Positions 1-64,000 of a DNA stretch of 64,000 nucleotides are shown one piece after another. Numbering within the stretch: the stretch's first letter is position 1; every line of letters begins with the position of its first letter. Made by a program: the position numbers and the translations under genes. A model generated the notes under the pieces. That model was not told the DNA's origin and did not search any database. It worked only from the letters and a program-made list of their open reading frames with translations. The DNA comes from an uncultured delta proteobacterium (GTDB lineage Bacteria > Desulfobacterota > Binatia > UBA9968). The stretch is from NCBI GenBank assembly GCA_963737905.1, contig CAVTUQ010000007.1, positions 288,001 through 352,000 on the forward strand, read 5' to 3'.

Positions 1-990
1 AATTCTCGGGTAGTCTTGAATATCAGCGTCGTAGAATTCAAGCCCGCGCGTTCCCGTATCTTGCGGGGCCGGCGGATACTCGTCCATGAAGCGCTTGCCG
101 AATCGATCGACGGCGATCCAGATCATCTTGCGATTCTCGTTTCTTGGGCCGGCCCAAACGTGCCGGATCGCAAACGGGAGCTCGGGAAATTTAAATCCAT
201 AGCCACCGTGGAAGTGCCACATATGCCACAGAGCTGCGCCGGCTTTCTGTGCCATTTTAACGCCGTCGCCGGTGTTGCCGAGATAAACCGGATATACCGG
301 CTGGGCCTCGAAATATTGTAACTTCATGGCGTCGTCATTTTCATAGCCACCACAAGCCAAAATGACGCCTTTCTTGGCTTTGACCTTGAGTTCTATTCCG
401 TCGCTTCCAGCCACGAGTCCCAGGACTTCACCGTCCGGTCCGGTGACAAGCTCTTTCGCCGGAGTTGACAGCATCACTTCGATCTTGCGCGCGTTGACAT
501 TGTCATAGACGACCTTGAAAAGTCGGGCGCCACCTCGGAGGCCCTTGGCCCAGGGAAATTCTGAATAAGCGGGAAAGTCTTTTAGCTTTATCGAATCGAT
601 GTCGTTGGTTCCGGGAAATGGATAGGTGCCGTGGCCGCGTGTCTCTGTCTGTGTCGGCTCAGTGCCGCTAACTTTCGCCAGTGTTTTAAGCCAATCGATC
701 ATGCCGACCATTTCCTCCGCCATGGTGTGGAGAATGTCGTCCGGCGTTGTGCCGTTGCAAGTCCGCTTTAGATATTGAAAAGCGCCTTCGGCATTGCGGG
801 CAAACGCAACCCCGCCGCCCGAGAGTATGGATATTCCACCCGGGTTCGGCATCTTTTCGATCAACAAGACCTTTGCGCCGGCGTCATGTGCGGTGATGGC
901 AGAGATTCCGCCGGCCGCGCCGAAGCCGACAACGATTACATCGACTTCTTTGTCCCAAATTAGAGACCTACTCGTTGTGTTCACAAACAT
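1..990 (-). CDS. FAD-dependent oxidoreductase (FAD_binding_2; ketosteroid dehydrogenase / fumarate reductase flavoprotein-like), runs off the window edge
   Basis: Manual translation from ATG at 990 (AAGGAG upstream) gives MFVNTTSRSLIWDKEVDVIVVGFGAAGGISAITAHDAGAKVLLIEK..GGISILSGGG, with the GxGxxG dinucleotide motif. Absent from the ORF track, presumably because its stop lies outside the window. Confidence 0.85.
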   Translation of the reverse strand, partial: MFVNTTSRSLIWDKEVDVIVVGFGAAGGISAITAHDAGAKVLLIEKMPNPGGISILSGGGVAFARNAEGAFQYLKRTCNGTTPDDILHTMAEEMVGMIDWLKTLAKVSGTEPTQTETRGHGTYPFPGTNDIDSIKLKDFPAYSEFPWAKGLRGGARLFKVVYDNVNARKIEVMLSTPAKELVTGPDGEVLGLVAGSDGIELKVKAKKGVILACGGYENDDAMKLQYFEAQPVYPVYLGNTGDGVKMAQKAGAALWHMWHFHGGYGFKFPELPFAIRHVWAGPRNENRKMIWIAVDRFGKRFMDEYPPAPQDTGTRGLEFYDADIQDYPRI

Positions 991-1013
991 CGCTCCTTAC
1001 TGATCGGTCAAAT

Positions 1014-1137
1014 GTTCAAGTCGTTCAAAACGTTCAATCCGATCAATCCCCCTCTTACATCTCCCCCGCGACGTCGGGGGAGAGATAGTGGGGGTTTGAA
1101 CGAAGCGCAGCGGTTGAACGACTTGAACTTTTTGAAC
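1014..1137. repeat. Intergenic inverted array of 9-nt periodic units (GTTCAA x3 / TTGAAC x4) around a GC hairpin
   Basis: GTTCAA at 1014, 1023, 1032; TTGAAC at 1096, 1114, 1123, 1132; inner CTCCCCCG..CGGGGGAG. Confidence 0.75.
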
Positions 1138-1148
1138 CATGGAAATTG

Positions 1149-2258
1149 TTACAACCGCTCTTCCAACCAATCCAACATGTAGGGAACATTATGCGCCCAA
1201 TAGTCGTGGCTGCAGTGGATTCTTCCACCGGCGTCATGTTCATCGTAGATCTTTAACGTTTTGTCCTTGGCGCCGATCTCGGCGAACAGCCGCTTGGCGC
1301 CCTCGACCGACATCAACGTATCGGCTGCGCCGTGGGTGATCAGGGTAGGGCAAGTGATATTCTTTGCGATACCTGCCATCGTAAAGTCACGCAAGAGCCG
1401 GCGCGCTTCGTCATGACTGACACCGCCAAGCAGCCGTTGCACGGTCGGCTGCAGGTGATGGCAGAAATCATAGAGATCCTCAAGGATGCTGTAGCATCCG
1501 CTCCAGCCAATGAGGGCTTTGACTCGCTTGTCGAACGCGGCTACTCGCGGCGCGTAGTAGGCCGCCATGCTGATACCGACAAGGGCGATGCGATTGGGTT
1601 CTACTTCTGGTCGCGAGACGAGATAATCGACGCATGCCTTTCCAGGGACTTCGTAATCCGGCCGCGTTTTGATTCCTTTGAGATAGATGGAAGAGCCGCG
1701 GCCCGGTGTATCAACGAGCAAGACAGCCCAGCCGCGTTCTAACATTGGCTTAGCTCCAAAGTAGATCTCCTCAGCATAGGCATCCGCGCCACCGAGAAAA
1801 AGCACCGCGGGCCACTTGCCCGGTTTTGGATTGACGGGATAACAGAAATATCCGTCGTAGTCTTCGTCGCCGCAGCGAACCGAGATCACCTCGATTTTGG
1901 GCTCGTGAAGTTTGGCGCCGGCACGGAAGCATTCCTGGGCTTTACGGAAGCGTTCCGCTTTTCTGTCGTTTTGTTCATACGTCAAAAACACATCGGACAT
2001 TCGGTAGTATTGGTTGGCCTGAAAGAAGTAGGGGATCGCCGTATGGCGCCGGCCGGCCGCTTCAGCCGACTTCGCCTTGGCTTCAATCGTTTGTGCCAGT
2101 TCGAGCCATTCCCGTTCCCAACCCGCTTTGTCGCCCGGTTCGATTCTGGAGCAGGTGCGGGCGATATCGAATACGTCGCCGCCGCCTTGCTGTGCCTGGG
2201 CCACAAGGCGAAGGGTTTGACCTCCGAAGGGATGGGTTGGCGTGAAGAAATCAAACAT
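1149..2258 (-). CDS. Alpha/beta hydrolase (2,6-dihydroxypseudooxynicotine hydrolase / FrsA-like)
   Basis: 369 aa; GGAD, DTPGRG, nucleophile elbow GISMAAY, C-terminal HCSHD. Confidence 0.85.
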   Translation of the reverse strand: MFDFFTPTHPFGGQTLRLVAQAQQGGGDVFDIARTCSRIEPGDKAGWEREWLELAQTIEAKAKSAEAAGRRHTAIPYFFQANQYYRMSDVFLTYEQNDRKAERFRKAQECFRAGAKLHEPKIEVISVRCGDEDYDGYFCYPVNPKPGKWPAVLFLGGADAYAEEIYFGAKPMLERGWAVLLVDTPGRGSSIYLKGIKTRPDYEVPGKACVDYLVSRPEVEPNRIALVGISMAAYYAPRVAAFDKRVKALIGWSGCYSILEDLYDFCHHLQPTVQRLLGGVSHDEARRLLRDFTMAGIAKNITCPTLITHGAADTLMSVEGAKRLFAEIGAKDKTLKIYDEHDAGGRIHCSHDYWAHNVPYMLDWLEERL

Positions 2259-2622
2259 TTGCGTCTTCCTCGTTTTTCGTCAGAGCTATAAAAATGACTT
2301 CGAAAAGACCACTCACTTCAGAGAAAGTTTCTGTTTTTAAAGCCAATGCACAAAGACGGCGGCAGCTTACCGCAAAAACGCTTTCGTTGGTAGCGTTCAA
2401 CTGAAGCGAGAGACACAGTTTGAAACTGTTTGAAGCTAGATTATCTTGACAGTCTTCTTTCCCCTTGGTATTGATTTTTTATCGACATAACGGTCAAGAG
2501 CCTCCTCAACTTTGATGGGCTTCTGAATTTGAGGTTGAACAGATGATGCAAGCCGGTTGCTTTTGCGTTTTTCGCAAGGGTGGACTGGTTTTTTTGTTTA
2601 ATCAATCGCAACGGGAGGCACA

Positions 2623-2941
2623 ATGGCCACCTACGTTGTTCTCGTCAATTTCACCGACCAAGGCATCCGTCACATCAAGCAAACCACGGAGAGAGCAAAG
2701 CAGCTTGTCAACGCTGCGTGCAAATTTGGGAATAACGATCAAAGACATCTATTGGACGATGGGTGCGTATGATGCGGTTTTTACCGCGGACGGTCCGGAT
2801 GATGATACCATGACAGCCTTGGCCGTCAGCATGGGATCGATTGGAAATATTCGTACGCAAACGATGAGGGCCTTTTCAGCGGACGAAATGAAGCGCATAC
2901 TGGATAAGCTTCCAACAGTAGATTTCACTTCACGCGGGTAA
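2623..2941 (+). CDS. GYD domain-containing protein (one frameshift near 2720)
   Basis: GGAGG RBS then MATYVVLVNFTDQGIRHIK; after the frame change YWTMGAYD...GNIRTQTMRAFS. Confidence 0.8.
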
Positions 2942-2974
2942 TAGCGCGGCCTTTTTGCTAGAAAGGAAGTCACC

Positions 2975-4765
2975 ATGGCAAAAGTCGATCTCTCAATCGC
3001 AATAGGCGGTGCGGCGGGTCAGGGAATCGCCACGCCCGGCGATATCCTGGCGCGGATCTTCGTCCGTCGGGGGCTGCACTTGAACGCCTATAATGCGTAC
3101 CAGTCGATCATTCGCGGCGGCCACATTTTTCTCACGCTTCGCACCAGCGATGAACCGGTTCTCACGTTCGGTGACAAGCTCGACGTTTTGATGCCCCTCA
3201 ATCAGGACACGATGGATCGCCATCTTCGCTTAATGAAATCTGGTTCGCTTGTCCTTTACAACGGCGATAAGATCAAACCGGGCGAAGCTGAAGCCGGCGT
3301 CCAGCTTTGTCCCTTTTCGGTGAAGGAGTTGGCGCCGAACATCAGAGGAGATCTGGTTCAAAACACGATTGCTTTGGCGGCGGTGCTGCGCCTGATCGGC
3401 GTGGAGTTCAAGATCCTCGAAGACATCCTCACTCTACAGTTCAAAAGAAAAGGGGAGACCGTCGTTGCCGAAAACGTCGGAGTGGCCCGCGCCGGTTACG
3501 ACTACGCGGGTGCGCATTTCAAGCCGTTCGCATTCGCGCTGCCCGACACTGGAAAAAAACTGGCGTTCTTCGAAGGCAACCAGGCGCTGGCCATGGGAGG
3601 AGCGGCGGCGGGCGTGCGTTTTTACTGTGCCTATCCGATGAGCCCGGCATCCGGTGTGCTTCACTGGATGGCCCGACATGGGCGCCAGTTGGGCATCATG
3701 GTGCGTCAGATTGAAGACGAGATCGGAGTTATCAACGTAGCCATCGGCGCTGCCCATGCCGGATGCCGGGCGATGTGCGCCACTTCGGGGGGCGGCTTTG
3801 CGCTGATGAGTGAAGCGCTGGGATCGGCGGCCATGATGGAGATACCCGTCGTCTGTATCAACGTTCAGCGCGCCGGTCCAGCGACGGGCGTGCCGACCAA
3901 AACCGAGCAAGGTGATCTCTGGCAAGTCATGGGAGCGGGCCAGGGAGATTATCCGCGTATCATTGTGACACCGACGAATATCCCGGACTGCTTCAAAACA
4001 GTGCCCGAGCTGTTTAATCTGGTGGATAAATTTCAGTGTCCGGGCATCGTCATTTCAGATCTCTTGCTTTCCGAGGGTCGTTCCAGTGTGGACCCGGCCG
4101 AATTAGACTTCAATGTTCCCATCGATAGAGGTGAAGTCATCGGCCTCAACGGTAGCGTCCCGCCCGTCAATGGCGGCTACAATCGTTATCAACTTACGGA
4201 TACCGGCATCTCTCCTCGGGCGCTGCCAGGGACGGCGGGATACGCCCATGTGGTGGCGACCGATGAACATGACGAGGATGGCGTGCTGATCAGCGATGAA
4301 TTCACCAACCCGCACAAGCGCCAGGCCATGCATGAAAAACGCATGCGCAAGATGGACGCGATTCTGCCGCTCCTGGATCCGCCTAGGCTTTTCGGACCAG
4401 AGGACGCGCAGGTGACCTTGATGGGTTGGGGCTCGACGGAAGGGGTCATTCGCGAAGCCATGCAAAAGTTAGCAAACGAAGAAGGGGTTGCCGCCAATAA
4501 CCTCCAGATCAAATGGATGGTTCCTCTCCATTGTGAAGCGATCACGACGATAGTTTCCAAGTGTAAGAAGCTCATCATCGTAGAGAATAACTACAGCGGA
4601 CAGTTCGCGCGCTACCTGCGCTCCGAAACCGGCATCGTCGCCGACGGTGACATTCGTAAGTACGATGGCGAGCCCTTTATGCCGCATCATATTGTCGATG
4701 GCGTTAGGAAGATTTTGGCGGGCACAACTCAGAAATATGTTCCCGTCCATGAAATCATGGTCTGA
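2975..4765 (+). CDS. korA: 2-oxoacid:ferredoxin oxidoreductase subunit alpha (fused gamma-alpha)
   Basis: GGAAGQG, YQSIIRGG, YPMSP, EDE, ATSGGGF, QRAGPATGVPTKTEQ motifs. Confidence 0.93.
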   Translation: MAKVDLSIAIGGAAGQGIATPGDILARIFVRRGLHLNAYNAYQSIIRGGHIFLTLRTSDEPVLTFGDKLDVLMPLNQDTMDRHLRLMKSGSLVLYNGDKIKPGEAEAGVQLCPFSVKELAPNIRGDLVQNTIALAAVLRLIGVEFKILEDILTLQFKRKGETVVAENVGVARAGYDYAGAHFKPFAFALPDTGKKLAFFEGNQALAMGGAAAGVRFYCAYPMSPASGVLHWMARHGRQLGIMVRQIEDEIGVINVAIGAAHAGCRAMCATSGGGFALMSEALGSAAMMEIPVVCINVQRAGPATGVPTKTEQGDLWQVMGAGQGDYPRIIVTPTNIPDCFKTVPELFNLVDKFQCPGIVISDLLLSEGRSSVDPAELDFNVPIDRGEVIGLNGSVPPVNGGYNRYQLTDTGISPRALPGTAGYAHVVATDEHDEDGVLISDEFTNPHKRQAMHEKRMRKMDAILPLLDPPRLFGPEDAQVTLMGWGSTEGVIREAMQKLANEEGVAANNLQIKWMVPLHCEAITTIVSKCKKLIIVENNYSGQFARYLRSETGIVADGDIRKYDGEPFMPHHIVDGVRKILAGTTQKYVPVHEIMV

Positions 4766-4864
4766 TCTGGCCATTGAAACGGCCCATTTGCTTCGTTGGC
4801 GCGAAAGTCCCTAAACGATTTGAACGCCTTGAACGGCTTGAACGGTTCCTGGAAGGAGTAATCT

Positions 4865-5803
4865 ATGAGCGTAGATCCAGTCGATATAGAGGCGAGAATC
4901 TCGAAGACGGGCCACCAGCCGCCCGCGGGCCCGCGGGTAACCGTCAAGGATTTTAAAGGCAAGGTAGACCCGGACTGGTGCCCGGGCTGCGGCGACTTCG
5001 GTGTTCTTACAGCATTAAAGCAGGCGCTCGCCGAGTTGAATCTGCACCCTCATCAGGTGATGACCATCAGCGGCATCGGCTGTTCTTCCAACCTGCCCGG
5101 GTATCTTAGCACCTACGGTATGCACACCTTGCATGGACGCGCTTTGGCAGTGGCGACCGGCGCCCAGCTTGCCAATCACGATCTCAAGATCATCGTCACC
5201 GGGGGGGACGGCGACGGCTACGGCATCGGCGGCAACCACTTCGTTCACTCCATGCGACGCAATGTCGATCTTACCTATATTGTGATGAACAATCAGATTT
5301 ATGGGCTTACAACCGGACAGATCTCTCCGACCAGCACTAAAGGGATGAAAACCAAGAGCACTCCTACCGGCAGCGTGGAGAATCCTATTTTTCCCGTTTC
5401 CCTCGCGATTGCTGCGGGGGCGACCTATGTGGCGCGAGGATATACCGGACAGGTAAAACATCTCGTCGATCTCATCAAAGGCGGCATCCAACACAAGGGA
5501 TTTGCGCTCATCGATGCCTTCAGCCCATGCGTGACCTTCAATCTCGACAACACCCACGAGTTTTTCAAACACCGGACGAAAAAGTTAGAAGACATGGGGC
5601 ATGATCCGACCGACTTTGCTGCCGCTATACAAAAGAGTTACGAGTGGGGGGATGAGATTCCCATCGGCCTTTTTTGGAAGCGAGAAGATCTTCCCGCGCT
5701 GGATCAACTCGAGCCGATTCTTGACGAAGGCGGTCCGCTCGCCCGGCGCCCTCTCGGAGTTTCTCCGGAAGTGGCGCGATCCTTGGTCCGAGAGTTGATG
5801 TAG
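4865..5803 (+). CDS. korB: 2-oxoacid:ferredoxin oxidoreductase subunit beta
   Basis: WCPGCGDF, GIGCSS, TPP motif GDGD...NN, YGLTTGQ, SPCVTFN. Confidence 0.93.
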   Translation: MSVDPVDIEARISKTGHQPPAGPRVTVKDFKGKVDPDWCPGCGDFGVLTALKQALAELNLHPHQVMTISGIGCSSNLPGYLSTYGMHTLHGRALAVATGAQLANHDLKIIVTGGDGDGYGIGGNHFVHSMRRNVDLTYIVMNNQIYGLTTGQISPTSTKGMKTKSTPTGSVENPIFPVSLAIAAGATYVARGYTGQVKHLVDLIKGGIQHKGFALIDAFSPCVTFNLDNTHEFFKHRTKKLEDMGHDPTDFAAAIQKSYEWGDEIPIGLFWKREDLPALDQLEPILDEGGPLARRPLGVSPEVARSLVRELM

Positions 5804-5998
5804 CGCAGGGTTCCTGCGGTTTCGCGTCCCGAGTCTCGGGTTTAGAGTTAAATCTGAACCCAAAACGGGATTCCCTCATCGTTTTGCGCCACCTGGCGCT
5901 TCGGTTGACAGAGAAAGCCTGAATAGCAATACTCCCGGCCAGCGCGAGTTCGCGTATCGCTACGCGAAATTATTGACCAACAAACGGAGCCCCAAAGA

Positions 5999-7111
5999 AT
6001 GAAATCTGGATTCAAGATCATGGACTCGGACATGCATCTGCGAGAGCCCGCCGATCTATGGGACAAATACATGGAACCGGAGTGGCGCGAGCGTGCGCCG
6101 AAAGTGCTCAGCTCCACGGCGCGCAGCTCGGCGATGGTGATGATCGACGGGAAAATTCTCCGAGGCTACCAACCGACCTATCGCGGCGGGATTTTCGATG
6201 CTACTCGAATTGATAAAGAGATCGCGGATTATCGGGCGCAAGGCTTCGACGCCAAGACACAGTTGCGGGCGATGGATCGCGAGGGTTTGGACGTGGCGGC
6301 GCTTTATCCGTCCATCGGCTTGGGGATTATGATGCGCGACGATATGGACCCGAAGCTCGCCGCGGCGATTTCGCGCGCCTATAACAACTGGCTCTACGAT
6401 TTCTGCCAGACCGACCCGAAACGTTTAAAAGGCGTCGGCATGATCCCGCTCCACGATCCCAATGAAGCTGTCAAAGAAGCGCAGCGCGCCGTCGGCAAAC
6501 TGGGCTTCGTCGGCGTCTTCGCTCGTCCCGAGCCGCTCCTGAACATGCCCTGGCATGCGCGCTATTTCGACTCGGTGTGGTCTTGTCTGGAAGAGTTGGG
6601 CGTTCCCATCGGCTTTCATTCCGCCACGGCAGCGGGCGAGGTGCCGCAGATTGGCGACCGCTTCGGCGACAATCTCTTGCTCCGCCATGTGGTCTCTCAT
6701 CCGCTGGAAAACATGCTTGCCATGGTGGATACCATTGGCGGCGGGGTCTGTGAGCGCCATCCGAAGCTCAAACTCGCCTTCTTGGAATGTTATTGCGGCT
6801 GGGTTTCGTTTTTACTGCACCGGATGGACAATGCTATGGAGAAAGGGCGTTTCCCGACAGCGGGCAAACTAAAACCAAGTCAGTATTTCAAACGCCAGTG
6901 CTGGATCTCCACGGAGCATGAAAAGGAGCTGCCGATGATCATCGATCTCATCGGTGATGACAAGATCGTTTTCTCCACCGACTATCCTCACGGCGACTCG
7001 GACTTCCCGCATGCCGTTGAAGAGTTTCTGGAGATGGATGGGGCGTCGGACGAGAGCCGAAAGAAGATTCTTTGGGATAACTGCGCGCGACTATACGGGC
7101 TAGCCGGATAA
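5999..7111 (+). CDS. Amidohydrolase family protein (amidohydro_2)
   Basis: DSDMH, AYNNWL, FSTDYPHGD, ILWDNCARLY. Confidence 0.9.
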   Translation: MKSGFKIMDSDMHLREPADLWDKYMEPEWRERAPKVLSSTARSSAMVMIDGKILRGYQPTYRGGIFDATRIDKEIADYRAQGFDAKTQLRAMDREGLDVAALYPSIGLGIMMRDDMDPKLAAAISRAYNNWLYDFCQTDPKRLKGVGMIPLHDPNEAVKEAQRAVGKLGFVGVFARPEPLLNMPWHARYFDSVWSCLEELGVPIGFHSATAAGEVPQIGDRFGDNLLLRHVVSHPLENMLAMVDTIGGGVCERHPKLKLAFLECYCGWVSFLLHRMDNAMEKGRFPTAGKLKPSQYFKRQCWISTEHEKELPMIIDLIGDDKIVFSTDYPHGDSDFPHAVEEFLEMDGASDESRKKILWDNCARLYGLAG

Positions 7112-7405
7112 TCGGGGAGTTGGAGTAATGGAGCGCTGAGTGTTGGGTCTTTTCCCCTTCGACGGGAGCGACCTCGCACTGGGAGAGGGAAGGAGCTTTT
7201 ACTAGTCAAGGCCGAAGCGTAGTTTTTCATGAATTGGTGATAAGGTGTCCCTGCCTTGGCAGTTCTTAGGCTTCAGAAAGAACCCGGTTCGTTGAGGTTA
7301 CGCTAGGCTAACGGAGATTGAGCCATTCCGACTAGTTGGATACAGGTAGTTTGCGATTGTTTTGCCAGTGATGCGGTTCTCTACTCCGGGCACGCTAGGC
7401 GCGAG

Positions 7406-7651
7406 ATGCTTGCGGAGGAATTTGGTATAATCACCGACCGTGAGGTGGGTGAAGCGATGGCGTCGCCGGAGCTAATCGAGGAATATCCCGATGATAGCCC
7501 ATATCCCAGTTGTTTGGTTCTAGGTTTTACGAGAGCAGGCCGACCCCTGCACATCGTGGCTGCTCATGATCAGGCGGCGTATGAAATTGTAGTTGTAACC
7601 GTATATCACCCTGATCCGGACCAATGGGAAGACTACCGAAGGAGAAAATGA
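7406..7651 (+). CDS. DUF4258-like putative toxin (true start probably slightly upstream)
   Basis: IEEYPDDSPYPSCLVLG...PLHIV...VTVYHPD; overlaps the next gene (ATGA). Confidence 0.75.
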   Translation: MLAEEFGIITDREVGEAMASPELIEEYPDDSPYPSCLVLGFTRAGRPLHIVAAHDQAAYEIVVVTVYHPDPDQWEDYRRRK

Positions 7652-7881
7652 TGAAATGTATCATTTGCAATGGCGAAGAAATTTCCCTAGCAGAGGTCTT
7701 TGAGGAAATCGGTGTCGGTTCGGATATTGTAAGGGTTCCGTTGACCCTGATGCTGTGTCGAAACTGCGGTGAGCGCTACTATACGCGGGCAAACATGCGC
7801 CATCTAGAATGCGTTCGCGAAGACATCGCTAACAAGCGAGCGCGTCTCAACGAAGTGGGGAAGATCCTGCAGTTCAAATGA
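7648..7881 (+). CDS. YgiT-type zinc finger protein (MqsA-like putative antitoxin)
   Basis: MKCIICNG...CRNCGERYY; two CxxC pairs; coupled to the DUF4258 gene. Confidence 0.8.
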   Translation: MMKCIICNGEEISLAEVFEEIGVGSDIVRVPLTLMLCRNCGERYYTRANMRHLECVREDIANKRARLNEVGKILQFK

Positions 7882-8033
7882 ACCCCCTTACATTAACTGT
7901 AGTCATTGACTGGTCAGCCTGAACCCAAAAGCAATTTAGTTCGCCCTAACTTAAAAACATTCATGCAGATCTTCTGGCAGCCGAGTCTGGATCGGCCCGA
8001 TTGCCGATCTGGTTCTAAAGGGAACGGTGGAAT

Positions 8034-8258
8034 TTGTTCGATGAGGGTGGACTTATGTCTTACGGGGTGGACTACGATGATCTCTATCGTCGAGCGGCTG
8101 TTAATGTGGACAAGATCTTGAAAGGCGTCAAACCGGCTGATTTGCCGGTGCAGCAGGCAACGAAGTTTGAGTTTGTCATCAACCTGAAGGCGGCAAAACA
8201 GATCGGACTGACACTTTCGCCCGAGTTCATTGCGAGAGCGAATAAAGTGATTAAATAA
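8034..8258 (+). pseudogene. C-terminal remnant of an ABC transporter substrate-binding protein
   Basis: GGLMSYG..LYRRAA..VDKILKG.KPADLPVQQ.TKFEFVINLKAAKQIGLT with no N-terminal part. Confidence 0.8.
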
Positions 8259-8259
8259 T

Positions 8260-8420
8260 AAAATCCGAAATCCGAATATCGAAATTCGAAACAAACTCAG
8301 ATAGAAATAAAGCTCAAATCGGGAAAATCCAAAACACGGAATCCAAAGGCAGTTTTTTGGAATTTGTATGTTTGGTCATTCGAAATTGTTTCGAATTTCG
8401 GGTTTCGTGCTTCGAATTTC
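8260..8420. repeat. Intergenic inverted array of 7-nt units (AAATCCG/ATATCGA ... TTCGAAT/TTTCGGG)
   Basis: aaatccgaaatccgaatatcgaaattcgaaac mirrored by gtttcgaatttcgggtttcgtgcttcgaattt. Confidence 0.75.
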
Positions 8421-8438
8421 TAGTGTTGGAGGTGGACA

Positions 8439-10689
8439 TTGGCATTTCGCACCATAGGAAAGGCGCTGCCCCGCATCGAGGGCGAAGGGAAAGTCACCGG
8501 TCAAACCAAATACGCGGCGGATTTGCCGTTCGAAGATTTATTGTGGGCTAAGGTGCTGCGGGCTTCGGTGCCGCACGCGCGCATTGTTAAAGTCGATACT
8601 TCGAAGGCCAAAGCATTGAAGGGTGTCCGCGCTGTTCTCACCGGGGCGGATGTCAAAGACATTTTCGTTGGCACGCGGGTTAAAGACCAACCCGTGTTGG
8701 CTTATGACAAAGTGCGCATGTGCGGGGATGCGGTCGCGGCGGTGGCTGCCGACAGCGAAGCAATCGCCGATGAGGCGATCGGACTGATCGATTTCGAATA
8801 TGAGGAGCTACCCTACGTCGACGATCCCGTCGAAGCATTGAAGCCGACGGCGCCGCTGATCCACGAAGACCGGAACAAGTACAAGTATATTCCGAAACTG
8901 CCGGAAGGCATGTCAGGGCACAATCTGCAGTCTCACGTCGTATGGAAAAACGGCGATCTGGACGCGGGCTTCGCCAAAGCGGCGCGGATCTTCGAGCACA
9001 CATTTCGCACACCGCTCTCCCATCACGGCTACATCGAGCCCTGCGCCTGCACTGTGCAAGTGCACTCAGACGGACGCGTCGAAGTCTGGCCGTCGAATAA
9101 AGGGCCGTGGGGCTTGCGCGACCAGATGGCCGAAGACTTCGGTGTGCCCAAGGAAAAGATCAAGGTGCACATCGTTCACGTCGGCGGCGATTTCGGCGCC
9201 AAGGCGTCGTTGATCGATGTGCCCATCGCTTACTATCTATCGAAAGCAGCAGGGGGAAAGCCCGTTAAGCTCATTTTCGATTACACCGAAGAGCTTCTCG
9301 CCGGCGGTCACCGCCATCCGGCGGTACTTTCACTCAAAACCGGCGTCGCGGCGGACGGGACGTTCACCGCGATCAAAGCGGATATATATTTTAGCGGCGG
9401 CGCCTACGGCTCGCAGAAAGCCAACCCGCAAGTCACCGTGCTCGGAGGGCGGCGTTTGGCGAGCATGTATAGAGTGCCGGCGATTAGCTGCGAGACTTAT
9501 TGCTCATACACCAATCACGTTCCGTGCACCCAAACGCGCACGCCGGGCAGTCCGCAGGTCGTGTTCGCGTTCGAGTCGCAGGTGGACATTATCGCCAACG
9601 AGATGGGCATCGATGCACTCGAATTGCGCCGAAGAAATATTCTGCACGACGGCGATGCCAATCCCATGGGTGAAAAGTGGACCGATATTCTTATGGGGGA
9701 AGTGCTGGAACGCGTCGTCAAGACTTCCGGCTGGAAGAAGAGTGGATCGAAGAAAAACCGCGGCTGGGGCATGGCGCTCTATGACCGCGGCACGCCGGAA
9801 GGGAAAGCGAGCTCGGCATTGACGCTGGAGGCCGATGGCAAGATCAACATCCTCACCGGCGTGCCCGATGTCGGCCCCGGATACTATACCGTCAGCCAGC
9901 AGATGGTCTGTGAAACGCTCGGGCTGCCGCCGGAGAAAGTTGGGCGTGGTTTTCAAAGACACCGATAGCTTGCCTTTCGATCCCGGCACGGGCGGCAGCA
10001 AACAGACGAATACTTCCGGTCACGCGGTCAACCAATCGGCCGATGAGGTGCGCGAGAAGCTGATCAATTTGGCGGCGCGGGAGTTGGGCTGTCAGCCGGA
10101 GGAGATTCGGCAGCAGGGCGGCAAGCTCACGGCGCCCAACAAGAAGTCGACGACGACGCAAAAGATGATCGAGCTGGCCGTGAAAGAAAACGGTGGCCCC
10201 GTCTTTCACCTGACCAATTTTGTCCCCAAGGACATGCCGAAGGTCACCGGATTCGCCGCGCAAGTGGCTGAGGTGGAAGTTGATCCGACTACCGGCGGCG
10301 TGCGGGTTTTAAACTTGACGACGGCGCACGACACCGGCACAGTGCTCAATCATCTCACCCTGACCGGTCAGATCGAAGGAGGTGTTGTCACCGGGTTCGG
10401 CTTTGCATTAATGGAAGAAAATCCAATGATTGACGGCAAGATCGCGACATTAACTTTAGGTGAGTCGAAGTTGCCGTGCATCGCCGACGTGCCGCCGTTG
10501 AAGACTGTATTGGTCGAGAGCCCCACCGGCCCGACGCCATTCGGGGGCAAGGCCATCGCCGAGAATCCCAACGTGCCGACGGCGGCGGCGATAGCCAATG
10601 CCATCGCCGATGCCTGCGGCGTGAGGCTGTTCGATCTCCCGCTGACAGCGGAGAAAATTTACTGGGCGTTGCAGCAGAAGAGAAATTGA
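8439..10689 (+). CDS. Xanthine dehydrogenase-family molybdopterin-binding subunit (one frameshift near 9943)
   Basis: ORFs 8439-9968 and 9835-10689 join into an approximately 750-aa protein: GKVTG, HGYIEP, VGGDFGAK, GQIEGG, KAIAE; collinear with the paralog at 14117. Confidence 0.9.
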
Positions 10690-10782
10690 CCGTCAACAAC
10701 GCAGAGTACGCAAAGTAACGATTTACCACGAAGTGATTCATGATCTTACGCTCGCCCACAGAAGATGAAAATGGAAAGCTTC

Positions 10783-10879
10783 GTCATGCCGGCATGGATG
10801 GCCGGCATCCAGGTGCGTAGGATGCGTCCGGAGACATCCATGTCGGCCTGGATTCCAGCGCTCCATGCTGGAATGACGG
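10783..10879. repeat. REP-like palindromic element (GTCATGCCGGC...GGAATGACG type)
   Basis: Terminal inverted repeats cgtcatgccggcatgga / tccatgctggaatgacg. Confidence 0.7.
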
Positions 10880-11061
10880 AATCTAGGAGTCGTACTGAGA
10901 CTGACCCAGGCCCTCCACCCCTCGTATTTTCAAAGGAGGACGCGAAGATCACGAAGTTTAAGATGATTGATCTCCGAAACTTGTCCGGAGCCTGCCCTGA
11001 GTCCGGCCGAAGGGTTCGCTTCGTGGTGCGCATGCTGTTTGCCCAGTGGAGACTTGATTCG

Positions 11062-12196
11062 ATGAAATTTGTCTTTGGCGTGCTCTTTTTGGTTTGCCAG
11101 CGTCATTGATCCTATCCGACCCATTCTTGCCGCCGAGTCCAAAGCATCATGGCAAGCCGAGTGGGACCAGACGGTGCGTGCGGCTGAGCAGGAAGGACAG
11201 GTCATGGTCTCGATCGGCGGTTACGGAGCTATTATCGATTCGGGGGTATTTCAAAAAACTTACCCCAAGATCAAAATAACTCACATTACCGGTGCCGGAA
11301 CCAACCTTACCCAGCGTATTTCGGCGGAGCGGCGCGCCGGCAAATATCTTCTCGACGTTTACAACGGTGGTGGAAATTCGCTGTTTCAGGTTCTTTATCA
11401 GGGAAAAATGCTCGACCCGATTAAGTCGGCGTTGATCCTGCCGGACGTGACGGATGCATCAAAATGGTGGGAGGGCAAACAGAAGTACGCGGACAAAGAA
11501 GGTCAATATATTTTCGTCTACGAGGGCAACGTATCAGCCGGCGCGGGCGCTTCTTATAACACCCAGTTGCTTGATCCGCGCGAGTACAAGAGCTACTGGG
11601 ATTTGCTCAATCCCAAACTGAAGGGAAAGATCCTTTCCACCGACATTCGCAAAGTGCGCGGCGCAGGTATTCCCTGGCAGTTTCTTTATTACTCCTCCGA
11701 ACTAGGTCCCAAATATCTCCGCCGTCTGTTTGGCGAGATGGAGGTCACTTTAACCGCCGATCTTCGTCAAGCCATCGACTGGCTCGGCACGGGGAAATTC
11801 GCCGTGGCTATGCCGATACAAGGTGGAACGGTCTATAAAGCAAAAAACCAGGGTTTGCCGGTGGATGAGTTCAGCCCCTACCACTTCAAGGAAGGCGTCA
11901 ATTTGTCGTCGGCATTTGGCTCGCTTGCGTTGATGAATCGCGCGCCGCATCCGAAGGCGGCCAAAGTTTTTATCAACTGGCTGTTGTCGCCCGAAGGCCA
12001 GACGCTATTTCAAAAAGTAATATCGCAGCCCGGCGATCCAAGAAATTCGCGCCGAATCGATGTTCCCAAGGACCATATCCCACCCGACGAGCAGCGCCGC
12101 GACAAGATGAGTTATTTCGACACCGACGATCCCGACACCAAAGATCTCAATCCGGTGATGAAGTTACTGGATGAAATCTTGGCGGAAAAAAAGTAA
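11062..12196 (+). CDS. ABC transporter extracellular solute-binding protein (Fe3+/thiamine-like class); frameshift in the signal peptide
   Basis: AAEQEGQV, SYWDLLNPKLKGKI, APHPKAAKVFINWLLSPEGQ. Confidence 0.85.
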
Positions 12197-12213
12197 CCCA
12201 ACGTTGAGCAAGG

Positions 12214-12239
12214 AGGACGGGTTTGAAACCCGTCCCTAC
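12214..12239. repeat. GTAG-family REP-like hairpin between convergent genes
   Basis: ggacgggtttgaaacccgtccctac (reverse strand begins GTAG). Confidence 0.65.
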
Positions 12240-12331
12240 GAGCGCAAGGTATGTCCTGAAGACCCGCCCGACTAGCGGCGCATCGATTCTTTACCAGAGA
12301 GCGACCGAGAAGCGAGCCGCTCCGGTCGCGG

Positions 12332-13399
12332 CTAGCGTGGCGGCAAGGGGTCGGCCGCGTTGATCTTCTTGAATAGCTCGACGATTGCCGGATCTCTGGG
12401 AAGTTCTTTAATGAGTCCTTCCATCTCCTCCGGCATGACCGGGGTGGGTTCCTCGCCCACGAGCTTCCTATACTCCTTATGAAACTCCGGATCCTTGAAG
12501 GTTTTGACCATGGCTTCTTCGAGAACCTTTACCCGTTCGGGCTGCGTCCCGGGAGGGAGTATGTAAGGCGATCCGACCTGGCGAAAATCTCTCACCATGC
12601 GCAACAATCGACGTTCCCTTTCGGTTCTAGCAAAGTCCTCGAACTCCGGCAGCCGCTCGAACCCAGCCTGCTTAAGTCCTTTCGGGACTTCCATGATGGC
12701 ATGGAGATCTATGGCGCCTTTTGCTATCGCCTCGGCGTTTCGTCGCAGCAAGGTATCGGCGTTATTGATACGGCCATCCAATTCCCCTCTGGCCAATGCG
12801 ATATCTAGCTCGCTGCCGGAATAGCCGACGACGAAATTCGGCGACTTGAGCCCGATCAAATAGGCAAACAACCGGCCCACGAAATAGTTGGAATGCCCCA
12901 CCGCCTGGGCGCCGATTCTAACGCCGGAGGCCGAACGCAAGGCTTCCAGACTTTTGAGACCCGCATCGCCTCTGGTTATAAAGACCCAGTGGTAGGTGCT
13001 GTGGGAGGAGCCCAGATAGACGAACTTGTTGAGATCGTAGCGCACACCTGCTTCTCGCAGAACCGCGTTGGCTACCAGGCCACCGCCGATGCGGCCCATC
13101 GTAAGACCGTCCGGCCGCACGTTGCTGAATATATGGTTGGCAGCTTTCGTTCCCCCACCTCCCGGCATAAACTCGAACTTAATGGTCGGCTCGCCGGGGA
13201 TATGTTTCTTCAAGAAAGGGACGATAGCCCGTGTCATTGTGTCCGAAGTATCACCTGCCTGGGTAGATTGAAGGAGTGTGATCGTCTTTCCCTGATAAAA
13301 GGAAGTTTGCGAAAACGCCGGCACCGGAAAAAGAGACAACAACCCTATGAGTATAGCAAGAATCTCGAGGCGCTGCGTTTTAGATTCCATCGACTTCAT
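12332..13399 (-). CDS. Tripartite tricarboxylate transporter substrate-binding protein (Bug/TctC-like)
   Basis: Signal peptide, FYQGKTI, KHIPGEP, MPGGGG..AAN, PDGLT, ALARGELDG. Confidence 0.85.
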   Translation of the reverse strand: MKSMESKTQRLEILAILIGLLSLFPVPAFSQTSFYQGKTITLLQSTQAGDTSDTMTRAIVPFLKKHIPGEPTIKFEFMPGGGGTKAANHIFSNVRPDGLTMGRIGGGLVANAVLREAGVRYDLNKFVYLGSSHSTYHWVFITRGDAGLKSLEALRSASGVRIGAQAVGHSNYFVGRLFAYLIGLKSPNFVVGYSGSELDIALARGELDGRINNADTLLRRNAEAIAKGAIDLHAIMEVPKGLKQAGFERLPEFEDFARTERERRLLRMVRDFRQVGSPYILPPGTQPERVKVLEEAMVKTFKDPEFHKEYRKLVGEEPTPVMPEEMEGLIKELPRDPAIVELFKKINAADPLPPR

Positions 13400-13681
13400 T
13401 CCTAATCTCCTTCGAGCACAGAGCATCTTACGTTTCTATGAGCTGTCCTTCGGCGGGCAAAGTGCTTTTTTCCAGCGCATAAAACTTGTGTCATATCACC
13501 ATTAGATACTCTACCCCGGGGCCAGAAGAAAGCTAAACCATAAGGCAGGCGCCATCGCCGAGTTGCCCAATTGACTCAGGACAATGACAATTTCAGGAAG
13601 ATCAACCCGACAAGTAATTGCAATGTGACTCGAAGACTGAAGCGGAGAGAACCGGGCGAAGTTGACGTTGCTTACGGCTCG

Positions 13682-13870
13682 TTAGTCGCGCGGCTGGTGC
13701 TCTGAAGTCGAGCCCTTAACCTCTTCGCTGCGCAATCCGAGTTTCTGGGCTTGCACATGGCAAAGATGACAAACGATAAGATCAAGCAAGACGATGCCGG
13801 ACTCTTCGCTTATAACCCGATGCGGTGAATCGGTAAAAGGTGCGCCGCAATGTTGGCAGATCCATCCCAT
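13682..13870 (-). CDS. Small hypothetical protein with two CxxC motifs
   Basis: 62 aa: CQHC and CHLC; GGAG upstream. Confidence 0.5.
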   Translation of the reverse strand: MGWICQHCGAPFTDSPHRVISEESGIVLLDLIVCHLCHVQAQKLGLRSEEVKGSTSEHQPRD

Positions 13871-14116
13871 ACTCCAAGGTGGAGCAAAGGATATGCCATT
13901 CCAGCCGGCATAAGGGTTCTCTGTCCGAGAGGGTTACAAGTGTAAGGTTTAGATACTCTTTGGCTCGCTTGTAATCTCGATGAAGGCTTTGTTTGAAAAA
14001 TGGGTGTGGTCATTGGGCATACAACTGTTGGAGGAAAATCCATCAACAGAGGGCTTGAGGCAACCCAACCGGGTCGTCATTGCCGCCACAATCATCGCCC
14101 ATGCCCACCACGCTGT

Positions 14117-16345
14117 TTAGGCCTTTTGCAAAGCCGCATAAATCTTCTCCGACGTAAGCGGCAGGTCATACAACCGCACGCCGACGGCGTCTTCGATCGC
14201 ATTGGCGATAGCGGCTGCTGTTGGGACGTTGGGAATTTCAGCGATCGCCTTGCCTTGATACGGAGTTGGTCCGGTGGCGTCTTCCATTAACACGGTCGTT
14301 AACTTTGGCAGGTCCGTTATCGTCGGCATTTTGAACTCGCCGAGGTTGGCGGTAGACATCTTGCCATCGACCAACGAGCTGTCTTCCATGAGCGCGAAGC
14401 CGAGACCGGTGACAACGCCGCCGTCGATTTGCCCTTGGTAGCTCAAGTGATTCAACACGGTGCCCGAATCATGGACCGTTGTCAGTTTCTTCACCTTTAC
14501 TTGACCGGTTCCGGGATCAACCTCGACTTCCGCCACTTGCGCGGCGAATGAAGTAATTGCCGCGCGCGCGGGCTCGTAGACGCTCAGGTGCGTTATGGCT
14601 CCGCGGTTTTGTTCGACGGCGAGGCGCATGAGGTCGGCGAATGCCAACGCTTTCTGTCCGAGAGCGGCATAGCGGCCTTTCACTTCCCGTAAATCTTCGG
14701 GCTTGCAGCCTAGTCGAGCTGCGGCTAAGGTGACGATTTTTTCTTTGACTTCAGAGACTGCCTGATAGGCCGCGGTGCCGACGCTGTTGGTCGACTTGCT
14801 TCCTCCGGTACCAGAGTCGTAAGGCGAGCTCTCGGTATCTTCCACGCGGATGTTAACCCGTTCCCGTGGCAGATCGAGCATTTCGCCGACGATCTGTTGT
14901 ACGACGGTGTGGATGCCGGGGCCGACATCGGGCACACCTAAGTTTACGGTCACGTTACCGTCGGATTCAAAGGTGATCGCCGCGCCGGAACGGCCTGCGC
15001 CCGAGGGCCGTTCGTAAACGGCGACTCCGCGGCCAATATTCTTCACCTTAGGCTTCTTCCAGCCGGAAACATCGAGGGCTTTCTTAAGAGTTTCCTTGAC
15101 GACGATGCCTTTTAGTTTCTGGCCAAAGGGTGTTGCGTCGCCGTCGTTTAGCAGATTCTTCATGCGAAACGCGACCGGGTCCGTGCCCAGCTCGCGAGCG
15201 ATAATATCGATCTGCGATTCCATCGCAAAAGTCGTCTGCGGGCTTCCCGGGGTGCGCGTCTGCGTGCAGGGAACTTGATTGGTGTAAGCACAGATCGTTT
15301 CCACTTGGATCGCGGGAATTCGATAGTAGCTGGCCACGCGGCGCGGTCCTTGCACGGTCACTTCGGCGTTGGCTTTGAGTGCGGCGTAGCCGCCGCCGCT
15401 GAACACGGCGCGCGCATGCAATGCGCAGAGCTTTCCATCGGCATCGACGGCAGTGCGGAGCGTGATAACGGCAGGATGGCGATGCGAACAGGCAGCTAGC
15501 TCTTCCGTATAGTCGAGTACCATCTTGACCGGTTTGCCGGTTCGGGCTGCTAAAAAATAGCAGACCGGGACGTCGATGACCGAAGTCTTGCCGCCGAAGT
15601 CGCCGCCTACAGGTAGGATATGCACTTTGATTTTTTTCGGGTCGAGATCTAAGTCCCGCGCCACGCGATCGCGCAATGTGAAGGGCGCTTTGTTCGACGC
15701 CCAGATCTCGATCTGATTGTCATCGTTGATTCTGACGGTGCACGCGTGCGGTTCGATGTAGGCATGAAAACCGAGCGGTGTACGAAACGTATGCTCGAAC
15801 ACACGCGAAGCCTTTTTGAATCCCGCCTCGACGTCTCCATTGTTCCATCGGCCGTAGGATTGAATGTTCGGCAGCTCCGTAGCGCGCTCGGGAGCGTTCC
15901 TATAGGCGCCGGGGTTTTCGTGTAGGATGGGCGCTCCCGGGCGGATCGCTTCAACCGGGTCGGTGACATACGGCAGATCTTGGTACTGAACGTCGATTAA
16001 GTTCAACGCCTCCTCGGCGATTTCAGCGCTATCGGCGGCCACCGCGGCCACAGGCTCCCCCACATATCGGACCCGATCGCGGGCGAGCACCGGCATGTCT
16101 TTCATTCTTAAACCCGTAAGAATCGGGGGTATATCGGCGGCGGTGATCACCGCGCGCACGCCCCGCAGTTGCGTTGCCTTCGAGCTATCGATTTTGAGCA
16201 CCCGCGCATGGGGCAGGGGACTGCGCAAGAGCTTCGCCCAAAGCGCGTCCGGGATATCGACGTCCGCGGCATAGCGCGTCTTGCCGCTTACTTTCTCCGC
16301 TCCTTCGAGCCGCGGGACAGACTTGCCGACAAACTTATAAGCCAT
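14117..16345 (-). CDS. Xanthine dehydrogenase-family molybdopterin-binding subunit
   Basis: 742 aa; EKVSG, HAYIEP, VGGDFGGK, GQIDGG, KAIAE. Confidence 0.92.
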   Translation of the reverse strand: MAYKFVGKSVPRLEGAEKVSGKTRYAADVDIPDALWAKLLRSPLPHARVLKIDSSKATQLRGVRAVITAADIPPILTGLRMKDMPVLARDRVRYVGEPVAAVAADSAEIAEEALNLIDVQYQDLPYVTDPVEAIRPGAPILHENPGAYRNAPERATELPNIQSYGRWNNGDVEAGFKKASRVFEHTFRTPLGFHAYIEPHACTVRINDDNQIEIWASNKAPFTLRDRVARDLDLDPKKIKVHILPVGGDFGGKTSVIDVPVCYFLAARTGKPVKMVLDYTEELAACSHRHPAVITLRTAVDADGKLCALHARAVFSGGGYAALKANAEVTVQGPRRVASYYRIPAIQVETICAYTNQVPCTQTRTPGSPQTTFAMESQIDIIARELGTDPVAFRMKNLLNDGDATPFGQKLKGIVVKETLKKALDVSGWKKPKVKNIGRGVAVYERPSGAGRSGAAITFESDGNVTVNLGVPDVGPGIHTVVQQIVGEMLDLPRERVNIRVEDTESSPYDSGTGGSKSTNSVGTAAYQAVSEVKEKIVTLAAARLGCKPEDLREVKGRYAALGQKALAFADLMRLAVEQNRGAITHLSVYEPARAAITSFAAQVAEVEVDPGTGQVKVKKLTTVHDSGTVLNHLSYQGQIDGGVVTGLGFALMEDSSLVDGKMSTANLGEFKMPTITDLPKLTTVLMEDATGPTPYQGKAIAEIPNVPTAAAIANAIEDAVGVRLYDLPLTSEKIYAALQKA

Positions 16346-16371
16346 CTATCTCTCCTCCGATTGAAACACTT

Positions 16372-16428
16372 GTCGAAGATCGAAGATGGAGGATGGAAGA
16401 TGGCGATCCTCAATCCTCTATCCTCGAT
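16372..16428. repeat. Intergenic inverted 7-nt periodic repeat (GAAGATG ... ATCCTCN)
   Basis: tcgaagatcgaagatggaggatggaagatgg followed by atcctcaatcctctatcctcga. Confidence 0.7.
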
Positions 16429-16439
16429 TGGGCTTTGTC

Positions 16440-17420
16440 CTATATCTTGACCTTTGTGAATACCCGCAACGGGTTTTTTTGGAATATTTTCAATTTGTCT
16501 TCGGGGGTCAAAAACTCCAGGCTATCGATCACCGGTACCAGGTCGTCCGACGGCCTTCCCGTTTCCGGACGAACCGCGCCGCCGGAACCCGGGGATTCCG
16601 TGCCAAAAAGCATCTGATCTACGCCGCGTTGCTTGATCGCGGCCGTCAGGAAATCAACGTCGTAAGCGCAGCAATCGTAAAACAGGTTCTTGCTCAGATC
16701 TTTTTGCGCGATGTGATGATCCGTAGGAATAAACCGATTGAGACCGCCGCCGCAGTGGCAGACGACGACTTTTAGTTTCGGAAAGGTTTCAAATACTTTG
16801 CCGTGAGAAAGGAGCTGCATCGCGACAAACTCTTCCAGATAGTTGTTCATCTGATAGTTCGCCGGAATGATCTCCAACCGGTGGTCATAGGTGATCGAAG
16901 GATGGACCATCAAGGGGACGTCTAGTTGCTGCGCTTTTTCGTAAAGCGGATACCAGTACTCTTCGTGCACGCCGGGGGTTTGTTTGTCGCCTGCAGGATC
17001 AGGGTTTAAGTATGCGCCGACGAACCCCAGTTCCTTGATGCAGCGTTCGAGCTCGGCGACGCAGTTGCGGGTGTCCCTTTCCTTGCTTTGGGGTAATTGC
17101 GCCATGCCGCGAAACCGATCGGGATGGAGCTTGACGATACGGGCGATGACGTCGTTGGCCGTGCGGCACCAAAACTCTTGAAGAAATGGGCGCATCCAAT
17201 GCCACATGGCAATCGGCCGCGGCCCAATAAACTGGACATCGACATTTCTGTCGTCCATAAATTTGAGATGACGCTGCTGGGCATTCTCGAGCTGTTCGTC
17301 CGTCATCTCCAGTTTTCGACCCGCCGTGTTCTGCGCCACGGTTTCTGCCAGGAACTGGCGAAAGGGAGCCGGTGTGGTCATGTGTCCGTGAACGTCGACG
17401 ACTTTTTGGCCGTTATGCAT
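16440..17420 (-). CDS. Amidohydrolase-2 family, LigJ (4-oxalomesaconate hydratase)-like
   Basis: DVHGHMTTP, AQLPQS, ELERC, LNPDPAG, YWYPLYEK, HCGG, LFGTE. Confidence 0.8.
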   Translation of the reverse strand: MHNGQKVVDVHGHMTTPAPFRQFLAETVAQNTAGRKLEMTDEQLENAQQRHLKFMDDRNVDVQFIGPRPIAMWHWMRPFLQEFWCRTANDVIARIVKLHPDRFRGMAQLPQSKERDTRNCVAELERCIKELGFVGAYLNPDPAGDKQTPGVHEEYWYPLYEKAQQLDVPLMVHPSITYDHRLEIIPANYQMNNYLEEFVAMQLLSHGKVFETFPKLKVVVCHCGGGLNRFIPTDHHIAQKDLSKNLFYDCCAYDVDFLTAAIKQRGVDQMLFGTESPGSGGAVRPETGRPSDDLVPVIDSLEFLTPEDKLKIFQKNPLRVFTKVKI

Positions 17421-17442
17421 AAGAAACTCCTTCCCTCTATTG

Positions 17443-17513
17443 GTTCAACGTTCAAGAGTTCAATGTTCAATGCCCTCTCCCCGCCTTTGAGCCTTGAACT
17501 TTGAACCTTGAAC
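17443..17513. repeat. Intergenic inverted GTTCAA/TTGAAC periodic repeat
   Basis: gttcaacgttcaagagttcaatgttcaa ... ttgagccttgaactttgaaccttgaac. Confidence 0.7.
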
Positions 17514-17521
17514 TCGTTCTT

Positions 17522-18745
17522 TTAATCTTCCTCCGGAGCCGGGACTTGATGAGACAAGAAAATTTCTTTTCTTTCTTTCGCGGACTGCATGATGGCCAGG
17601 CACGCTTCCAAGGTCGCCATGCCCCAAAGGCCGCTGTGGCGAATCGGTTTATCGAGAACTACGGCGTTGTACAGTTCTTCCAATTCTCCGCGCCGGGAGG
17701 GACCGCCGCCTATCAGTGGAATGTCACTAGTTCCCTCGTCGCTGTGAACGTAAAGTCCGAACTGCGACTGGCGGATATCGCCTCTTTCACAGGTCGCGAT
17801 TAATATTCCCAGATCGTTGGGAAGCCACGGCCTGGGTTTACTACGGTCACGAATATCACTTTCCCGCGAGCCGCCGATCCGCATTTCATCCTTGTCGGCG
17901 TTTTCGTTTCGGGTACCGTCCAACAGCGATTTGCGAATCGCGGCGCGCTCAGCTTCGGAATAGCGGCTGTTTTGATTGCCCCACGGCACGAGCTCCGACG
18001 CCAGAAAATAGCCGTAGCCGTTATGCATGAGTGTGGCCGGCGTGCCGTCCTCGAATTCCATGAAAGCGGAGTAATAACCAGGGATCGGCCGCCCGGCAAA
18101 CCACTGCCCCACCGTCCCGCGAACGCTTCGCACCATGCCGCCGCCAAGCAGACGGAGTGTATCGATCTGATGCGGGCCCTGGCGGTAGGGGATGCCGCCG
18201 CCTTGGTTGATATCCAGCTCTTCCGCGGTCCGTGGTCGCAACATCCAGTCCGTATAGGCCCACACGTGAAGAGCACAAAGTTTGCCCAGTTCACCAGAGC
18301 GCATGATCTTTTGCATGGTCCGGATATGTGGTCCGTAGCTTTGCGTGTGGCCGCACAGGAGCTTGACTTTGTTCTTCTCCACCGCTTCGATCATCTTTTC
18401 CGCTTCCGCGAGCGAGATCGCCATGGGCTTTTCCACGACTACGTGCTTGCCGTGTTCAGCCGCCATGATCGTGTGCGGCGCGTGGAACTTATTGGGCGTC
18501 GAAACCCAAACGGCTTCGACATTTGGATCAGTACAAAGTTTCTCTATGCTGTCGTAGGTCTTGGCGCCGTACCGGTGTTCAAACGTATTCAATACCCGCC
18601 GGTTTATATCGGCCGCTGCCACGAGCTGGATATCGGGCATGGCTTCCATCTGCGGCAAGATCTCCGAGGCGCCGACGCCGATACCGACAATACCAAGCCT
18701 AAGCCGGCGGTTAACGGGTTGGTCCGTGTTTACTTCTTCTGCCAT
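17522..18745 (-). CDS. Gfo/Idh/MocA oxidoreductase (phthalate cis-dihydrodiol dehydrogenase-like)
   Basis: GIVGIG, STPNKFH, VEKPMA, YTDWMLRPR, GGGIPYRQGPHQID. Confidence 0.85.
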   Translation of the reverse strand: MAEEVNTDQPVNRRLRLGIVGIGVGASEILPQMEAMPDIQLVAAADINRRVLNTFEHRYGAKTYDSIEKLCTDPNVEAVWVSTPNKFHAPHTIMAAEHGKHVVVEKPMAISLAEAEKMIEAVEKNKVKLLCGHTQSYGPHIRTMQKIMRSGELGKLCALHVWAYTDWMLRPRTAEELDINQGGGIPYRQGPHQIDTLRLLGGGMVRSVRGTVGQWFAGRPIPGYYSAFMEFEDGTPATLMHNGYGYFLASELVPWGNQNSRYSEAERAAIRKSLLDGTRNENADKDEMRIGGSRESDIRDRSKPRPWLPNDLGILIATCERGDIRQSQFGLYVHSDEGTSDIPLIGGGPSRRGELEELYNAVVLDKPIRHSGLWGMATLEACLAIMQSAKERKEIFLSHQVPAPEED

Positions 18746-18775
18746 CGCCAATCTCCCTTTTACTATGAACCACCC

Positions 18776-19903
18776 TTAGTCTAATTGGTAGAACTCCGCG
18801 CAGTTGTCCCATAAAATTTTGCGTTTGTCTTGCTGCTTGATGTCAAGCTTCAAAAAGCTCTCCACCGCATGAGGAAACTTGGAATCTCCGTGCGGATAGT
18901 CGGTGGAGAAGACCAGTCTATCCGTGCCGATGTAATCGATCACGTATTTCACGCCGGCTTCGTCAGGCTCCACTGAAACAAAAACCTGGCGCTTGAAGTA
19001 TCCGCTCGGTGCCATCGCCAGATCCTTCGCCCAGATATCGCCTTCGCGCTCCCAGCCCTCGTCGAGGCGCCAAAGCAGCCAGGGAAGCCAGGTGCAATTG
19101 GCTTCCAGAAATGCCACACGAAGTTTCGGATGGCGCGCCAAGACGCCGCCGGAGCAGAGGCTGACCAAGCCCAGCATCTGCTCCATGGGTTGTGCGACCA
19201 CTCGCCGCAGCATGAAATTGGGCTCAAAGTTATCGCCAACCTGTCTTCCGGCAGTCGAAGAGGACTCGTGAAACCCAAGTGGGGTCTCCAATTCCTCGAG
19301 CAGGGACCAAAGAGGCTCGTAATAGTCGTCGTACCAGTTGCGCCCGTTGGTGATGTTAGAGCGCATGAAGATCGCGCGGAAGCCAAGGTCCTTGACGCAC
19401 CGCTTAACTTCAGTGAGGGCTTCCTCTATGTTGAAAGGCGAGATCATTCCGGCGCCGAGCAGGCGATGGGGGTTTTTCTTGCAAAAGTCGTAGAGCCAGT
19501 TGTTGTAGGCGCGGGCTAACGCAGCCGCGAAGTTGGCTTCCATGTTGGGTTCGGCCAGCACTTGAAGTCCGCGTGTAGGGTAGAGGACGGCGACGTCGAT
19601 CCCCTCTATGTCCATGGCTTCAAGTTGGATGTCTGCGGTCCATCCGCGTTCCGCACGGGAGCCGTAGATTCCCTGGTTCTTGCGAAAGTTATGCCCTCGA
19701 TTGGAGTTCCGCTTTCCGTGGGTTTGCGGGAGCCCCCAGAGCCGCCCATCGGGATGGGCCATTCTGAGGTCCCGGACATTCTCGCTCGTCAGACCCCGCG
19801 GCGCTTCGGTTTTGAACTTAGAATCGATATAGCGCTCCCAGAGGTCCACGGGTTCCATCAAGTGCATGTCGCTGTCGAGGATCTTTAACCCGTCTTTTGC
19901 CAT
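18776..19903 (-). CDS. Amidohydrolase-2 family protein
   Basis: DSDMH, AYNNWL, FSTDYPHGD; close paralog of the gene at 5999. Confidence 0.9.
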   Translation of the reverse strand: MAKDGLKILDSDMHLMEPVDLWERYIDSKFKTEAPRGLTSENVRDLRMAHPDGRLWGLPQTHGKRNSNRGHNFRKNQGIYGSRAERGWTADIQLEAMDIEGIDVAVLYPTRGLQVLAEPNMEANFAAALARAYNNWLYDFCKKNPHRLLGAGMISPFNIEEALTEVKRCVKDLGFRAIFMRSNITNGRNWYDDYYEPLWSLLEELETPLGFHESSSTAGRQVGDNFEPNFMLRRVVAQPMEQMLGLVSLCSGGVLARHPKLRVAFLEANCTWLPWLLWRLDEGWEREGDIWAKDLAMAPSGYFKRQVFVSVEPDEAGVKYVIDYIGTDRLVFSTDYPHGDSKFPHAVESFLKLDIKQQDKRKILWDNCAEFYQLD

Positions 19904-20112
19904 ACCTGCCTCCCGGGCCGCATTAATCTGGTACTGTTACCGCTGTACAACACTCGAATTGAGACTGTCAACGAAAAGCCTGCGCGGTTGCACCAAAAAT
20001 AAGCGACTTTTCCGACGGCAGTCGATCTGGTAGTTTAGGGAGACGGGTGTTTGGCGGTCAGAAGATTTTCGGCAGCCCTCGGAAAAGGAATTCTCGGAAC
20101 AGGAGGTGACAG

Positions 20113-21123
20113 GTGAAAACTTCTCGCAACGGATTTGTGATTCGCTGGTTCATCGCGTGTCTCGTACTCTTATTTGTGGCGCCTGGCGCCAAAGCGCAAG
20201 AGAAGAAGTTGCTCCGCGTCGTCTTTGTTAGTTTATCGTGGAACAGTGAAATTCCCGTGCGAGTGGCCTTGGCTCGCGGCTTTTTTAAAGCGCAAGGATT
20301 GCAAATCGAGCCAATATTCATTCGTGGCGGACCCGCGGCGATAGCTGCTCTCATTTCAGGTGAAGTGGATTTTGCCAGCATTGGTGGAGCCCAGGCCGTT
20401 ATACGCGGTAAGGCGCGGGGGCTTGACCTATCCATCATCGGCTCGATTTCCAATCAAACCAATTACGTCTTGCTGGGCAACCAACAGACACGAACGGTGG
20501 AGAATCTGAAAGGAAAGATTATTGGGATCACGGGCGCCGGCGCGTTTTCCGAGTTCGCCGTCAAGACGTTTCTAAAGAAACAGAACATCGATCCCCAGAA
20601 GGATGTCGTTTTGCGTGCCGTCGGCAACACGACCATGCGCGCGGCTGCACTGGAGAAGGGGCTTGTGGCCGCAGCGCCGTTCTCGCCCGAGGACGCGGTG
20701 CGACTGATGAAAAGCGGTTATCCGTTGATTTCGAATTTTGCCGAGTCCTTGGATATTCCGCAGAGCATTATCGTGACCCGCGGCGAAGTGTTAGAGAAAT
20801 ATCCCGAGACGACGAAGAGATTTCTCAAGGCACTGATTCTCGGCATTCACCTCGCCAAAACCAATAAAAAAGAAGCGATCAAGGCGGGATATGAGTCCGG
20901 ACTTCAAGGCGACCCCGAAATTGTGAATGCTGCCTACGATTTGTATCAGCCGGCGCTAACGTCGGACTTGTCGATTGCGGTTCCGGGAATTCAACTCATG
21001 CTGGACGAAGATATTCGCGCCGGGCTGGTGGACAACAAGTTTACGGTCGATAAGGTGATCAACGACCGAATTCTCAAAAAGGCGCAGGAAGAGCTAAGAA
21101 CTGAAGGACGCCTAAAGCCGTAA
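20113..21123 (+). CDS. NitT/TauT (NMT1-like) ABC substrate-binding protein
   Basis: Signal peptide, GFFKAQGL, ALISGEVD, LKGKIIG. Confidence 0.85.
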   Translation: MKTSRNGFVIRWFIACLVLLFVAPGAKAQEKKLLRVVFVSLSWNSEIPVRVALARGFFKAQGLQIEPIFIRGGPAAIAALISGEVDFASIGGAQAVIRGKARGLDLSIIGSISNQTNYVLLGNQQTRTVENLKGKIIGITGAGAFSEFAVKTFLKKQNIDPQKDVVLRAVGNTTMRAAALEKGLVAAAPFSPEDAVRLMKSGYPLISNFAESLDIPQSIIVTRGEVLEKYPETTKRFLKALILGIHLAKTNKKEAIKAGYESGLQGDPEIVNAAYDLYQPALTSDLSIAVPGIQLMLDEDIRAGLVDNKFTVDKVINDRILKKAQEELRTEGRLKP

Positions 21124-21130
21124 GTCTCCG

Positions 21131-21547
21131 ATGTCTAACCTGAGTGACGATGAGCCAAAGGTCGCTGTCGATGAGCTCCGTCGAAATAGAGAAGTCGGAA
21201 ACGGCCGCTGGTTGTTTAGTTGGCGGATTCAAAATCTCACGGAGCAACCGATAAGGCTTTTTGCCGCCCGGTGTCCCCACGGACAATTTAGGAGCGCCGA
21301 ACGATTTTTCGCCCCACCGTTACAGGCTGCCGCCGGAAAAGCCGCGACTATCGAGATGCCGGTGCGCTGTGACGAGCCGGCAGGGAGCGTCATTGAGAAC
21401 GGGTTTCTGATTCTTTTGGTCGAATGGCTCGACAAACAGTGGAGAATATTCGTGAGATTGCGCGTAATCATTAACGAAGCGGGGGAGCCGGAAACGGCGA
21501 CCGAACTGATTACAACCCAACGGGTAGGTTTTTCCGGAGTCGGTTAA
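21131..21547 (+). CDS. Hypothetical protein
   Basis: 138-aa ORF directly after the SBP gene, same strand. Confidence 0.6.
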   Translation: MSNLSDDEPKVAVDELRRNREVGNGRWLFSWRIQNLTEQPIRLFAARCPHGQFRSAERFFAPPLQAAAGKAATIEMPVRCDEPAGSVIENGFLILLVEWLDKQWRIFVRLRVIINEAGEPETATELITTQRVGFSGVG

Positions 21548-21562
21548 GCTGAAAGGGATCTC

Positions 21563-21784
21563 ATGACGGAAGACGATCAAGATTTTCTTATCCTTCAAAA
21601 AATGCGCGGTTGACGGCGCAATTGAGGCCTCGGCTTCGAAGAGACCACGGGTATGGTCTCCAATTCGCTAAAGATCAGCCAAGAAGAGGTCGTCAAAGCC
21701 CTGGACAGGCTGCGGCGGGAAAAGGCGGACGATCCAGAATACAAGAAGCTACGGAAAGATCTGCCGAAGAGTTGGCCGGTGTGA
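21563..21784 (+). CDS. Small hypothetical protein, apparently frameshifted
   Basis: MTEDDQDFLILQK start; coding-like C-terminus ...EEVVKALDRLRREKADDPEYKKLRKDLPKSWPV lies in a different frame from the intervening sequence. Confidence 0.4.
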
Positions 21785-21867
21785 AACCGGTTCAGGGTTC
21801 AACGTTCAAAGTTCAAGGTTCCGAGTTAGAAGAACTGACACCTGACACCCGAAACCTGGAGAGAGAC

Positions 21868-22636
21868 TTACCGTCGCTTGGACTCTGGCAACCTTACGGT
21901 GGGTTGGCGCAATTGCAGGCCGGTCACACCGCTCCAGAATTCTCGCTTGCCTGTCATCGCCTGGACGTGGCCGTCCCATTCCAAAGTGAAAGCGGTTAAA
22001 CCGAGCTTCACGGCGGCCCGCACTTTGTCTCTGAGTCTCAGCATCATTTGCCAAAAGCCGGATGGCGTCGATCTGGCGTTGCCCGTGACCCACGTCTTCC
22101 TCCGCGTGAAGTTGGTAGGTTTCCGCCGCGCGGGGTGAAAAGCCGTAATGGCCGGTTAGCTCGCGATACACTTTGTCCGAGACTTTGCCGGCGCCCCCGA
22201 GCTGGCTCTCGACAAAGGCAAGCATAGCTACGCCTTCCAATGCAGACCGGCGCTGGCAGCAGCCGGTAATCATTTCAATGGCGGCCAATGTTCCGGGAGC
22301 CGGTTCGGCGCGGTCCGCTTCTTCACGGGAGATCCCGCCTTCTTCGAGAAATTGGAGCATGATATCGACATGGGTTCGCTCTCCCCCAAGCTCCTCCATG
22401 AAATTTTCCAGTATGGTTTGCATCAGCTCGTAGTTCTTATCGCTAACGGCGTTGATGGCCATATACCCGAAGAAAATCGGATTGGTTCGGATCCTTAGGT
22501 AATGCTGGACCTCTCCGAGAATGATCTGCTCCCGGCTCCAACGATGCTGCAAGATCCCTTGAAACCAGGGATGTTCGCCCATGGGTACTTCGCGTGCATA
22601 GCCCCACAGCTCTTCAATGAATGCGTCCGAAGCCAT
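21868..22636 (-). CDS. Heme-oxygenase-like diiron (TenA/PqqC/CADD-like) protein, frameshift near 22030
   Basis: HPW, ENFMEE..H, E, YQLHAEEDVGH ligand pattern; corrected C-terminus KVRAAVKLGLTAFTLEWDG... Confidence 0.8.
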
Positions 22637-22643
22637 TCGAAAT

Positions 22644-23747
22644 CTATCCCGCGACAGCGCGAACGGCGGTCTTCCCGGTTTCAACCCGGTCTCTCAACCG
22701 CGGATAGAAGCGCAGCGGATTGTCCCAGAATATTTTGCGCTTGAGCTCGTCACTGACATCTTTGCGATTGATCAGGTTAGGGATGTCTTGGCTGAAGTCG
22801 CGTTGATCCCGCTCGTGCGGATAGTCCGAGGCCCAGATCAGCGCGTTGTCATTGGCCACCTGTGCGGCGAGAGGTAATGCCGATTCCTCGACTTCGACGG
22901 CGAAAAAAATGTTTCCCTTCTTGACGTACTCACTGGGTTTCAATTTGCATCGCGGCGAGTAGTGGCCTTTGCGCTCCTGCTCTTCGTCCATGCGGTCCAT
23001 CATATACGGCACCCAACCGACGCCGCATTCGATGCAACCAAAGCGGAAGTTCGGAAATAGCTCGAAGATGCCCTCGAACATCATGCTGACGAATTGACGC
23101 ATCTGTGCAAACGGATGCTCCAAGGTGTGGGCAATGGTGAAATTACCCAGTAAATCGAGACCCAGCGCCGGCATGCTCAACCCACCGTGGGTGGATATCG
23201 GCACGTCCAATTTCTGCGCTTCCTCCCACAGAGGATAAAACTCCGGCCCGCTGAAAAGCCTGCCCGCTGGTGTGACCGCCGGCAACACGGCGCCGACCAT
23301 TCCCAGTTCGTTGACGGCGCGGCGAAGCTCCTTCACCGCTTCAGAAATGTCCTGAACCGGCAGTAAAGCAACGCCCACCAACCGGGGACTCACAGCCATG
23401 AATTTGTGATAGAGCCAATCGTTGTAGGCCCGCGCCATGCAGATCGCCCAGTCTTTATCCTGAATCGCCGCATGGGTAAGCCCCTGGGTGGGATAGAGGA
23501 CGGTCAGCTCGATGTTATTCTTGTCGAGAAAATCGAGCCAATGATTCGCCTTCGGCCCCTCCCCCCCGCCAGCCCAGCCTCCTTTTTGCCGGAGAGATCG
23601 CAGATAACCGTCCATCGTAAGCCCGGGCCAAAAGGAGTAACTCTTGTGCCACTCGAGGTCTTTGTAGGGCGGCCCGATGAACTCGCGAAGCTCATCGTCC
23701 AGCTCCATGACATGGCCGTCGGCGTCGATAATTCGATAATCAGCCAT
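22644..23747 (-). CDS. Amidohydrolase-2 family protein
   Basis: DADGH, AYNDWL, WASDYPH. Confidence 0.9.
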   Translation of the reverse strand: MADYRIIDADGHVMELDDELREFIGPPYKDLEWHKSYSFWPGLTMDGYLRSLRQKGGWAGGGEGPKANHWLDFLDKNNIELTVLYPTQGLTHAAIQDKDWAICMARAYNDWLYHKFMAVSPRLVGVALLPVQDISEAVKELRRAVNELGMVGAVLPAVTPAGRLFSGPEFYPLWEEAQKLDVPISTHGGLSMPALGLDLLGNFTIAHTLEHPFAQMRQFVSMMFEGIFELFPNFRFGCIECGVGWVPYMMDRMDEEQERKGHYSPRCKLKPSEYVKKGNIFFAVEVEESALPLAAQVANDNALIWASDYPHERDQRDFSQDIPNLINRKDVSDELKRKIFWDNPLRFYPRLRDRVETGKTAVRAVAG

Positions 23748-23817
23748 TTTCCAAACCTCCTCCATCACTTTCAATTAGTTAAACGATACGTTTAGCTTCC
23801 ATCCAGCGCCTGGTGCG

Positions 23818-24777
23818 TTAAGTATTTCTCGTGTTTTCGGTAAACAGCTCTTCGACCGTCAGCGGTCTTGCAAGCATTTCCTGCTGCTGGGCGAAGGTGA
23901 TCAGGCTTTGAATGTCGTTATAGTTTTCCTTCAATCCTTGATAAAAAGGATGCTTGCCGAAAAACTTCCGTTCTTCCTCCAGGTAGGAGCGTCCCCACGC
24001 GAAGCTTAGACGGTGTGGCTGCTGCATGAAATCGTCCCAAGCGCGGCGCGACGCCATGAAGGCCTCATAAAGGCTTGTGGCGACCCACGGGTCGCTTTTT
24101 AGAATATCCGTTTTGATGATAATCGGGTGCATGATTGGAAAGACTTTACTCTTCGTGTAGTAATCCCGCTCCGCTTGTTCGAAGTCCGGAAACAACCGCT
24201 CCACGGTTCCTTCACCACGAATCCACGCCTCCGGGAGGTCCGGTTCGACTTCCGCTTCCACCTTACCCGCCAACAGAAGATCCTCCAGGCGCCATTGACC
24301 CTCCATTCGCTCGACTTTGATCTTCGAGGGCAGCGGGCAGCCAACTGCTTCCGGGTTGACGATGACCCAGGTGACGTCGGTCACCGGCAAATCGTAAGTG
24401 TTGTGAAACATGCCCTTGGTTACCAGCGCCAGGGTATTTTCATAACTGCGCAGCCCGATGCGCGCGCCTTTGAGATCGGCGGGTTTTTTAATACCAGCCC
24501 CGGCGCGAATGAAGCAAAACTTGTGGCTCCACATGCGCCGGGGAAAGAAGGGGATGGCATGAAACCAGCTCACATCCTGGCTTTTGGCCACGAGGTAGGA
24601 GGACATGGAGAACTCGCAGGCGTCATATTCACCGTGGTGGTACATGCGCTGGTGGCGGATGCCGCTCTCTACTGTGAGGAGATTGAGATCGATGCCTTCG
24701 GCTTGGACTTTTCCTTCGCGGAGCGGTTGCAAGTAGTCGTACTTGTCGCAGGCGACCGTGAGCTTCAACTTTGACAT
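23818..24777 (-). CDS. 4,5-dihydroxyphthalate decarboxylase-like (periplasmic-binding fold) protein
   Basis: LTVAC..YD, ACEFSMSSY, IPFFP.R, FPIMH, P.VA.SLYEAF; no signal peptide. Confidence 0.8.
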   Translation of the reverse strand: MSKLKLTVACDKYDYLQPLREGKVQAEGIDLNLLTVESGIRHQRMYHHGEYDACEFSMSSYLVAKSQDVSWFHAIPFFPRRMWSHKFCFIRAGAGIKKPADLKGARIGLRSYENTLALVTKGMFHNTYDLPVTDVTWVIVNPEAVGCPLPSKIKVERMEGQWRLEDLLLAGKVEAEVEPDLPEAWIRGEGTVERLFPDFEQAERDYYTKSKVFPIMHPIIIKTDILKSDPWVATSLYEAFMASRRAWDDFMQQPHRLSFAWGRSYLEEERKFFGKHPFYQGLKENYNDIQSLITFAQQQEMLARPLTVEELFTENTRNT

Positions 24778-24954
24778 TATGTTCCTCCTAAAATAGCTAT
24801 GAAGCGTAAAATAGCTGGCTTAAAGCGATCATATGTAAGAGGGCAAGGCAGTCAATGATCTCTAACCGAATGCCAGCTCGAATGCGTTGACAGGTCGGAA
24901 CCTCGGTGTTAAGGGAAGGCCGAAGACCATCGTAATAAAAATAGGAGATGCTTT

Positions 24955-25701
24955 ATGCGGTTTAAAGACAAATCAGTCATCATTACCGGCGGCGGCGGAA
25001 AGATCGGCAAGGCTTATGCCTTGGGGTTCGCGAAAGAGGGAGCGAAAGTTGCCCTGCCGGACATCGCCAGCGCCGACCCTGTCGTCAAAGCGATTCGAGA
25101 CATGGGTGGCACGGCGATTAGCATGGCGTGCGATGTTTCCGACGAAAAGAGTGTCAAGGCTATGGTCGACGAAGTCGCGAAGCAATTTGGCGGCGTCGAC
25201 GTATTGGTGAACAACGCCGCTTATTTCATGAACGTCAAGAAGAGCCCGTTCTGGGAGATGCAAGTTGATGAGTTCGACAAAGCGATGGCGGTGAATGTCC
25301 GCGGCTCATGGCTTTGCGGCAAAGCGGTGTTCCCCTACATGAAGAAACAAGGCAAGGGAAAGATCATCAACATTTCATCCGGCACCGCACTGAACGGCGG
25401 CCAGAACTACATCCATTACGTGACTTCCAAAGGCGCTTTGATCGCTATGACGCGGGCGATGGCTCGCGAAGTCGGCGACTACAACATTTGTGTCAATACG
25501 GTCTGCCCGGGCTTTGTCGTGACGGAAGGGCGGCAGGTTGATCCGGCATTTAACGCCAACCGAGTCGCGAACCGCTCGTTAAAACGGATCCAGGTCGAAA
25601 ACGATCTGGTCGGCACGGTTCTATTCTTGGCTTCGCCGGAAAGTGACTTCATGACCGGGCAATTGCTCAACGTCGACGGCGGCGCCCATTTTGTCGGATA
25701 A
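24955..25701 (+). CDS. SDR family oxidoreductase
   Basis: TGGGGKIG, NNAA, YVTSKG, TGQLLNVDGG. Confidence 0.92.
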   Translation: MRFKDKSVIITGGGGKIGKAYALGFAKEGAKVALPDIASADPVVKAIRDMGGTAISMACDVSDEKSVKAMVDEVAKQFGGVDVLVNNAAYFMNVKKSPFWEMQVDEFDKAMAVNVRGSWLCGKAVFPYMKKQGKGKIINISSGTALNGGQNYIHYVTSKGALIAMTRAMAREVGDYNICVNTVCPGFVVTEGRQVDPAFNANRVANRSLKRIQVENDLVGTVLFLASPESDFMTGQLLNVDGGAHFVG

Positions 25702-25721
25702 GCTGTTCAAGGGCAGGGGTG

Positions 25722-26516
25722 TTACGCGGCGGTCTCCCATTTATTGATATCCACTTCCCACCCTTTGGTTTGGGACAAATCCAAGGCGTTGCCTTCGACA
25801 TCGCGAAAGCGAAATTCGGCGTAGGGTCGGGTCGAAGGACGCGGCGCGATCTTCAGCACGCTCTGCAGTTCCGCCATCACTCCCTGCATATCATCGACCA
25901 AAAAGCCGATGTGATTAATGCCGAAACGCGCTTCGTGACCTTCGATGCGATTATAGAACGGATGGATCGCCAGGTTGGTCTTGCCATCGGCGCAAAAGCG
26001 GTTGCCGCGGCCTTGTTGCCGCCGGAGGTAACTGGACGGCACTTCACGCAGGCCGAGAACCTGGGTGTAAAAACGCAGCATCATTTCGGGGTCCAGCGCA
26101 TTGTAGGCGATATGGCGGATACGGGGAAATCGTTTCTCTTTGCTAGCGGGCACGCCGAAGCCCTTGGTCGAGAGGCTTACCGGAAGACATTCCGGATCAT
26201 GAATCCGGATCTCCCCATGTTGTACGTCGTCCGGTTCCTGCAAAATCATGCCCCGCGGATTGAGAGCAAGAAATCGGCCCTTGACCTCCTCCAGATTGTC
26301 CACCTCCAGGCCGATATGATGGAGGCCGGTGTCCATTTTCATTTCGTTGAGCGCCGGTCGCTTTTTGAAAAAGGTGAGATTGTAGAAGCCGTCGGTAATG
26401 GAGATATCCCCTTCGGGCGAGCGGCCTAACTCTTCGGTCCGGAGGAATCGGTGATAGAAATCAACGAGCCTTTCTGGGTTTTCGCAGATGAAGGCGATGT
26501 AACGAAGCGTTGCCAT
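25722..26516 (-). CDS. Two-domain VOC (glyoxalase/extradiol dioxygenase fold) protein
   Basis: GLHHIGLEVD, IRHIA, GINHIGFLVDD, DVEGN. Confidence 0.85.
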   Translation of the reverse strand: MATLRYIAFICENPERLVDFYHRFLRTEELGRSPEGDISITDGFYNLTFFKKRPALNEMKMDTGLHHIGLEVDNLEEVKGRFLALNPRGMILQEPDDVQHGEIRIHDPECLPVSLSTKGFGVPASKEKRFPRIRHIAYNALDPEMMLRFYTQVLGLREVPSSYLRRQQGRGNRFCADGKTNLAIHPFYNRIEGHEARFGINHIGFLVDDMQGVMAELQSVLKIAPRPSTRPYAEFRFRDVEGNALDLSQTKGWEVDINKWETAA

Positions 26517-26557
26517 CTTCTATCCTCCTTTTAGAGACTGTATCAGTTTAGTTCTCC

Positions 26558-26612
26558 TGTCATTTCGAGCGCAGCGAGAAATCTAGATCCCTCGCGTTCG
26601 CTCGGGATGACA
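26558..26612. repeat. REP-like palindrome (TGTCATTTCGAGCG...CGCTCGGGATGACA)
   Basis: Terminal inverted repeats, intergenic. Confidence 0.7.
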
Positions 26613-26645
26613 GCTGGGTGGTCTATGCGATTGTAACACGGCTTC

Positions 26646-27743
26646 TTAATCCCGAATATTCTGTGTAAACCATTCTAAGGGCAGCGGATGCCCGAGTCCT
26701 TTGGCTTTCGCCAGATTGTAAGCCGTCCCGCCGACGGCGGCGAACTGCAGCCCCTGGGTCCCCTGGTTGTTGAGAAACGTGATCTGCTGATCGTTGGCGC
26801 GGCCCACCCAGCGACCGGCCATGATATCCGGTACCGTGCCGATGTTGGGATTGTCGATGTCGTGATGCGGCGAGACAGGGATTTTCTTCTTCTCCGTATC
26901 GTTGCCCGCGATATAGGCGAACATCCCGTCGCTTCCGGTGGCAACACCGGACGCGTTACGATCGGCGAACAAGGTCGAAGTCCCGAGGCGCGCTCTTACA
27001 TCCGCCCGCTGCAGGACTTCCGGACTGGTTTCATTGTTACGCACGTTATTGATGTGCATGCCGGGTTCCAGCCATTCGGCTTTGATCACCGGCACTAGAG
27101 AATCGGTGGTGAGCGACACGATGTCGGCGCCTTTCAACGCCTTCTCCGGCGAGTCCACCGCGACGACTTCAATGTCCAATTTCTCGGTCATTTCCTGCGC
27201 GTAACGCTCTCGATTCGCTCTGGTGGGGCTAAACACGCGCATGGTTTCGACGGGCCGGACTTCTTTGATCGCCATGGCATAGGTCCGCGCCATCCCGCCC
27301 GAGCCGATCATGGCGAGCACCTTGGAATTCTTCCGCGACAGGTATTTCGTTCCCAGACCCGCGCAAGCGCCCACACGCATGTGTTGCAGGTAGCCGTCGT
27401 TCATTAAGGCGAGCGGTTCGGCGTTGCGCGTGCTCAAAAGAAAGATCAAGCCGCAATAAGTGCCGCGCTTCATGCAGTATTTGTCTTCGACCTGAAAGCC
27501 GTCTTGCTCTTCCCAGGCGAGCATGTCGGACTTCATACGAATCGCGAAGACGCCGAGCTTGCGCGACGCGCCTTCCATCGTGCCCCAGCGATAGTAATGA
27601 GGCTCCTCGGGCACATAAAAATCGATGCGCGGCCGATAGGCGGCCCGCTGCTCGATGAGATCGTGATAAGCTTCTTCCATCGCTTTCAGGCAGGTGGGCA
27701 TGTCGAGCACTTGTTGAATGTGGTCGTTGGTCAAAAAGATCAT
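26646..27743 (-). CDS. Ornithine cyclodeaminase/mu-crystallin family protein
   Basis: HMRVGA, IGSGGMA, WLEPGMH, QGLQFAAVG. Confidence 0.88.
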   Translation of the reverse strand: MIFLTNDHIQQVLDMPTCLKAMEEAYHDLIEQRAAYRPRIDFYVPEEPHYYRWGTMEGASRKLGVFAIRMKSDMLAWEEQDGFQVEDKYCMKRGTYCGLIFLLSTRNAEPLALMNDGYLQHMRVGACAGLGTKYLSRKNSKVLAMIGSGGMARTYAMAIKEVRPVETMRVFSPTRANRERYAQEMTEKLDIEVVAVDSPEKALKGADIVSLTTDSLVPVIKAEWLEPGMHINNVRNNETSPEVLQRADVRARLGTSTLFADRNASGVATGSDGMFAYIAGNDTEKKKIPVSPHHDIDNPNIGTVPDIMAGRWVGRANDQQITFLNNQGTQGLQFAAVGGTAYNLAKAKGLGHPLPLEWFTQNIRD

Positions 27744-27838
27744 CTTGGGTTACTCCTGGGGTAACTTGACGTCGTTGACAGTTGGTTTTCGAGATTGGTA
27801 TAGCCGTTCTAAGTTTCACTGTAAAGCTCGGAGGATGC

Positions 27839-28820
27839 GTGAAGGTCATCGGAAGTTTGCTGATCCTATGTCGTAATCTTTATTGAGCATCCGGTTATTG
27901 CTTTCCCGGCACAGGTCGAGACGCTCCATCTCAGTTATTCCGCATTGGTCCCCTCCGGCGCGCCGTTTTGGATCGCCCAAGAACTCAAGATATTTGATCG
28001 GGAAGGTCTTAAGACAGAGCTGCTTTATATCAACGCAGCACCTCGGGTCATGGCGGCAATGCTGGCCGGTGAAATTCAAGTCGCTCTTTCCGGCGTCAGT
28101 CCTCTCGTAACCACCTATGCGCAGGGTAACGATCCTGTGGCGATCGCAGGCGCGGTCAATCAGATCAATGTTGCGATCTTCGGCCGTCCAGAGATCCGTG
28201 GCCCCGAGGATCTACGAGGAAAACGTATCGGCATCACCCGCTTCGGCGGGCTAACCGATTTTTCGGCTCAATTTGCGCTTAAGAAATGGGGTTTGCAGCC
28301 AGGGAAGGACGTCGCGATTATTCAAATTGGCGACGCCAGCGCGCTGATGGGCGCGATGGCCGGTAACGCAGTCCAGGCGGCGACGCTCCAGCCGCCATCG
28401 ACGATCCTGGCCGCTCAGCTGAGCTACCGGGAGCTGCTCGATCTTTCCAAGTCTGGGCTTGATTATCAGAACACCATAGTCTTGACAACGAGGTCTCTTG
28501 TGAAAAGATCGCCGGACACCTTTCGCAGATTTATGCGCGCTTATTCGGCCGCAATCGCGGTTTTTCACCGGCAGAGGGAAACGTCGCTCAAGGTCATCGG
28601 GCGGTATCTCAAAGGAATGGACCCGGTTATCCTCGAGAAAACCTACGAAGCGTACAAGGCTTGGGTACCGGAAATTCCATACGTCAATCAGGCGGGTATG
28701 GAAACTGCCGTTGGGCTGACACCGGGTCTGAGCAAAGAAGTTAAAGTATCGGAAATTGTCGATCCAAGTTTCGTGCGCGAACTGGAACAGCAGGGCTTTT
28801 ACAAGGCGCTCTACAAGTAA
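27839..28820 (+). CDS. NitT/TauT ABC substrate-binding protein (frameshift in the signal peptide near 27865)
   Basis: GGAGG + GTG start; DLRGKRIGITRFGG; FVRELEQQGF. Confidence 0.85.
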
Positions 28821-28858
28821 TGCTTCTCTGCGATCTTGCGTCTTGGCGAGATAGAGTG

Positions 28859-28885
28859 GTGGGGCGACTGGCCAGTCGCCCCTAC
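28859..28885. repeat. GTAG-family REP-like hairpin
   Basis: ggggcgactggccagtcgcccctac. Confidence 0.6.
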
Positions 28886-28963
28886 GGTATAGGCGACAAG
28901 CATGTCCTGAGCTAAGCCGAAGGGAACGCCAAGGGAAATAAAAAGTAGCGCGGGAGAAACAAT

Positions 28964-30052
28964 ATGCTCTTGATTATGGATCCCGAAGTCCGTCAGGTTC
29001 TCAAAATGAGCGATTGTATCGCTGCGATGGAGCGGGCCTTCGCAGAAGAAGCGCGGGGAATTGCGGTTAACAAACCGCGGACGCGCTACAAAGTGCCACC
29101 GGATCTGGACAAACCGGGATATATGGCCAATATCATTCCCGGCGCAGTGCCTAGTTCCGGCGTCGCCGCTCTACGCTACGATTCGACCATCGTGCAAGAG
29201 CGGGTGGTAGCCGGGACAAAGAGGATGGATTTTCCCTCGCCGCTGAAACGCAGCTGGGGGTTCGTTCTACTTTTCAGCCTGGAGACCGGCGAACCTCTTG
29301 CGCTCATCCATGACTTTAGCCTTTCCGCAATACGGGTCGGTGCGACCACGGGCGTCGCGAACCGGGCGCTGGCGAAAAAAAACTCCAAAGTCGTGGGGAT
29401 TTTCGGCTCCGGTAACGAGGCTCGCACCAACTTGGAAGCTATCTGTGGGGTCCGTTCCATAGAGCAGGTAAAAGTTTATAGCGTGACGAAAGAACATCGA
29501 GATCGATTTGCCGAAGAGATGACGGAGCTCTTGAACGTCGAGGTTCAACCCGTGAGTAACCCTGAAGCGGTGGTGCGCGGCTCGGACATCGTCATGTGCG
29601 CCACTAATGCAAGCCAGCCTGTGTTCGACGGCAACTGGTTGGAGCCCGGGCAACTCGTGACGACCATTGCCAACACGGACGGCGTGCACCGCCGCACCGA
29701 AGCGGATGCAACCACAATGATTCGCAGTGACTTCATCGTGCTCAATAACAAAGAGACGGCGATCACCAATCAGCAGCGCGAGCTGCTCGATCTCGTCGAA
29801 GGCGGCAAATTCGGCTGGAACAAAGTCTGTGAGTTAGGCCAGGTCCTGAGTGGAAATCATGCCGGACGGACAAACGATCAACAAATCATTTATTACAAGA
29901 GCAACACCGGTGTCGGTATTCAGTTCGCCGCCGCAGGCGCTTTGATCTACGAAGAGTGCAAGAAACGGGGGCTGGGTCGAGAGTTGCCTAGCGAGTGGTT
30001 CGGCGCGGACTTGAGCGAATGGATGGATAAAGGCTTCATGCCTTCGCCTTAG
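28964..30052 (+). CDS. Ornithine cyclodeaminase/mu-crystallin family protein
   Basis: IRVGAT, FGSGNEA, CATNA, WLEPG, GIQFAAAG. Confidence 0.88.
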   Translation: MLLIMDPEVRQVLKMSDCIAAMERAFAEEARGIAVNKPRTRYKVPPDLDKPGYMANIIPGAVPSSGVAALRYDSTIVQERVVAGTKRMDFPSPLKRSWGFVLLFSLETGEPLALIHDFSLSAIRVGATTGVANRALAKKNSKVVGIFGSGNEARTNLEAICGVRSIEQVKVYSVTKEHRDRFAEEMTELLNVEVQPVSNPEAVVRGSDIVMCATNASQPVFDGNWLEPGQLVTTIANTDGVHRRTEADATTMIRSDFIVLNNKETAITNQQRELLDLVEGGKFGWNKVCELGQVLSGNHAGRTNDQQIIYYKSNTGVGIQFAAAGALIYEECKKRGLGRELPSEWFGADLSEWMDKGFMPSP

Positions 30053-30059
30053 TTCTGTT

Positions 30060-30130
30060 GGCTTATAGCATATGGCTTATGGCCTATGGTTCGTATGTTC
30101 CAACTATATGCCATAAGCTATCGGCCATAG
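30060..30130. repeat. Intergenic inverted 7-nt periodic repeat (GCTTATG ... CCATAAG)
   Basis: ggcttatagcatatggcttatggcctatgg / ctatatgccataagctatcggccatagg. Confidence 0.7.
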
Positions 30131-30206
30131 GCGAAGTTTTTTGAGCAGCTTGCCAGAGTTTTTGCTATTGCGGAACGGAATGCCAAAAGATTTCACGAGA
30201 TTTGCG

Positions 30207-31271
30207 ATGTTAATTCTTAGACCGGAAGAAGTGGAAGGTTTGCTCTCGATGGCCGAGGCCGTCGGCGCGGTAGAGCAAGCCTTCGCTGATTGGGGAAAAT
30301 ATCCAGAGATCAATCTCACTCGCCGCCGGCTCCATTTCGGCGATGCCCGTCTCAATACAATGCCGGCGGCATTACCGTCCCGAGAAAAGATTGGGCTCCG
30401 CATCCAAAGCGAGATTTTAGCTGTCAGCGGCGGTGTACAGATCTATCCGTCCCGCAGTCCACTGGTCGACGTGTTATTCGACACCCGCACGGCATTGCCC
30501 GTGGCGATGATCATAGCGTCGACGCAGCGGGGCATGACCAAGGATGGTATCCCGCTCCGCACTTCTGATCTTATGACCGCGTCGATCAGCGCGGTCGGCA
30601 CAAAGTGGCTGAGCCGTCTTGATGCGACTGAACTTGTCCTGCTGGGTTCGGGTAAACAGGCGAGGAATCACCTGATCGCGATGGCGGCGATTTGTCGCCT
30701 CAAACGGGTAAATGTCTACAGCCCGACACGGGCTCGGCGCGAGCAGTTTGCCGTAGAGATGACTATCGCGCTGGGCCTAGACGTTGTTCCTGTTAACGAG
30801 CCCAAAGGGGTCATCGAACGTGCCGACATCGTGCTCGCGGCGACAAATACCAACGTGCCGGTGTTCAATGGCGCATGGTTGCGCGATGGTACTCACGTAA
30901 CGTCCATTGTTGGAAGTAATGTCGGTATGGTCCAGGCGGGCGTCATCGCGCAAAAGCGCCGCGAGCTGGACGATGAGACATTAACGCGTGCCGCCATCAT
31001 CGGAATCGCCTCCCGCGCCTTGGCCGAGCAGGACCAGCAGGGGGATATTTATGAGCAGGTGCAGTCCGGTTTGATATCCTGGGACAAAGTCATAGATCTC
31101 AGCGAGATCGTCGCGGGGCATGCGAACGGACGGCGAAATGGTGCAGACATCACGGTGTTCAAAAACAACGGTGGCCAAGGAATCGCTGAACTGGCCATCG
31201 CCGATTTGATTCTTGCACGCGCGCGGGAAAAGAAACTCGGAATCGAAGTGACTTGGGGCGAAGGTTATTAG
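30207..31271 (+). CDS. Ornithine cyclodeaminase/mu-crystallin family protein
   Basis: LGSGKQARNH, AATN, WLRDGTHV, ITVFKNNGGQG. Confidence 0.85.
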   Translation: MLILRPEEVEGLLSMAEAVGAVEQAFADWGKYPEINLTRRRLHFGDARLNTMPAALPSREKIGLRIQSEILAVSGGVQIYPSRSPLVDVLFDTRTALPVAMIIASTQRGMTKDGIPLRTSDLMTASISAVGTKWLSRLDATELVLLGSGKQARNHLIAMAAICRLKRVNVYSPTRARREQFAVEMTIALGLDVVPVNEPKGVIERADIVLAATNTNVPVFNGAWLRDGTHVTSIVGSNVGMVQAGVIAQKRRELDDETLTRAAIIGIASRALAEQDQQGDIYEQVQSGLISWDKVIDLSEIVAGHANGRRNGADITVFKNNGGQGIAELAIADLILARAREKKLGIEVTWGEGY

Positions 31272-31289
31272 AACTAAAGGAGGGTTGCA

Positions 31290-32262
31290 ATGAACGGCAA
31301 GAGACAAATCGTTCTATTGGCGTTGGTTTTTAGCTGCTGCATGGTTTCACCTTCGTCCGCGCAGCGGACAAAACTCAGCGCGGCCTATTCGGCTGAAAGC
31401 TCGTGGTCGCTTGGCGACCTGGGTTGCCTATGATGGCGGCTTCTTCAAAAAATATGGGCTCGACGTGGACTTGGTTTTGATCCGCAGTGCCGCGACCATC
31501 ACAGCCGCGTTGCTGGCGGGAGAGGCGCCGATGATTCAACTGGGTGGCAACGGGACGATTCAGGCCGCCGTGCAAGGGGCGGACACCGTGAACGTTTTAA
31601 CGCTCGTGCCGCTAATTCCTCAGAGCTTGGTGGTTACTCCGGATATCAAAACCGCGGAGGATCTCAAAGGGAAGCGATTTGGCGTGAGCCGATTCGGTGC
31701 GCTCAGTGATTTGGTGATCGACGGTATCTCAGAAAGTTTGGCCTCGACCCGGCGAAAGACGTTACGATCGTTCAGATCGGCGGTATTCCGGAACAATTGG
31801 CGGCCATGAAAGCGGGCGCTATTTCTGGAGGCTCTATGTCGCCACCAGTGCTGACGGCCGCCAAAAAAGCAGGCTTCAAAGAGCTGGCGGATTTTGAAAG
31901 CCTCAACTACAAGTATCCGGCCACGGTCATCGCAACCACAAAGAGCTTCATCCAGCGCCAGCGCCCTACGGCGCTCAACTTTCTGCGCGGCGAAATCGAA
32001 GGCATTCATGCGATCAAAACGCAGAAGAATTTCGCGGTTAACGTTCTCAAGAAATACATGCGCATCAGCGATCCCGAAATCCTCGAGGAGGGTTATCAAT
32101 ATTCCCTGCGTTTTATCCAACCCCGGCCGTTTCCGACCTTGGAAGAAACCAAAGCTAGTTCTAGATGAATTGAAGCGGCCAGAGGCCAAGCCGGAGAACT
32201 TCGTCGATCTGAGCTTGATGCAGGAATTAGAGAAGGAGAAGTTCTTCGATAAACTCAAATAA
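31290..32262 (+). CDS. NitT/TauT ABC substrate-binding protein (about three frameshifts)
   Basis: AAGGAGG + ATG; ORFs 31411, 31797 and 31894 piece together GFFKKYGLDV, DLKGKRFGVSRFG, FVDLSLMQELEKE. Confidence 0.8.
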
Positions 32263-32377
32263 GCAGGATCCCTTTACGTCTCCATTAGGGTATAGGCACC
32301 GCACTAACCCGACGGGGACTCGCCTGGCGGATTGGAATCGGCTGGGGTTCAAGCCCGATATTTGCTATTTGCTCGCT

Positions 32378-32510
32378 AAATTGAGAGCCGTCACCGCGCT
32401 GGACGGATCGGTGTGGCCGTGGTCGGTGCCGATCACGAGACGATTTTCGCCGGCGTAGCGGACGATTATGTAGGGAACATCATCGTTGGTCTGGCAGGTG
32501 ACGTAAATGT
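32378..32510 (-). pseudogene. Diverged duplicate of the 3' part of the amidohydrolase at 33079-34161
   Basis: VTCQTNDDVPYIIVRYAGENRLVIGTDHGHTDPSSAVTALN versus VTCQTNDDVSYIVRYAGENRLVIGTDYGHTDPSSAVTALN. Confidence 0.85.
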
Positions 32511-32551
32511 TAGCCTGGCCATCTGAAGGCAAACGGGCTATCCTGTGACGG

Positions 32552-32797
32552 GTGCCACAATATAGGTTCACGGAATATTTTGAGCACGAGGTTCTCCGCA
32601 AGCGGTCGTATTTGAAGGAAGAAACTGGATGCATTCAGGTTTTGGAGAAGCCAATCAGAAGCGAGCCTCAAGAGGGAAACCGGTATCGGTTTTGGGGCAA
32701 AATCGAGGAGTTTGAAGGGCGAATTCTGAGAGTTATCACATTGGAGGATAAGGTTACGATTCACAACGCTTTTCCAGACAGAGGATTCAAGCGATGA
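32552..32797 (+). CDS. Putative RelE/BrnT-like toxin
   Basis: 81 aa, RILRVITLEDKVTIHNAFPDR; ATGA overlap with the DUF2283 gene. Confidence 0.65.
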   Translation: MPQYRFTEYFEHEVLRKRSYLKEETGCIQVLEKPIRSEPQEGNRYRFWGKIEEFEGRILRVITLEDKVTIHNAFPDRGFKR

Positions 32798-33012
32798 AGC
32801 TCAATTACTATGCCGACACAGACTCGCTGTATATCGACCTTTCTGAGCGGCCGAGCGTCGAAAGTCGAGAGATCACGGAGGGTGTGGTTCTTGACTATGA
32901 TGCCGAAGGGAATTTAGTGGGCATTGACATCGATAATGCTAGTCGAAAGGTTGACCTCAAGAAGCTCACTCTCAACAAGCTGCCAGCGATCATCCAGACA
33001 AACCCAGAATAA
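32794..33012 (+). CDS. DUF2283 domain protein (putative antitoxin)
   Basis: Y..TDSLYIDL...GVVLDYDAEGNLVGIDI.NAS. Confidence 0.85.
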   Translation: MKLNYYADTDSLYIDLSERPSVESREITEGVVLDYDAEGNLVGIDIDNASRKVDLKKLTLNKLPAIIQTNPE

Positions 33013-33078
33013 CCATTGGTGAGATCGATGCCCAGGAACGCGCCTCCCACCTAAAAAGTTTGATTGTCGCCAAAAAAG

Positions 33079-34161
33079 TTAGAGCCCGTACAGCGCCTTG
33101 GCGTTATGGGAGAGGATTTTTTCTTTGATGGCGGCGTCGATCCCTTCCATTCGCTGAAATTCATTTAGCGCGGTGACCGCGCTCGACGGATCGGTGTGGC
33201 CGTAGTCGGTGCCGATCACTAGCCGGTTCTCGCCTGCGTAGCGGACGATGTAGGAAACATCATCGTTGGTCTGGCAGGTGACGAAGACGTTGTATTCCTC
33301 AAACACATTTTCGGGGAACTTCCGTCCCGCCACCCGATAGCGAATGGCCGCTTCCCGGTAAAGCCACGGCACCCATTGAGCCGAGGCTTCGATGAATCCC
33401 CACCGCAATTTGGGAAACATCGCCGGTATTTCGCTCATGAGGAGACCGAAGCAGGCGGTGACCGTCGGCACGCGAAACTGCGCGAAGCGCCCGGCCGGCG
33501 CAAGCCGGTAGAGATCGCAGCTCTCGGGATTGCCGTTGGCGATGTGGACGGCGATGGCCAGATCTAAATCGCTGGCGGTTCGGTAGATCGGATAGAAATC
33601 AGGATCGGTCAAATGCCGCTCTCCCTCCAAAGGGCGCATGCAGACGGCGGCGGCGCCGTTCTCTTTTGCAAACTTGATCTGGGCTACGGCTTCGTCGATA
33701 TTCAGCGCGGGCACCACACAAGAGTAACGTAGGCGGCCGTTGCTTTTCTTATAGACATCGGCGAGCCAGCGGTTCCAACTCCGGCAAAGCGCCGCTTCGA
33801 CCTCGGGGCGCGTCGTGATCTGTTCTATCCAGAACGTGTTGTGCAGGACCTGAATGTCGATGCCCAACTCGTCCATATGCTTCAATCGTACGTCGACGTC
33901 GTCTAGCTGGCGCGCGGCCTGGGGCGTTGCGATGTTTCTGCCGGCTCGGTCCGAAAAATCTCTGAGCTCCTGCTCCGAGAGTGTCGGGAAACGAAAGCCG
34001 CTGATCTTGTCGTCGATCACCCAGTACTGCCGCGTTTCGTCCTCCGGTGTGTAGAAAAGCCGCGGGCGATATTTCTTTTCCGACGGTTCCAGATAGTCCC
34101 AGGTGTGCTCGGTTTCAATGACATGGGCATCGGCATCAATAATGGGAAAAGAGTTAGCCAT
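33079..34161 (-). CDS. Amidohydrolase-2 family protein
   Basis: DADAH, SWNRWL, IGTDYGH. Confidence 0.9.
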   Translation of the reverse strand: MANSFPIIDADAHVIETEHTWDYLEPSEKKYRPRLFYTPEDETRQYWVIDDKISGFRFPTLSEQELRDFSDRAGRNIATPQAARQLDDVDVRLKHMDELGIDIQVLHNTFWIEQITTRPEVEAALCRSWNRWLADVYKKSNGRLRYSCVVPALNIDEAVAQIKFAKENGAAAVCMRPLEGERHLTDPDFYPIYRTASDLDLAIAVHIANGNPESCDLYRLAPAGRFAQFRVPTVTACFGLLMSEIPAMFPKLRWGFIEASAQWVPWLYREAAIRYRVAGRKFPENVFEEYNVFVTCQTNDDVSYIVRYAGENRLVIGTDYGHTDPSSAVTALNEFQRMEGIDAAIKEKILSHNAKALYGL

Positions 34162-34382
34162 TTTGGTTTCCTCCTCCTTCGCCGTGGTGAGGGCAACGCT
34201 GATTGACGTTAGTTCCGTCGAGTGACACTGTCAAGTCGTGTCCTGATCCGCGTTGACGGCCGAGATCCAAGAAATTTGCCTTGACAGAATTTTTACGACT
34301 TGGGCATATGACAGAAGGTTGGTTTGAAGGCTTCGCCGCAGCGCCATTGCAGGGCCAAAATCGCCTGGTGGAGGTCACTCTT

Positions 34383-35540
34383 ATGAAAAGCGCCTACGGA
34401 CTCAAAATACCCGAGCCTGATTCCGAGCTGACCCGTGTCGGGCCGGGTACGCCCTGCGGCGAGCTGATGCGCCGCTACTGGCAGCCGGTTTGTCCGTCGG
34501 CTGATCTGAAAGATATACCCAAGCGGGTGCGAATTCTCGGTGAAGATCTGGTTGCCTTCCGAGATGGACAGGGCAGGGCGGGTCTGCTCTTTTTTCGCTG
34601 CAGCCATCGTGGCACGTCTCTGGAATACGGCCGGGTTGAAGAGCGGGGGCTCAGGTGTTGCTATCATGGCTGGCTTTACGACGTGGAAGGTAACATCCTA
34701 GAAATGCCGCTGGAGCCTGCTAACAACCCGTTCCTCAAACAGATTCGACATCCCTGCTATCCTGTGAGGGAGTTCGGTGGCTTGGTCTTTGCCTACATGG
34801 GGCCGCTCGACAGGCAGCCAGAGTTTCCCATCTACGATATATGGAAAGAAGAGGGTGGCGTACTCAAGGCCAGAATGGGACCCCGGGTCGGCGGCCCGGT
34901 GAATTGTAATTGGTTGCAAGCCGAGGAGAATCTGATGGACGCGCTGCACACGTTCTGGCTTCACACGCTGCACAGCGGTACTCAGTTTCCCTCCCCGGTC
35001 TATGGCATGGACCCGGACCAGCTGAAATACGAAGAGACCGGGGTCGGAATGCGCTTCGTTCTGACTCGAAAATTACCCAGCGGTAAATGGTGGGATCTTA
35101 TCTGGGAAATGATCATGCCGCTCAACATCCATCTCGTGTACACGGACGAGCCTAAAACGGAGCGCGTGCGCGCGGTGACCTATTGCGTCCCCGTCGACGA
35201 CACGCACCAGCTCGGCGCCAGTATCCGTTGGGTGCCGGATGGCGATCTCGACCAGCCCACCGGGCGCGAACAACTCGCGCCCGGTGGCCGTAAAGACTCC
35301 AGTTACGAATACACCCAGCGTCATCCCGATGACAAAGAAGCGGTGGAAAGCCAGGGCCCCATCGCGCTGCATGGCCTCGAGCATCTCGTCACCTCGGACA
35401 AGGGTGTCATCATGTTCAGACGAATTCTGAGGACTGCAATCCACGCGGTTGCACAAGGCGAAGATCCGAAAGGACTTATCCGCGACGCCTCAACGACAAT
35501 GTTGGTTCAAACTACTGCCGGCAGTCGGGTCAGAGATTAA
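34383..35540 (+). CDS. Rieske non-heme iron oxygenase alpha subunit (phthalate 4,5-dioxygenase-like)
   Basis: LTRVGPGTPCGELMRRYW, CSHRG..CCYHGW Rieske ligands, NWLQ..EN..D..H....H. Confidence 0.9.
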   Translation: MKSAYGLKIPEPDSELTRVGPGTPCGELMRRYWQPVCPSADLKDIPKRVRILGEDLVAFRDGQGRAGLLFFRCSHRGTSLEYGRVEERGLRCCYHGWLYDVEGNILEMPLEPANNPFLKQIRHPCYPVREFGGLVFAYMGPLDRQPEFPIYDIWKEEGGVLKARMGPRVGGPVNCNWLQAEENLMDALHTFWLHTLHSGTQFPSPVYGMDPDQLKYEETGVGMRFVLTRKLPSGKWWDLIWEMIMPLNIHLVYTDEPKTERVRAVTYCVPVDDTHQLGASIRWVPDGDLDQPTGREQLAPGGRKDSSYEYTQRHPDDKEAVESQGPIALHGLEHLVTSDKGVIMFRRILRTAIHAVAQGEDPKGLIRDASTTMLVQTTAGSRVRD

Positions 35541-35665
35541 TCGATTATTAATGTCACGTTATAGTTTTCTATTATTGCCGCCACTGGCCAGACATGCTAG
35601 AGAGGCAGGCATCAACGTCAATACGAGCAACGTTTTTTCAACGTCTTATTCACAAGGAGGGGATC

Positions 35666-36634
35666 ATGATCAGCGCTAACGATCTTCAGGGTGCACTGGC
35701 AATTATGCCGACACCGGCCAGAGAAGGGGCAGACCGCCTCGATGCCACGAATACAGTCGACCTGGACGAGACCGCTCGCCTAGCGGAGACCCTAGTTCGC
35801 GATGGCGCCACCGGTATCATGGCTTTGGGGACGATGGGAGAGTGCGCAACCACTTCCCACAGCGACTATGAGGCCTACGTGGACTGTTTGCTTCAGACCA
35901 TTCGCGGCCGCATCCCGACATTTGTCGGCACCACAGCCCTGGGCGGCCATGAGATCGCCCGGCGTATCCGCTTTGTCAAAGAGCGCGGAGCCACGGGAAC
36001 TCTACTCGGTATCCCCATGTGGCAACCTGCCACTCTCGATATGGCGGTGGAGTTCTACGCTTCTGTTGCCGAGACGTTTCCGGGTTTTCCGATCATGGTC
36101 TACGCCAATCCGCGCGCCTTCCGCTTCGCATTCGGCGTCGATTTCTGGAGACCCATTGTCGAAAAGGCGCCCACGGTCATGTCTGCGAAGTTTTCCAGCA
36201 AAGGTATCCTCCGGGAAGCGGTTGCCGCGACCAAGGGACGGGTGAATTTCGTTCCTCCGGTCGGCCTCGCCTACGAGTTCGCTCAGCTTTCGCCGGAGAC
36301 GGCGACGACCTGTTGGATTCCCGCCGTCGGACCGCAACCGGCCCTGGCGCTCATGAAAGCGCTTGCAGCGCGCGACGGGCAATTAGCCAAGACCGTGGCC
36401 GACGATATCGCCTGGGCTGTCGAGCCTCATCACGCGATTACCGGCTCACAGGACGTTTTCGCTTCGTACAACATCCAGCTGGAGAAGATCCTGATGGGCG
36501 CCTCCGGTTACTGCAAAACCGGTCCCATCAGGCCGCCTTACAACGTCATGCCGGAAGACTTCGCCCGGGCGGCGCGCGAAAGCGGGCAGCGGTTCGCCAA
36601 GCTTCGCGAGAAATACTCGCGGCCACTCGGGTAG
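35666..36634 (+). CDS. DHDPS-superfamily hydratase-aldolase, NahE (trans-o-hydroxybenzylidenepyruvate hydratase-aldolase)-like
   Basis: IMPTP, TVDLDETAR, GTMGECAT, GTTAL, LGIPMW, YANP.AF.F, YNIQLEK, GP.RPPY match the NahE family. Confidence 0.85.
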   Translation: MISANDLQGALAIMPTPAREGADRLDATNTVDLDETARLAETLVRDGATGIMALGTMGECATTSHSDYEAYVDCLLQTIRGRIPTFVGTTALGGHEIARRIRFVKERGATGTLLGIPMWQPATLDMAVEFYASVAETFPGFPIMVYANPRAFRFAFGVDFWRPIVEKAPTVMSAKFSSKGILREAVAATKGRVNFVPPVGLAYEFAQLSPETATTCWIPAVGPQPALALMKALAARDGQLAKTVADDIAWAVEPHHAITGSQDVFASYNIQLEKILMGASGYCKTGPIRPPYNVMPEDFARAARESGQRFAKLREKYSRPLG

Positions 36635-36729
36635 GTTTCATTCGCATTGTTTATGTTAGAACTTGACGACACCGCGTTTCGCTGTACGACACTCAGCATT
36701 TTATCATTTCAAAATGTAGGGGGATTTTT

Positions 36730-37786
36730 ATGAGCACAACCCTGGGACCCATCAATCTTTTTGAATTCGAGACCCTTGCCAAGGAGCGTTTGCCCAAAGA
36801 GGAATACGATTATATCGCCGGCGGAGCGACGGATGAGATCAGCGTCGATCGCAACCGCCGCGCTTATGAGTCCTGGGCCTTGCGGCCGCGCGTGCTGCGC
36901 AACGTGAGCACGCTCGACCTTTCCACAACCGTGGTCGGAACCAAGGTGAACCTGCCGGTTCTTATCGCTCCCTGCGGCGGGCACAAGAGAGCTCATCCCG
37001 AGGGAGAAAGCGCCACGTACCGGGCGGCGGCGGCTTGCGGGACCATCTTCGCCGTCAGCGCCAATTCAAATGTTCCATTTGAAGAATTGGCCAAGGCCGC
37101 GGCGGGACATCTTTGGCTCCAGTTGTATCCGTTTAAGGACCGAGAAGTGACCAAGGACTGGCTGCGCTGCGCCAAGGATTCAGGATACGAGGCCATCTGC
37201 GTCACGTTGGATTCCCAGTGGCCGCCCAAACGCGAGCGTAACATCCGAAATAATTATAAGCGAAGCGGCGGGGCCAACCGCGGCCATACAGAGGAAAAGT
37301 CGCGACGGGCAGGGGCGGGCTCGGATCCCGCAGCGACGTGGAAAGATCTGGAATGGATGAAATCGGCTACGGGTCTTCCCGTGGTTGCCAAAGGAATCAT
37401 GACCGGGGAGGATGTCGATGTCATGCGCGGACGCCGGTGCCGATGCCGTGATCGTCTCCAATCACGGCGGCCGCCATCTCGATAACACGCTGGCGACCAT
37501 CGAGGTGCTTTCTGAGGCCGTCAATGCGGCCAAAGGGCGGACGGAAGTTCTCCTCGACGGTGGTATAAGGCGCGGCGCCGATGTCGTGAAGGCCCTGGCC
37601 CTCGGAGCCAAGGCGGTATTCATCGGCCGTCCGCTGTTTTGGGGTCTCGCGCTTGGCGGCGAGCAGGGCGTAATTCGCGTCCTGGACATTCTCCGCGAAG
37701 AGATCGAAATCACCATGGCCAAATGCGGCAGGCCAACGGTCGCAGACATCGATTCTACCGTGGTTGTCAAGGCGCCGAGCCTATAG
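36730..37786 (+). CDS. FMN-dependent alpha-hydroxy acid oxidase/dehydrogenase (frameshift near 37420)
   Basis: YIAGGA.DE, WLQLY, KGI, SNHGGRHLD, DGGIRRGADVVKALALGA. Confidence 0.9.
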
Positions 37787-37814
37787 ACAATCATGAAAAC
37801 GGAAAGCTGAGGGC

Positions 37815-38828
37815 GTGGCTAAGAAAAGTGCTTTCCTGCTGGTGTCGATAATTCTCAGCTGTCTTTTTCCTGGGCAGGCTGCATCGACAACTAAAATCAG
37901 ACTCAGCCAATCCAACGTGGGCCTCACCGCAGCTCCGCTTTGGGTGGCGACCAGCCATGGGTTTTTTTCCAAATATGGGCTTGAGTTGGAGCCCGTCTAT
38001 GTTCGAAACAGCACAATCCAAATAATGGCACTCACCACCGGGGAAGTTCAGCTGAGCCATACTGGAGGGGCGCCGACGCTCAGTGCGGCTGCCCAAGGCC
38101 ACGATCTTAAAATCGTTGCAACCTTTGGCCACGGAGTCTATTGGGATATCGTCGCGCGGCCGGAGATCCGAACTGCCGGCGAGTTGCGTGGCAAAAACCT
38201 TGGGGTTACAAACATTGGCGGGACCACATGGATCGGCGCTATTCTTGGCCTAGAGCACTTCAACTTAAATCCTGATCGCGATCGTATTCAGCTTCAAGGT
38301 ATCGGCGATCAAACAGTTCTGCTACAGGCATTAAGCTCCGGTCGAGTGGATGCCGTCCTGGTCGAACCCTCCTTTACGCGCGAGCTCAAGAAACGAGGCT
38401 TTAGAGTCTTGGCAGAGCTCTCCAGCGCTAGCATTCCGTTTGCCAGTTCGGGACTAGTGGTCCCGCAAGGCTACTTGAAGAAAGAACCTGACGCTGTGGA
38501 GAATGTATTGAAGGGATTGATAGAGGCCACGGCATTTCTTTATAAACCAGCCAACCGGCAGGTCGTGCTCGGGATTTTATCCGATCGCCTCAAGTTGTCG
38601 GACACGATATCGGCCAAAGAGGCGCTTCAGGATTTTGAAAAGCTCGTGGCGAAAAGACCTTATCCCGATGTGGATGGGCTGCGTAATATCCAACGAGTGA
38701 TGAAATACAATCCGAGTGTAGCGCGAATAAAGGTTGAGAATGTAATCGAAGGGCGCATTTACCGAAAACTGGAAGAAAGTCAATTCATCGATCGTGTGTA
38801 CAATATGAGTGAATCGAAGGAGGCAAGA
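37815..38828 (+). CDS. NitT/TauT ABC substrate-binding protein (no stop before the in-frame amidohydrolase)
   Basis: Signal peptide, GFFSKYGL, LRGKNLGVTNIGG; paralog of the gene at 39961. Confidence 0.8.
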
Positions 38829-39974
38829 ATGGAAGATGCAAAATTTTTCTCGGCGGATTCTCACGTCAACGAGCCCCCTGAAGCTTGGGAGAGAATACCT
38901 AAACAGTTGCGTGAACACGGGCCCCATTTTGTCCAGGATCCGCCAGGCAAGAAAGGTCTTTACATGGTTTTTGATGGTCATGAGCCCGATCCCGTCGGCA
39001 TGACATTTACCGCCGGTCAAGACAAAGCCGGCGGAGGCATTCGTAAAGTGATCGAAACCTTCAAGTGGGAAGACTGGCGCGGTCCGTGGGATCCAGCGGC
39101 ACGCATCGCCGACATGGATTTGGACGGCGTCAAGATGGAAGTTCTTTATCCGAGCATGGCGCGTAACTTTTACAGCCTCAAAGGCGAAGAGATTCCGCTA
39201 CAGAAAGCCGGCTTGGTTGCCTACAATGACTGGATGCGCGATTACTGCGCCGCCGCGCCTAAGCGGCTTATCGGTTTAGGCTTGCTCTCCGCATTAGATG
39301 TCGATTGGTCGTTGGAAGAGATGAAGCGGTGCGCCAAGCTGGGACTGAAGGGTGTTGTCTTACCATCGCAATTGCCGGACGGCATCAGTTATGCGGATCC
39401 TAGTTTTGATCCGCTGTGGACGGCTGCGCAGGATATGGATTTCCCGCTGCACTTCCATATCAACATCATCCAGGGAAGAGACCGGATGGCGGCACGGCTC
39501 AAAGTGATTACTAAACTTCAACAAGGGCGGAACGCGGTGCGCCGCGGCATCCTAGAGCCTTTGAATCTGCTCACTGATCTGGTGTTCGGTGGGGTGCTCG
39601 AACGTTTTCCGCGACTGCGCTTCGTCCTCGCGGAATATGACGTTTCCTGGCTGCATCCGTTCATCAGTAAAATGGACGGTACGCTACAGAGGGCCCGTTC
39701 CGAATCGCCGGACTCGCCCACCGTTGCCGCGCTCCCCAGCGAGTGTATTCGACGCCAGGTTTATATCACTTTTCAGGAAGATCGAGTCGGGGTGTTGGGA
39801 GCGGAGGTTTTCAACATGATCGATAACTACATGTGGGCGAGCGATTATCCGCACGGCGGCTCGACATGGCCGCGCTCTAAAGACGCCGTTGCGAGGCAAT
39901 TCAAAGGCGTTCCGGAACCGATCGAACGGAAGCTAACGTGGGATAACGCCGCCAAATTTTATGGCGTTCAATAA
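38829..39974 (+). CDS. Amidohydrolase-2 family protein
   Basis: Own RBS (AAGGAGG) before ATG 38829; SADSH, AYNDW, WASDYPH. Confidence 0.88.
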   Translation: MEDAKFFSADSHVNEPPEAWERIPKQLREHGPHFVQDPPGKKGLYMVFDGHEPDPVGMTFTAGQDKAGGGIRKVIETFKWEDWRGPWDPAARIADMDLDGVKMEVLYPSMARNFYSLKGEEIPLQKAGLVAYNDWMRDYCAAAPKRLIGLGLLSALDVDWSLEEMKRCAKLGLKGVVLPSQLPDGISYADPSFDPLWTAAQDMDFPLHFHINIIQGRDRMAARLKVITKLQQGRNAVRRGILEPLNLLTDLVFGGVLERFPRLRFVLAEYDVSWLHPFISKMDGTLQRARSESPDSPTVAALPSECIRRQVYITFQEDRVGVLGAEVFNMIDNYMWASDYPHGGSTWPRSKDAVARQFKGVPEPIERKLTWDNAAKFYGVQ

Positions 39975-40999
39975 TTGCTTTTTGGGTCTTCTCCTTATTT
40001 TCCTTGGCCCAGTGCCGCCGCTTTACGCGGTTCAGGTTGTTCAAAAAAGCGCTCCGCCGATTCTCAATAAGATTCGGATAAGCCAGTCCGCGGTGAACAC
40101 CAGATCGGCGGTTCTTTGGATTGCGCAGGGTCAAGGTTTTTTTGCTAAAAACGGCCTCGACGTTGAAACGATTTACTTGCGCAGCAGCAACCTACAAATG
40201 GCGGCGATGGCCACCGGAGATGTTCAGATCGGCAGCAGCGGCGGCGCGCCCGTTCTTTCCGCGGTGTCGGGAGGACAAGATTTAAAAATCGTGGCAACTC
40301 CAGGCAATCGCCTGGCTTACGATATTGTGGTCCGGCCGGAGATCAAGGAACCGAAGGATCTTCGTAATAAGCGGTTCGGGGTGACGAATATCGGTGGCAC
40401 AACCTGGATGGCGGCCTTGCTTGCCTTGGAGCATATGGGCCTAGATCAGCGCCGGGATCAGATCAAGATCAATGCCATTGGCAATCAGACGATTCTTGCC
40501 CAAGCGATCGAGGCCGGGACCATCGATGCGACCCTGCTTGATCCGTTTCTAAGCCGGCGACTGAAGCAGAAGGGGTTGCCAACCCTTGTAGAGCTTTACC
40601 GCGCAGGAGATCCCATTCGTTAATACCAGTGTCGTCGTCAATGGTGCGTTCTTGAAGCAGCGTGCCGACGCCGTCGAGAATGTACTCAAGTCGCTTATCG
40701 AGGCCCAGGCTTTTATCGCTTCGCCCAATAACAAAGCTGCCGTCATTAAGACCGTGATGCAGCATATGCAAATTACGGATCCCGCTATGGCGGAAGAAGG
40801 GTATCAAGATTTGCTCTTCGGTATTGAGAGAAAGCCCTATCCTTCTGCCGATTCCTTGCGCAATGTCCAGCGGATCATGGCATTGCTGAATCCAAAAGTC
40901 GGCAGTGTCAAAGTCGAAGAAATCATCGACAGCCGTTTTATTCGAAAATTGGATGAAACCGGCTTTATCGATGGCGCTTACTCGGGAAGCAAAAGGTAG
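39961..40999 (+). CDS. NitT/TauT ABC substrate-binding protein (frameshift near 40605)
   Basis: ORFs 39961 and 40652 join; GFFAKNGLDVE, FIRKLDETGFID. Confidence 0.82.
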
Positions 41000-41040
41000 C
41001 GAAAGAGCTCTTGGAGGTCAGGATTGATGGAAGGAAAGAT

Positions 41041-42351
41041 GTGAATCTGTCTTCGAAGCTCGCTGAGTTTACCGTTGGCTTTCAGTTAGACGCGGTCCCT
41101 GCGAAAGCCCTGGAAAACGCAAAGGTCGCAATTCTCGACTGTCTGGGCGTTGCAGTTCTGGCAACGACGCAGGAGATAGGAACGATTCTGTTGAACTTCG
41201 CGCGCAACAACGTCGGCACCGGTCCCTGCACAATCTGGGGCACAGCGCTGAAAACCACGCCGCGCGACGCGGCGCTTATCAACGGAACTCTGGCTCATGG
41301 CCTCGACTACGATGATAGAAATCATTCTTCGACCTATACCCTCGCGGCGTCGTTTGCCGCCGCTGAAGCTCGTGATTTATCCGGAGCAAAATGCTTGAAG
41401 GATTCATCGCGGGCAGAGAAGTCCGCTCGGCCTTGGACGGGCTATTTTCGAAACGTTCCAGCGGCATCGGACCGGGCGCCAGAGGATGGCATTCCAACGG
41501 TATTCTCGGACCCCTCGCCGCTGCGTGTTCGGTGAGCAAAATATTCGACCTGAGTTTGCAGCAGACACGAACAGCCATCGGATTGGCGGCTGGTTCTTGT
41601 GGGGCTTTGACCCGCGACGGCGGCACCATGGCTAAACCTTTTCGCGTCGGCCAAGCCGCCGCTACCGGAATGACCTGTGCGCTTTTGGCGAAAGAAGGTT
41701 TTACCAGCGATGATTCAGCGCTGGAAGGACGATATGGTTTGATTGAAGCCTTGGGCCCGATTCCCGAAGAGATCTTAAACGACCTGGCAAGCAATTTAGG
41801 AAAAAGATTCGACCTCGAGACGGTCGGAGTCAACGTGAAACCCTTCGCTTCGTGCACGGCGACGCACTCGGGATTAGAGGCGATGCTCAGAATGATGGAC
41901 AAGAACTCGATTCTCCCTGCTGATGTTGAATCGATTGAAGCTGACCTGAAGCCTTATCCACTGGTGCGACAAAAGCCAACACGAGGCTTCGAGGGAAGAT
42001 TCAGCATGCCTTTTTGCCTTGCGATGACGCTGATCCATCGGTCCGTTGATCCAGGCGACTTCACCAATGAACGTTTGTTTGAGCCTCTGGTTCAGCAGTT
42101 AATCTCCCGCACCCACCATGTGCCCGACTCACCTGTGCTCACTGTCATTTTGAAGAGACGGTACGAGAATCACTGAACCGATTCAGCCGCATACAAACCT
42201 CAAAGGCTGGGCTGCCGTAAGTGAAAAGTTTCAAAAATCTGTGGCCGGTGGCCTCAACACAGATCAACAACAAAAAATATTGGCATTGGTTTCTCGCTTG
42301 GACGAGCTGCCATCAACAGCAGAGTTGGCACGAAACCTCTGTGCCGCATAG
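41041..42351 (+). CDS. MmgE/PrpD family protein (frameshifts near 41390 and 42155)
   Basis: ILDCLGV, AALINGTLAHGLDYDD, GWH, GTMAKP, KPFASC..TH, RFSMPF. Confidence 0.85.
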
Positions 42352-42515
42352 AAGAACGTTGGGACATTGATTACTTCCCGATGGATCATCATGGCCAACT
42401 CCGGCTGGCCCATTCAAGGCCCACAAAGGCGGGCGCGTATTTGACAGGCTGAAACGCGACGTTGACAGCCAAACGTTATGCTTCTAAACTCGATTCGTTA
42501 CTGGAGCGCAAAACC

Positions 42516-42893
42516 ATGGGTTTGACTTTCATCGACGTTATTATTGCGAACCCGGGCAACCCGAGGAGAGCCAAGAAAGTTAGCTTGCTCGTGGACTCCG
42601 GCGCCATTTACTCGGTAGTTTCCAAGGAGGTTCTGCGTCAGCTTGGAGTGAAGCCACACTCGACAAAGACCTTTACTCTCGCGGACGGCTCGGAGATCCG
42701 CCGTAAAATAGGCGATGCAACCTTCAAGCTAAATGGTCATCAAGGAGCTTCGCCAGTCATATTCGGTGAAAAGGGAGACAGTGCGTTGCTGGGGACAGTG
42801 TCGCTTGAAGCTTTGGGTTTGCTGCTTGATCCGATCCGTCGCGAGCTGCGTCCTTTGCCGATGGTACTTGGGTCGCAGAAGCCGCGCTCGTGA
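42516..42893 (+). CDS. Clan AA (retropepsin-like) aspartyl protease
   Basis: LLVDSGA, LADG, ALLG...LEALGL.LDP. Confidence 0.85.
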   Translation: MGLTFIDVIIANPGNPRRAKKVSLLVDSGAIYSVVSKEVLRQLGVKPHSTKTFTLADGSEIRRKIGDATFKLNGHQGASPVIFGEKGDSALLGTVSLEALGLLLDPIRRELRPLPMVLGSQKPRS

Positions 42894-43023
42894 CAGTTCT
42901 TCTGCTCCTAGTTCGGCCAATACCTGATCTCTGTGTTCTTTTCGTTTTTTTCGGTGCCGTATATCTTCCGTCACTGCCCGCGGGTTTCCTTAGCCAACCA
43001 AGACTAACGACGAAACGCATGAC

Positions 43024-44394
43024 ATGGACAGCATCACACGCAAAATAGCCGAGTACTCTTCTGGCGCAAGGTTAGACGACCTGACCGATGAGAGCGTGCA
43101 TGCCGCGACGCAGCGGCTGATCGATTCTCTTGGCTGTGCGGTCGGGGCTTATGACTGTGAGCCGGCGCAGATCGGCAGGCGATTGGCAGCCGGTCAAGTC
43201 CCGGGCAAGTATCCGGGCTACGTTCTCTGTTTCGGGGACCGGTTGCCGGCGGAGGCTGCAACCTTTATCAATTCGGCGATGATTCGGAATTTCGATTTCA
43301 ACGACCGCTATCCGGGAGGACATCCGAGCGACTGCCTGGGTGCGCTGCTGGCGCTGGCGGGCGCCATGAACGTGGACGGCAAACGCTTTCTTTCGAGCAT
43401 GATCGTCGTATATGAAATTTTTGCCCGGTTGAGCGACGCGACGACGCTTAGCCGGCGCGGATGGGATCAAGGTTACGCGATCGGCATAGCCACAGCGGCG
43501 GGAGTATGTAACCTGTTGAAGCTTTCCATCGATACTACGGCACACGCCGTGGGCATTGCCGCTGCTTCTAATCTTCCGCTCCGCGTCACTCGATCGGGAG
43601 AGCTCACCGCTTGGAAAAATGTCGCTACCGCTTATGCCGCGCGCAATGGATTGTTCGCTGCCTTGCTCGCCGCCGAAGGTATGCCAGGACCGGGCAACGC
43701 TTTTGACGGAAGGAACGGTCTTTGGGAAAAAGTCACCGGCCCATTTGAATTGGCGCCGTTCCCTAACGAGGGCGGTGCGTACCTGACGCGGAGAGTTCAA
43801 CTGAAATATTTGCCCATCGAAACCAATGGACAAGCCGCCGTGTGGGCGGCTCTAGAGCTGCGGTCGAAGGTCAAACCGAGCGAGCTCAAAGAGATTGAAG
43901 TTCTCACTTCCAAGTTTACGTGGTTCGAAATCGGCAGCGAGCCTGAGAAATGGGACCCCCAGACACGCGAGACAGCAGACCACAGCCTTCCCTACATTTT
44001 TGCCAGAGCCCTGGTTGACGGACCGATCCGCATTAGTTCCTTCAATGACGAAGCGGTCCGCGATGCTTCGCTTAGGCCGCTTATGGCAAAAATCAAAGTT
44101 ATTCCGGACGAGCCTATCGAAGCTTTGTTGCCTGAGAAAACCGTGATCAGAGTCATGGCGACTACGATTGATGAAGCGCGCCATTCCGTCGAAATTGTTA
44201 ACCCGCTGGGCCACCCCGAGAATCCGATGCAGGATCGGCATATCGAAGAAAAGTTTATCGCGCTCGTCGAACCGGTCCTCGGGCAAAAGCGCTGCCGGAC
44301 CGCGCTCGACCGCTGGTGGCGAGTCCGAGACGTGGGGGATATGAGCCAACTCATTCAAACCCTCGACCTAGAAACCGTAGAGCGCAATACCTGA
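43024..44394 (+). CDS. MmgE/PrpD family protein (2-methylcitrate dehydratase-like)
   Basis: DSLGC, DFND, GHPSD, RSGELTAWK, RETADHSLPY, GHPENP. Confidence 0.9.
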   Translation: MDSITRKIAEYSSGARLDDLTDESVHAATQRLIDSLGCAVGAYDCEPAQIGRRLAAGQVPGKYPGYVLCFGDRLPAEAATFINSAMIRNFDFNDRYPGGHPSDCLGALLALAGAMNVDGKRFLSSMIVVYEIFARLSDATTLSRRGWDQGYAIGIATAAGVCNLLKLSIDTTAHAVGIAAASNLPLRVTRSGELTAWKNVATAYAARNGLFAALLAAEGMPGPGNAFDGRNGLWEKVTGPFELAPFPNEGGAYLTRRVQLKYLPIETNGQAAVWAALELRSKVKPSELKEIEVLTSKFTWFEIGSEPEKWDPQTRETADHSLPYIFARALVDGPIRISSFNDEAVRDASLRPLMAKIKVIPDEPIEALLPEKTVIRVMATTIDEARHSVEIVNPLGHPENPMQDRHIEEKFIALVEPVLGQKRCRTALDRWWRVRDVGDMSQLIQTLDLETVERNT

Positions 44395-44460
44395 TCCTCA
44401 CGCGCGCACACTTTCAGTCAAAAGCTGATTGGTTTTCGTGAGTCCCAAGAGATCTAGGTC

Positions 44461-45684
44461 GTGAGCCGGCTTTCTTACTCCTATCACGTTCCTCTAGCCG
44501 TACCTTATTGGAACGGGGCAACTTATAGAGGTGTCCTTCGATCGTTCTTATCGGGACGGATTGTTAACGGGCCGGATCTTACCCAGCTGAGAACTGCCGT
44601 GCTCAAAAGACTCGGCGTCGAAGACGCGCTCCTCTGCGGGTCGGGAAGTTTGGCCCTCGAAATTGCTTTGCGGGCATCCGGTGTTGGCAAGGGCGACGAA
44701 GTGGTGATTCCCACCTTTTGTTGCACCAGTGTCGTACCGCCCATTTTAGCCGTTGGCGCGCATCCCGTTCTGGCGGACGTCGGCGAGGAGCTAAACATCA
44801 CCCCTAAGACAGTCGAATTGACACTCACCGAGAAAACCAAAGCCATTATCGTCCCGCACCTTTTTGGCAACCCAGCGGACATCAACGCGATCGTAGAATT
44901 CGTTCGCGGCCGGAACATTCGGGTCATCGACGATGCCGCTCAGGCTTTGGGCGCGACCATCGATGGCCGGCCGGTGGGCGGCTTCGGCGACGCGGGGATT
45001 TTGAGTTTCGGCAGTGAAAAGATTTGTTTTGGTCTTGGTGGGGGCGTGCTCGTTTCTGGAAAGAAGGGATTTCTTAACGGCAGTTCGAATATTGACTTGC
45101 CACCAGCCCGGCCTTTCCCTACGCTGTGGGGTTTTTTTTCGACTGTTACTTGGCGACGTTGGCGGCGCTGGACGCTTCCCGCGCAGGCGTGGTTGTCCCA
45201 TGCGGAGACCATCGGTCCCGAGTCGCCCCCGAATCCATATCGGCAAGAGATTTTATCTAATCTCAACGCCGCAGTGGCCTTGAGTCTCATGCAAACACTG
45301 GACGAGAACATCGCCGCGCGCCGCGCGCGCGTCAGAGCCTATCAGGAGTTGCTCGGTGCCGAGAAACGCTTATCTCTCATATCGCATCGATCGGGATCGG
45401 CGTGCCTGACCCAGGTTATTCGTGTCTTCCCTCAACGCTGCGGCGATGATCTGTCCGGGCATCTCATCGGGACACTCCGCCGCGCGGGTTACGAAGTTCA
45501 AGGAAGCTATGTTCCGATCCATCTTCTCTCTTCCTATGAACCATGGGTGCGCGAACGTCTTCCGCATACGGAACGAGTCTGGAGCGATTTGATCGAGCTC
45601 CCTTGTGAGCCTGGCGTGAGCTTCGCACACGTAGAGCGGATCGCTGCCATCGTTAAGCAGGTTCTCGGGCGCCAGTGCTCGTAG
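44461..45684 (+). CDS. DegT/DnrJ/EryC1/StrS family PLP-dependent aminotransferase
   Basis: GDEVVIP, PHLFG, IDDAAQALG, SFGSEK..GGG. Confidence 0.85.
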   Translation: MSRLSYSYHVPLAVPYWNGATYRGVLRSFLSGRIVNGPDLTQLRTAVLKRLGVEDALLCGSGSLALEIALRASGVGKGDEVVIPTFCCTSVVPPILAVGAHPVLADVGEELNITPKTVELTLTEKTKAIIVPHLFGNPADINAIVEFVRGRNIRVIDDAAQALGATIDGRPVGGFGDAGILSFGSEKICFGLGGGVLVSGKKGFLNGSSNIDLPPARPFPTLWGFFSTVTWRRWRRWTLPAQAWLSHAETIGPESPPNPYRQEILSNLNAAVALSLMQTLDENIAARRARVRAYQELLGAEKRLSLISHRSGSACLTQVIRVFPQRCGDDLSGHLIGTLRRAGYEVQGSYVPIHLLSSYEPWVRERLPHTERVWSDLIELPCEPGVSFAHVERIAAIVKQVLGRQCS

Positions 45685-45922
45685 ACGGAACCCGCACAGC
45701 TTGACTTCGAAGACTCCTCTTCCGATTTTACGCCCAGCTACCTTCGGTTGGCGAAGTTCGCGGCTTTGGCCTTTTCTATCGTTTTTCCATGTGCTAAAAA
45801 TTCAGAAGATGTGAGCCATTGCCTTTCGACGGATTCGGAATCTATCGTGAGTCCGAATCTCGCCGGAGCATTCATAGTCGACTTCAGTCGCTGTGACATC
45901 TTCGATCACTTGCCTTTGAGTA

Positions 45923-46228
45923 TTGAAACTTCCATTCCAAGCCCGGAAAAAAATCAAGCACAAAGCAGGTCTGTTGATTTTTTGCCTTTGTGTTTTTGGT
46001 TGCGGTAAACAGAGCGCCCACTTGAAATGGGAAGATACCAGCGACACCGAAGCAGGATTTAGAATTTATAGGATTACAGCTAAGGATACGACAAAGATCG
46101 ACGAGGTGGGGCCCAACGTCACTAACTATGTCGATAAAGACGCGCCTCCAGGAGCTTGTTATGCGGTGAGCGCTTTTAATTCCGCTGGAGAGTCTTCTCC
46201 CTCCAATACGGCGTGTCTCGCGGACTAA
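45923..46228 (+). CDS. Small putative lipoprotein with a fibronectin type III-like domain
   Basis: Hydrophobic stretch + VFGC; LKWEDTSDTEAGFRIYR...YAVSAFNSAGES. Confidence 0.65.
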   Translation: MKLPFQARKKIKHKAGLLIFCLCVFGCGKQSAHLKWEDTSDTEAGFRIYRITAKDTTKIDEVGPNVTNYVDKDAPPGACYAVSAFNSAGESSPSNTACLAD

Positions 46229-46339
46229 CACCGGCTGTTATCACGACAGCGGTCAATAGAAAACAATTGTCTTATGTGATAGGGGTACGAGAATCCCACC
46301 GGGGGTTGTTTTGCAGAGTTTCCAGCGGGAGAAAAGCTT

Positions 46340-47080
46340 ATGGGAATTTCAAGCGAGCAGTTCGTTAAAGAGATTCAGCAAATGGTGCGAAGAAAGCACT
46401 CCAAGGACCATCCGATCATCGGCCTGATCGAGGACGGCAAGCTGGACCGGGGACAACTGAAAGGGTTTGTCGGGCAGTTCTATCTTTTTTTTCCGAAACC
46501 GTTTCCCAAGCCCATCGCGGCTATGCTGAGCCGGTGTCCGGATGATCCGGAACTCGAGAAGATGTGGATCGAGAATGTGGTGGAGGAGGGGACAGGGGAG
46601 ATCACGGGCACCGATAGTCACAAAGGACTGTTCATTCGTTTCGCGAACGCCTGCGGATACGGTAAGGAGGAATTGGACCGGGTGGAACCCTTGCCGGAGA
46701 CCGAAGCGTTTTTGGACTGGCGTGAGTTACTCATGTACCAACGCTCCTGGTTGGAGCTCTACGCATGCCAAGGATTTTGTCTCGAGGGTACCGCCAACGA
46801 ACGGATGACGCGCATCGTGAACGGGCTGACGAAATATTACGGATTCGATCGCAACTCGGAAGATATCCGTTATTGGACCTTGCATATGGGAGTGGACGAA
46901 GAGCACATGAAAGTCGGGCCACTGGCGGTGGAGCGATATGCGGTAACGGAGCCGCAACAAGCCCAAGTCCGGGCGTCCGTGCAGAAGACACTGGACCAGT
47001 TTTGGCTGGCATTTGACGGAATCAAGCGCGCGTTTGTCGACAAAGATCCACTCTACGCCAGGTGGCGCAACGGAAACTAA
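46340..47080 (+). CDS. Heme-oxygenase-like diiron (TenA/PqqC/CADD-like) protein
   Basis: HP, ENVVEE..G....SH, LE, YWTLH..VDEEH. Confidence 0.85.
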   Translation: MGISSEQFVKEIQQMVRRKHSKDHPIIGLIEDGKLDRGQLKGFVGQFYLFFPKPFPKPIAAMLSRCPDDPELEKMWIENVVEEGTGEITGTDSHKGLFIRFANACGYGKEELDRVEPLPETEAFLDWRELLMYQRSWLELYACQGFCLEGTANERMTRIVNGLTKYYGFDRNSEDIRYWTLHMGVDEEHMKVGPLAVERYAVTEPQQAQVRASVQKTLDQFWLAFDGIKRAFVDKDPLYARWRNGN

Positions 47081-47093
47081 GGAGGATTTTTCC

Positions 47094-47750
47094 ATGGAAA
47101 TGGTTGATCTCTCGCGGGTGATCTATGACGGAATGCCAAAGATCCCGATTCTTCCTGAAGTTCATGTGCAGAAGTTTTTAAGCTTGGAAAAGGGTCATCC
47201 TTTAAATGTAACCGAGCTTTCTTTGCCTTGCCACGCGGGGACTCACGTCGATGCGCCGATTCACATCGTGCCCAACGGCAAATCCATCGAAGAGCTGCCG
47301 CTCGATGCTTTTGTCGGGACGGGCGCGGTCATCGGCGTGAAAAAGAAGGGCGGGGAAGAGGTCACGGCCAAGGATCTGGAGAGTTCAGGCGTGCCGGTCA
47401 ATCGCGGTGACATTCTGATGCTCTATACCGGTTGGGACGAAAAGTTCGATAGCCCGGACTACAACCTGCATCCCTACCTCTCCGTAGATGCCGCGGAATG
47501 GATGGTCAAAAAAGGGATCAAGATGTTCGGCATCGACTGCATTACGGTTGACCTTCCGACGCCGCTTCGGCCGAAGGGATTTGATTTCCCGGTTCACCGA
47601 ATGTTACTGGGGAACAATGTGCTGATCGCCGAAAACGTAACCAACTTGAGCAGTATAGTCGGCAAGAGGACCAGAATCCTGGCCCTGCCTCTGCGCGTGA
47701 AGGGCAGCGATGCCGGCCATGCCAGGATTGTGGCGGAGGTATTGAACTAA
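47094..47750 (+). CDS. Cyclase family (kynurenine formamidase-like) metallohydrolase
   Basis: HAGTHVDAPIH, GID, H..LL, EN; AAGGAGG RBS. Confidence 0.9.
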   Translation: MEMVDLSRVIYDGMPKIPILPEVHVQKFLSLEKGHPLNVTELSLPCHAGTHVDAPIHIVPNGKSIEELPLDAFVGTGAVIGVKKKGGEEVTAKDLESSGVPVNRGDILMLYTGWDEKFDSPDYNLHPYLSVDAAEWMVKKGIKMFGIDCITVDLPTPLRPKGFDFPVHRMLLGNNVLIAENVTNLSSIVGKRTRILALPLRVKGSDAGHARIVAEVLN

Positions 47751-47754
47751 CATC

Positions 47755-48723
47755 ATGGCGCTGACTAAACCCATCAAAGGCATTATCGGAGCTTGCCTTA
47801 CACCGTTCGACGAGAACGATCGGATAAATTACCAGGCGTTGGAGAAAGAAATTGATTTCATCGTTTCTGATTGCGACGCCATCACCATTGCCGCGGTAGA
47901 AGCGGCCGAATATACCATGTTGTCCCGCGATGAGCGGAAGGAAATACTGCGCATTGCCACTGAAATGGTCAACAAGCGCGTGCCGGTCATTCTTGGTTGC
48001 TCGAGCCCGTCTCCTAGAGAGGTCATCGAATTGGCGGAATACTCTGCGAAGGTGGGCGGGGATCTGGTGCAAGTCCTGATGCCGCTTCGGCCCTGGGGAG
48101 GCCAGCCGACGATCGCCGAGTTGATGGAATTCTATACTCAAGTCGCCTCCGCAAGCCCGCTGCCGGTGACCTGTTACCACAACCCGGGACCCGGCGCAGA
48201 TCCGCCGCAGGATGCCTTCGTCAAGATCAGCGAAATCGACAATATTCGTTACTTTAAGGAAAGCTCGCGGGATATTACAAAAATATCCAGATTGATTGAA
48301 CAAATCGATTTAGCCGGACGTGGCTATTATTTTACGACGATGCAACCTCTACTGGTGACTCTGATGCTCGGTGGGTCGGGTGCGACGATGCCGCCGCCGG
48401 GGACCAGAATCGGCGCGCAGATTGTCAGAGCCTTCAGGGCAGGGGATCTCGATACGGCACGCTTCTGGGCGCGCTGCTATGCGCTATTTCCGGGAAAATG
48501 GGCAGCCTACGGTTTACCGCCTGTGATGAAATCGGCGATGAAACATTTTGGTATCGACATCGGAAATCCGTGCCGGCCTTATGCCCCCGTTAGCCCCCGT
48601 GACCATGCACAGATCGGGCAATTTCTCCAACAAGTGGGTCTCATTGGCGAAGCGGGACCGACACCTCAAGCATTGTTGGATGCGGGTGAGAAGCTTCGCC
48701 AGGAAGATACCTTCCTTCGTTAG
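47755..48723 (+). CDS. Dihydrodipicolinate synthase family aldolase/lyase
   Basis: LTPF, ERKEIL, RVPVILG, YHNP, FKES. Confidence 0.85.
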   Translation: MALTKPIKGIIGACLTPFDENDRINYQALEKEIDFIVSDCDAITIAAVEAAEYTMLSRDERKEILRIATEMVNKRVPVILGCSSPSPREVIELAEYSAKVGGDLVQVLMPLRPWGGQPTIAELMEFYTQVASASPLPVTCYHNPGPGADPPQDAFVKISEIDNIRYFKESSRDITKISRLIEQIDLAGRGYYFTTMQPLLVTLMLGGSGATMPPPGTRIGAQIVRAFRAGDLDTARFWARCYALFPGKWAAYGLPPVMKSAMKHFGIDIGNPCRPYAPVSPRDHAQIGQFLQQVGLIGEAGPTPQALLDAGEKLRQEDTFLR

Positions 48724-48967
48724 CGATTCGCAGCCGTCCTCCCGTTTTCGAAAACTGATTTATGGAATGGATTAAGCATCTTTCGGATAAACTATTAATT
48801 TGGTTTCTGCGCGTAACCTCGGGATTCGGCAAGGAGTTGACTCGCGACGGCAAACGGGAACAGACGGCTCTGGCGCGAACAACGGTTAAGAAACCTCAAA
48901 GGACTCGCGATTCGCTCACGCGAACGGTTCAGGGATAAGAGCACATCAGAGTCATAAATCAGCTGCC

Positions 48968-50125
48968 ATGTCTTTGCCTAACGGAAGGAAACGGATCGTT
49001 ATTCTCGGCGGCGGCTGCGGAGGCGTGGTCGCTGCTACCCATTTGGGCCGGAAACTTGGCGCCGATCACGATGTTATTCTCATCGATCGCCGGGCGGACC
49101 ATATTTTTATGCCGGCGTTCCTCTTCGTCATGCTTGGCGAGCGTCAACCCTGGGATATCAGCCGGAGCCTGAGTCATCTGCAAAAGCGCAATGTCAAAGT
49201 CATACAATCGGAGATACGAGGCATCGATCCAACCAGGCAGGAAGTTTCTCTGGAAAAAGAGAAGGTTAGTTACGATTACCTCATCGTCTCTCTAGGATTG
49301 CAGACGAGGCCGGATCTTGTGCCGGGATTTGCCGAAGCATCAATCCATCCCTGGGAGATGGACTCGGCCGTGCGTCTGCGCGATACATTGACAAGCTTTC
49401 GCGGCGGCCGGATTGTGGTTGGGGTTCCGTTGGGGCCATATCGATGCCCGCCAGCGCCTTACGAAACGCAGTGGATGCTCGACGGATATTTTCGCCAACG
49501 GGGCATTCGTGAGCGAGTCGAGATCGAATATTTCACGCGAGATCCGGAGCCGACCGGCGAGGCCCACGACCCGGTCGTCTGGATGGATACCGAGAGCAAG
49601 CGGCGCAACATAAAGCAAAATTACGAATTCGTGGTCCGAGGCATCGATCCGGAAAAGAAAATCGTAAAGGGTCTCTACAACTATAACCTGTCATACGACC
49701 TGCTGGTCATGGTGCCGCCGCACCGGCCGGCGCAGGTACTCCTCGACAGCGGGCTTGCGGAGACTGAGACCGGCATCCGCGTCGATTACGATACGCTGAA
49801 GACCAAATGGGAAAACGTTTACGCTATCGGTGACTGCGCGGACATGCCGGCTTCAAAGGCCGGCGGTGTGGCACACCAAGAGGCGGATGTACTGGCCCAT
49901 AACCTGGCTGTCGAAATCACCGGAAAAGGCAGGCCCGTCGATCTCTGGCTTCACACCATATGACTGCTCGCTTACGGCGCAGGTCGCGCCGCTGCAAATC
50001 GAACTGTTTATCCCACCGGCTGGCCGCCATTTGGCGTCACTGAACCGCGCACCTGGGGACCCTCGCGGCTTATCTATTGGGCAAAGATTGGTTTCGAGAA
50101 GTGGTGGCTGTGGCGGTATTTTTAA
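48968..50125 (+). CDS. Sulfide:quinone oxidoreductase-like FAD-dependent oxidoreductase, probable selenoprotein (UGA at 49961-49963)
   Basis: ILGGG.GG, RCPPAPYE, YAIGD, KAG..A; frame continues 53 codons past TGA to WAKIGFEKWWLWRYF-TAA; SECIS-like hairpin. Confidence 0.85.
49975..49991 (+). promoter_or_regulatory. Putative bacterial SECIS stem-loop
   Basis: CGGCGC-AGGTC-GCGCCG, a perfect 6-bp stem separated from the in-frame UGA by 11 nt, with G at loop position 2. Confidence 0.65.
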
Positions 50126-50237
50126 TCATCCCACTTCTTCAGGGACACCAGTTGCGCCCCTTTGATCATCAATTTAAAAAAACCTTGTGGGAGGGGAGAA
50201 AAGTCGCAGGATTTATTAAAAAAGAGCTATTTACAAA

Positions 50238-50265
50238 AGTTGACATAATATATCTTATCAGACGT
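50238..50265 (-). other. dif: XerCD dif-like recombination site
   Basis: Minus strand ACGTCTGATAA-GATATA-TTATGTCAACT; 11-6-11 architecture; XerD arm differs at 2 of 11 positions from E. coli TTATGTTAAAT; intergenic and AT-rich. Confidence 0.85.
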
Positions 50266-50511
50266 TACGCTAGCGTAAGCGCCTGGACACAAATTTCGCC
50301 GTTCCAGCCAAACTTGAACGATCACTTCAAAATTTAGGCATCCGCTTTGAAATAGTCGAGCGCGTGAAAAAGCGCGACGACGACATCCCATCCACTCGCG
50401 ATCTACAAATCTTCAAATTAGAGCGCGAAGTCGCCGAGCTTAAAGACAATCGCAAAAACTTAAATTACAATCGGACTCTACCAGGGTCAGCGGGAATCTC
50501 AGACCGAGCTT

Positions 50512-50877
50512 AAAGCCATCGGTCTCGCCGTTGATGCGGGCACAGGTTTTGTACCAGTGGGCGGAGTGGTACGACAGTTTGCAAAAGGTGTTCAACGCGG
50601 AGCAGCAGCCGGCGAAGCCATGGCAGCAGCCAAGACAGCAGCGACGGCGGTCAAAGAAGCGACAGAGAAGAATGCTGACACGTTGATTCAAGATGCCATT
50701 GCGAAGGGGATGAAGACTGAAGGCGTTAAGTTCCCGATGCGGTGGAAAGATATTCCTGTAGATGTAGCAGAAGAGTTTGCGAAAACGGCCATCTATCCTG
50801 CTGGGTTGTCAGCAAGCGGATAAAGCAAAAATCCTTGCGACCCGTAGTAAAGCAGGTCCAGTAGAAAGCATTATTCA
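50512..50877 (+). repeat. Direct repeat copy 1 (gene fragment of unknown function)
   Basis: Near-identical to 58998-59351. Confidence 0.9.
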
Positions 50878-51152
50878 ACAACCGCAAAAACTGACGCCGC
50901 GAGAAGAGTTCACCAGAGCAGGTCGATTCATTACCGATGAGCCGGACTACGAACCGCCTTGCCACTACCCTTTACGTCGTAGGATTGAAATATACGACGC
51001 TTCAGCGCAATTTGGGTTCAAACCCCGCGGGGCATTCCAATTGTTTTAAATTCAGACTGAATCACTACCCGCAGTCCCGCTCGTCGCAAAAGCGCCGGAC
51101 CTCATGGCTGCGCATTCTTCAGGTGCCTAACGTTACTTCACATAAAAGCAGG

Positions 51153-51554
51153 CTACGACGTGCGGCCCCAAGCCTGCGCCTCAATCTTCCAGACGCCATC
51201 GTGATTGGCGAACGTGTACGCAAGGGTACCTGTGCGAACGACGGACTGGCCCTTGATCGTGACAGCGAGAGTCCCTGATATGACTGCATAGGCGGACGAG
51301 CCCTCGACATTCCAGAAGCCCATCTCGTAGGAGAGGTGCTCGTGGGTCACGCCAAGGTCCTCACGCCATTTCGCTACGTCAGCAAGCCAATTGGCCGGAG
51401 CATTTGGGTTCAACCAGCGATAGGGCGCAATGCCGTCGATGATGATCGCGGTGTCCCCGAAAACGCTGAGGAAAAGATCGCTGTCTTGGGTGTTGAAGCC
51501 GTTGATGTGGGCGTCGATTAGAGTCTGGATTCCACCCGGTGGGTTGCTCGTCAT
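51153..51554 (-). CDS. NTF2/SnoaL-like protein
   Basis: GGAGG RBS; FN..D...F...F...A.IID..APY.W; WKIEAQAW. Confidence 0.8.
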   Translation of the reverse strand: MTSNPPGGIQTLIDAHINGFNTQDSDLFLSVFGDTAIIIDGIAPYRWLNPNAPANWLADVAKWREDLGVTHEHLSYEMGFWNVEGSSAYAVISGTLAVTIKGQSVVRTGTLAYTFANHDGVWKIEAQAWGRTS

Positions 51555-51580
51555 GGTAATCCTCCACTGCCGGTAGGCAG

Positions 51581-51800
51581 CTAGTGTCCTGACCCCGAAG
51601 AAAATGAAATAAATAGCACGGTCCACTCGTTTACAGGGAGGCGAGCATGCCACTGGGACGCCCGAAGGTCGCGCTGATTCTGACGGACGACGAGCGCGTA
51701 CGAGTCGACTCGTTGGCTCATCGGTCCCGCACGGCGCCGCGCCTGGCACGTCGGGCGCGGATCATTTCTCGCGTGCGCCGAGGGCTGGGACAGCACATTG
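51581..51800 (+). mobile_element. IS630-family remnant (left end plus transposase N-terminus)
   Basis: CTAGTGTCC end; MPLGRPKVALILTDDER..SLAHRSRTAP..ARRARII, then truncated. Confidence 0.75.
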
Positions 51801-51915
51801 ATTCAAGGACAACTCGAAGCTTCATGCTCCCTCCATCCTGAAACGTTACGCCTCTGGGGCAGAAACAGCAAACTAACCATTGAGTATACTGACCAGTATA
51901 TTACAGAGCCCCAAG

Positions 51916-52517
51916 TCAGACTGAATCATTATTCAACAGTCCCGCTCGTGGACTCTCAATGTCAGGGAGTAGGTCTACAAGTTTTAAAGGACATTTTGCA
52001 CCTTGAATCATGATTCTTAATCATTTACTTAACAATGAAAATGAAGGCGGAAGAGCTTTACGAATTGCGCAATGCTGCGAGCGTTACACAAGTGGAACTT
52101 GCAGCTCCATCTCGGCGTGGATCGTCGCACCGTGGGACGGTGGGAGAATGGTCAAATCAAAATCCCTTGCGCTTCGGTTATCGCGATTCGAGCGCTCCTA
52201 CTCCCCTGCCCTACTGATGCAGCGTGGCGCTGCTGGCTCTCCGCTGAACTAGCAAAGAAGACCAGAGCTAGGCCGTGAGCCACAAGCAAGTCAAGGTAAC
52301 GCGAACAATTTCAGATGATATCATCCTTCAGATTGTGGAGAATGGACAGATTAAAGAACAGACGACACTGTCCTGGTCGGAAGTCATCTATTTGGTTGTG
52401 GACATGCTTGCGCTATGGCGAGCGTTGCCTCTGCTCGTGCCGGTGGGTGACTACCTGGAGCAGATCTGTGATTTTTGGGAAGGAATATGCGAGCCGGTTA
52501 TCCACTACCTGATTTAA
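51916..52517 (+). repeat. HTH+ORF2 repeat unit, copy A (ORF1 frameshifted)
   Basis: Highly similar to 54907-55487; extra C near 52088. Confidence 0.9.
52275..52517 (+). CDS. Hypothetical protein (ORF2 of repeat unit A)
   Basis: 80 aa, conserved with 55245-55487. Confidence 0.6.
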   Translation: MSHKQVKVTRTISDDIILQIVENGQIKEQTTLSWSEVIYLVVDMLALWRALPLLVPVGDYLEQICDFWEGICEPVIHYLI

Positions 52518-52588
52518 CTTCTGTAAACTAGACGGGGGTCGCGGTTTGTTTGGTTGGGATGGCTATTATTATGCTTGCCTGGTCATGC

Positions 52589-53227
52589 CTAGGGTGTTAA
52601 TCCAGGATGCTCCCTAAGCGCACGTAGCTCTGCCAGAGACTCATAGAGTATAGTAAACGCGCTCTTCAAGAATAACGTAGCAATTGCGACTCCAACTATT
52701 ATGTCGGGCCAAGAAGAGGCAAAAAACGTTACACCTCCAGCGGCTACTAGCACCGCTAAATTTGCAATAATATCGTTACGCGAGCATAGCCATGTAGAAC
52801 GCATGTTAAGGTCATCGGCGCGATGGCGAAAAAGCAACAGGAAGCAAATACCATTACCCAGCAAAACTAGCACTCCGATAATGCCCATCGTCTCAGCGTT
52901 CGGTACAACCCCTAGCATCACTTTGTGAATGCCTTGTGCCAGGACTGCTAGTCCGAATGCGGCCATGATGATGCCTTTTACAATTGCAGCAGTCGCCTTC
53001 CACTTCAGGCTACGCCACAGGACATACAGGCTGAATCCGTACACAAGTGCATCGCCGAGCATATCGAGTGAGTCGGCGAGGAGCGCCGTCGAATGTGCGA
53101 TCAATCCAGCGGCCGCCTCCACGATGAACAGGACTGCATTGATGGCCAAGACGATAATGAGAATCTTCTTGTGTTCATTGCGCAACGCGCTCAATTCTTC
53201 TGCTTTTGTCTCGCAACAGGAGTCCAT
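52589..53227 (-). CDS. Cation diffusion facilitator family transporter (short form)
   Basis: STALLADSLDMLGD, NMRSTWLCSRND, WPD. Confidence 0.9.
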   Translation of the reverse strand: MDSCCETKAEELSALRNEHKKILIIVLAINAVLFIVEAAAGLIAHSTALLADSLDMLGDALVYGFSLYVLWRSLKWKATAAIVKGIIMAAFGLAVLAQGIHKVMLGVVPNAETMGIIGVLVLLGNGICFLLLFRHRADDLNMRSTWLCSRNDIIANLAVLVAAGGVTFFASSWPDIIVGVAIATLFLKSAFTILYESLAELRALREHPGLTP

Positions 53228-53443
53228 TTCATTTCTAATGTTACCAATTCAATACTATTGTTGCCAGAATATGCGCGAGTGCAGTGACATGACTGCTACC
53301 GAGCGACAGGACATCGAATTGGAGATGTCCGCTGAGAGTTCCGTCTCAAAAATCGTTCGGCGAGACTTCTCAAATAAAACGAAGCAGGACGAAGTTGATC
53401 GACAACGCAAACTTGTAACCGTTCAAAACGCTCAATAAGGAGA

Positions 53444-54886
53444 ATGATCATGGCCCAACCAAAAACAAGGCAGAAAGCGGATCGTCACGGTTGGATCGGC
53501 ACCGAGAAGGTGAAGACCCGGTTCGGCACCTTCGAATTTAAAAACGGTTACCCCACGCTGGCAGCGGCGAACGCGCTGCTTGACCAGTTAAAATTCAACC
53601 GCGCAATCGAGGTCTATCTCACCCAAATCCCGGCTGTGGGCCTCTTCGAGTCGCGGCGTGGCGCTCGGGAGTTCGGGGCGACACGCTCCAACCAGGTCAT
53701 CATCTGGGAAACGCTCATGGACGCGAAAACACTCGTGCTCACAGCGAACACCGAGACGGTGTACGGGATGGGCTTCCTCGATGTGAAGAGCGATGGCCCA
53801 ACTGTCTTCGAAGCCCCGCCAAAAATGCTCGGGGCGGCAATGGACATTCTACAACGCTTCCTGGTAGACATCGGCCCGCTCGGACCAGACAAAGGCCAGG
53901 GCGGGAAATATCTTTTTCTGCCGCCGGACTATAAGGGCGATGCGCCGGGGGGCTATTTCGTCGTAAAGTCATCGACCTACTGTGTCAACTATTTCATCCG
54001 TGGTTTCAAAGTGGACGGGAAGACGGATCAGGCCGTGGCGCTCATGAAACAGACAAAAATCTACCCCCTGACCAAAGCAGGAGAGCCGCCGAAGATGGAG
54101 TTCCTGAACGGCTCGGGCCAGGCCATCGACACGATCCACTCAGATACCATTTCGTTCTTCGAGCAGCTTTCCGCGCTTGTGAACGAGGAACCTGCGGAAG
54201 TCTTCACGCCGCTTGAGCGGTTTTACATGCAGTCCATCGGCATCGAGAAGGGAAAGAAGTTCAACCCGGATGCGAAAACGAAGGCATTGCTCTCGGCCGC
54301 GGCGAAGGTAGCGGCTGCGATGGCGCGTGCCAACAGCTTCGCCTCTCAGGATTCGGACACGTTCTACTATAAGGATCGCCAGTGGCAGGGCGTCGGCGAT
54401 GTTCCCTATACCTTCATGAAGGACGGTGTGCTAGCGGTGGACCGCCGGGCATTCGTTTATTACATGGCACTCGGCAACTCGCCAGCTATGATGGCCAAGA
54501 ACGTCGGCGTCGGCTCGCAGTACCTCTGAACCTACAAGGATGCCAAAGGCAATTTCCTCGACGGTACGAAGAACTACAAACTGCACGTCCCACCCAAGAT
54601 TCCGATCAACAATTTCTGGTCGGTGCTGGTGTACGATTCGCTCAGCCGATCAGAGCTACAGAACGGCCAACCATTCCCCTCGGTCAGTCAGTACACCGAT
54701 CCGAAGATCAACGCCGACGGCTCGGTGGACATATATTTCGGCCCCCAGATGCCAAAAGGTCAGGAGAAGAACTGGATCAGGACCGTTCCCAAGAAAGGAT
54801 GGTTCCCGATCTTTCGCTTCTACGGCCCACTGGAACCCTTCTTCGACAAGAGCTGGAAGCTGAACGATGTCGAGCAGGTGAAATGA
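53444..54886 (+). CDS. DUF1254/DUF1214 domain protein interrupted by an in-frame TGA at 54527
   Basis: TANTETVY, GPLGPDKGQGGKYL, then GSQYL*TYKD..G.FLDG, FWSV.VYD, R.YGP in the same frame. Confidence 0.85.
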
Positions 54887-55005
54887 ACTCCTCCGGCTAT
54901 CGTCGGTTGGAGTCACTAGCCACAGTCCATGTCGTGGAGTAGGTCTATAAGTTTTGACGGGACATTTTGCACCTTGAATCATGATTCTTAATCATTTACT
55001 TAACA

Positions 55006-55248
55006 ATGAAAATGAAGGCGGAAGAGCTTTACGAATTGCGCATCGCTGGGAGCGTTCCGCAAGAGGAGCTTGCAGCTCATCTCGGCGTGGATCGTCGCAC
55101 CGTGGGAAGATGGGAGAATGGTCAAATCAAAATCCCTTGCGCTTCGGTTATCGCGATTCGAGCGCTCCTACTCCCCTGCCCTACTGATGAAGCGTGGCGC
55201 TGCTGGCTCTCCGCTGAACCAGCAAAGAAAATCAGAGCTAGGCCGTGA
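55006..55248 (+). CDS. Xre/Cro-family helix-turn-helix protein (ORF1 of repeat unit B)
   Basis: QEELAAHLGVDRRTVGRWENG. Confidence 0.8.
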   Translation: MKMKAEELYELRIAGSVPQEELAAHLGVDRRTVGRWENGQIKIPCASVIAIRALLLPCPTDEAWRCWLSAEPAKKIRARP

Positions 55249-55487
55249 GCCACAAGCAAGTCAAGGTAACGCGAACAATTTCAGACGACATCGTTCTTCA
55301 GATTGTGGAGAATGGAGAAGTCAAAGAACAGACGATACTCTCCGGGTCGGAAGTCATCTATTTGATTGCGGATATGCTTGCGCTGTGGCGAGCGTTGCCT
55401 CTGCTGGTGCCCGTGGGTGACTACCTGGAGGAGATTTGCGATGTTTGGGAAGGGATCTGCGAACCGGTCATCCATTACCTGATTTAA
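55245..55487 (+). CDS. Hypothetical protein (ORF2 of repeat unit B)
   Basis: GTGA overlap with the HTH gene. Confidence 0.6.
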   Translation: MSHKQVKVTRTISDDIVLQIVENGEVKEQTILSGSEVIYLIADMLALWRALPLLVPVGDYLEEICDVWEGICEPVIHYLI

Positions 55488-55511
55488 AAAAAAGGGAAAA
55501 TCCAACGAAGC

Positions 55512-55553
55512 CAAGCCCCAAGCACTGTCGTGATTAGCAGTTCTTGGGGCTTG
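55512..55553. terminator. Hairpin between convergent genes
   Basis: CAAGCCCCAAG...CTTGGGGCTTG inverted repeat. Confidence 0.4.
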
Positions 55554-55636
55554 TTGCTTCACGTACGCGGACAAAAGACAGAGACGGCCAGCCGCTACGT
55601 GGATCGTTTGACGATACGAGCCTCTAGCCAGACTCG

Positions 55637-57202
55637 CTAGTTCCCCGTGGGCAGCCCGATGTTGAACCCGTCCTTCGCAAGTTGTTCTCTCAGATACTGG
55701 AGTCTCTGGTACTGCGTGACCGTGATTGGGCCCGAATAGCCTTCGCTCTGCAGTTTCCGCGGAGGGTGCTTCAGATAAGTTTGCATCAGCTCCTTGATCG
55801 CCGCGTTAATCGTCACGAGTGTCCAAGTGTGTTCCGTGTAATTGTTCATGAAGATGTCGTAGCGTTCCTGCGGATCCTGCCAGAGGTCGAAAATCTGGGG
55901 AACGGTCGCGACGTACGACTGCGCACCTTTCCAGCCAAGGTTGGAGTCGACTGCGAGGCCTCCCGTGTTCGCGCCGTCGTCACCACGCAGGTTGAAAACG
56001 GCCTTATAGTGGCCCACCCGCGCTGCGCCCGGCGTCAGCTCGTTCTCGGTAAAGTAGAACCAGGCCTTGCGCTCGGACTTGCCAGTGCCAAACAGCACCG
56101 GCGACATGTCGTAGCTATCGAAGATGATGGGCTTGCCGTCGCGATCGTTCTCCGGCAACTTCACGCCGGCGAGCGCGGCAAAGGTCGCCATGTAGTCGAG
56201 GCCGCCGACGAGATCAGCGGTCCGTGATAGAGCCCTGATGCCCGGGCCCCAAGCGATCGAAGGAACGCGGTTCCCGCCCTCGCGCACGGTGCCCTTGGTG
56301 CCTCGGAACGGCGTGTAGCCGGCGTCAGGGTAGACGTCCTGCCAGGCGCCATTGTCCGTCGTCCAGAATACGTAGGTATCCTTGTCGAGGCCGAGCGAAC
56401 GGATCTTGTCCATGATACGGCCGATCCGCGTGTCGTTCTCTACGATCGAATCCGCGTACTTCGATTTCGAGAGCGACTTGTGCTTGAAATCCGGGTGCGG
56501 CATGTTCGGCTGATGCACCTTCATGAAGTTGACGTGCATGAAAAATGGCGCCTCCGACTTCGCGTTGCTATCGAGGAACTCGAGTGCATCTTTCTCGACG
56601 TATTCATCGTAAAAGGGAATGCCCACCAGCCCCTTCTCAGGCGTGTTGACGTACTGGCCGTTGACCTTGAAGTCCTCTTTCGCCTTCTCGCCCGCCTTGC
56701 CCGACAGCGCGCCCTGAGTCACGCGCTCGAACATCGCGCGCAGTTCCGGATCCATATCTGGGAACCATTCCGGGTCGGCATAAGTGTACGCATTGAGGTG
56801 ATACAGGCCGCAGTGCCGCATTTCATCAAAGCCGTGCGCATTGGGAAGCGCATAGTCGGACTCGCCGAGGTGCCACTTGCCGGTGAAGAATGTCTTGTAA
56901 TCGGCGGTCTTGAGGACGGAGGCGAGGGTCCATTCGGCCGCCGGCAGCCCGCCGCCCTGACCCTGGAAGGCCACGGTCGTCATGCCGCTGCGATTCGGGA
57001 TGCGTCCGGTGATCATCGCCGCGCGGCCAGCCGTGCAACTCGGTTGCGCGTAGAAGGACATGAACTGCATGCCCTCGGCCGCCATCCGGTCGAGATTTGG
57101 AGTCGGCATTCCGCGATTCTCGCCGCCTCCATACACGCCCGCATCCCCATAACCGAAGTCGTCCGAGACGATGAGAACGATGTTTGACTTCTTTGGCGGC
57201 AT
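55637..57202 (-). CDS. Arylsulfatase
   Basis: SDDFGYGD, TPNLD, formylglycine motif SCTAGRAAMITGR, GKWHLG, TDNG, KG...EGG.RVP. Confidence 0.93.
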   Translation of the reverse strand: MPPKKSNIVLIVSDDFGYGDAGVYGGGENRGMPTPNLDRMAAEGMQFMSFYAQPSCTAGRAAMITGRIPNRSGMTTVAFQGQGGGLPAAEWTLASVLKTADYKTFFTGKWHLGESDYALPNAHGFDEMRHCGLYHLNAYTYADPEWFPDMDPELRAMFERVTQGALSGKAGEKAKEDFKVNGQYVNTPEKGLVGIPFYDEYVEKDALEFLDSNAKSEAPFFMHVNFMKVHQPNMPHPDFKHKSLSKSKYADSIVENDTRIGRIMDKIRSLGLDKDTYVFWTTDNGAWQDVYPDAGYTPFRGTKGTVREGGNRVPSIAWGPGIRALSRTADLVGGLDYMATFAALAGVKLPENDRDGKPIIFDSYDMSPVLFGTGKSERKAWFYFTENELTPGAARVGHYKAVFNLRGDDGANTGGLAVDSNLGWKGAQSYVATVPQIFDLWQDPQERYDIFMNNYTEHTWTLVTINAAIKELMQTYLKHPPRKLQSEGYSGPITVTQYQRLQYLREQLAKDGFNIGLPTGN

Positions 57203-57417
57203 TTTTGATTCCCCTTCTTAGAATGATAGATTTGCTTTTTGGATCTCGACGCGAATAAACTGAAACCCGGCTCCGTCAGCCGTTTGCGAGCCAACTATCA
57301 ACAGCTCGATAGCGAGTGCGACAAAGAAACACAGCCTGCATTCGCCAGTTTGGTTCGAAGATTTATTCGATAGAGAATCTTATACCAAGTCTACCGCCTT
57401 TAGTCAGCCGGTCAAGC

Positions 57418-57674
57418 CATTCGAATTTTTTAATTCAGACTGGATCATTATCCACACTCCCCCTTGTGGACCACTCAATATCAGGGCAGTAAGTCTGCAA
57501 GTTTTAATGGGACATTTTGCGCCTTGAATTGTGATCAACTTATTAGGTACTTGATAGTGAAAATGAAGGCGCAGGAGCTTTACGAATTGTGCATCGGTGC
57601 GAGGGTAACTACCTGGAGAAGATCTGCGGTTTTGGGAAGGGATCTGCGAACCGGTCATCCACTACCTGATTTAA
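57418..57674 (+). repeat. Internally deleted HTH+ORF2 repeat unit, copy C
   Basis: Leader and ORF1 start joined near 57603 directly to the ORF2 tail ...CACTACCTGATTTAA. Confidence 0.85.
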
Positions 57675-58997
57675 GTTTTAGTAGCAGAGCAGTCACAAGG
57701 TCTTCACTGACTTCCTTCCACAGTACTGAGACACCCCTAATGTTGCGAGACTTATGACGAAGTTCCCGCGACTGCTTTCTAAGCCTTTGAGCGTCATCAA
57801 TGATCATCCTACTCGTGAGTTGTTGTCGTGGCATCAGCATAACCACTTCTGTAGTCTGCCCGTTGCAGTTGATCGCAGTTGCTAGATACTTTCCTCCCGG
57901 TATTTTCCTTAGTAGTCGGTCACCTACCATACACCACTCTGTCAAACTCAATCTGTTCAGCGGATGAGACTGTCACCCAAAACAGCGTCACTACCTGAGT
58001 CACGCGGCTTCACACACGATAATTGGCCCAAATTGGCATGAAGCAGCAAGGGTTATGACAGAGACAGAGATGGAGCAGGCATGGATTGATCAAAATCTCT
58101 AACTTTCTTGTCCGTGCACTTGCTCAGGTGCCACCCGATAGCGCCAGTCGGTTCTGTGCAGCTGGAGCAATATCGTTTCCAGTAAAAGGGGCTCGGAATT
58201 CGAGATTTTTCCGTGGGTGGTGACCAACCCGGAGTTTTGGTTGCGAACACCTGAGAGCAGTGAGATCAATACGAAAACGACAAAAAGACTTTCCACAAGA
58301 AGGCCCATAATACCCTTCATAAAAACTCCTTATGTCCCTGTTGCGGAGAACCCTAGAATTCGTCGGACGATAAACTGACCGGGGACGGATTGCTGTCTAA
58401 TATTGGACAAAGTTGAAAAAAATTATGGTCCCTGAAAACGAGTTACTGCAGAACACGAGATAGGTCCCGCTTTCTTCACCAGTCGGCTTGTCTTTTTCGA
58501 CCTGTCCCTTTCCATCTAAGAGCATGAAAAGTTGGGGCTTTTGTACGTGGAGAAAGGAAGAAAGTAGGACAGCGCCGATGGGGTATGCTCGGCCCCTCGG
58601 CCAAACCGTTTCAGTCCATCATAAGACCTTGCCGACACGCACGGTGTTTGCGGTTCTCTAGCGCTCATACAAATCGGGATCCTCGGCGAAGGCTTTTTGC
58701 TGTGCCACCAACCGATTCGGCTGGCTTAGTGAGATCCAATTTCTCGCGGTAGGCGACCATCTCGATAAGAAGCGGTTTCTTGATTGCCATTTATTTTTTG
58801 AAAGTTGTCTAATATTAGACGGAAATTCCTAGCGGTCAGCATAAAGGTAAATTCACGGGCTAGCACACCATTCGTTCCAACACCGGCATGGCCGAATGAT
58901 TCAGACGGTAGCCGCGCCGTTTACCGCGGTTGGGGAGGTATCCGCCAATGTTGCAGAACAAAATGTCCCTTAGTGCTGGGCCTCTCCTGGTCTTGCC

Positions 58998-59351
58998 AAA
59001 GCCATCGGTCTCGCCGTTGATGCGGGCACAGGTTTTGTACCAGTGGGCGGAGTGGTACGACAGTTTGCAAAAGGTGTTCAACACGGAGCAGCAGCCGGCG
59101 AAGCCATGGCAGCAGCGACGGCGGTCAAAGAAGCGACAGAGAAGAATGCTGACACGTTGATTCAAGATGCCATTGCGAAGGGGATGAAGACTGAAGGCGT
59201 TGAGTTCCCGATGCGGTGGAAAGATATTCCTGTAGATGTAGCTGAAGAGTTTGCGAAAACGGCCATCTATCCTGCTGGGTTGTCAGCAAGCGGATAAAGC
59301 AAAAATCCTTGCGACCCGTAGTAAAGCAGGTCCAGTAGAAAGCATTATTCA
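58998..59351 (+). repeat. Direct repeat copy 2 of 50512-50877
   Basis: Near-identical, with a 12-nt in-frame deletion. Confidence 0.9.
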
Positions 59352-59424
59352 GGGTGACTACCTGGAGGAGATCTGCGATTTTTGGGAAGGGATCTGCGAG
59401 CCGGTCATCCACTACCTCATTTAG
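59352..59424 (+). repeat. 3' tail of the HTH+ORF2 unit, copy D
   Basis: gggtgactacctggaggagatctgcgat...ccactacctcatttag. Confidence 0.85.
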
Positions 59425-59630
59425 GGTTATGGTACAAATCGTAGGAGAATTCAGTTCAATTAGAGCTTAACGGACCGACTTCAGCGGCCGGTTATCCCGC
59501 CTCTCGTGAGGCCGAGAATATATGTTCTCCCCTCGGTTGAAAGCCGCAGGCTCCGGATTAAGCGGGTTCGGGTCCGCCCGTCATGTTCCCCTTGCCCTTC
59601 CGCGGGACGCACCCTTCGAAGATTGCAGCC

Positions 59631-60116
59631 TCAACCGCGGCGCGCCGCCTCGATTGCAGCGATGTCGATCTTTTTCATCTGCATCATCGCATCGAACGCG
59701 CGCTTGGCGGCAGCGGGATCGGGATCGGTGATCGCTTTCGTCAGGGCGATCGGCGTAATCTGCCAGGACAATCCCCATTTGTCCTTGCACCAGCCGCACG
59801 CGCTCTCCTGGCCGCCGTTGCCGACGATCGCGTTCCAGTAGCGATCCGTTTCGGCCTGGTCAGCGGTTGCGACCTGAAACGAGAACGCTTCGTTGTGCTT
59901 GAACGCAGGTCCGCCATTGAGCCCGAGGCAGGGAATGCCCATCACGGTAAACTCGACCGTCAACACATCCCCTTTCTTCCCGGACGGAAAGTCTCCCGGT
60001 GCGCGGTGCACCGCGCCGACGGACGAATCGGGAAAGGTCTTGGCGTAAAACCGCGCCGCGTCCTCGGCGTCGCCATCGTACCAAAGGCAAATCGTGTTCT
60101 TTGCTGGCTTCACCAT
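59631..60116 (-). CDS. VOC family protein (PhnB / 3-demethylubiquinone-9 3-methyltransferase-like)
   Basis: CLWYDGDAEDAARFY, LNGGPAF, CGWCKDKWGLSWQI. Confidence 0.92.
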   Translation of the reverse strand: MVKPAKNTICLWYDGDAEDAARFYAKTFPDSSVGAVHRAPGDFPSGKKGDVLTVEFTVMGIPCLGLNGGPAFKHNEAFSFQVATADQAETDRYWNAIVGNGGQESACGWCKDKWGLSWQITPIALTKAITDPDPAAAKRAFDAMMQMKKIDIAAIEAARRG

Positions 60117-60266
60117 GTCACTTCTCCATCGTAATGAGCCGCCCGACGCCGCGAGTAAACGATGCGCTCGCAGTCGAAGGGCATTGGCTCGGCCGACTTT
60201 CAACGGTCAATCTGCGGAAAATTCCGTACCATTCCGGCCCTGCTTCACTGTGCTTCGCATAGGCGG

Positions 60267-60358
60267 GATAAAGACCCAAGCTCAGCGACCCGGCCCACGG
60301 GACGCACCGATTGCAACCGCGACACTCACGCCGGCTTCGCTGCAGCGCATTGATAGGC
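60267..60358 (-). other. Degenerate integron attC-like site
   Basis: Arms GCTCAGCGACCCGGC / GCCGGCTTCGCTGCAGC with extrahelical bases; core ends mutated (GCCTATC). Confidence 0.5.
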
Positions 60359-60445
60359 TTCATTTGCGGTATCCAATCACTCTGAAATAATGCTCCGACT
60401 CCTCGTAAGGAACACCGACAGGCAAATGTATTTCATGGCCGCCTC

Positions 60446-60823
60446 CTATTGCTTGATCGCGAAATCGGCCGCGTCGAAAATCTGGCGGATTTCAATCACG
60501 TCGCCCGGGTCCGCGGGGCAGCGTTGCGCCCATTTCACGAGCTCTTCTTTCGAATTGGCCTCGACCATCCAATAGCCGCCGAGCACTTCCTTGGCTTCAA
60601 TGAAGGGGCCGTCGGTCACGGTCGGTTTGCCTTTGCCGAACGCGACGCGCGCGCCGGTGGCCAACGGATGCAGGCCGTTCAGTGAAATGATTTTAACGGC
60701 CTTTCCCAATTCCTCATTGAACTTGGTCATTTCTTCCATTTTTTTCGGATCGGGTACAAACCCCGGGTCCACTTTTTTACCACCCTGATAAACGGCGGGG
60801 ATCATCAGCATCATGAATTGCAT
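60446..60823 (-). CDS. YciI (DGPF) family protein
   Basis: TDGPFIEAKEVLGGYW...WA.RCP..IEIR. Confidence 0.9.
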   Translation of the reverse strand: MQFMMLMIPAVYQGGKKVDPGFVPDPKKMEEMTKFNEELGKAVKIISLNGLHPLATGARVAFGKGKPTVTDGPFIEAKEVLGGYWMVEANSKEELVKWAQRCPADPGDVIEIRQIFDAADFAIKQ

Positions 60824-61026
60824 GGTATTTCTCCGTTGGTTTTATTTGTCCTGCACCCTTAGTCGTTTGGCATCCCCTAAATTCGACAGCTCGGCCAATC
60901 TTTTTTTAAAAATCTTTTTCCGGCTCTTGTTGGCTCATACTTAGTTCTCGCTGAAAAAGTACGGTTAAAAGATTTGGATATTAGCCGTGTTTACGAGTCT
61001 CGAAAGTTGTCATCGGCATTGAGTTG

Positions 61027-62223
61027 GGTTTTCATCACATGTTAGGTTTGTTGCCACAGATTGAAAGCAAAGATCGCAAAGCCGGTCCATACGGCGGTAG
61101 CCGGCGAGCCCTTGGCCAGCACTCGGCCCAGAGAGAACCGGCGCTTGAGCAGACTAATGCCCGCTTCGATGCCGCAGCGAAACCGTTGCAGCTTTTTGAA
61201 CCATTTGGCGTGTTGATGTCTTTTCTCAGCTCTACTCAACCGACCAATCTTCGGAATGCCAACCCTACGGACTCCCAGCCGACTAAGCTTTTTCACATTG
61301 TCGGCGCTGTAATAACCGCGGTCGGTGGCCAATTCTCGGGGCGCTTGTTTGAGAATTTTTTTGGCCTGGCGGACCAAAGAAATAAGCTTGGTCTTGTCGC
61401 TAGGATTGCCCCTCTCAATCTCGTAGTGAACGATCACTCCCGAGTCGTCCTGGAGCAACTGCAGGGTGCGACCAAACTCCACCGGCTTGTCGAGTTTGCC
61501 CTTGACGATGGCCCGGGCCTCAGGATCAAAGAACGAAACGATGCGCTCGGGGATCGTACGCTTTCCCGCCAGTTTGTCCTGGGTTTGCCCAACCAGGCTT
61601 TCTTGGTGGCTCTCACATGACTGACAATCTTCTGACCCAACGAACTCGCCGTGCGGGTAAGGGTGCGCACTGCTTGATGGAGGATGCTGATGTCGGTGGG
61701 GTAAGCGATATGGGCTTCCAGAGTCGTCGAGTCGATGCGAATCCGGCGCGGTTTGATCGCTCGGTGCTTGACCAAATGGCCGACCAACTGCTTGTTCAGA
61801 TTGACAATCCGCTCCTCGCCAAATCTCTGGTTGAGCTTGATCAACGTGGTGGCGTCGGGAACCGTATCCATCAAAGACAGATGGCAGAAATAGCGCCAAG
61901 GCAATCTCTCTTTAACCTCCGTCTCCACTTCTTCGTAGCTCAGTCCCCAGCGAAACTTGAGATACATCATCCGCAGGTAAATCCCCGCTGGGGTGCCGGG
62001 CCGGCCCAGGCTATCATCGAAGAGTGCTTCGAAGGGCTTGAGCACCTCGCCCTGGCTCAGAAGCTCATCCACTTTCTTGAGCTCCTCATCCAACCGGTAC
62101 AAACTGGGATCGATGAAGCCATCGCCAAAACTCATCTGCTCAGATATTGCTTTGCGCATGACTTCTTTTACATCAATCCAATATTTACACCAACAACTTT
62201 CTGATTTTTCAGTGAAAACTAGT
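61027..62223 (-). mobile_element. IS5/ISNCY-like element with disrupted DDE transposase (CDS 62159 to 61042)
   Basis: GRPGTP..YLRMMYLK, PDATTLIKL, RIDST, KGK..KPVEFG, DRGY, R.GIEAGIS.LKR; frame break near 61600; element ends tentative. Confidence 0.8.
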
Positions 62224-62290
62224 AATGCTTTTTGATTAGGCTGCCCGCGCCTCCGGCATCTCGCTCTAAACCTTCGCTGCTGGGATCTCT

Positions 62291-62348
62291 CGCCAACGGT
62301 GGAGTTCAGCCCCCGCCGAAGGCGGTCGGCTGGAGCGATTGGTTCGGC
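62291..62348 (-). other. Integron attC-like site (58 bp)
   Basis: Minus strand GCCGAAC-CAATCGCTCCAGCCGACCGCC-TTC-GGCGGGGGCTGAACTCCACC-GTTGGCG. Confidence 0.7.
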
Positions 62349-62455
62349 GCTTTCACAGCTCGGCAACGACTCCCGGCTCCTTCGATTTTCCTCCGATTTC
62401 TATAACCGCTTTCTGTCGCCGGCGGGGCGCCGTCGGCTCGCGTGGCGTTCCTTCC

Positions 62456-62806
62456 TCACCCCTTCAGCGGGACTTCCTCGGTCACCATAAAGACACAGTT
62501 GGGCAGGTCGAGAAACTTCTCCTCGTCGGGCCGGATCACCTCCAGGTAGCGCGGTTCGGCGAGGGCGCGTCTCACGTCATCGAGGCTCTCGCCCCATATC
62601 TCCGCTATTCCGTCGAACTGGGAGGCCGCGCCGGGCGTGCCCGAAAACGCCTCCGCGACCGCATGACACTGGACGTACCTGCGGACGTAGCGCATGACCT
62701 CCGGCACTCCCAGTATCAGGGGCCCATGCACGTCCTTCCAGTAGCGATGAAACTCCGCGGGACTCATCCCCGGCTTGCGCTTAAGCAACACTGAGACCTT
62801 GATCAT
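62456..62806 (-). CDS. EthD domain protein
   Basis: LKRKPGMSPAEFHRYW..VHGPL, FDGIAEIW, PDEEKFLD; GGAGG RBS. Confidence 0.9.
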   Translation of the reverse strand: MIKVSVLLKRKPGMSPAEFHRYWKDVHGPLILGVPEVMRYVRRYVQCHAVAEAFSGTPGAASQFDGIAEIWGESLDDVRRALAEPRYLEVIRPDEEKFLDLPNCVFMVTEEVPLKG

Positions 62807-63206
62807 TGCACTACCTCCGTTGATCGCTCTTCGTACCCGGCACCAGCCTGTCGCCCCACTCTCGCCCCAGGCGTCGAACCAGTGAGTATACTGACCTTCT
62901 CGTATGTGTCCTTTCCATCTCTCACGTCCGTTTCTGCAATATAAGTCGAAGTTAATTCTGTAAGTGCAACCACTTAATACAGAAACCTTTGTCCGAGGAG
63001 GTATACGTCTCGGGCACGTCGAAATCGAGAGATCCGCAATTTTGGTCATTGCCGATCACTTCGCATTGAAAAGCTGCCCGGTTGCTACGCTGGCTTCGTA
63101 CCGAAGGCGAATAAAGCGCGATTCAGTTTGTGAAATCCATCGGGCTTCTTGAACGTTTGAAATTTTTGAAACAGTTCGCTCTTGGCTTGTTCGAGCAAAT
63201 CCGGAG

Positions 63207-63776
63207 TCATCTTTTCGAGTTGGCGCCGGGCGGGATCGGGAACGGCGCCTGATTTTTGACCGGCGGAATACTTCGCAGGTACGCCCACATTGCCTTCAAG
63301 TCGGCCTCACTCAAGTCCTTCATGTTAAACCACGGCATCGGCGGCAAAACATCGCGACCGTCGGGTTGACCTTGGTGTTTGCCGGTTCTTGCCATCTGGA
63401 TAAACGTTGCTTCGCTCCACTCTCCGATGCCAGTTTCCTTGTCAGGCGTTAAGTTAATGCCAAAGCTTACGCCCCAGGGACCCGCCCAGGCGGTCAACAT
63501 ATCGTTCGTTGTGGCGAGCACGTTCCGTTTGGCGTCTTCCGGGGTCCACACGGGAGGCGGCGCATTCTCCGGATGGCCGGAAAGCAAACGTTTTGCGTCA
63601 GGCTCTGGCGCGCCGCCGGGTCTCGGCACCTTCGGTGTGTGACAATCGTTGCATCCACCAAGGGTTACCAAGTATTTGCCGCGCTCGACGGAAGCCTCGT
63701 TTAGTGGCGCTTCTCGTCCGCACCCAAATACCGCTACCAATAGCATCGCTGAGACGATGATCACCAATAGATTCAT
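63207..63776 (-). CDS. c-type cytochrome lipoprotein
   Basis: Lipobox-like VFGC, RGKYLV..GGCNDCHTP, NLTPD.ETG.G.W, PPMPW. Confidence 0.88.
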   Translation of the reverse strand: MNLLVIIVSAMLLVAVFGCGREAPLNEASVERGKYLVTLGGCNDCHTPKVPRPGGAPEPDAKRLLSGHPENAPPPVWTPEDAKRNVLATTNDMLTAWAGPWGVSFGINLTPDKETGIGEWSEATFIQMARTGKHQGQPDGRDVLPPMPWFNMKDLSEADLKAMWAYLRSIPPVKNQAPFPIPPGANSKR

Positions 63777-64000
63777 GATACATTTTCGACTTGAATAGCC
63801 TCTCCCGCGCGGTAAAACGCGTGGCGCCGGGCTGGAGCGGTACATCGTAAGGAGCCTCTCCGTCCTTGGCGCAGAGTTACGCCATTTCAAGCGGCTCATA
63901 GTTGTCCGTGAGCATAACTTCTTTGCGCTTTTCGACTCAGTTAGGAAGTACGAGGACATGGCCACGCAAATGTAATGTAAGCTGCCGACAGGAGGATCGC

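What the first reader, a model, noticed from the sequence alone, without database searches (positions are those of the whole stretch)
48968..50125. Probable selenocysteine-containing sulfide:quinone oxidoreductase-like enzyme
Seen: the ORF track stops at ...WLHTI-TGA (49961), but the frame continues LLAYGAGRAAANRTVYPTGWPPFGVTEPRTWGPSRLIYWAKIGFEKWWLWRYF-TAA, and a perfect hairpin CGGCGC-AGGTC-GCGCCG follows the UGA after an 11-nt spacer. Known: SQR/FCSD enzymes use two redox Cys, one in CPxAP (present as RCPPAPYE) and one shortly after the KxG..A helix, where this UGA falls; W.K..FEK.W is the family's C-terminal helix; the 11-nt spacing and loop G match the E. coli fdhF-type SECIS. No other Cys is present in that region. 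Inference: a Cys/Sec redox pair. I do not recall SQR among the classical selenoprotein families, but this needs a search.
Basis: partly seen in the sequence, partly recalled or inferred. Interest (0 to 1): 0.88.

Follow-up and report, generated by a model that had tools for sequence, protein, structure and literature searches.

The report
Selenocysteine-containing sulfide:quinone reductase homologue
The gene is a real selenoprotein: a sulfide:quinone-reductase-like flavoenzyme whose second catalytic cysteine is replaced by selenocysteine, a kind predicted in 2025 in another lineage, found here in a separate clade that databases cut short at the UGA.

Summary
The frame starting at 48968 meets TGA at 49961-63 and stays open to TAA at 50123-25. 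A 6-bp G+C hairpin starts 11 nt after the TGA.

I read the TGA as selenocysteine (about 0.93).
- It is TGA in 51 of 51 related genome loci and 80 of 80 metagenome loci.
- The 53 codons after it evolve as coding sequence.
- The three lowest synonymous-site entropies among 109 conserved codons are the three hairpin-stem codons.
- The column is Cys in 98 of 116 distant full-length homologues.
- selA, selB and a UGA-containing selD are in the genome. tRNA-Sec is missing from this 87%-complete MAG but present in 4 of 4 related genomes.
- U332 and Cys160 align with the two active-site cysteines of human SQOR. The predicted fold matches SQR structures (TM 0.82-0.86).

It is not a new kind. A selenocysteine SQR with the same HxxU motif was predicted in 2025 and is curated as NCBIfam NF049943. 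This protein scores 261 bits against a cut-off of 525 and forms a separate clade, about 35% identical.

Extras: a conserved gene cassette, an unannotated ~60-aa ORF that is fused to the enzyme in one lineage, and an invariant AUA codon before the UGA. Sulfide:quinone activity is inferred (about 0.6).

The parts
48968..49960 (+). SQR-like flavoprotein CDS, codons 1-331. It holds the FAD-binding GGGCGG motif (residues 14-19) and the redox Cys160 in RCPPAPYE (TGC at 49445-47).
   Evidence: Pfam Pyr_redox_2 and FCSD_central. Human SQOR E 6e-34. Residues 1-385 match in 59 genome loci.
49958..49960 (+). Ile331 codon, invariant AUA, immediately 5' of the UGA.
   Evidence: ATA in 44 of 44 sequences and 80 of 80 metagenome loci. 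ATA is 13 of 352 at the eight other conserved Ile codons. The reason is unexplained.
49961..49963 (+). UGA read as selenocysteine (U332), in the motif H-T-I-U. It aligns with the second active-site Cys of SQRs.
   Evidence: TGA in 51 of 51 and 80 of 80 loci. Cys in 98 of 116 distant homologues and in P0010. It aligns to the Cys of 'TSCPL' in human SQOR. It is followed by C in 80 of 80 loci.
49964..50125 (+). CDS continuation, codons 333-385, then TAA (50123-25). It includes the predicted C-terminal helix 367-384 (50066-50119), rich in Trp, Phe and Lys.
   Evidence: Entropy 0.28/0.20/1.21 bits at codon positions 1/2/3. DNA collinearity with four related genomes ends at the TAA, not at the TGA. 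AF2 helix 367-384. The ...GFEKWWLWR.F motif is shared with Cys homologues.
49975..49991 (+). Bacterial SECIS-type hairpin: 6-bp stem CGGCGC/GCGCCG, 5-nt loop N-G-G-N-C, starting 11 nt after the UGA (17 nt from the UGA to the loop).
   Evidence: -11.1 kcal/mol. 306 of 306 pair cells paired, with only G-U-compatible changes. Stem codons 337, 340 and 341 have the three lowest third-position entropies of 109 codons. It meets the four bSECIS model criteria quoted in PMC13188914, section 5.
48762..48938 (+). Conserved unannotated small ORF between the DHDPS-like gene and the SQR gene (58 aa here, 58-77 aa in the 42 loci where it closes as a separate ORF, mostly 60-68). The window's copy has one extra base near 48863-65, which shifts the frame after codon 34.
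   Evidence: tblastn finds it in 44 of 59 loci. ATG is at the aligned start in 33 of 44. Entropy is 0.74/0.57/1.43. Alignment A3 shows the window's C-terminal half diverging. Metagenome contigs lack one base at 48863/48865 (table 4). It is fused in frame to the SQR in L066. No Pfam or NCBIfam family matches.
46340..48723 (+). Conserved upstream cassette: a haem-oxygenase-like/CADD-like iron enzyme (46340-47080), a cyclase/arylformamidase-like protein (47013-47750) and a DHDPS-family protein (47755-48723).
   Evidence: Pfam PF14518, PF04199, PF00701. NCBIfam. Found upstream of the SQR gene in 38, 45 and 51 of 59 loci, with only 3 kb of flank available. The collinear block in four related genomes runs from 46326 to 50125.

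Best explanation
The gene 48968-50125 encodes a 385-residue, FAD-dependent, SQR-type flavoprotein. Codon 332 (UGA) is decoded as selenocysteine.

Shown by sequence and comparison: the UGA, the reading frame beyond it, and a G+C hairpin 11 nt downstream are all conserved. The hairpin is kept at the RNA level, because synonymous sites in its stem are frozen.

Inferred mechanism of decoding: SelB carrying Sec-tRNA(Sec) binds this hairpin as the ribosome reaches the UGA and inserts Sec instead of terminating. Ribosomes that fail to do so release a 331-residue fragment that lacks two beta-strands and the C-terminal helix.

Inferred chemistry, by homology with human SQOR. Cys160 corresponds to the FAD-proximal cysteine, and U332 to the solvent-exposed cysteine that carries the outgoing persulfide and then resolves the flavin adduct. 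A selenolate should be both the better leaving group and the better nucleophile in those two steps. Electrons would pass from FADH2 to a membrane quinone, with the aromatic and basic C-terminal helix as a monotopic anchor.

My odds are about 0.93 that the UGA is Sec, and about 0.6 that the physiological reaction is sulfide (or persulfide) oxidation coupled to quinone reduction.
For: UGA conservation:
- TGA in 51 of 51 genome loci and 80 of 80 metagenome loci.
- One TGA in the best match of 29 of 29 related genomes that have the gene, out of 31 searched, G000 included (two of them, G310 and G315, are unpublished).
- 119 of the 120 best database homologues are 328-334 aa, that is, cut at this codon.

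Coding beyond the UGA:
- Entropy 0.28/0.20/1.21 bits at codon positions 1/2/3 over codons 333-385.
- The terminal stop is at codon 386 in every full-length locus.
- The collinear DNA block ends at the TAA.

Sec/Cys pair:
- Cys in P0010, 73% identical.
- Cys in 98 of 116 distant representatives.
- TGT in L079.

SECIS:
- The hairpin meets the published bSECIS criteria.
- Stem third positions have 0.16 bits against a median of 1.59. They are the three lowest of 109.
- 306 of 306 pair cells are paired.
- 79 of 80 metagenome stems are fully paired.
- The 46%-identical L074 keeps a TGA followed by a hairpin in a shifted register, made by different synonymous choices.

Machinery:
- selA, selB, and selD with UGA at its 'AAG-U-AAK' site.
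- tRNA-Sec in 4 of 4 related genomes.
- TGA is otherwise the commonest terminator of long frames: 285 TGA, 196 TAG, 190 TAA.

Enzyme:
- Alignment of C160 and U332 with the two cysteines of human SQOR; mechanism from PMC11039317.
- AF2 pLDDT 94.5; Foldseek TM 0.82-0.86 to SQR and FCSD structures.
- In L074 the Sec homologue sits divergently beside a metallo-beta-lactamase-rhodanese fusion, the usual persulfide dioxygenase partner of SQR.

Precedent: NF049943 has the same HxxU motif and the same column.
Against: - No tRNA-Sec gene is in this assembly. The MAG is 87% complete.
- Folding energy of the 40- and 76-nt stretches is no better than shuffles.
- Within the clade no stem pair shows a change on both sides (0 of 6), and the shuffle control there is uninformative.
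- No DNA of a Cys-form member of this clade was recovered. I could not test whether the synonymous constraint relaxes when the UGA is absent.
- No RNA, protein or selenium data exist.
- For the sulfide:quinone function: no persulfide dioxygenase, rhodanese, TusA or DsrE gene is next to the gene in this lineage. Instead there is a conserved cassette of unrelated enzymes. The genome gave only a weak metallo-beta-lactamase hit to the L074 neighbour.
- The protein scores 261 bits, below the 525-bit cut-off of NF049943.
Confidence: 0.85

Rival explanations
1. It is a selenoprotein, but not a sulfide:quinone oxidoreductase in vivo. The Cys/Sec-FAD module would serve the conserved cassette (haem-oxygenase-like iron enzyme, cyclase/arylformamidase-like protein, DHDPS-like protein, ~60-aa protein). 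It might act on an organic thiol, persulfide or selenium compound, or use a different electron acceptor.
For: The cassette lies upstream in nearly every locus with enough flank. The DHDPS-like gene and the small ORF are still there in the Acidobacteriota-labelled loci L066 and L080, at 59-68% identity. The small ORF is fused to the enzyme in L066. No classical sulfur-oxidation partner is adjacent. Type III SQRs are described as the least understood group (PMC10205796, passages).
Against: Most loci belong to one order, in which the gene is nearly universal, so the synteny may only reflect common descent. The 46%-identical Sec homologue L074 lacks the cassette and sits beside a persulfide-dioxygenase-like rhodanese fusion. 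All catalytic features of SQRs are kept.
Confidence: 0.25
2. The TGA is an ordinary stop. The product is a 331-residue protein, and the conserved sequence behind it is something else (a separate small gene or a regulatory element).
For: Public gene calls end at the TGA. tRNA-Sec is not in this assembly. TGA is a common stop in this genome.
Against: The 53 codons after the TGA show a coding pattern in the same frame and are more conserved than the rest of the protein (amino-acid entropy 0.37 against 0.65). They are continuous with the body in Cys homologues. In the model they form two beta-strands and the terminal helix of the fold. No start codon follows the TGA.
Confidence: 0.02
3. The UGA is read through by a near-cognate tRNA (Trp or Cys), or the organism reassigns UGA, with no selenium involved.
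For: The base after the UGA is always C (80 of 80). From recall, that is a weak termination context.
Against: TGA terminates more long frames than TAA or TAG do. A complete selA-selB-selD set is present, and selD itself has a UGA. The hairpin is under RNA-level constraint at the place a SECIS is expected. A Trp at a catalytic Cys column would inactivate the enzyme, and TGC/TGT would be the simple way to encode Cys.
Confidence: 0.03
4. Sequencing or assembly error, or a pseudogene.
For: The MAG has 6.7% estimated contamination. The neighbouring small ORF carries a likely single-base error or mutation.
Against: The same TGA occurs in 131 independently assembled loci, and the frame is intact on both sides.
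Confidence: 0.005

Closest known systems
[quoted passage not shown] It corresponds to the NAD(P)/FAD-dependent oxidoreductase selenoprotein predicted by deep-Sep in Desulfosediminicola ganghwensis and D. flagellatus (Xiao and Zhang 2025, PMC12013277; listed with motif HxxU in PMC13188914).
   Same: Same superfamily. The Sec is in the same alignment column: P0175 ends exactly one residue before it, and L091 reads ...DGHAT-U-IVV.... Same HxxU motif. A hairpin follows the UGA. Cys forms occur in the same clade (P0159, 627 bits).
   Different: About 35% identity. This protein scores 261 bits against a 525 cut-off. It forms a separate clade with support 100. Its tail after the Sec is shorter (53 against about 75 residues). 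Its SECIS differs: 6 bp with a 5-nt loop 17 nt from the UGA, against an 8-bp stem with a GGUC loop about 28 nt away in L091. It has a different gene neighbourhood and a different host lineage. Public gene calls still show it as a truncated 331-aa protein.
Human SQOR (type II SQR; PDB 6oi5, 6oi6, 8dhk), with its Cys201-S-S-S-Cys379 trisulfide.
   Same: Best solved-structure match by sequence (E 6e-34) and a close fold match (TM 0.82). C160 and U332 align with its two active-site cysteines. The roles of the two cysteines are taken from PMC11039317 (passages).
   Different: 24-25% identity. Sec replaces the solvent-side cysteine. The protein is bacterial, shorter, and has no mitochondrial context. 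Whether a seleno-trisulfide forms here is unknown. The residue numbers 201 and 379 for the aligned cysteines are my assignment from the paper and recall. The alignment itself uses chain numbering.
Characterised Cys-type type III SQRs (Caldivirga maquilingensis; Methylacidiphilum fumariolicum MFUM_v2_0219).
   Same: NF049943 is the best family match, so this is the nearest SQR type. They are monotopic membrane flavoproteins that reduce quinones with sulfide (PMC10205796 and PMC9666304, passages).
   Different: They use Cys. The M. fumariolicum gene is in an operon with TusA and DsrE2 homologues, which is not the case here. I could not fetch their sequences, so no direct comparison or tree with typed SQR references was made. 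The Lencina papers are not held.
Bacterial SECIS consensus (Zhang and Gladyshev model, as quoted in PMC13188914, section 5) and the E. coli fdhF element.
   Same: Loop of 3-9 nt (here 5). Stem of 4-16 bp (here 6). G in the first two loop positions, followed by G or U (here N-G-G). 16-37 nt from the UGA to the loop (here 17). MFE at or below -7.5 kcal/mol (here -11.1).
   Different: There is no sequence similarity to the fdhF element beyond the loop GGU motif. The 11-nt rule for fdhF is recalled, not checked. No bSECIS search program or Rfam family was available (Rfam: 0 matches).

Membership tests
Bacterial selenoprotein (SelB/SECIS-dependent UGA decoding) | In-frame UGA conserved among orthologues, with coding sequence conserved beyond it | tested here: met
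   TGA in 51 of 51 and 80 of 80 loci. Coding entropy pattern after the UGA.
Bacterial selenoprotein (SelB/SECIS-dependent UGA decoding) | Cys in homologues at the same column | tested here: met
   P0010. 98 of 116 representatives. L079 has TGT.
Bacterial selenoprotein (SelB/SECIS-dependent UGA decoding) | Stem-loop after the UGA that fits the bSECIS model | tested here: met
   All four criteria met. RNA-level constraint on the stem. No dedicated bSECIS program was run.
Bacterial selenoprotein (SelB/SECIS-dependent UGA decoding) | selA, selB and selD in the genome | tested here: met
   607, 410 and 381 bits, adjacent on contig C29.
Bacterial selenoprotein (SelB/SECIS-dependent UGA decoding) | tRNA-Sec (selC) in the genome | tested here: inconclusive
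   Not found in this 87%-complete MAG. Found at 74-78 bits in 4 of 4 related genomes that carry the gene.
Bacterial selenoprotein (SelB/SECIS-dependent UGA decoding) | Selenium in the protein | not testable with these tools
   Needs 75Se labelling or mass spectrometry.
NF049943 (type III SQR, selenoprotein subtype) | Score at or above the curated cut-off of 525 bits | tested here: not met
   261 bits. True members score 657 bits. A truncated member scores 525.3.
NF049943 (type III SQR, selenoprotein subtype) | Sec in the HxxU motif at the second redox-Cys column | tested here: met
   H-T-I-U here. H-A-T-U in L091. Same column.
Sulfide:quinone oxidoreductase (SQR/FCSD flavoprotein fold) | FAD-binding Rossmann domain with GxGxxG | tested here: met
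   Pyr_redox_2 7.9e-20. G14, G16, G18 and G19 are invariant or nearly so.
Sulfide:quinone oxidoreductase (SQR/FCSD flavoprotein fold) | Two redox-active Cys positions flanking the flavin | tested here: met
   C160 and U332 align with the two cysteines of human SQOR. Both columns are at least 90% conserved.
Sulfide:quinone oxidoreductase (SQR/FCSD flavoprotein fold) | Overall fold | tested here: met
   pLDDT 94.5. TM 0.84 (3hyv), 0.82 (human), 0.85-0.86 (A. ferrooxidans; FCSD 5n1t).
Sulfide:quinone oxidoreductase (SQR/FCSD flavoprotein fold) | C-terminal amphipathic helix or helices for membrane and quinone binding | tested here: inconclusive
   One predicted helix, 367-384, rich in aromatic and basic residues. 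It is shorter than in solved SQRs.
Sulfide:quinone oxidoreductase (SQR/FCSD flavoprotein fold) | Sulfide-dependent quinone reduction | not testable with these tools
   Enzyme assay needed.
SQR type III (Marcia classification) | Placement with typed reference sequences in a tree | not tested
Only the NF049943 best hit points to type III.

The most novel reading that the evidence does not exclude
The Sec enzyme is not a stand-alone sulfide detoxifier. It would be the redox subunit of an undescribed five-gene module: a haem-oxygenase-like iron enzyme, a cyclase-like hydrolase, a DHDPS-like aldolase, a novel ~60-residue protein and the Sec flavoprotein. The small protein would be a physical partner of the enzyme, since it is fused to it in one Acidobacteriota-labelled locus. 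The module would process an organic sulfur or selenium metabolite in a widespread soil lineage. The invariant AUA-UGA-C context would be a lineage-specific determinant of Sec insertion.
Probability: 0.18. Interest if true: 0.6.

Novelty: new member of a known kind. Interest (0 to 1): 0.38.

Why it matters
First, annotation. In the gene calls I saw, this near-universal gene of a common soil lineage is cut at the UGA. 119 of the 120 best database homologues are 328-334 aa, and those named by NCBI are called only 'FAD/NAD(P)-binding oxidoreductase'. NCBI's selenoprotein model does not reach it (261 bits against a 525 cut-off). A second model or a lower cut-off would correct hundreds of records.

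Second, evolution. Sequences that end exactly at this column, or carry a TGA there, fall in several separate clades of the family. The tree forces at least 4 changes of state. This redox cysteine therefore seems a recurrent site of Cys/Sec exchange, which makes it a natural comparison for what selenium buys in persulfide chemistry.

Third, biochemistry. In human SQOR the corresponding cysteine carries the outgoing persulfide and then resolves the flavin adduct (PMC11039317). A natural Sec variant would allow a test of which step limits SQR turnover.

It does not open a new category. The same replacement was predicted in 2025.

Tried and rejected
Tried without result:
- Rfam scan of 45500-51500 at E up to 1: no match.
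- Promoter and terminator scan of 48500-50700: one weak promoter-like site downstream, no terminator. Uninformative.
- Covariation test on the hairpin: all columns are nearly invariant, so the shuffle control says nothing.
- Search for DNA of a Cys-form member of this clade (P0010), as a control for the synonymous constraint. The one metagenome scan returned 80 loci, all with TGA, so the control could not be made.
- Sequencing runs: no RNA holder listed.
- Contigs of X1, X2 and X9 span the UGA and X3 does not. Parts without cover in those runs are not interpreted.
- Aragorn at lowered thresholds gave only noise. One 75-nt 'SeC' call on C30 at the 90% threshold was not followed up.
- PrpD-like and DegT-like genes upstream (43024-45684) are not part of the conserved block.
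- A persulfide-dioxygenase-rhodanese query from L074 found only a weak metallo-beta-lactamase match in the own genome.
- Papers not held: Lencina 2013 and 2020, and Haft and Tolstoy 2025.
- Supplements are closed. Table S2 of deep-Sep, which lists details and perhaps TGA-containing homologues in other bacteria, was not seen. It could show that members of this clade were already noted.
- A claim that this clade is not in print rests only on searches and on the two papers read.

Considered and rejected: global UGA reassignment, a separate downstream gene, and assembly error.
Full report
OBSERVATION. The ORF 48968..49963 (+) ends in TGA at 49961-63. After an 11-nt spacer comes CGGCGC-AGGTC-GCGCCG (49975-49991). 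On its own this folds at -11.1 kcal/mol (z -2.29, with 5 of 200 shuffles as good). The 40-nt and 76-nt stretches around it are no more stable than shuffles (z -0.70 and +1.29). Thermodynamics alone would therefore not carry the claim.

THE UGA AND THE FRAME BEHIND IT ARE CONSERVED. Of the 120 best homologues among 5.8 billion proteins, 119 are 328-334 aa, that is, cut at this codon. One, P0010 (385 aa, 73% identical), has Cys there. A scan of species genomes gave 59 loci.
- In the 51 loci that cover codon 332 without an indel, the codon is TGA in 51 of 51, and the terminal stop is at codon 386.
- Of the other eight, L060, L068, L080 and L083 do not reach the codon, and L065 and L067 have a broken frame or an N run.
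- L074 (46% identical) has TGA at the homologous place. L079 (30% identical) has TGT.
- Eighty metagenome loci all have TGA.
- Among 31 genomes of the own genus, family and order (G000 included), 29 have the gene, each with one TGA. G310 and G315 are unpublished; without them the count is 27 of 29.
- Over 44 ungapped sequences, entropy at codon positions 1/2/3 is 0.28/0.20/1.21 bits after the UGA and 0.50/0.27/1.35 before it. The tail is therefore translated and is the better conserved part.
- DNA collinearity with four related genomes ends at the TAA, not at the TGA.
- TGA is otherwise the commonest terminator of long frames in this genome: 285 TGA, 196 TAG, 190 TAA in the first 12 contigs.

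THE HAIRPIN IS CONSTRAINED AS RNA.
- The stem is made of the third base of codon 336, codon 337, the first two bases of codon 338, the last two bases of codon 340, codon 341, and the first base of codon 342.
- Among 109 conserved codons for four- or six-fold degenerate amino acids, the three lowest third-position entropies in the whole gene are codons 337, 340 and 341 (0.16 bits; next lowest 0.31; median 1.59). The four-fold sites in the loop (338, 339) and just outside (335, 342) have 1.7-1.9 bits.
- All 306 pair cells in 51 distinct sequences are paired, and the seven changes are all G-U compatible. No pair changes on both sides, and the shuffle control is uninformative.
- In the metagenome set, 69 of 80 stems are perfect, 10 have one G-U pair and 1 has a mismatch.
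- L074 keeps a hairpin in a shifted register, built from different synonymous choices. The Cys-encoding L079 has an A+T-rich stretch with no obvious hairpin, which I judged by eye without folding it.
- The element meets the four criteria of the published bSECIS model: 5-nt loop, 6-bp stem, loop N-G-G, 17 nt from the UGA to the loop, and MFE at or below -7.5 (PMC13188914, section 5, read in full).
- An unexplained extra: the preceding Ile codon is ATA in 44 of 44 and 80 of 80 sequences, although ATA is 13 of 352 at the other conserved Ile codons. The next base is C in 80 of 80.

MACHINERY. selA (607 bits), selB (410 bits) and selD (381 bits, with a TGA at its 'AAG-U-AAK' site) lie together on contig C29. 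No tRNA-Sec was found in this 87%-complete MAG, either by Rfam RF01852 (whose best hits are tRNA-Leu and tRNA-Ser), by Aragorn, or by blastn with relatives' genes. Four of four related genomes that carry the gene have a 91-nt tRNA-Sec at 74-78 bits. In one it sits on a 1.8-kb contig, and the smallest contig here is 11.6 kb. I take the absence to be an effect of binning.

WHAT THE PROTEIN IS.
- Pfam finds Pyr_redox_2 and the FCSD central domain.
- The best solved relative by sequence is human SQOR (E 6e-34). C160 aligns with the Cys of its 'VKCAGAP' segment and U332 with the Cys of 'TSCPL'.
- Across 116 full-length representatives at 28-41% identity, these columns are Cys in 105 and 98 respectively.
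- An AlphaFold2 model built from 64 sequences has pLDDT 94.5 and pTM 0.93. Residues 329-347 and 361-366 form strands and 367-384 forms a helix.
- Foldseek ranks SQRs first: 3hyv TM 0.84, human 0.82, A. ferrooxidans 0.85-0.86, FCSD 5n1t 0.86.
- The genome holds no second close SQR-like gene.

WHAT IS ALREADY KNOWN.
- A 2026 review table lists that family with motif HxxU and credits deep-Sep (PMC13188914, passages; reference list).
- True members occur in the own phylum. Five of five genomes tested score 649-658 bits, four of them with one TGA inside the match.
- L091 reads ...DGHAT-U-IVV..., followed by an 8-bp hairpin with a GGUC loop.
- The truncated representative P0175 reaches 525.3 bits on model positions 1-330 and ends exactly one residue before the Cys column, as do P0123, P0168, P0188 and P0234: 5 of 130 aligned rows.
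- In a FastTree of 129 rows, the window protein groups with P0010 (Cys) and P0123 at support 100, far from the NF049943 clade. The 'ends at the column' label needs 6 changes, at least 4 of them forced by well-supported branches.
- This tree is a quick method and is unrooted. Apart from the own clade and NF049943, a TGA was not confirmed at the DNA level.
- So the Sec position and motif are those of the known family, but this is a separate clade that the curated model does not capture.

CONTEXT.
- Upstream lie a haem-oxygenase-like/CADD-like iron enzyme, a cyclase/arylformamidase-like protein and a DHDPS-family protein. They are found in 38, 45 and 51 of 59 loci, with only 3 kb of flank available.
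- Between the DHDPS-like gene and the enzyme is an unannotated ORF found in 44 loci. It has ATG at the aligned start in 33 of 44, a coding entropy pattern of 0.74/0.57/1.43, a length of 58-77 aa (mostly 60-68) in the 42 loci where it closes as a separate ORF, and no Pfam or NCBIfam family.
- In L066 this ORF is fused in frame to the enzyme.
- The window's copy has one extra base near 48863-65, which shifts its second half out of frame. Metagenome contigs lack that base.
- Because the gene is nearly universal in one order, synteny within that order is weak evidence of a functional link. The Acidobacteriota-labelled loci keep only the DHDPS-like gene and the small ORF.
- L074 has neither. There the gene sits divergently beside a metallo-beta-lactamase-rhodanese fusion, the usual persulfide dioxygenase partner of SQR.

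MECHANISM (inferred). SelB carrying Sec-tRNA binds the hairpin and inserts Sec at the UGA. In human SQOR, sulfide opens the Cys201-S-S-S-Cys379 trisulfide. The Cys379 persulfide hands its sulfur to an acceptor, and the Cys379 thiolate then attacks the flavin adduct to give FADH2, which reduces quinone (PMC11039317, passages). U332 takes the place of that cysteine. A selenolate would be the better leaving group and the better nucleophile in these steps (general selenium chemistry, recalled).

VERDICT. The finding is a new member of a known kind, with modest interest. Its value lies in correcting annotation, in recurrent Cys/Sec exchange at one catalytic site, and in the side observations (cassette, small ORF, AUA context).

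Noticed in passing
window 48762-48938 (+); L025-L082 at the equivalent place; L066 1948-3111: A conserved, unannotated ~60-aa ORF lies immediately upstream of the Sec enzyme in 44 loci. It matches no Pfam or NCBIfam family. In the Acidobacteriota-labelled locus L066 it is fused in frame to the enzyme's N-terminus.
   Followed up: partly
window 48863-48865: The window's copy of the small ORF has one extra base compared with 33 relatives and with contigs of four public runs. Its conserved second half is therefore out of frame. This is either an assembly error or a real frameshift.
   Followed up: partly
window 49958-49964: The codon before the UGA is ATA in 124 of 124 sequences examined, although ATA is rare at other Ile codons of the gene (13 of 352). 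The base after the UGA is C in 80 of 80 metagenome loci. I have no explanation for this.
   Followed up: partly
window 46340-48723 (+): A haem-oxygenase-like/CADD-like gene, a cyclase/arylformamidase-like gene and a DHDPS-like gene form a block with the Sec enzyme. The block is collinear in four related genomes from 46326 to 50125. Its pathway is unknown.
   Followed up: partly
G000 contig C29 71024-75669 (-): selA, selB and selD lie together. selD itself has an in-frame TGA at its N-terminal catalytic site, so it is a second selenoprotein of this genome.
   Followed up: partly
L074 738-2141 (-) and 2899 onward (+): In a Rubrobacteraceae-labelled MAG, a 46%-identical homologue also has TGA at this column. 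It sits divergently beside a metallo-beta-lactamase-rhodanese fusion (persulfide-dioxygenase-like).
   Followed up: partly
proteins P0168, P0188, P0234: Three further 50%-identity cluster representatives, outside this clade and outside NF049943, end exactly one residue before the Cys column. They may be additional Sec clades. No DNA was examined.
   Followed up: no
window 39961-40623 (+): An SsuA-family (aliphatic sulfonate/taurine) ABC substrate-binding protein homologue lies 8 kb upstream. It is not part of the conserved block.
   Followed up: no
window 50126-50936: About 800 nt downstream of the gene have no ORF of 100 aa or more and are not conserved in relatives. An A+T-rich stretch lies at about 50170-50260.
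   Followed up: no
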